From Holosporales bacterium (GTDB lineage Bacteria > Pseudomonadota > Alphaproteobacteria > RUG11792), in contig JAIRZU010000005.1 of the NCBI GenBank assembly GCA_031267075.1, positions 17,399 to 81,398 of the forward strand: 64,000 nucleotides of DNA, in the 5' to 3' direction. Shown here in pieces: positions 1 through 64,000 of the stretch. Every line of letters starts with the position of its first letter. Position 1 is the stretch's first letter. The translations under genes were made by a program, and so were the position numbers. The notes below the pieces were generated by a model. The model searched no databases and had not been told where the DNA came from. It was given only the letters and a program-made list of their open reading frames with translations.

Positions 1-1
1 G

Positions 2-592
2 GGTAAGCAGCCTACGGCGGATGATTACAATCAGGCGGTTCAGAAGGTAACTGTGCACGGCATAGCACTTGACGGAAGCACTGCATATGTGGCGATAGTA
101 GCTGACCAAGCTACCCTAGCTAAAACCGGGATCACTGGGCTCCCGGTATTGTTAATCTTAAAGAACGGCAAGGAGCAATTTCGCGGAATCGGTCAGGATG
201 CTATACAGCAGATGAACCTCGGAGATCCAGTTACCCAGGGGCAATTCCTGGAGATATTTAAGGCGGCTGATGAGAGCGACGACAGTGATAAGAAGGGCGA
301 TGGCCAGAAAGGTAAAGGCAAGGGAGGCGCTAAAGGTAAGGGTAAAGGTAGTGAAGGAACAGGCGATAGTAGCGGCAGCTTCAAGAAGCCCAAGATTCCC
401 GAGGCGAATTTCTGGACTGAAATGTTCAACAAAATAAACGCTGAAGGACTATGTGCGGTAGCTGCTCCACCTCCCACCAGCAAACCTGGGACTCAAACGC
501 CAGCTCCACCTGCGCCACAAAAAAAAGCCCATCGTGTCCACAACCATAAGAAGGGGAAGGAGAACTGCCCGGTGTGCCGCCTCCCGAAGTAG
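2..592 (+). CDS. Partial CDS (5' end outside window): thioredoxin-fold-like segment followed by Lys/Gly-rich and Pro-rich tail
   Basis: Frame is open from the window edge to TAG at 590-592. GITGLPVLLILKNGKEQFRG resembles the C-terminal strand region of thioredoxin-like proteins. KGKGKGGAKGKGKG low-complexity tail. Confidence 0.4.
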   Translation, partial: GKQPTADDYNQAVQKVTVHGIALDGSTAYVAIVADQATLAKTGITGLPVLLILKNGKEQFRGIGQDAIQQMNLGDPVTQGQFLEIFKAADESDDSDKKGDGQKGKGKGGAKGKGKGSEGTGDSSGSFKKPKIPEANFWTEMFNKINAEGLCAVAAPPPTSKPGTQTPAPPAPQKKAHRVHNHKKGKENCPVCRLPK

Positions 593-596
593 ACTA

Positions 597-737
597 GACC
601 TCCTTCCAACCCTCCATAATCAGCTTCTTGCTGCGTCGATCCGGTGCTCGAATGCTCATGCACCTCCTTGTACACTCCGCTTCTGCGCTCCGTGTCTCCT
701 AGCAATAACTCTGATTCTGAAGGGTTGGAAGGAAGTC
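597..737. repeat. Full-length intergenic copy of the palindromic element (113-bp core at 611-723; outer inverted arms 597-610 and 724-737)
   Basis: CCTCCATAATCAG...CTGATTCTGAAGG termini. Outer arms GACCTCCTTCCAAC / GTTGGAAGGAAGTC are reverse complements with 1 mismatch. Lies between convergent genes. Confidence 0.85.
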
Positions 738-752
738 TGCGGAGTATCATCA

Positions 753-1556
753 TCATAACCACCATATCGCAATCCCAACTAGGATTCTGTATATGGCGAT
801 TAGGGAGAACCCCCGCTTCTCAGTGTACCTCACACACGGGTGAATTGCTATTATGCTAATGAGGGCGGTAGCGATCATCCCACTTAATGCCGCTCCTTGG
901 AAGCATTGGAAATCACTGATTTTGTAGGATTCGTATAGCTCTAGCACGAGGGAGCCAAGGATGCTCGGGATAGCTAGGAGTAGGGAGAATCTGATGGCAT
1001 GCTTTCTGTCGAGTGATAACATCCTTGCAGCGGTGATACATATCCCGAGTCGACTGACACCTGGGAATATTGCTATCGATTGAAACACCCCGATAACAAA
1101 TGATTTCGAAAGTGATATGCCGGCTATGTTTGCCCTGCTTAACCTAGGTTGCATGCATGACAGCTTATCGAACATAACCAGCAAAATCCCGAAGCATATG
1201 CACGTTACCCCCATGATCTTTTGAGAGTGAAATTCCTTGACGAAATCCCTAGCTAGGAATCCAAGGATCACAACTGGGATAGTCCCACACACCAGCTGCA
1301 ACAGACAGGTGTCGGATATCTTCCTTCGAGTAAAAAGTCCCCGAAAGATGTCGATTACGTCGGAGTGAAAATATATAAGGAGAGCGGCTAAGCTGCCAAC
1401 ATGCAGCGCTATCTTCAATGCGAATGAGAACTCATGTATGTTGAAGAGAGCCGAGAAAAAATGTAGGTTGACGGAGGAGCTTATGGGAAGAACTTCCGAG
1501 ATCCCCTGGATCACACTAAGGAACAATATGCTTAAATCCATCGTTAAATCACTCAC
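753..1556 (-). CDS. uppP: Undecaprenyl-diphosphatase (BacA/UppP family)
   Basis: 267-aa polytopic membrane ORF. GISEVLPISSSVNLHF matches the BacA ExLPxSSxxH motif. Confidence 0.85.
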   Translation of the reverse strand: MSDLTMDLSILFLSVIQGISEVLPISSSVNLHFFSALFNIHEFSFALKIALHVGSLAALLIYFHSDVIDIFRGLFTRRKISDTCLLQLVCGTIPVVILGFLARDFVKEFHSQKIMGVTCICFGILLVMFDKLSCMQPRLSRANIAGISLSKSFVIGVFQSIAIFPGVSRLGICITAARMLSLDRKHAIRFSLLLAIPSILGSLVLELYESYKISDFQCFQGAALSGMIATALISIIAIHPCVRYTEKRGFSLIAIYRILVGIAIWWL

Positions 1557-1743
1557 CCTTCTCTGGCAGCATCTCTATTTTCAGCTGTGCCTCCTTCAGC
1601 TTCTGCTCGCAGAACTTCTTGAGTTCCGTCCCGCGTTCGAAGGCTTTAACGGCCTCTGCTAGCGGCATCTTCCCACCTTCGAGTGCCCTTATAATTTCTT
1701 CGAGTTCACCTATCGCCTGCTCGAACGTTAAATCTTCTGCCAT
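1549..1743 (-). CDS. xseB: Exodeoxyribonuclease VII small subunit
   Basis: 64 aa. FEQAIGELEEIIRALEGGKMPLAEAVKAFERG is typical of XseB. 8-nt overlap with the uppP start. Confidence 0.85.
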   Translation of the reverse strand: MAEDLTFEQAIGELEEIIRALEGGKMPLAEAVKAFERGTELKKFCEQKLKEAQLKIEMLPEKGE

Positions 1744-1834
1744 ATCTTCACAACTTCCAAATCAAACAGATGTGTGCTATTATAGCTCACAGTTGGGAGG
1801 ACGGTATCGTGTTAGTTTATACGGTTTGAGGAAC

Positions 1835-3673
1835 ATGTCTAAGGATATAAAAAATTTAGCAATTATCGCCCACGTTGATCATGGGAAAACTACTCTGATT
1901 GATTCCCTTTTCAGGCACAGCGGATTGTTCAGGGAGAACCAACAGATAGAGACGTGCGCCCTTGATTACAACGATCTCGAGAGGGAGAGAGGGATCACGA
2001 TCCTCGCGAAGTGCACAAGTTTCGATTGGAATGGAACGAAGCTAAATGTGGTCGATACTCCGGGGCACGCTGACTTCGGAGGCGAGGTGGAGCGCATCCT
2101 TAGCATGGTTGATGGGGTTCTTGTTTTGGTAGATGCATCGGAAGGACCGATGCCTCAGACGAAGTTCGTACTATCCAAGGCATTAGCACTCAACCTAAAT
2201 CCCATCGTCGTTATCAACAAGATAGACAAATCAGACACCAGGGTTTCAGAGGTGCTGAATGAGGTTTTCGATTTATTCATAGCCCTCGGTGCTAGCGACG
2301 CTCAGCTTGATTTTCCGATAGTATATTCATCTGGCCGGAATGGCTGGGCCGTCCTTGATCTTGAAAAGGATGAGAGGAAGGATATCGTTCCCCTTCTAGA
2401 TACTATAATCAAATACGTCCCGAATGCAACAGTTATCGACAATGAGCCATTCCAAATGCTTGTGACGATGCTTGAGTACGACCAGTATCTGGGGCGGATT
2501 TTAACGGGGAAGATACTGAGTGGAACCGCCAATATGAACAGCCAAGTACACGTCCTTAGAAACGGAACTGATGGTGAAATCGAAAGGGCGAGACTCACTA
2601 AGTTGCTTGCTTTTGAAGGATTGAAACGAGTCCCGATAGAGTCGGCTGCTGCCGGAGATATCATTGCAATCGCCGGTCTTGAGAAGGCTACAGTTGCTGA
2701 TACCATAGCGGATATCGATGTTGCAAAGCCGATATTATCAACCCCAATTGACCCCCCTACAATCTCGATAACATTCTCGGTAAACGATTCTCCTCTGGCA
2801 GGAAAGGAGGGGAAGAACCTGACTTCCAGAATTATCGGGGAACGCCTGTTTAATGAGGCTGAGGGAAATGTTTCCATAACCGTTCAGAGATCAGCGAATG
2901 GCGAATTCTACGAGGTCGCCGGCAGAGGAGAGCTGCAGCTCGGAATCCTAATTGAAACGATGCGGCGAGAGGGGTTTGAGCTATCAATCGGAAGGCCGAG
3001 AGTTCTGTTCAGAAAGGACACGAACACCGGGGAAACGCTGGAGCCAATCGAAGAGCTGTACGTGGATCTAGATGATGAATTCACCGGCGTTGTAATCGAC
3101 AAGCTGATACAGAGGAAGGGTGAGATGGTTGACATGCGGCCATCCGGCGTCGGGAAAACGAGGATTAAATTTTTTATTCCAACGAGGGGGCTCATAGGAT
3201 ACTACGGTGAGTTCCTAACAGACACTCGTGGCTCCGGCATCATGAACCGATCGTTTCATTCGTATGCTCCACACAGAGGGCAGATAGATGAAAGATCCCG
3301 TGGCGTACTCGTTTCGACTGATAGTGGGAAGGCCGTGCCGTACGCCCTCTTTTTCCTGAAGGAGAGAGGGATGCTGTTCGTGAAGCCAGGGGAGCCGGTA
3401 TATGAAGGCATGATCATAGGGGAGCATAGCCGGGAGAATGAACTCGATGTCAACCCAACGAAGGAGAAACAACTTTCTAATTGCAGAGCGGCTGGGAAGG
3501 ATGATAACATAAAGCTACCACCCCCAAGACAGATCTCCCTAGAGCAGGCAATCGCCTACATCAAGAATGATGAGATCGTGGAGGTGACCCCCAAGTCAAT
3601 CCGCCTCCGCAAGAAATACCTAGACCAAACAACTAGGAAGAAAATGAGCAGAATGAAGGAAGGCGGGTTGTAG
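1835..3673 (+). CDS. typA: Translational GTPase TypA/BipA
   Basis: [13 protein letters not shown] (G1), DTPGHADF (G3), NKIDK (G4). The start is placed at [11 protein letters not shown]; the longer N-terminus in the ORF track is antisense to xseB. Confidence 0.9.
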
Positions 3674-3816
3674 CTCTCCACATACCTCAGAGGCCTAAGG
3701 CAGCAATTTTTGCAATAAGCCTATTTAAAAAGTTTTTTGTTCAAATTTAACGAAATATTAACGAATTGGGAGTTACACTCTTAAGTAACGAGGGGGAGTT
3801 TCCATCGAAGTTGAAC

Positions 3817-4845
3817 ATGAGAATTGTTACCAGAATCATAGCCGATACGTGCCTAGTTTGTTTTCTATGCGCTGCCAACTGCCAAGCAGGTCTCCTAGAT
3901 AAAGTATCCAGTGCCGTAAGCAGTGTCAAAGCGAAAGCTGCCAACGCAGTTGACAGCGCCAAAAAGAAAGCAGCCAGCGTAGTTGGCGACATCAAGGCCA
4001 AACTTCCAGGCAGCAAAGTTAAAGAACTTGCAGAGCAAGCTGTTGGCCAGGCCAAAGGTGTAGTAACCGATGCGGCGAAGGTCGTTGGTAAAGAAGCTCA
4101 AAAAGGAGCAGCTGTGCTAGCTAGTGTCGCTGGCGAGCAAGCCGGTAGGATCGCCAATGCAGCAGTGGGACAGGCGGCGCAAGTGCTGAGTGGAGTGGGG
4201 GGCGCTGCTGTAGACTTCGGCAAAGCAGCTCTTGGAGCAATTGGAATGCAACTGCTAAGAGGTGGAAGAGTACCAACCATCACAGGAGAGCATGCCGCCG
4301 AGATCGAGCAAACATGCAGTGACACAGAGACCATTCGCAGAACCAGATATGTAGATCTAAGCGGAATGGCAATCACGGATGAGCAGGTTGAGTACGTAGC
4401 GGTGATGCTGTACCAGATGGCAGAGCACGGAATTACATCTATCACCCTAAACCTAGCAAGCAACGACTTCACAGCCGCTGGACTCGAGATGCTGCTGCAG
4501 GTAATGCTAGAGAACCCAGGATTGGTTACCGGTCTAGGGCTAGCAAACAACGATCTAGGCGACGAGGGGCCAGCGCTACTTGCAGCCGTGATCGCGGATG
4601 GCCTACCGATTGCATTCGTGGTACTCACAAATACCAGGCTCGACGATGCCAGAGCACGTGTAATTCTAGAAGCGGTTGCGACTGCGAATCACCCCGTGCT
4701 ACGGCATGTTATTATGACTGGCAACCCAGGCATCAGGGAAAGACAGACTAGCGAATTCGCCCAGAACCTTCAGGCGGGCGGGAGACTTGTGGTCAGGATT
4801 CCATCATCTGTAGCAGGCTCTACTGTTCGCCGCACTACAAGCTGA
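3817..4845 (+). CDS. Secreted protein: signal peptide, Ala/Lys-rich amphipathic repeats, C-terminal RI-type (RNI-like) leucine-rich repeats
   Basis: MRIVTRIIADTCLVCFLCAANCQAG signal-like N-terminus. Repeats of 28-29 aa: ITLNLASNDFTAAGLEMLLQVM / GLGLANNDLGDEGPALLAAVI / VVLTNTRLDDARARVILEAV. Confidence 0.6.
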   Translation: MRIVTRIIADTCLVCFLCAANCQAGLLDKVSSAVSSVKAKAANAVDSAKKKAASVVGDIKAKLPGSKVKELAEQAVGQAKGVVTDAAKVVGKEAQKGAAVLASVAGEQAGRIANAAVGQAAQVLSGVGGAAVDFGKAALGAIGMQLLRGGRVPTITGEHAAEIEQTCSDTETIRRTRYVDLSGMAITDEQVEYVAVMLYQMAEHGITSITLNLASNDFTAAGLEMLLQVMLENPGLVTGLGLANNDLGDEGPALLAAVIADGLPIAFVVLTNTRLDDARARVILEAVATANHPVLRHVIMTGNPGIRERQTSEFAQNLQAGGRLVVRIPSSVAGSTVRRTTS

Positions 4846-4856
4846 AACTAGAAGCT

Positions 4857-5315
4857 CTAAGCGCCATCACCTGTTTCCGTACCTGGTGGAGGCACTAGAG
4901 ATCGAGGCATCGGCGGAGGTTTCCCACCTGGCTTAGGCTTCATTTTGCCGGCTTCCTCAGAGCCTATTACCTTAAGAGGTGGTTTTCGAACTGGTGGAGT
5001 TATTTCGAATTTGTGTGCAACGCTCCATCCATCTGGTCCTGGAGGGGAGGCCTTTGCAGCAAGTTTCACATCAAGAGGTGGTTCTCGAACTGGTCGAGTT
5101 ATTTGGAATTTAGAGGTCGGAGCACTGGGAGGTGGAGTGCCAGTCGGAATAGTAGGCGATTCATGGATCACCTGATCGGGTTCTGGTGGTGGTGCAGGGT
5201 TCTTGCGTAAGTGGGGCGGCACATATCTTGTTGCTCCAATAGCTGCACTGCTTAAACACACAGCTGCCATGATGCATGGAACGACTAACTGCCCGATTAT
5301 TTTTCCTGCTCTCAT
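4857..5315 (-). CDS. Secreted proline-rich protein with an internal duplicated motif
   Basis: Signal-like N-terminus. KFQITRPVREPPLDVK and KFEITPPVRKPPLKV are encoded by DNA repeats about 100 bp apart (about 4972-5010 and 5072-5110). Confidence 0.5.
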   Translation of the reverse strand: MRAGKIIGQLVVPCIMAAVCLSSAAIGATRYVPPHLRKNPAPPPEPDQVIHESPTIPTGTPPPSAPTSKFQITRPVREPPLDVKLAAKASPPGPDGWSVAHKFEITPPVRKPPLKVIGSEEAGKMKPKPGGKPPPMPRSLVPPPGTETGDGA

Positions 5316-5407
5316 GATCGCTTTCCCAGTCTCTATGTTTCACGTGCGTGCCAGTGTAGCACAACATAATTGCGCCAACAATCTGAAAGCATTATCCCTC
5401 ACCTGCC

Positions 5408-6127
5408 CTAAGCTCGAATATGGTCGATATGCGCTTGGAGAGATTTTCGTGGACCGGAGTGGGAGTTCCGTTTAGAAGAGGGATGCTGCTGCCTGGTACT
5501 TATCCCACTACGCTTCCTCTCCAGCCTCTGGGTATGGCTCGCTGTGTAAATTGGGGGGATAGGCATCGGCATTCCCTTTACGTCCTCGAAATACACCTGA
5601 CACAGAGAGCGGCCACGCCTAATTCCCTTGTTACGACGGCAGAGAGCAGCATACCTCGATAGCTTCAAACTATCCTCCACTAACACTTCGACCCTCACCA
5701 TTGATGGCTTCCTACCATGTATCCCGAGAGCCACAGCCGCCCCATACGAAAGGTCGATGATCCTGCCTTTGTACACATATGGTCCGCGATCATCAATAAC
5801 AACGACGATGGACTTCCCGGTAATGAGGCTTGTAACTCTTGCAACAGATGGAAGTGGGAGGGTCTTATGAGCAGCAGTCATGGCCATCTTATCGAATGGC
5901 TCTCCGGTTGCCTTAGATTTCCCGTGGCAATCATCTCCATACCACGATGCAATCCCAACCTCATTGTACTCGTAATACAGCTGCGGATAGTGCCACGACC
6001 CGCGACAATAATATGGCTTACACGAAATGCATGTCGGGCCGACTGGAGTGTGGCGCACTCCCGTACATCCAGCTAAGATTACGGCAACGCCTGCTATCGC
6101 GGTTACCCTATTTAGCAAAGTTCCCAT
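5408..6127 (-). CDS. rlpA: RlpA-family lipoprotein (DPBB domain, septal lytic transglycosylase-like)
   Basis: Lipobox ILAGC. GIASWYGDDCHGKSKATGEPFD...TAAHKTLPLPSVARVTSL..VVVIDDRGP. Confidence 0.8.
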   Translation of the reverse strand: MGTLLNRVTAIAGVAVILAGCTGVRHTPVGPTCISCKPYYCRGSWHYPQLYYEYNEVGIASWYGDDCHGKSKATGEPFDKMAMTAAHKTLPLPSVARVTSLITGKSIVVVIDDRGPYVYKGRIIDLSYGAAVALGIHGRKPSMVRVEVLVEDSLKLSRYAALCRRNKGIRRGRSLCQVYFEDVKGMPMPIPPIYTASHTQRLERKRSGISTRQQHPSSKRNSHSGPRKSLQAHIDHIRA

Positions 6128-7355
6128 ATAACGCTTCTACATCGTGGCCACTGCCAATCACGGCCAGCGTCGGTGGAGTCTTGGTAATTCTCTCGATGCT
6201 CGCTGCCACGTCATCTATCGTAACATCGTCAATTTTCTTGATCACCTCGAGAGGGGTTAGGACTCTTTTCATCAGCAAGAGTTGAGTAGCGACGTAGCAT
6301 ACTCTATCGATCGACGTTTCAAGGTTGGAGAGCTCAGATACTTTTATCTGGGCCTTCGCTCGCTCAAGCTCTTCCTTTGTAATATCAGTCTTCATCTTGT
6401 TGAGCTCGGCGAGTGATAGCTTGATAACGTCCGTTACTTTATCATCGTTACAGCCGGCACGGACCCCGAACATTCCCGTATCTCTATACCCACACCTAAA
6501 CGAACTGACGGAGTATGCTAGGCCTCTCTTCTCCCGAATCTCCTGGAATAACCTCGACGACATACCATCTCCGAGAATGACCTTCGCCACCCTAACAGCG
6601 TAGATGCTCGGATCCATGTAGCTAACCCCCTCGAATCCCATGACCATGTGACTTTGGCCAAGGGCCCTCTCGATATATGTACAGCCTCCACAGTAGGTTT
6701 GCTTCTCCACATCGGAATCTCCAGTTGGCTTTATGTTGGACATGTACTCATTAGCGAGAGCTACGAAGTCATCGTGCTCAATGTCTCCACTCGCTGCTAA
6801 CACTATCTTATCGGCTGTGTACTTCGTCATGTAGTTCAGTAGGTCCTGTGTGGTCATGCTACGAACACTATCTTCAGTACCGCTGATCGGTTTCCCAAGC
6901 CTTCTGCCGTCGTAGCACTTCTCCTGGAATTTATCGAAAATGATGGCATCGGGCATATCGTCAATCATCTTTATCTCTTGTACGATGACGTCCTTCTCCC
7001 GTGCAAACTCCTCGGCATTCATAATACTGTTTTGGGTGATATCTGCTATTATGCTAAGTGCGAGTTTAATGTCACGTTTCAGTACCCTGGCGTAGTAGGC
7101 AGTAACCTCCTTGTCTGTGTAGGCGTTCATTGCTCCACCTACCTCCTCCATTTCATTTGCTATCTGAAAGGCGGAACGGGTCTTCGTTCCCTTGAACATC
7201 ATATGCTCGAGAAAGTGAGAAGCCCCAGCTTGCGAGTCATTTTCATTCACAGACCCAATGTTGACGAATACACCAATCGAGATGATTTGGTTGCCAGCCA
7301 TCTTGTCCGTAACCACTGTGAGGCCGTTTGCTATTTTGGTTTCCCTGATGTTCAT
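6108..7355 (-). CDS. M16-family zinc peptidase (insulinase / processing-peptidase-like)
   Basis: HFLEHMMFKGT (HxxEH zinc motif). Start taken at MNIRETK. 20-nt overlap with the rlpA start. Confidence 0.85.
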   Translation of the reverse strand: MNIRETKIANGLTVVTDKMAGNQIISIGVFVNIGSVNENDSQAGASHFLEHMMFKGTKTRSAFQIANEMEEVGGAMNAYTDKEVTAYYARVLKRDIKLALSIIADITQNSIMNAEEFAREKDVIVQEIKMIDDMPDAIIFDKFQEKCYDGRRLGKPISGTEDSVRSMTTQDLLNYMTKYTADKIVLAASGDIEHDDFVALANEYMSNIKPTGDSDVEKQTYCGGCTYIERALGQSHMVMGFEGVSYMDPSIYAVRVAKVILGDGMSSRLFQEIREKRGLAYSVSSFRCGYRDTGMFGVRAGCNDDKVTDVIKLSLAELNKMKTDITKEELERAKAQIKVSELSNLETSIDRVCYVATQLLLMKRVLTPLEVIKKIDDVTIDDVAASIERITKTPPTLAVIGSGHDVEALYGNFAK

Positions 7356-7513
7356 GAGAGCTCTACGCTTGCAGTAAATTGTAATGTGCAACTGTCGGTT
7401 ATAGTACCCCTGTTAGCGGCTCTCTGTCAAGACACTGCTGAGGAAGGCGTACATACGTTGAAATTTCTCTTCAGAAATGCGATAGTGCATTGTGGCTCGA
7501 GTAGTAGGGTTTA

Positions 7514-7640
7514 GGCTCTGTGAGTGAAATTTACCTTTAAGCAAAAATGCGGTACAAAGCCGTTAATTAACCCAAAACATCGCACCGCACATGAAGTATC
7601 ACGTACCAGAAAAGGCATGGCAAACAATCAGAATTGGATT
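7514..7640 (+). mobile_element. IS5-family (IS903-like end) remnant: terminal inverted repeat plus first ~15 codons of the transposase
   Basis: GGCTCTGTGAGTGAAATTTACC is preceded by TTAG. ATG AAG TAT CAC GTA CCA GAA AAG GCA TGG (MKYHVPEKAW) parallels the copy at 37950-38090. Confidence 0.5.
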
Positions 7641-7796
7641 CTGTAGTGAATGCGTCCAGTTGTCATCAGCCGTATCTCAGTTCCGGATTGGCTGATCTCG
7701 ACCAAGTTCAAGCAGGTCCGCGTGAGGCCTCTCATACCACATACATCCCTCGCAACTCACTGGTCTATCCACTTAGTAGATTCATAGAACAGGGGT

Positions 7797-8609
7797 TTAC
7801 ACCCCGCTATATGGAGGCTGGTCCGGAATTAGCGCCAGTGCCGCGGCCCTAGCTCTCCTCTGCCCCGTGCCGGGGAGTGTGCGGAGTGGCTGATTCCTTA
7901 CGGTGCGCTGGGCTCGAGTCTTCGCTATCGAGTTAAGGATTGGTCCTCCGGTCCCTGTCTGGAGGATCGCGTCGTGCAGTTGATCTGCACGGTCGCACGC
8001 TTGCTCCCATGGGGATGGTTGGGGGTCGTTGCTCGTGTGTCTGGCGTACGGGTATCCGTTGCGCGTTGCTATTCGGGGTTTGCTTGGTTCTTCGATGCTA
8101 GCTAGTCGCAGTATCTCGCGTAGTTCGTTACTGACTCCGGGGATTGCGAATATAGTCATCAACTTATCCGAGCGGCAGGAGAAGGCGTAGGCTATGCTGG
8201 TCGAGATCTCGCTTCTCGTGGGTACTATGCCGAGGACTCTGGCAACCACCTTGTAGTGCAGCGTCGTAGGTGCCTCGCCGACTAGGGCGGCTATGTATTG
8301 GGTAGCTGGACAGCCGTAGCCCCTGTCGACTGGTAACCGTGGTGCAGGGCGACCGTCGGGAGGAGGAAGGAGAGTAGCCGGTATGGTGTCCTCTTCATCA
8401 TCGCCGCTGACAGGGGGGGTGTAGAACCCATCGCTATCCAGCACTGGTTCCACACTATCCCGCGGGGCTAAGTCTCGCGGCGCGGGTGCGACTGCGTGTT
8501 GGGCATCGGGATTGAATCTCTGTGGCAGTCCAGGCCAGTACGACTGTTTGGTCGCTAGTGCTGTGCAGCTCATAAGCACGAAGGCCGAGCCTAGTATTGT
8601 TATTCTCAT
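7797..8609 (-). CDS. Hypothetical secreted protein
   Basis: Start at MRITILGSAFVLMSCTALA with GGAG 5-8 nt upstream. No recognisable domain. Confidence 0.5.
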   Translation of the reverse strand: MRITILGSAFVLMSCTALATKQSYWPGLPQRFNPDAQHAVAPAPRDLAPRDSVEPVLDSDGFYTPPVSGDDEEDTIPATLLPPPDGRPAPRLPVDRGYGCPATQYIAALVGEAPTTLHYKVVARVLGIVPTRSEISTSIAYAFSCRSDKLMTIFAIPGVSNELREILRLASIEEPSKPRIATRNGYPYARHTSNDPQPSPWEQACDRADQLHDAILQTGTGGPILNSIAKTRAQRTVRNQPLRTLPGTGQRRARAAALALIPDQPPYSGV

Positions 8610-8752
8610 TTTTCTCCACTTTAATGAATTGTTATCATTGATATATGGTATCAAAATTTTCTCGCGAATTCAATTAAATTGCGCACTCTGTTCTATGCAC
8701 GAAACTTGATCATGCCTGGGTGGAACTACATAGAGAGGGAGGTACCCATTCT

Positions 8753-9511
8753 CTATTCCTGCTCCATGGACATGACTGCCTTTCTCGTTGTAACGTACTT
8801 ATCGTCTGAGACCTTCTCGAGTTCATTTGTGATCGGGAGTAGGGCGGATCGCTTCACGACAATGTTGGTACCGTAGATCACGTAGTACCACCTGCGGCGC
8901 ACCTTTTTCTTACCACTAGCTATTGTGAGCTGCGTCAAAGGATCAAGAGGAATGTGGACCAGTTTCCCGACGCCTGATCTCATGCTGCCCTGACCCAGGA
9001 GTGGCAACACCAGATATGGCCCAGGCTTAGCTCCCCACTTTTTAAGCGTGTTTCCGAAGGACGTTGTCTTCTTATCGATTCCCATTTTGGCTGCAACATC
9101 AACAGCCCCAAACACACCTAGCACTGTGTTGATCAAGAATCGGAACACCGTCTTCACGACTCTCTCGCCATCTCCTTGCAAGATAAAATTGACAGCATCA
9201 ATCGGCGAAAAGAAATTATCAAGAGCGTTTGAGATACAGGTCTGCATCGGGTTTGGCGTTATGTGTCGGTACGCTGTGGCGACAGGCATTAGGAACACCT
9301 TATCGAGAATACTATTCAACGCGAACATGAGTCTGTTGAAGGGCTCGAATGGATCGTAGTCGGGCTCTTCATCATCTTCATACAGATCTTCGAAGACCCA
9401 CTCCCCAGCGTCCGAGGCCGGAGTAGCGCTTGTATCTGAAGCGCTACATACATCTCCTGATGTCAGGCAAAGCCCCATCAGTACGATCGTAAAAATTTTT
9501 GCCTTGGCCAT
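8753..9511 (-). CDS. mlaA: MlaA/VacJ-family outer-membrane lipoprotein
   Basis: FEPFNRLMFALNSILDKVFLMPVATAYRHITP matches the MlaA NRxxFxFNxxLD...P.A..Y signature. Confidence 0.8.
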   Translation of the reverse strand: MAKAKIFTIVLMGLCLTSGDVCSASDTSATPASDAGEWVFEDLYEDDEEPDYDPFEPFNRLMFALNSILDKVFLMPVATAYRHITPNPMQTCISNALDNFFSPIDAVNFILQGDGERVVKTVFRFLINTVLGVFGAVDVAAKMGIDKKTTSFGNTLKKWGAKPGPYLVLPLLGQGSMRSGVGKLVHIPLDPLTQLTIASGKKKVRRRWYYVIYGTNIVVKRSALLPITNELEKVSDDKYVTTRKAVMSMEQE

Positions 9512-9513
9512 CC

Positions 9514-10446
9514 TTACTCTGCTACAGTATCAAACATACACTGGTGTATGACGTGCATTAGTAATAATCCATGATCTTTGACGTATCTTACAAGAAATTT
9601 TTTAGCATTTTCGGGAATTGATTTTTCGGTAATGACAATCTGCCGCAGTGTGATGCCGTCTGCCTTGATTACCCGAAGCACAGCATGTATGTCGCGAAGC
9701 TCACCAACTATCGAAACTCCCCTTATAACTCTTCCAACATCCATTGGGTCAAATGTGAGGATCCCAACTGGTTCAAAGTTGAATGAAATGTCATCGTTCG
9801 AAACTATCTCATTCAGGAAGATCTCAGCTGACTCCTTGCTGCCGACCAACAGAACCATCGGATTCTCAATGAGTGTCTGCGGCCCGCTACTCGCCCGTTT
9901 CTCCTGAGCTCTCATCTTTTTAAGCTTCTGGCTATATAGCATTCTACTCAGGAGCCTCGGGATGAGCAGCATCAGTGTTAGCACAAATGTGTTTATCACG
10001 AGGACAGAGTACGGGAGGAAGTCCTCCTTGTTCATGAGGAGCATCAGCGGGAAAAACAGAATATCAGCTAAAACGACAGATAGCAGAATGGGAGCGAAAT
10101 CCTCGATGGAGGTGTATCTCCAGAATGATTGGTGTATCTGCATCCAGGCGAAAACGCTTGAGCTCACCAGCCCGAAAACTAGCATATTCTTTAGGATGTA
10201 GGCAGGAGAGTAATCCAGAAAATCCATCCCTATTCTTAGGTGAATTGAAATGAAGATTGATAGGAAGGCGACGAAGCTGTCGAAGATCAATATAGCGTAC
10301 GATTGATGGACGCTCGCCGCTTCGCCTCGTACCTTTCTATTAAACTCTATGATTTTGGGAAGCATCAGCCTGATGCTAGCTGCGATCCTATCACTCGCTA
10401 TGTCAAGATATCGTCCTATTGCGGATAAGCGCCTCTCGATGCTCAC
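9514..10446 (-). CDS. Membrane protein resembling only the N-terminal region of CapD/WbpM-type polysaccharide biosynthesis proteins
   Basis: 4 TM helices, then VLLVGSKESAEIFLNEIV...FEPVGILTFD (Rossmann-like start). No C-terminal dehydratase domain, and there is no room for one before mlaA. Confidence 0.4.
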   Translation of the reverse strand: MSIERRLSAIGRYLDIASDRIAASIRLMLPKIIEFNRKVRGEAASVHQSYAILIFDSFVAFLSIFISIHLRIGMDFLDYSPAYILKNMLVFGLVSSSVFAWMQIHQSFWRYTSIEDFAPILLSVVLADILFFPLMLLMNKEDFLPYSVLVINTFVLTLMLLIPRLLSRMLYSQKLKKMRAQEKRASSGPQTLIENPMVLLVGSKESAEIFLNEIVSNDDISFNFEPVGILTFDPMDVGRVIRGVSIVGELRDIHAVLRVIKADGITLRQIVITEKSIPENAKKFLVRYVKDHGLLLMHVIHQCMFDTVAE

Positions 10447-10464
10447 TGGTATTCTCTCCTGTGC

Positions 10465-12330
10465 TTAGTTATCTAGAAAGCTTCGTAATCTCCGAGAACG
10501 ACTCGGGTGTTTGAGCTTCCTCAGGGCCTTTGCCTCGATCTGCCTAATCCTCTCTCTTGTGACTGAGAACTGCTGCCCAACCTCTTCAAGGGTATGGTCA
10601 GTTGCTAGGCCTATTCCAAACCTCATGCGCAGTACCCTTTCCTCGCGGCCTGTGAGCGTTGATAAAATCTTATTGGTTGCTGATTTGAGGTTCGCTTGAA
10701 GGGCGGCGTCGGCCGGGAGCACTGCGTTCTTATCTTCTATGAAATCTCCGAGGTGGCTCTCTTCTTCGTCTCCGATCGGCGTTTCCAAGCTAATTGGATC
10801 CTTCGCAATCTTCATGACTCTTCTGACTTTATCGAGAGGCATTATGAGCTTTGCTGCTAGTTCCTCATGTGTCGGTTCTCTCCCCAGTTCACTCATTAGC
10901 TGCTTCGACATCCTGACCAGCTTGTTTATCGTTTCAATCATATGTACTGGGATCCTGATGGTGCGTGCCTGATCTGCGATGGAGCGTGTAATAGCCTGCC
11001 TTATCCACCACGTTGCGTACGTCGAGAACTTATAACCTCGCTTGTACTCGAATTTATCGACCGCCTTCATCAGCCCTATATTGCCTTCCTGTATCAGATC
11101 CAGGAACTGCAGCCCTCTGTTCATATACCGCTTTGCTATCGATATCACCAGCCTGAGGTTGGCCTCAATCATCTCCTTTTTCGCTCTTGCTTCATCGCGT
11201 TCCGCTCTCTGCACTACCTGCAAAGTATGCCTGAAAAACGAAAATGGAACTGCGGTGGTTTGTGATATGCTAGTGGATAGCTGCACTAACGTCTCCAGTA
11301 ACTCCTTACTGGCGGAGCAGAATTGCTGCCAGCTCGTATCACTCCTGGTGGCCGTAAAGTCTTTAAGCCACTGCTCATCGAAATCCTTGTTAATGAGAAG
11401 TGCGGCAAGCTCCTGTCTATCGATTCCAAGTTTCATTGCTTGAGATACGATCTTCCTTTCCATCTCAGGAATACGAGATGCGAGGGCTGCGTGCTGCTCT
11501 TTTATGCTAGCCGTCCTCTTCTCATTTAGATTTATCTCATTGAAGTTCTCTACGATCTCACGCCGAAGAGTGGCGTACTTCTCGCATGCATCAAGCTTCT
11601 TTGTATCGAATCCATACTCCTTTTGCAGCCTGTATATCTCAGAGTAAAGCTCAGCGTGTCTATCAAACTTTTGGAGCAGCTTCTGCTTCGCTTCCTCATC
11701 GTTTGTAATGTTCAGAATTCCCATTTCTTCTGGGGATAGATCGGCGTCTTCAGCATCATCCGAGTCGGAGTACTGCAGTTCTTCGTCGATGTTGTTCGAG
11801 TCTGTAGTAATGATATCCCTAAGCAGGACCATGTTGTTGTTGAGCCTTTCTCGTAGGGCAGCGATCATCTCAGCTGTAATTCTACTTTCGCACAGATTAG
11901 TCCTGAGGGTCGTCCTGTACGTCTCTATCTTCATGGCTATCGTAACTTCACCCTCACGCGATAGGAGGGTTATGTTGCCCATCTCTTTTAGATATATCCT
12001 AACTGGATCATCGCCCTTCGCCTCTTCGGCTACCGGCTCTCCTTCCTCACCCATTCCAGGATGCTGGTCGTTAATGCTACTGACTATCTTCGTTTCCGAT
12101 ACGAGTGCTTCATCTTCAATGCTTATTATCTTCACATCGTTATCGATAAAGTACGATACAATCGCATCGAGCTTCTCGGAGTCGTATTCAGAGCTAGGGA
12201 GCACTTCGTTCAGCTCTTCGTATGTTAGGTAGCCCTTTGTTTTATTGGATTTCATTAGGGTTATAACGTTTGGGTCAGACACGATGTGCTGCTCCCCGTT
12301 CATACCCTCATCATCAATTTCTCTATTCAT
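10465..12330 (-). CDS. rpoD: RNA polymerase sigma-70 factor RpoD
   Basis: [12 protein letters not shown] (region 2.4). [27 protein letters not shown] (region 4.2). Lies downstream of dnaG. Confidence 0.95.
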
Positions 12331-12369
12331 ATATATACCCCACCTTCCTTTTGGTAATGTGTGTGTTTC

Positions 12370-14139
12370 TTATGTGTCTTTCTGTCTATTTTTAATATGA
12401 CTGATTTTAAGTTCCTTGAGCCTATCCCAGGCCTCGGTGCTCATACTTTCGTTGCAATCCTCCTTTGCTCGGGTAATGTCTGCGCGTTGCTGCTTATCTG
12501 AGAAGCCGCATACATACATCCCCCTCCAAAGCTCCGTTACCGCTTCATCGTCCTTGTTTGCTACGTCGCAATTCTTAGAAGCGACAGATCTCACAAGTTG
12601 GATTTCGCTGGAGATGATTTGTCCATGCTGGTCTGATAGGTCGACTCCATCGATCGCTAGATCGCGTATCGTACTGAACCCTTTTCTTGAAAACTCAATG
12701 GTCGCCAACTCTTCTATCACACACGGAATTACAGATGGACGCTCTAATAGTATATACAATAATGTCGCTTCCCACAAGAGGGTTTTTTCATCTTTGTTGA
12801 TGGTAGGCAGCAGGGAATGCCTAAAGCGCTGTGGATTCCCAGGCGTTTGAGCAAATTCATGGATGGGCGATTTTTTTTTGTTGCTTGGTGCTAGGATCTG
12901 ATATATCCTACTACTGATGTCGGATCTGTAAAGCTTCCTGATGTCTTGATCCTGGATGTCGTTTAGGCTGTCCAGGGTGTCTTTTTTCCACTTAGCCGTC
13001 TGTTCTGGAGTTCTGCTACTTTGTGGCTTCAACTGGCTGACGAAGTGTTCCCAGATGAAATCGATCAAGTTTATAGGTTTCTCAAGTATCTGGGACATTG
13101 CTGCCTTTCCGAATTTCTGAAGAAATGAATCCGGATCGCTGCCACCAGGGATAACACAGAATTTCAGGCTTTTCCCAGGCTGCAGATGCTGCATTGCTAG
13201 GAATGCAATCTTTACCATTGCGTTATAGCCGGCCGCATCACCGTCGAGGCATATGATTGGTTCATCTGACGATTGCCAGAGCTTCACTAGATGCTCAACT
13301 GAGAATGATGTTCCCATCGATGCAACGGTCGTGTTGAAGCCATACTGATGCATCGCAATAACATCGATGTATCCCTCAACCAATATAAATGTACTGGCCT
13401 TAGAGATATTTCTTGATGCGATGTTGAAGGCATACAGGGTTGCGCGTTTTTGGAATAAGGCAGTTTCAGGAGAGTTCAGGTATTTGGGAGCGGAATCCTT
13501 CCGCAGTGCACGACCGCCAAAGGCTATCGGCCACCCCCGTTTATTGAAGACCGGAAAGATAATCCTGTCTCTGAAGTAACATACAGATTGCCCATTCCTT
13601 TGAGCAAAGAGACCTGACTTCAGGATGTCCGACATCTCAAATCCAGACGTCACAAGGTGTGACATTAGTAAGTTACCATTTAGAGGAGCGTACCCAATTG
13701 AAAACTGTTCAACACATGACTTATCAATCCCGCGTGATTCGCAGTACTCCGCCGCCTTACCTTCCAAATGCGCCTTGAAAAACTCGAGCGCTTTTTGCAT
13801 GATTTTAAGTTGGACGGAGTCGTCGTCACTGTAGTTCCCCTTCTCTGGGAGTTTGATACCAGCCATTTCGGCGAGTATCTCAATTGCCTGAGGGAACTGT
13901 ATACCGCGCTTCTTCATGATGTAGGCTATGATATCACCAGATGCACCACAGCCGAAGCAGTAGAACGTCCCCTTATCATCATTCACGAAGAACGACCCGG
14001 TCTTCTCACTATGAAACGGGCAGTTACCAACATGCTCCCTTCCGCGTTTCCGGAGGGGCGTATCTTTCCCAACAATTTCTGATAGCAGCAGCTTGTCCTT
14101 GATTCGGCCGAGTACTGCATTTATCCCTGTGACGCTCAT
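12370..14139 (-). CDS. dnaG: DNA primase
   Basis: Zinc finger CPFHSEKTGSFFV..FYCFGCGASGD. TOPRIM LVEGYIDVIAM. Confidence 0.95.
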   Translation of the reverse strand: MSVTGINAVLGRIKDKLLLSEIVGKDTPLRKRGREHVGNCPFHSEKTGSFFVNDDKGTFYCFGCGASGDIIAYIMKKRGIQFPQAIEILAEMAGIKLPEKGNYSDDDSVQLKIMQKALEFFKAHLEGKAAEYCESRGIDKSCVEQFSIGYAPLNGNLLMSHLVTSGFEMSDILKSGLFAQRNGQSVCYFRDRIIFPVFNKRGWPIAFGGRALRKDSAPKYLNSPETALFQKRATLYAFNIASRNISKASTFILVEGYIDVIAMHQYGFNTTVASMGTSFSVEHLVKLWQSSDEPIICLDGDAAGYNAMVKIAFLAMQHLQPGKSLKFCVIPGGSDPDSFLQKFGKAAMSQILEKPINLIDFIWEHFVSQLKPQSSRTPEQTAKWKKDTLDSLNDIQDQDIRKLYRSDISSRIYQILAPSNKKKSPIHEFAQTPGNPQRFRHSLLPTINKDEKTLLWEATLLYILLERPSVIPCVIEELATIEFSRKGFSTIRDLAIDGVDLSDQHGQIISSEIQLVRSVASKNCDVANKDDEAVTELWRGMYVCGFSDKQQRADITRAKEDCNESMSTEAWDRLKELKISHIKNRQKDT

Positions 14140-14165
14140 GGCGTCTATGTTACAATATTCCTGCT

Positions 14166-15422
14166 ATGAATAACGAGTACGTTTTTGCACATCTCACTGT
14201 AATCGTGTTGGTTGCGGCTCTATCTGGTCTGTTTCTGGCTAGGTTGAAGCAACCCGTGATGGTAGGGTATATCCTGGCTGGGATAACATTTGGGCCAAGC
14301 GGCCTTGGTTTTATCTCGTCACAAGTCCAGATCCAGTTTTACTCAGAACTGGGAATCCTACTGCTATTGTTCGTGATTGGGCTTGAACTCAACATCGGAT
14401 CATTCATTAAGATGTGGAAGATTCCGACGCTGTTCACAGTGATACAGGTCGTCGCCAACACTGTGATTGCAGTACTAGTTTCGGTGATATTCGACTTCCC
14501 AATCTTCGTCACACTCCTCGTGGCATTCATTACATCCCTCTCGTCGACGGCAGCGATAGTTAAGGTCCTTGAGTACATAGGCGAGTTTAGAACTGATGTC
14601 GGCCACATTACAATTGGAATTCTGGTGGCGCAGGATATCGCCATCGTCCCCATGATGCTGATCATTAAGAAATGCGGAGCAATCAACAGCTCTGTGATTA
14701 TCAATCTCATACTCGCCATCGTCCTTGTTGTGCTGCTGATAAAATACCTTGGAAGAAAGGACAAGATCGCACTCCCCACAAAACACCTGTTGCAGCACCC
14801 TGAGCTCACACCAGTTATAACATTAGCATTCTGCTTTACGGCTTCAGCGATAGTTGTGTTGCTTGGGCTTTCTGAAGCATATGGAGCATTCCTAGCTGGG
14901 CTGTTCATAGGAAATATGCAGGAGAGGCAGAGCATCCTCAACAGCATAAAGCCGATTCAGAATGTGCTACTCATGGCGTTCTTCCTGTCGGTTGGCCTAA
15001 TGTTCGATCTGAGATTTCTGATTGATAATTGGTTGAGTGTGACGCTGACATTGATAGCAGTCACTACCTGGAAGGTTATCTTCAACACTGCGACTGTGAG
15101 GTTCTTCGCAATCGAGCTAACCAAGGCGGCATCAATAGGAATAATCCTAGCACAGCTCGGAGAGTTCTCATTGATACTAGCCAACGTCGCCACTCAATCC
15201 CAGATCATCGATGAATTCGGGCAGAAGATGATAGTGTGCATAACGGCACTATCGCTCTCGATGAGTCCAGTCTTCATTGCACTCGCAACAAGAACCAAGG
15301 ACCTCTCATTCATCGGAGATAACTCCCCCGTCTCTCTTTGCAAGATACTGTTCTCTAGGAACTTCGCGAAGACCGTCAGGGCACTTTCGTTGAAATACAG
15401 AAAAATGGAAACAAAGGTATAG
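14166..15422 (+). CDS. Cation:proton antiporter, CPA2 (Kef-like) membrane domain
   Basis: 418-aa polytopic ORF. KQPVMVGYILAGITFGPSGLGFI is typical of the Na_H_exchanger family. Confidence 0.75.
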   Translation: MNNEYVFAHLTVIVLVAALSGLFLARLKQPVMVGYILAGITFGPSGLGFISSQVQIQFYSELGILLLLFVIGLELNIGSFIKMWKIPTLFTVIQVVANTVIAVLVSVIFDFPIFVTLLVAFITSLSSTAAIVKVLEYIGEFRTDVGHITIGILVAQDIAIVPMMLIIKKCGAINSSVIINLILAIVLVVLLIKYLGRKDKIALPTKHLLQHPELTPVITLAFCFTASAIVVLLGLSEAYGAFLAGLFIGNMQERQSILNSIKPIQNVLLMAFFLSVGLMFDLRFLIDNWLSVTLTLIAVTTWKVIFNTATVRFFAIELTKAASIGIILAQLGEFSLILANVATQSQIIDEFGQKMIVCITALSLSMSPVFIALATRTKDLSFIGDNSPVSLCKILFSRNFAKTVRALSLKYRKMETKV

Positions 15423-16094
15423 ATGACAATCTGTGAGTGCACACTGATCCTAAGCGGGTTCCTGTTCTGCATCGGACTGCTTGGGTTGTTGAGGCAGCCA
15501 AGCATCGTGAAGGTTATCATATCGATAGAAATCATGATCTTCGCAGGCATCATTAACTTCGCTGTTACGACCGGTGATTTCCCTATCAGGTCTGGACACT
15601 TCGCAATCCTAATCGCAGTCGTTCTAGGCGGACTTGCCATTGGCGTAATCTTTACAATCTGCAACTCGCAAACAAGGGAAAATAAGGATATAAATCTCCT
15701 GGATGAAGATGACAGACTTCCTTTGAAACCTTCAGAATCAGAACTTACTGGAGTAGCAATGGAGAGGCCATTAGACATAGGTGAGAGCACCGGATTGACG
15801 CAGCAAGCTGATTATGGATCATCATCCAAACCTCCAGAATCAGGATTATTGCTAGAAGACACGGAGCGCAGAAGCGGAGTGTACATAGAGGTACATGAGC
15901 ATTCGAGCACCGGATCGACGCCGCAAGAAACTGATTATGGATTACAATTCAAACCTTCAGAATCAGGATTATTGCTAGAAGACACGGAGCGCAGAAGCGG
16001 AGTGTACATAGAGGTACATGAGCATTCGAGCACCGGATCGACGCAGCAAGAAACTGATTATGGAGTGTTTGGGAGGGAGTCTAATGACGGGTAA
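15423..16094 (+). CDS. MrpC/MnhC (NuoK-like) antiporter subunit with a C-terminal tail built from three palindromic-element copies
   Basis: The N-terminal ~95 aa has 3 TM helices and looks NuoK/MrpC-like. The remainder is PSESxLL..DTERRSGVYIEVHEHSSTGSTxQETDYG repeats. Confidence 0.6.
   Translation: MTICECTLILSGFLFCIGLLGLLRQPSIVKVIISIEIMIFAGIINFAVTTGDFPIRSGHFAILIAVVLGGLAIGVIFTICNSQTRENKDINLLDEDDRLPLKPSESELTGVAMERPLDIGESTGLTQQADYGSSSKPPESGLLLEDTERRSGVYIEVHEHSSTGSTPQETDYGLQFKPSESGLLLEDTERRSGVYIEVHEHSSTGSTQQETDYGVFGRESNDG
15729..16066. repeat. Tandem array of 3 palindromic-element copies (one shortened, two with the exact 113-bp core)
   Basis: Cores at 15831-15943 and 15954-16066. Degenerate copy at 15729-15818. 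123-bp phasing keeps the frame. Confidence 0.85.
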
Positions 16095-17901
16095 TGAATT
16101 AAAGGTATTATCCCTACTAATGCTGTTCGTTTCTGGAGGGTGCGGAGCTGCCTTCAGTATGTTTAGGACGGCGAAGTACGGAGCCATCATTTCGTGTATC
16201 GCGCTTGTAGCATCGGTGATGCTTGATGGTGGAGCGGCCATCAGCTTCCAATGGTTTTCAATCAACAAAATGCACCTCGTGTTATCGTTCGGCTTCGGCA
16301 GCACCGAGACTATCATTAGCTCGATCATCACCGCTATCCTCTGCTGCCTGTATTTCGCTAGGAAGATAGAATGCATCGATAAGGCGGTAAACGCGAAATT
16401 CGGAGCTCTAAACATATTCGTAGGCTGCATGTGCGTTGCAGTATTTTCCCAGAATCTCTTCCAGTTCTATGTTGCAGTAGAGGCTATGGGAATCCTGTCC
16501 GCCGTAATTGTAGGCCTGGAAAAGGGAGCAGCTACCAATGCATCAAGAGTCTTTGCCTTCAATAAGTTCGCAAGCCTGCTGTTCTTGATATCCCTCATCA
16601 TAATCGCACTCAGTGCTAAGAGCCTGGAGTTCGTGGATATCCAGAAATTATATTCTGGCAACTGCTCTGGCGGGCTATTCTGGGCATCTGCACTTTTGGT
16701 TGTTTCATGCCTATGCAAGGGAGCACAGGTTCCATTTTCATACTGGCTAATTGCCGCAGCCAAAGCAAACATCTTTGCATCGATACTGATTCACTCTGGA
16801 ACGATCGTTGGCCTAGGAATTATATTCATAACGAAGTGCCACTTCTTGTTTAGCCCGTTCCCGATCCTGCAGGAGGTGATGATTGTATCGGGTATCGTTA
16901 CTGCAATCCTAATGGCTGGCTACGCAACTGTCTACAACAACATAAAGGAAATCATGGCGTGCCTAACTGCATCATCAATCGGAAGCATGTTCGTTGCCTG
17001 TGGGCTAAGCATGCACACTATTGCCGTATTGGCATTCACCTGCCACGCTCTCTTCAAAGCCACTCTGTTCCTTGGGTTCGCGTACTTAATTGCTGCCACT
17101 GCCGGCGAGAAGAATATCCTCAAGATGGGAGGTCTTAAAAACGAGGCGTCAAAGCTGAGTGATATTATATGGATCACATTCATAATGGCGGTTGGCATTC
17201 CGCTTCTCCCTGGATTTTTCGCGAAGGTCCCATTCCTGGCATCGCTTCAACTTACTGAAATGCCGTTGTTAGTCATCGCTAATGTGGTAGCTAACATGTT
17301 CGCTACGATGGCGCTTTTTAGGATTATCGTGGTTGCGATGTACGGGAAATCGAGGATGGATGATCTCACATTATCGATGGTCTCAAACTCGAATGCATAT
17401 AACATGAAGCCGATATGGCTAGTGATTGCAATCTCGATATTCGGATCATTCGTAGCGTGGAGCTCATGTGTATCTGGGAAGCTTCATTTCGGAGAGGCCG
17501 GTGTAGCACGGGTGCGCGACGCCTTTGATTACTTCCTCGAAAATGTTGGTGAGGTATGCCAGATCGCTGCATCCATCATCATCGTTCTCCTGTTCATGCG
17601 CTTCTCCAGATCGAAGTACGTAGATGCGGTACTAGAAACCTTTATGAAGATACTGATGAGGAACAAATTTCACAAGCGCTTCTGCGGATTATGTACACTG
17701 ACAATGCTGAAGATCTTGAGGGGATTCGACGAAGCCAATGTCGCCATTGCAAACATCTTAAATGTGAGGAGCTATAGGGCTTTGAGGGGAGCAGGGATAG
17801 CGCTATCAAACGCCCACCGTAAATTACTGGCAGCTCAGGTTATCTGGATTATCCTTGGTCTCGCCCTCATCCTAGCCGCTGCGATTAGACCTCTCCCATA
17901 A
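16084..17901 (+). CDS. Mrp/Mnh-type antiporter large subunit (NuoL/MrpA/MrpD family)
   Basis: ~605-aa polytopic protein. The ATG overlaps the upstream stop. Proton-pumping-subunit-like helices (WLIAAAKANIFASILIHSGTIVG). Confidence 0.7.
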   Translation: MTGNELKVLSLLMLFVSGGCGAAFSMFRTAKYGAIISCIALVASVMLDGGAAISFQWFSINKMHLVLSFGFGSTETIISSIITAILCCLYFARKIECIDKAVNAKFGALNIFVGCMCVAVFSQNLFQFYVAVEAMGILSAVIVGLEKGAATNASRVFAFNKFASLLFLISLIIIALSAKSLEFVDIQKLYSGNCSGGLFWASALLVVSCLCKGAQVPFSYWLIAAAKANIFASILIHSGTIVGLGIIFITKCHFLFSPFPILQEVMIVSGIVTAILMAGYATVYNNIKEIMACLTASSIGSMFVACGLSMHTIAVLAFTCHALFKATLFLGFAYLIAATAGEKNILKMGGLKNEASKLSDIIWITFIMAVGIPLLPGFFAKVPFLASLQLTEMPLLVIANVVANMFATMALFRIIVVAMYGKSRMDDLTLSMVSNSNAYNMKPIWLVIAISIFGSFVAWSSCVSGKLHFGEAGVARVRDAFDYFLENVGEVCQIAASIIIVLLFMRFSRSKYVDAVLETFMKILMRNKFHKRFCGLCTLTMLKILRGFDEANVAIANILNVRSYRALRGAGIALSNAHRKLLAAQVIWIILGLALILAAAIRPLP

Positions 17902-17948
17902 TCGGAATTATTGGGAAGAGGTGAGTGCTGGAGCACCCAAGCCCCCTC

Positions 17949-18010
17949 CCCCTCCTCAGGTAGCTTGTGGATCTCCAAAGATGTGCTTGACACATTCTCT
18001 CTCACCATGC
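17949..18010 (+). promoter_or_regulatory. 62-bp repeated upstream module containing TTGACACATTCT (copy 1)
   Basis: Near-identical to 19620-19681. TTGACA at 17987-17992. Lies upstream of the secreted ORF at 18093. Confidence 0.4.
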
Positions 18011-18092
18011 AAAGCGAGGGAGGTAGTTGACAGGATCTTTCAACACTTGTACGATGCACGACACGAAATGAAAGATCCCTGAAGTGTGTAAG

Positions 18093-18746
18093 ATGAAGAA
18101 ACAGATAACGATCTCGATGGCGATAATAGCTCTGGCTGTTATTGCACAACCTACTTCAGCTAGTAGCCGATCAGAAGGTTCTAGTGAACGCCGGGTTTTT
18201 GGGAACGTACTTGTAAGAGAACAGAATGGATGGACCGTTTTCACCCCACTACCGCTGGCGTATCTACAACCGGACGAAGAACTGATAGATTGCGGTTGGG
18301 GTGTACGATCGTCGGAACGGTGGGGGGAGGATGCACGTGCAGAACTCCAAAGGGAAGAGAGAGCTTACCCTCCCGAATCCCTACAATCAGAGTTACAAGA
18401 AAACGTAGACCCACTGATTCCCTGGGATGCACGCGCAGAACTGGCTGCTCGAGGGGTAGTGCACGCTTCCCCACCAAGAGGATGGCAACCACGCCTGGAG
18501 GAGGAAGATCACGAACTGCTGCTGGGAGAAAACGTAAAACCCCCGATTCTCTGGGATAGGTCTATGGAACAACAAAGTGGATGGATACTACCGCTGGCGT
18601 ATCCACAATCGGACGAAGAGCTGATAGAGAGCGGCTGGGGTGTACGATCGTCGGAACGGTGGGGGGTGATGAAGAGTAGATGTTGGAAGGCGTCGTCGCA
18701 GCCCACCGAGGAGATAGAGCGTGTGCAGACGAGAGGAGATAGTTAG
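18093..18746 (+). CDS. Secreted repeat protein
   Basis: MKKQITISMAIIALAVIAQPTSA signal. Duplicated PLPLAY(L/P)Q(P/S)DEELI(D/E)(C/S)GWGVRSSERWG module. Confidence 0.5.
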   Translation: MKKQITISMAIIALAVIAQPTSASSRSEGSSERRVFGNVLVREQNGWTVFTPLPLAYLQPDEELIDCGWGVRSSERWGEDARAELQREERAYPPESLQSELQENVDPLIPWDARAELAARGVVHASPPRGWQPRLEEEDHELLLGENVKPPILWDRSMEQQSGWILPLAYPQSDEELIESGWGVRSSERWGVMKSRCWKASSQPTEEIERVQTRGDS

Positions 18747-18868
18747 CCCTGCGCCTTCCTCGAGAACAGTGAGTACGAGTAGATAAAAGAATTGACACAT
18801 TCTTTCGTATCACAGTATAGTTATAATATGAAATGAAAGTTCAGTGAAATGCACGAGAAGGAAACAAG

Positions 18869-19585
18869 ATGAACAAGTATGTGATGATGTTGGTCGTATC
18901 AGCAATGTTAGCAGTGGGAGCAGGAGTAGCTCAGGCGAAGACTCTAGCTGGAAGAGACTGGCGAACAGCGAATAGACGGGAACAGCCGCCTCCCGTAGCC
19001 GTTCAACCTGAAAGTAAAAATCCCACTGAAGGTAACCCTCTCACTCCTGACCAGTTTGCTTCCCTAGATGACATGAGTGTATCAAAAATGGTGGAACTAC
19101 CAGAGGCAGTACCAGCTCTCCCTCTCCCTGTAGTAGAGACAGTACCGGCTCCATCACTAGAAGCACTACGACAGTGGAAACAGCGGAATTGGACGGCCAC
19201 CATTAAAGACGTATCTCATTCAAACCCACTCGAGTGTCGGAATCCATACGTAGTAGAGCGCAGCCTTGCTACCATACCGTTCCAAAATAAAATAGCCCCT
19301 GGGAAATTCGCTGGAGACTTTAGCACCGTAATATTCGAAGCGGATGACTACGGCAGAGTCATCATCACAACATTGCACAACGGCTGTCACCCAATGTTCA
19401 CTACCGATGGAGACCACAATCACGTAATAAACTGGAAGGGAGTAACGTGTTACCGGCGCAGCGGATCAGGCTCATTCATGTCAATATCGAAGAAGGAGGC
19501 CGAAAAGATAAAGATACGGAGCCGCTTTGAGACAGCGCTCAAAACGAGCATGCAACTTGCGAAGGCCTGCACAGAGACCCCATAG
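18869..19585 (+). CDS. Secreted hypothetical protein (MNKYVMM signal-peptide family)
   Basis: MNKYVMMLVVSAMLAVGAGVAQA. TTGACACATTCT lies about 75 nt upstream (18793). Confidence 0.55.
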   Translation: MNKYVMMLVVSAMLAVGAGVAQAKTLAGRDWRTANRREQPPPVAVQPESKNPTEGNPLTPDQFASLDDMSVSKMVELPEAVPALPLPVVETVPAPSLEALRQWKQRNWTATIKDVSHSNPLECRNPYVVERSLATIPFQNKIAPGKFAGDFSTVIFEADDYGRVIITTLHNGCHPMFTTDGDHNHVINWKGVTCYRRSGSGSFMSISKKEAEKIKIRSRFETALKTSMQLAKACTETP

Positions 19586-27722: not shown

Positions 27723-29414
27723 ATGAGAAGTAGGTTGAAAATCCTGTTAGTTGCAATAGCTATGAGCACGGTATGCTATGGAAGCGGAGGGAAGCCCATA
27801 GCGAATCCCGCTACGAGAGAGAACCCTCACAAACTGATAGTGGGGAAGTGGATGGGACTGTACAACACAGCGGTGGTACAGCTGTCCGGGGAGCCGGGCG
27901 TGCCCATAGACATAGGTGAGCTGAGTGGGGCTCCGGATACCGAAATCCTCGTGCCGGTCGAAAGCCAGTTCAAGGATGCTTCCAAGGACAAACTCAGAAA
28001 GGCCGTGAACGCACTGTATGAGATTGGATCTAGCCAAACAGAATGGTACATGATCAGCCCGCCGTACCAACAAATGGCGCAACGGCTAACCAACGCTGCA
28101 AGAACTCTGTACAACCTGGTGCGTGAGGAGCAGCGCAAACTGGAGCTGAGCCAAACTCATAGGAGGCAACCGTCCCAAGCCGAACAACCGCAGGACAAAC
28201 CCGGCAAGGACCAAACACCTCTGAACGAAACACCGCACAGCCCAGCAGTTGAAGGACAGCCACCTCCAGCCGAGCAACCGCAGGACAGACCCGGCGAGGC
28301 CCAGACACCTCCAGCCGCGCAGCCGCAGGACAGACCCGGTGAGGCCCAGCCATCTCCAGCCGAGCAACCGCAGGACAAACCCGGCGAGAAGCAACCGCGC
28401 CCCACGAGTTCCAGACCTCCAGCTCCGAAACCCGACGACGCCCCCGCCCCAGAGCGCAGACCCCTACCCACCCTAGACGAACTAATCCAACGGCGAAAAC
28501 CCGACGCTGCCCCCGCGCCAGAGTACAGACCCATACCCACCCTAGACGAACTAATCCAACGGCGAGCCGGTATCATATTATACGAAATCGACAAGATGCC
28601 TGGCGGTCAGCGAGCTCGTGAACTACGCAGCGTGGCCCGAGCACTGCTAAAGGATATCAGAACCGCAGACATAACAGGTGAGCTGGTAGATTGCGTAGTG
28701 AGCACCCTGGAAGATTACAGGACGGTATGGGAGTATGAGCCTGTCCACCTCTCAGAAAGCGACCGTGCCGACTTCATAAAAGCACTGCATGGGCAAATGG
28801 AGAGAATCCGGAACAGACTCCCATACACCCCAGCACCAGGGATCGTAACAGACCACGAAGTTCACCAGCAAGAAGCCGTGGCATTGCTCCGGAAGATAGG
28901 ACTCGCACACTTCACACTCCACCAGATGAGCGATGCGGTAGAGATAATCGGACACGAACTCATGCGCATCCTGGAAGACCTAGTCCAACGGCGAGCCGGA
29001 ATCATATTATACGATCTCGCCAGGACACCTGAAGATCAGCAAGCTCGTGAGCTACGCAGCAGGGCCCAAACGCTGCTAGCTGAAAGCAGAACCGCAAACC
29101 TAACAGACGAGCTGGTAGATGGCGTAGTGAGCACCCTGGAAGATTACAGGATAGTATGGAAACAGAACCCTGTCCACCTCTCAGAAAGCGACCGTGCCAA
29201 CTTCATAAAAGCACTGCATGGGCAAATGGAGAGAATCCGGAACAGACTCCGGCAGAGCACTACACCAGGAGGTGCTACAGACCACGAAGTTCACCAGCAA
29301 GAAGCCGTGGCATTGCTCCGGAAGATAGGACTCGCACACTTCACACTCCACCAGATGAGCGATGCAGTAGAAATTGCCAGGCACGAACTCGCACCTCCGA
29401 CTGCGAATCCATAA
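27723..29414 (+). CDS. Secreted repeat protein (Pro/Gln-rich repeats plus a 143-aa tandem duplication)
   Basis: MRSRLKILLVAIAMSTVCYG signal. Reiterated PAEQPQD(K/R)PGE(A)Q. Duplicated module at 28556-28984 and 28985-29411. Confidence 0.6.
   Translation: MRSRLKILLVAIAMSTVCYGSGGKPIANPATRENPHKLIVGKWMGLYNTAVVQLSGEPGVPIDIGELSGAPDTEILVPVESQFKDASKDKLRKAVNALYEIGSSQTEWYMISPPYQQMAQRLTNAARTLYNLVREEQRKLELSQTHRRQPSQAEQPQDKPGKDQTPLNETPHSPAVEGQPPPAEQPQDRPGEAQTPPAAQPQDRPGEAQPSPAEQPQDKPGEKQPRPTSSRPPAPKPDDAPAPERRPLPTLDELIQRRKPDAAPAPEYRPIPTLDELIQRRAGIILYEIDKMPGGQRARELRSVARALLKDIRTADITGELVDCVVSTLEDYRTVWEYEPVHLSESDRADFIKALHGQMERIRNRLPYTPAPGIVTDHEVHQQEAVALLRKIGLAHFTLHQMSDAVEIIGHELMRILEDLVQRRAGIILYDLARTPEDQQARELRSRAQTLLAESRTANLTDELVDGVVSTLEDYRIVWKQNPVHLSESDRANFIKALHGQMERIRNRLRQSTTPGGATDHEVHQQEAVALLRKIGLAHFTLHQMSDAVEIARHELAPPTANP
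28556..29411 (+). repeat. 429-bp tandem duplication (2 units) inside the CDS
   Basis: CCAACGGCGAGCCGG recurs at 28556 and 28985. The peptides are highly similar (VSTLEDYR.VW...PVHLSESDRA.FIKALHGQMERIRNRL...DHEVHQQEAVALLRKIGLAHFTLHQMSDAVEI). Confidence 0.9.
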
Positions 29415-29549
29415 TTCCCTTCCCGTCGAGTATCACATGGTGGCAGCGCGTGTAGAAGGCCACATGGGCGTTTTTAAAAGTTGAGTTTGGGGAGGATGTG
29501 CAGGATAATGGTACCAGATCAGAAAATCAAAAGCACGACAATTTTACAC

Positions 29550-31031
29550 ATGGATAATTTTTTAACAATCACAGAAGCGAGGAGAGGGCTGAAGGCAAAG
29601 GAGTTTTCAGCGGTGGAGCTGATAGATCACTTCTTGCAGATGGCCGACAAACACAAAGACCTCAATGCATACGTTACCGTTGATCGGGAGAAAGCAATAG
29701 CCGCCGCGAAGGAAGCTGACAGCATGATAGCACGTGGAGATGACCTTCCCTGCCTAGGGGTTCCGATCGCCATAAAAGATCTATTTTGCACGAAGGGAAT
29801 AAGGACGACAGCCTGCTCGAAGATTCTCTCTGAGTTCGTCCCATGCTATGAATCGACCGTCACAAACAACCTCCTACGCAATGGCGCTATCTTTATTGGG
29901 AAGACAAACATGGATGAGTTCGCAATGGGCTCAGCCAACATCACGAGCTACTTTGGCCCATGCTATCTGAGGTATCGCAGGAAGTCATCGCCAGACGTAA
30001 AGCTAGTACCTGGTGGATCATCTGGCGGCTCGGCAACCGCCGTTGCTTCCGATCTATGCATAGCGGCGATAGGATCCGATACCGGAGGGTCTGTGCGGCA
30101 ACCAGCCTCCTTCTCTGGAATTGTAGGAATCAAGCCTACGTACGGGCTCTGCTCGAGGTATGGAATGGTCGCGTTCGCCTCATCACTTGATCAGGCAGGG
30201 CCACTAACAAAGACCGTTGAGGATGCAGCGATAATGCTAAAGGCGATGGCGGGACATGATCCTAATGATTCCACATCCGCCGATGTAGAAATCCCAAACT
30301 ACCCTGACTACATAGGCAAGTCAATTAAGGGTATGAAAGTGGGAGTCGTTAAGGAGTATCTCGATGGCTTACCAGATGAGGTTTTAAAGGTCGTCGAAGC
30401 AGCACGGAAGTTACTGGAGGAGGCAGGCTGTGAGATCATTGAGATATCGATCGAGATTCTCAAATACGTCCTTCCAACGTACTACATCATCGCCCCCTCG
30501 GAAGCATCATCAAACCTAGCGAGGTATGATGGGGTTAGGTATTCCAGGAGATCGGAGCAGACAGGGAATGTTGAGGATCTCTACGCGAACTCCAGATCGG
30601 AGGGATTTGGCGATGAGGTCCAGAGACGGCTCATGACTGGAGCCTACGTCTTATCGGCTGGCTTCTACGATGCGTATTATGCCAAAGCCCAGAAGATCAG
30701 AAAGATGATAATCGACGATCTGATAAACAATGCATTCACAAAGGTTGATCTCCTCCTTACTCCTACTGCTCCCAACACCGCCTTTGGCCTGGACGAATCA
30801 AACAACATGTCGCCAGTTGAAATGTACCTGTGTGATATTTGTACGGTGTTTGCAAACATCGCGAGAGTACCGGCACTTTCAGTTCCTGCCGGCTTATCCT
30901 CTGATGGGCTTCCAATTGGAATACAGCTCATTGGGCGCCACTTTTGTGAGTGCGACGTGTTCCGGGTAGCGAGCGCCTTCGAGAAAGCAGTGAACTTCTC
31001 AGAGCTTAGAAAGACGATTACTACGGTATGA
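29550..31031 (+). CDS. gatA: Glu-tRNA(Gln)/Asp-tRNA(Asn) amidotransferase subunit A
   Basis: Amidase signature GGSSGGSATAVA...GSDTGGSVRQPA. Start at MDNFLTITEARRGL. Confidence 0.9.
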   Translation: MDNFLTITEARRGLKAKEFSAVELIDHFLQMADKHKDLNAYVTVDREKAIAAAKEADSMIARGDDLPCLGVPIAIKDLFCTKGIRTTACSKILSEFVPCYESTVTNNLLRNGAIFIGKTNMDEFAMGSANITSYFGPCYLRYRRKSSPDVKLVPGGSSGGSATAVASDLCIAAIGSDTGGSVRQPASFSGIVGIKPTYGLCSRYGMVAFASSLDQAGPLTKTVEDAAIMLKAMAGHDPNDSTSADVEIPNYPDYIGKSIKGMKVGVVKEYLDGLPDEVLKVVEAARKLLEEAGCEIIEISIEILKYVLPTYYIIAPSEASSNLARYDGVRYSRRSEQTGNVEDLYANSRSEGFGDEVQRRLMTGAYVLSAGFYDAYYAKAQKIRKMIIDDLINNAFTKVDLLLTPTAPNTAFGLDESNNMSPVEMYLCDICTVFANIARVPALSVPAGLSSDGLPIGIQLIGRHFCECDVFRVASAFEKAVNFSELRKTITTV

Positions 31032-32095
31032 TTGGCATCAAAAGTGCAGCCATCACATCCATCATAATCCTTGTCATTGCCGTCATCGTGAGAGCTGGGA
31101 TTTTCGTGTTGAGGGACTCTCCCAAGTTCGATGAGAAGGTGTACTCCGCTGTAGGCAACGGGTCAGTTCACGCATATTTCATCAACCTCGAACAATCGAA
31201 GGATCGCCTCACGAAGCTCCTACCAAAGCTGCAGAAACTTGGTATCGAATTCACCCGTATCCCCGGGGTATATGGAGCCGCTCTAAGTGATGATGAGAAG
31301 GAGGCAGTAGCCGATAGACGGACGTATATAAGGCTGATGCATAACCCCCTCGGCGATGGTACGATCGGCTGCTACCTCAGCCACATAAATGCCTGGAAAG
31401 CATTCCTAGAATCTGAGCACTCGTACGCAATGATCTTTGAAGACGATGTTGAGTTCGTTCCGGATTCCCTGAGACATGCGATAGATACCCTCGTTAAGAA
31501 CAGCCACCTCTGGGATATCATCACCTTCGACTATATACACTACGGCCACCCAAGGCAGCTCATCTCACTGCCCACTAACCCTCCAGAATCAGTTTCTTGC
31601 TTCGTCGATCCGGTGCTCGAATGCTCATGTACGTCTGTGTACACTCCGCTTCTGCGCTCCGTGTCTCCTAGCAATAATCCTGATTCTGGAGGTTTCAATT
31701 GTAATCCACAATCAGTCTGCCGTATCGATTCCGGGCTCCAATGCTCAGGCACCCCATTTCTTGGAAGGGTATGTCCCAACCCAATCTCCATTGTTAAATT
31801 CAGAACCCGAGTCGGGAACGCCGGCTGCTACTTGATTAACAGAAAGGCAGCCATCAAGCTACTCTCAAAAGCGCTTCCAATAATGATGCCAGTTGATCAC
31901 TACTTCGTTAGATCATGGGAATTCGGGTTACGCTTCGTCGGAGTCGCCCCTAAGCTGGTCAGTCAAGACTCCAGTGTGTCGATTAGGAAACAACAAGACC
32001 ACAAGGCAAGAGTGCCCATAAAATACAGAATCCTATCTGTGATCCATCAGGCACTTTCGCAAGCCGCCACCTGCATTTATGCCTATCTGGGGTAG
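31028..32095 (+). CDS. Glycosyltransferase family 25 (LOS/LPS biosynthesis type) carrying 1.5 in-frame palindromic-element copies; 3' end chimeric
   Basis: YFINLEQSKDRL...GTIGCYLSHINAWKAFL...YAMIFEDDVEF. Element at 31580-31755. The last ~16 codons lie in a 48-bp repeat shared with the tsaD remnant. Confidence 0.7.
   Translation: MIGIKSAAITSIIILVIAVIVRAGIFVLRDSPKFDEKVYSAVGNGSVHAYFINLEQSKDRLTKLLPKLQKLGIEFTRIPGVYGAALSDDEKEAVADRRTYIRLMHNPLGDGTIGCYLSHINAWKAFLESEHSYAMIFEDDVEFVPDSLRHAIDTLVKNSHLWDIITFDYIHYGHPRQLISLPTNPPESVSCFVDPVLECSCTSVYTPLLRSVSPSNNPDSGGFNCNPQSVCRIDSGLQCSGTPFLGRVCPNPISIVKFRTRVGNAGCYLINRKAAIKLLSKALPIMMPVDHYFVRSWEFGLRFVGVAPKLVSQDSSVSIRKQQDHKARVPIKYRILSVIHQALSQAATCIYAYLG
31580..31755. 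repeat. Palindromic element: one exact 113-bp core (31580-31692) plus a diverged left half (about 31704-31755)
   Basis: CCTCCAGAATCAG...CTGATTCTGGAGG, then ATCCACAATCAGTCTGCCGTATCGATTCCGGGCTCCAATGCTCAGG. Confidence 0.85.
32048..32095 (+). repeat. 48-bp direct repeat, copy A (45/48 identical to 33046-33093)
   Basis: CAGGCACTTTCGCAAGCCGCCACCTGCATTTATGCCTATCTGGGGTAG. Confidence 0.9.
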
Positions 32096-32147
32096 CATGG
32101 GCTTCCTATCGCAATGTGCGCCTGTGCAACCAGTATGGTTCTACAGG

Positions 32148-32205
32148 TAGCTGAGTTGTCTCATACCATATGAACTCATACAGGGCGTAAAAATAACTTG
32201 CATCG
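32148..32205 (+). mobile_element. IS-end-like remnant (related to the 3' end of the transposase remnant at 20972-21010 and to the motifs at 57530 and 58598)
   Basis: AGCTGAGTTGTCTCATA..TGAACTCATACAGGGCGTAAAAATAACTTGCA. Confidence 0.45.
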
Positions 32206-32785
32206 TGCCACAAACTTGGTGTACGCTAAACGTATGGAGAGGATGCGAGAGGCATTTATGGATATAACTAAGGTGGCCCTCAGGGCTTGTGTTTTGGTGT
32301 CGCTGTACGCGGCGGCTGGAATTGGTAATGCGTTCTGTGAGGAACTTCGCCAACGGGAAGATCGTGATGGAATAGGACAGAATCCTGCCGCTAACTTGGA
32401 CCAACATGAGGGTTGGGGGCGTTGCTTCCTTTTATCGACAGCATGGAATGCATTTAGTAACTTGAAAGATAGTTTAACAGTGCTTGATGGAACAGATGAT
32501 CTGACAGATATGATAGCTGAGGCGATGGCAATATGTACTCCTAATTCAGCAGAAGATGGGACGGTATCAATAGATGACAGCGCTATTATAGATGATGACG
32601 CTCTCAGAAATAAGATGGATATTATCAAAGGTAAAATCAAAAAATTACCGCAAGATACGCTTGAAGATCTTGAGTCAGTAATCACACCGGTACAAGAGCT
32701 ATATTATTCCATTTTCACTTTCGTCTACGTATACAGGGAGGCGGCCCCTAATCGCAGCGGAGAGGCCATCTTGCCATTGTCTTAA
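32198..32785 (+). CDS. Hypothetical ORF (possible secreted protein; true start may be 32234 or later)
   Basis: MDITKVALRACVLVSLYAAAGIG is signal-like. No homolog recognised. The 3' end overlaps the tsaD remnant on the opposite strand. Confidence 0.3.
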   Translation: MHRATNLVYAKRMERMREAFMDITKVALRACVLVSLYAAAGIGNAFCEELRQREDRDGIGQNPAANLDQHEGWGRCFLLSTAWNAFSNLKDSLTVLDGTDDLTDMIAEAMAICTPNSAEDGTVSIDDSAIIDDDALRNKMDIIKGKIKKLPQDTLEDLESVITPVQELYYSIFTFVYVYREAAPNRSGEAILPLS

Positions 32786-33066
32786 AGTTTGCTTCTGAGT
32801 AGCTGAAGCCGGCGTTGTGACGTTCGATTGCACTCCATCCTATCATTGCTGCGTTATCGCTGCGTAGCTCTATTGGATGGAATGTTTAATTGCTCAGCAA
32901 TGCTGGCTGCCTTCTCGCTCAGCATCGTACTCGCAGCAACTCCTCCAGAGAGCACTACTATTACTGGATGCGGCTCCGTCATCTGACAAGCCTTGCTCAA
33001 CTGACGAATCGCAAAGTTCGCTACTATCTCCTGGAAGGACGCTGCCAGGCTCTCTCGCAAGCCGCC
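32748..33066 (-). pseudogene. tsaD: tsaD (gcp) remnant: C-terminal third only, with a frameshift
   Basis: LRESLAASFQEIV...VIVVLSGGVAASTMLSEK, then in another frame LRSDNAAMIGWSAIERHNAG...ARWPL*. The N-terminal ~2/3 is absent (fba ends at 33103). Confidence 0.6.
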
Positions 33067-33093
33067 ACCTGCATTTATGCATATCTGGGGTAG
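33046..33093 (+). repeat. 48-bp direct repeat, copy B
   Basis: CAGGCTCTCTCGCAAGCCGCCACCTGCATTTATGCATATCTGGGGTAG. Confidence 0.9.
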
Positions 33094-33102
33094 GCGGTTA
33101 CA

Positions 33103-34062
33103 TCAGCCCGCTACTGCTGAGAGCTTACGGGTAACGACGGCCTGGACTGCTTTTGTTGCTTCTCCTAGGTACTGCCGCATATCTATCACAGACCTATTTT
33201 CATGGAGGTGCTTTCTAAGAGCTCCTGTAAATGCTATCCTCAAATCCGTATCAACATTGATCTTTGCGATTCCGTTCCTCACGGCTTCTAGGATGTCGGA
33301 GTCCTTGATTCCATGTGCGTTTTTGATATCGGCACCATATGCATTGCACAGCTCGACGGCATCCTCGTACACCGATGATGCTCCATGTAACACCAGTGGG
33401 AATTCTCCTACCTTCGCCTTGATTTGCTTTAGTCTGTCGATGGAGAGTGAGGGGCTTTCACGAAGGCCTTTATTGGGGCCATGACTCGTACCGATAGCCA
33501 CTGCTAAACTGTCTATGCCAGTCCTCTCTATGAAGATTGCCGCCTCATCTGGATCGGTATATCTTGCCTTACCTAATGAGATGTTGACCTCATCCTCAAC
33601 TCCAAAGAGAGTCCCGAGCTCTGCCTCAACCGACACCCCATACTCCTTCGCGTACTCGACTACATTTCTCGTCGTAGCGATATTGCTCTCGAAATCAAGT
33701 GAGCTCGCATCGATCATAACAGACGTGAAGCCACTATCTATGCACAGCTTACATATCTCAAATGAGGAACCGTGATCGAGGTGGAGTGCAAGGGGGACTC
33801 CTGATGTCGCAGCAGCCGATGATACGAGGGCAACCAAGTAGTCCATTCCCATGTAGGAAATCGCCGATGCAGAAGCCTGGAGGATGACTGGACACTTCAT
33901 CTCATTAGCAGCAGCAACGATGCCCTTCAGGATTTCCATGTTTGTGAAATTGAAGGCCATGACCGCAGTGTGGCTAGAAAGGGCATGCTGTAATAGTACG
34001 GAAGCAGACACCAGATTGTTGTGAGCTAACACGAGTGAGGGCCGTGATGTTGGTGATACCAT
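33103..34062 (-). CDS. fba: Class II fructose/tagatose-bisphosphate aldolase
   Basis: PVILQASASA, LHLDHGSS, VMIDAS, GTSHG. Confidence 0.85.
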   Translation of the reverse strand: MVSPTSRPSLVLAHNNLVSASVLLQHALSSHTAVMAFNFTNMEILKGIVAAANEMKCPVILQASASAISYMGMDYLVALVSSAAATSGVPLALHLDHGSSFEICKLCIDSGFTSVMIDASSLDFESNIATTRNVVEYAKEYGVSVEAELGTLFGVEDEVNISLGKARYTDPDEAAIFIERTGIDSLAVAIGTSHGPNKGLRESPSLSIDRLKQIKAKVGEFPLVLHGASSVYEDAVELCNAYGADIKNAHGIKDSDILEAVRNGIAKINVDTDLRIAFTGALRKHLHENRSVIDMRQYLGEATKAVQAVVTRKLSAVAG

Positions 34063-34073
34063 GCCGAATGATA

Positions 34074-35711
34074 CTACACCTTGCCCCTGTACCTACTAAC
34101 ATAATTTTGGTACCGAACATTCTTAGCAAGATCAGCATGAGAGCCGAAGGCCGAGCCCTCCCCAGATACGTACAGGATCTTATCGGAGTATATGAATACG
34201 TTGGGGTTGTCCGTAATCATTATGATTGTCTTGCGTTTCGACATATGCTCGACAATCTCATAGAACAGCTCCTCGGTTGAGTCTGAAGCGAACTTGCTAG
34301 GGGTGGTGATGAGTACGATTTTGGGATTGGTAATTGAGATCCTTGCGAATTGAAGCCTAAGCAGAGTCTCCTGATCAACAGCCATGTTCCCATCATCGTC
34401 GAACACCTCTACGTCGTAGATACTATCGAGACCCGTCTTCCTCATCGCGCGCATCGCCATGTCAGCATCGTGTGTGGCCATCATGATGTTTCCATATATC
34501 GTATCGTGAATGAGGCCGAAGTCTTCCTTTAGGACTCCGATGGCGGAACGTACTGACATTGTGCTTATGTTCTCCGCCCTCATTCCAGATATGTATATCT
34601 TCCCTGACTGTGGGCTGTAGTACTTCAGTATCAGTGCAAACACGTACTCTCCAGCTGCGGCATTTTCACCAGTGATCGAGATGAACTCACCAGGCAAAAC
34701 GGAGAATGTGAGATCTTCAAAAATAGAACAGTAGGATGGGGTGGCTGGATCCTGGAAGTAGACGCCGTGGAAGGTGATGAAGAGGTTATCAGGTGGCAGC
34801 GTCCGAAGCCCTACATCATTCTCGATATCCGGCTTATCACATGAGAAGTCATCAAAGTCCTCTTTTGCCGTTCTCATGTACCTGAAGATTGAAACCAGAA
34901 ATATTGAGAAGCAGAACATGCAGCAGAAGAAGGGGATCTCAATACCGCTTACGTCGAACAAGTGGTCTGTCATGTATCTTGCATCAACAATGTACCCGAG
35001 ACACACCGCACCAAACAATATGCAAACCAATGCGAATGCTTCCCAGATACGCTTGGCGACGGTACGCTGTGTGACTTCATTACCTGCTGCAGCGTCGATG
35101 GCAAACTTGTCTACGACCAGCTCTGCAGCTCTGTAGTATTGGATTCCTTCAGCCGCAGCGACACCTCTCCTAACGAATTTACTAAACGTATTTTTGATCT
35201 GTGAGATGTCGCAGATTTTGACTATCTGCGTTACTACGCTGAGCGCTATGGCAACCATGATACATGAAACGGTAAGTAGCGGGATGGCTGTGGGATTGGT
35301 GTATAGCACCACAAACGCAGTCGTAGCAAACAACGATAAAAACGGAATCGAGAATCCGAGTAACTCGAATGAGGCATCTTCATATGCCATCAGTTTTGTT
35401 ACTGTGAAGTCGGTGGATTCCAGTACGTCCTGCATTGAGATCTTTGAGACTGACACCTCAATCGCATCTCGCCCGAATGTCAGTAGCGCATTCATAGAGC
35501 GCCTCCTTATGAGGCAACTAGAATAGTACCATGCCAGTAGGAAGCCAACGGCGAGAATGAACAAAGATGCGCAGCTCAGGAAGAACGATGCTACGCGACT
35601 ATCGATTGCAAAGAACGTCCCGTGAAACAGCCCAACACACGAAGCTGGGATCATGGAAACAGCGATCCAATATGCAACCTTCAGTCTACACTGAGCCCCA
35701 CCACTAGTCAA
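34074..35711 (-). CDS. ABC exporter-like half-transporter (TMD-NBD) with degenerate ATPase motifs
   Basis: N-terminal 5-6 TM helices plus a C-terminal NBD fold. Walker A reads GENAAAGEY (no GK[ST]), Walker B reads IVLITTPSKF, and there is no LSGGQ. Confidence 0.55.
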   Translation of the reverse strand: MTSGGAQCRLKVAYWIAVSMIPASCVGLFHGTFFAIDSRVASFFLSCASLFILAVGFLLAWYYSSCLIRRRSMNALLTFGRDAIEVSVSKISMQDVLESTDFTVTKLMAYEDASFELLGFSIPFLSLFATTAFVVLYTNPTAIPLLTVSCIMVAIALSVVTQIVKICDISQIKNTFSKFVRRGVAAAEGIQYYRAAELVVDKFAIDAAAGNEVTQRTVAKRIWEAFALVCILFGAVCLGYIVDARYMTDHLFDVSGIEIPFFCCMFCFSIFLVSIFRYMRTAKEDFDDFSCDKPDIENDVGLRTLPPDNLFITFHGVYFQDPATPSYCSIFEDLTFSVLPGEFISITGENAAAGEYVFALILKYYSPQSGKIYISGMRAENISTMSVRSAIGVLKEDFGLIHDTIYGNIMMATHDADMAMRAMRKTGLDSIYDVEVFDDDGNMAVDQETLLRLQFARISITNPKIVLITTPSKFASDSTEELFYEIVEHMSKRKTIIMITDNPNVFIYSDKILYVSGEGSAFGSHADLAKNVRYQNYVSRYRGKV

Positions 35712-35848
35712 CTCTCAACACGAAAAGATATCGCAAATACCAGGTGTTCGATTATAGCACTCATCGCGAGCCACGCTACCAAAGATATTCGCCCATACCT
35801 CGACAGCTTACATGCTTTATGTGTCTGCTCGATAGCAGTTGAAAACTC

Positions 35849-36856
35849 CTACCTACTCCTAGAGAGGAACTCTTCTAGAAATGTACCGAATTCATCCTCC
35901 TCTACTCTCAGCTTTATCTCGATTGCCTTAACCTCATCTTTGAAGACGCCTGGGATTTTGACGTAGTCTTTCCATGTTGTAACGAGAGTGGCGTTTACCT
36001 TCTTTGCCGTAGCGATTAGCCTTTGGAGCTCAGTGATTGTGTAGGCATGGTGATCCTGGAACACTATGAAATCCAGGACTTTATAACCTGCCTGGTCCAG
36101 AGTCATTTTAAACTTGTCTGGATACCCAAGCCCGCAGAATCCGATGACATACCCCATATCCTCGGCTGCTTTCTCGATCGCCTCAGTTCTAGCGTGGTAT
36201 ATCTTGATGTCATTACTGACAGAGAGTATGCGATCCTCAATAGCTGCATTCCTCTCACCGACAATGAGCACTACATCTGATTTCCTGATACTGGCTTCTA
36301 TCGTTTCTCTCAGTGGGCCGGCCGGCAGGAGTCTCTCGTTTCCGAAGCCTTGTCCTGAGTCGACGACCAGGATACTCAGGTCCTTAATGACTGAGTTGTT
36401 CTGGAGGCCATCATCCATGACTATGACACTAGCCCCACCTGAGACAGCCGCTCTGCACGCATGCACTTTATTTCTGCCGATCCAGGTTGGTGCTATCTTT
36501 GCTAGCAGTAGCGCTTCGTCTCCAACTTGTAGGTACGTGTGAACATCTCTGTTTACCCTCACAACATTCCTTACGTATCCGGCATAGCCAGATGCTACAA
36601 CATGTGGTCTGTGTTCTCGTGCAGCTAGCTCCTCACATATCATGGAGGCAACTGGGGTCTTACCTGCCCCACCAAGTACTACATTCCCAACGCATATTAC
36701 CGGAACAGCCACAGCCTCGGGAGAAACAGAATTCATTTTACCATTCGATAGAGCAGCGTATATTTTGGACAGCGGATTAAGGGCCTTCGCAATCGGGCTA
36801 TCCTTATCCTTCCAGAATCTAGGAGCTCTGAATAATCTCAACACAGTCACATCCAA
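35849..36856 (-). CDS. lpxK: Tetraacyldisaccharide 4'-kinase
   Basis: VICVGNVVLGGAGKTPVA P-loop. Size and layout are typical of LpxK. Confidence 0.8.
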   Translation of the reverse strand: MDVTVLRLFRAPRFWKDKDSPIAKALNPLSKIYAALSNGKMNSVSPEAVAVPVICVGNVVLGGAGKTPVASMICEELAAREHRPHVVASGYAGYVRNVVRVNRDVHTYLQVGDEALLLAKIAPTWIGRNKVHACRAAVSGGASVIVMDDGLQNNSVIKDLSILVVDSGQGFGNERLLPAGPLRETIEASIRKSDVVLIVGERNAAIEDRILSVSNDIKIYHARTEAIEKAAEDMGYVIGFCGLGYPDKFKMTLDQAGYKVLDFIVFQDHHAYTITELQRLIATAKKVNATLVTTWKDYVKIPGVFKDEVKAIEIKLRVEEDEFGTFLEEFLSRSR

Positions 36857-36869
36857 AATACAACATCTT

Positions 36870-36943
36870 TGGAGCGGGTGATGGGAATCGGACCCACGTA
36901 GCCAGCTTGGAAGGCTGGGGCTTTACCATTAAGCTACACCCGC
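36870..36943 (-). tRNA. tRNA-Trp (CCA)
   Basis: Reverse complement reads GCGGGTGTAGCTTAATGGTAAAGCCCCAGCCTTCCAAGCTGG...CACCCGCTCCA. Anticodon loop CT-CCA-AG. Confidence 0.85.
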
Positions 36944-36952
36944 CGAGTTATG

Positions 36953-37038
36953 TGGTGGAAGGGGTAAGATTCGAACTTACGTAGACTAACGTCGGCAGAT
37001 TTACAGTCTGCTGCCTTTAACCACTCGGCCACCCTTCC
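36953..37038 (-). tRNA. tRNA-Tyr (GTA), long variable arm
   Basis: Reverse complement reads GGAAGGGTGGCCGAGTGGTTAAAGGCAGCAGACTGTAAATCTGCCGACGTTAGTCTACGTAAGTTCGAATCTTACCCCTTCCACCA. Confidence 0.9.

Positions 37039-64000: not shown

Follow-up and report, generated by a model that had tools for sequence, protein, structure and literature searches.

We consider it likely, from sequence comparison, that a selfish palindromic element of the RPE-1 type inserted once and in frame into a NuoK-family gene of a Holosporales bacterium and was then amplified locally, giving the encoded membrane subunit a long C-terminal tail. The gene lies in a stretch of 64,000 nucleotides (the window, C36:17399-81398) of genome bin G000, which comprises 883 kb in 73 contigs with 49% G+C. 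The tail is encoded by an array of 369 nucleotides that is missing from all orthologues, that aligns with a repeat dispersed through the same genome, and that leaves the original stop codon and the original start of the next gene in place.

Results

The host gene encodes a NuoK-family subunit

The gene and its neighbours are arranged as follows:

14166-15422, + strand: upstream gene, CPA2-family cation/proton exchanger (PF00999, 179 bits; TIGR00932, 172 bits)
15423-16094, + strand: K-like gene of the NuoK family (subunit 4L, PF00420), taken from the ORF list; 223 aa with the element-derived tail
15423-15713, + strand: ancestral core of the K-like gene, residues 1-97; three TM helices, a conserved TM2 glutamate (E36) and 66-74% identity to the same-genus orthologues
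16084-17901, + strand: downstream gene, NuoL-like antiporter-type subunit (PF00361, 118.7 bits), 605 aa

The stop codon of the exchanger gene abuts the ATG of the K-like gene, which is open over its full length and ends with a TAA at 16092-16094. PF00420 matches residues 8-91 of the protein with 37.9 bits (Pfam gathering score, 26.1) and the same-genus orthologues are 99-101 aa long; the recognisable three-helix subunit stops near residue 95-97, much as the first-pass annotation had it. AlphaFold2, run on a ten-sequence alignment, predicted core helices at residues 3-24, 28-50 and 57-89 (pLDDT 61-80), and the GRAVY of the core is +1.05. E36 in TM2 and 22 further columns are invariant among the ten aligned sequences, and the TM3 glutamate of NuoK is replaced throughout the K-like group, as seen in the same alignment and by comparison with PDB structures. 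All nine homologues of the core (91-103 aa) carry PF00420, and three of the nine are named NuoK, from Holosporales MAGs. The 223-aa protein forms a singleton cluster that comes from the source contig only: none of the independent assemblies holds a 223-aa K-like protein, and a metagenome scan with the K core as the query returned no matches.

The subunit had been labelled MrpC/NuoK-like, and the MrpC part of this label did not survive. The closest solved chains to the core are NdhE and NuoK (6hum_E, E = 5e-7; 3rko_K, E = 1e-5), no Mrp chain was found among the PDB matches at E <= 0.1, and no MrpC family matched the K-like protein at E <= 0.01 in NCBIfam. The gene is not set in an mrpA-G operon either: its neighbours are the CPA2 exchanger and one L-like subunit. 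By these comparisons the K-like gene is nearer to NuoK/NdhE than to MrpC, and we dropped the MrpC identity. The resemblance to NuoK/NdhE extends to the three TM helices, a core of ~100 aa, the TM2 glutamate and an L-type gene next door. However, the K-like core lacks the TM3 glutamate, a nuo operon is missing (the genome has a single PF00361 gene), and scores stay below the specific cut-offs: all NuoK equivalog models of NCBIfam are far from theirs (best 34 bits, cut-offs 57-128), and the NuoL-like gene scores 178 bits with TIGR01974, under the cut-off of 407.

The order CPA2, K-like, L-like is kept in three same-genus genomes (G001-G003). The K-like gene is the only clear PF00420 gene of the bin (86% complete) and the L-like gene its only PF00361 gene. 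Within what the bin covers (86%), the K-like gene was not found to be part of a nuo set (L, M and N subunits), and a nuoD-like gene at C36:11792-12922 lies by itself, with unrelated genes around it. Given the scores, the group traits, the cluster order and the lone nuoD, we prefer "NuoK-family subunit of unidentified reduced module" as a safer name than "MrpC". The CPA2/NuoK-like/NuoL-like cluster (14166-17901) and the lone nuoD-like gene point to a reduced or unusual complex-I/antiporter module.

A K-like gene in decay, with an insertion that marks or caused its loss of function, would fit a genome with one PF00361 gene, a stand-alone nuoD-like gene and no canonical complex I or Mrp set evident. 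It would also fit the absence of the second conserved NuoK glutamate, that of TM3. Yet this glutamate is missing in all orthologues and its loss is therefore a family trait. The core has neither frameshifts nor stops, the window protein necessarily has all 23 invariant columns, E36 included, the L-like gene that follows is intact too, at 605 aa, and the frame has been kept open through 369 nt. We regard decay as very unlikely.

Same-genus orthologues lack the insert

The orthologous ORFs of the three same-genus genomes are 99, 99 and 101 aa long and none has an insert. They end in ...NLLDRGDDV* (G002), ...NLLDRGNDV* (G003) and ...NLLDKGRDNDG* (G001), and in all three genomes the ATG of the next gene lies 8 nt ahead of the K-like stop. 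When the flanks of the array in the window were joined without it, the product was a protein of 100 aa that ends in ...NLLDEDDNDG* and is collinear with its relatives. At the nucleotide level, G001 has aATGACGGaTGA as the counterpart of aATGACGGgTAA in the window. Codon 97 is GAC (Asp) and ends at 15713. The array thus sits three codons ahead of the original stop and one base ahead of the downstream ATG, next to two short features:

16071-16079, + strand: GGGAGGGAG, a Shine-Dalgarno-like stretch in the 3' arm of the element, 4-12 nt upstream of the next ATG
16083-16094, + strand: AAT GAC GGG TAA (N D G stop), the ancestral 3' end of the K-like gene; the counterpart in G001 is aATGACGGaTGA, with RDNDG* as the protein end

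The ATG of the NuoL-like gene at 16084 overlaps the stop codon of the K-like gene at 16092-16094 (ATGACGGGTAA, 16084-16094), as had been read from the sequence before. The N-terminus of the NuoL-like protein, MTGNELKVL..., aligns with MTDELGIL... (translated from the G001 sequence) and MMSDTLRLL... (G002). Together, the 3' ends of the G001-G003 genes and the joined flanks of the window show that the present stop and the ATG/stop overlap are ancestral. No stop codon is found in the ORF upstream of the array, in agreement with the first-pass annotation, which had proposed the comparison of orthologue lengths and stops; an ancestral stop upstream of the array was dropped as a candidate, since the stop that the relatives share is the present one, downstream.

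The proposal that the junction with the next cistron comes from the array must accordingly be narrowed. The overlap itself is shared with G001-G003; what the array contributes is just the 20-30 nt upstream of the NuoL-like ATG, GGGAGGGAG included. In the relatives, the position of GGGAGGGAG is taken by purine-rich sequence belonging to the 3' end of the K gene; in the window, GGGAGGGAG may act as the ribosome-binding site of the NuoL-like gene. The 3' end motif of the 16S rRNA (anti-Shine-Dalgarno) was not found in the genome assembly. In the predicted RNA fold, the arm with GGGAGGGAG pairs with the 5' arm of the array (15714-15729).

A single pair of outer arms bounds three core units

We dissected the array by alignment to a 145-nt consensus, which was built from 46 near-full copies aligned with their flanks:

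15714-16082, + strand: inserted array of 369 nt, 123 codons (residues 98-220), absent from all orthologues
15714-15818, + strand: copy 1, degenerate, 105 nt, with the 5' terminal arm at 15714-15741
15825-15941, + strand: copy 2, which spans consensus positions 11-127 at ~95% identity
15948-16083, + strand: copy 3, which spans consensus positions 10-145 at ~95% identity and includes the 3' terminal arm (16054-16083)

The array had first been delimited as 15729-16066 with a 113-bp core. The outer inverted arms make the element longer than that, and the array runs over 15714-16082/3. Residues 98-220 derive from the element; the word "entirely" does not extend to the last residues NDG and the stop, which are ancestral. 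Tandem Repeats Finder reports a repeat at 15785-16064 (period 123, 2.3 copies, 93% matches, score 490). The earlier 123-bp phasing holds from copy 2 to copy 3, but copy 1 and copy 2 are 102 nt apart in register, or 111 nt between aligned unit starts, both multiples of 3. Copy 1 has been shortened by many small indels with a net length that is also a multiple of 3, and the consensus alignment bears out that the tandem array keeps the frame. The alternative reading frames have 9 stops each across the array region (15714-16100). The array is no chance resemblance, because BLAST E-values between the copies range from 1e-40 to 1e-70 and ~60 matches lie elsewhere in the 883-kb genome.

The array contains only one 5' arm and one 3' arm. 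The predicted RNA fold pairs these two arms with each other and gives copies 2 and 3 hairpins of their own; the single pair of arms indicates one insertion, not three. Of 123 compared positions, 8 distinguish copy 2 from copy 3, and 5 of these lie in the spacer. Both carry GCTAGAAGAC (Gly to Glu), a variant that occurs in 2 of 38 copies genome-wide (the 36 others carry GCTAGGAGAC) and in no other element of the genome. This private variant argues that copies 2 and 3 arose by duplication on the spot, after the insertion. With the single arms and the private variant, we dropped a scheme of three independent insertions. Against a wholly in situ build-up, the spacer GGATTACAATTAAAACC recurs in arrays at unrelated loci, so some multimeric form may have inserted whole.

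The exact boundaries of the insertion are ambiguous, since ATGAC directly adjoins the array on both sides (15709-15713 and 16084-16088). These flanks could reflect coincidence, target duplication or target preference. As an alternative to the boundaries given above, a 5-bp ATGAC target duplication would imply an ancestor of 98 aa; 34 other full-length copies show no consistent target-site duplication beyond a possible terminal TA/CA.

An assembly artefact of a short-read metagenome bin might account for the copy number or for the entire three-copy layout. The bin is fragmented (73 contigs, 86% complete), several contigs end inside element copies (C3 and C44, for example), and the related bins are MEGAHIT k119 assemblies. 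However, the longest exact repeat in the array is 87 nt and no 90-mer of 15600-16200 is found elsewhere in the genome, so k-mers of ~90 or larger resolve the array. Copies 2 and 3 are distinguishable at 8 positions, and both flanks are unique sequence that is collinear with the orthologues. Moreover, a collapse of identical extra copies, which is possible, would make three copies a lower bound and not an overestimate. The chance that the layout is artefactual is slim.

The element is dispersed through the genome and resembles RPE-1

A census of the 883-kb genome found 97 pieces of the element at 76 loci; an independent search returned 57 matches. The other loci of the window are at ~586-745, 31555-31753, 39662-40099, 49740-49902, 54609-54762 and 61843-62004, with a fragment at 22004-22044. 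The outer arms of the consensus are inverted repeats (TAGACCTCTTTCAAAACCTTCAGAATCAG ... CTGATTGTGGAGGTTTTGGAGGAGGTCTA), and the consensus is predicted to fold end to end into a near-perfect hairpin (-72.4 kcal/mol as RNA, -33.1 kcal/mol as DNA). The arms covary among copies (CAGAC...GTCTG, for example). The consensus is open in one forward frame (RPLSKPSESELLLGDTERRSGVYKEVHEHSSTGSTQQETDCGGFGGGL) and two reverse frames, and the remaining three frames have stops.

The peptide of this forward frame passes TIGR01045, the NCBIfam model "palindromic element RPE1 domain", for which the cut-off is 30 bits: the tail scores 40.8 and the consensus peptide 35.5. The match spans positions 1-36 of the 48 in the profile. 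The element is therefore, on the strength of its peptide, a probable relative of Rickettsia palindromic element 1 (RPE-1). No Pfam model matched the element peptide, and Rfam gave no match for 15300-16400 at E <= 1.

The census comprises 44 element loci of at least 100 nt, more than half of which (24/44) are inside long ORFs, with at least 40 open codons on both sides of the element. The hydrophilic forward frame is used at 21 of these 24 loci and one reverse frame at the other 3 (binomial p = 6e-8 against one third). All three frames are open, and the acidic, hydrophilic forward frame accounts for 21 inserts, the Cys-rich reverse frame for 3 and the hydrophobic reverse frame for 0. This bias points to selection at the peptide level or to a preference in orientation.

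Host gene names were assigned by eye from conserved motifs; the Pfam and NCBIfam searches covered the genes around the K-like locus. We take the intragenic hosts to be core genes: dnaE, uvrC, rlmN, dapF (three inserts), dxr, tpiA, ung, cdsA, gltX, recF and birA. Further hosts are presumably miaA, prmC, recJ, lysS, era, a family-25 glycosyltransferase gene, a terminase gene and others. The dapF-like ORF (383 aa, C18:7963-9114) has three separate inserts, two in the forward frame and one in a reverse frame. Empty orthologous sites were found for four genes, the K-like gene among them. An esterase (61531-62319) has exactly 49 inserted residues that are absent in G001, G002 and G004, recF has no insert in G004, and the GT25 glycosyltransferase has none in G001-G003. 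At these other empty sites the orthologues are ~60% identical in amino acids and too diverged for base-exact boundaries.

Tandem arrays of the element, with periods of 123 or 105 nt, occur at ten loci at least. Unrelated arrays have the unit-to-unit spacer GGATTACAATTAAAACC in common, with the junction CTGATTGTGGA-TTACAATTA-AAACC. Those with the common junction lie at 39662-40099 (era) and 31577-31753 (GT25) in the window, and at C23:4061-4454, C54:7425-7746, C54:10859-11151, C2:2069-2281 and C73:20470-20692 in the bin. The rlmN and recJ arrays have the same internally deleted first unit. Multimeric forms of the element may spread as such, or a reproducible mechanism may make the junction.

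Some contigs end in or near element copies (C3:4332-4460, C44:5548-5642, C54:262-313 and C26:270-399). The element family is therefore probably behind part of the fragmentation of the bin.

These data bear on the possibility that the array persists because its RNA or DNA serves a function between the two cistrons, K and L, its translation being incidental. It could stabilise the mRNA, provide a processing site or gate translation of the L gene, as REP, BIME and ERIC elements do in operons. The predicted RNA fold of 15690-16110 (-120.7 kcal/mol) is more stable than that of shuffled controls (z = -4.4), its outer arms sequester GGGAGGGAG near the ATG of the L gene, and the array lies exactly at the cistron boundary; the frame is also still open despite the 9 stops in both other frames. 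But a stable fold and an open frame are inherent properties of the element. The element is also found in the middle of >20 unrelated housekeeping genes, where an intercistronic role is impossible, relatives of the same genus have the CPA2-K-L cluster without the array, and copy 1 is decaying. We therefore find an RNA- or DNA-level role to be a poor bet.

Discussion

Taken together, these results suggest the following history. An RPE-1-type palindromic element would have inserted once, directly after codon 97 (GAC) and ahead of the final three codons of the K-like gene. The forward frame of the element is open and the length of the insert is a multiple of three, so the ORF would still have reached its ancestral stop. 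The interior of the element would then have been amplified in situ, with copies 2 and 3 as a recent 123-nt tandem duplication, and copy 1 would have decayed through frame-preserving indels. Ribosomes would read through the array and produce a K subunit with an acidic, unstructured C-terminal extension of 123 aa, although three strong hairpins within the coding region could hinder its translation.

The C-terminal 126 residues (the insert and NDG) have a pI of 4.5, a GRAVY of -0.91 and 58% S/T/G/P/Q/E. AlphaFold2 gave no secondary structure past residue 90 (pLDDT 37-46), which hints that the tail may be disordered; the low pLDDT is partly an artefact because the tail is without aligned homologues. 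The C-terminus of NuoK faces the cytoplasm in the published topology. The extension is probably tolerated by the cell because the C-terminus of a K-type subunit is solvent-exposed. The 3' arm of the element would now supply the Shine-Dalgarno-like sequence of the NuoL-like gene, and ribosomes in the tail would unfold the hairpins and so keep translational coupling. Most likely, the tail is neutral or slightly deleterious selfish DNA and no adaptation. Annotators should not take the 223-aa protein for a novel two-domain K subunit.

The tail could alternatively have been co-opted, in either of two ways: the frame may have stayed open through the three hairpins because translation of the tail is by now needed to unfold the 3' arm and expose the ribosome-binding site of the NuoL-like gene, or the acidic stretch of 123 aa may be a functional cytoplasmic extension of K. 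If true, the element would have built a translational-coupling gate, or a new extension in an unusual CPA2-K-L antiporter module. We judge co-option unlikely. Insertion of a selfish element followed by local amplification remains our preferred reading.

Like RPE-1 (Ogata et al. 2000; TIGR01045), the element is a palindrome of ~145 nt that is dispersed through the genome and has inverted arms at its ends and a long hairpin; an ORF runs across it, and its in-frame inserts leave conserved housekeeping genes unbroken. RPE-1 occurs as many dispersed copies of ~100-150 bp, and here there are 97 pieces at 76 loci; in-frame insertion is seen at 24 loci in long ORFs and against empty orthologous sites of four genes. 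The host differs: RPE-1 is found in Rickettsia (and the related WPEs in Wolbachia), and our element in an uncultured Holosporales bacterium, a difference of taxonomic habit and not of structure. A second difference is the tandem arrays, at no fewer than ten loci here and with periods of 123 or 105 nt. The RPE literature that we examined makes no mention of tandem arrays, and the word "tandem" occurs 0 times in PMC3767692.

Several properties reported for Rickettsia RPEs bear on the tail. RPE-encoded segments map to solvent-exposed protein regions, and RPE inserts occur in mnhB, nuoN and dnaE (PMC3767692). A guanylate kinase that bears an RPE is translated and active, and the target-site duplication of RPEs is listed as "?" (PMC2229807). 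In-frame fusions of RPEs are unusually frequent among bacterial MITEs (PMC10969869). The closest parallels come from Rickettsia japonica (PMC3767692, Table 1), where RPE-4 in mnhB and RPE-6 in nuoN are also in-frame elements in membrane subunits of the Mrp/complex I antiporter superfamily. Those inserts belong to other RPE groups and are single, 84-90 nt long, internal and conserved among spotted-fever-group rickettsiae, whereas the triple array of the RPE-1 relative forms a C-terminal tail of 123 aa that is specific to one species of its genus. MITEs such as ERIC, Correia/NEMIS and RUP are likewise small and non-autonomous, with inverted ends, stable RNA hairpins and occasional in-frame fusions (PMC10969869, PMC2229807). 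However, they are mostly intergenic and have clear TA target duplications, whereas about half of the full-length copies here are intragenic and no target duplication is consistent.

The locus is thus a clear new example of the known RPE "protein-coding palindromes" and no new kind of system. Two minor particulars set it apart: the array lies where two cistrons overlap, and it grew by local duplication. It illustrates how a small membrane subunit can reach over twice its length through a selfish palindrome while both the subunit and the overlapping gene stay unbroken. With a sister genome as the guide, the empty site can be recovered with an uncertainty of a few bases, the ancestral stop and start are retained, and the private variant records the later local duplication. 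With this analysis, the range of RPE-1-type "protein-coding palindromes" grows from Rickettsiales to include a Holosporales lineage, and intragenic tandem amplification is added as a way for RPE-type elements to grow.

Relatives of the element in other genomes

We found no paper that links Holosporales with palindromic elements. Within the genus, element copies are rare and diverged (~80% identity): G001 has 0, G002 has 3 and G003 has 6. The element is absent from 17 further genomes of the family and class. In a search of one genome per species (185,579 species), peptide relatives were confirmed, among the matches listed, in at least three bins named "MAG: Holosporales bacterium". Bins Gx485_bin74, Gx481_bin186 and Gx481_bin27 are, among the matches listed, those with peptide relatives, which are partly in frame in long ORFs. 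These related bins come from termite-gut metagenomes; the Gx485 sample is the gut of a lower termite, Glyptotermes sp. (PMC11707648).

Two metagenome contigs, L036:1441-1660 (ERZ1292640, from a sample labelled "Hain-H43", 31.5% G+C) and L037:1441-1640 (OMEQ01000114.1), also carry the central core of the element. Judged by these matches, the core appears to be conserved far outside the host genus. Its sequence, GCGCAGAAxCGGAGTGTACATAGAAGTACATGAGxATTCGAGCA, is nearly unchanged across contigs of very different base composition, and in one case it lies in frame within an ORF of 675 aa.
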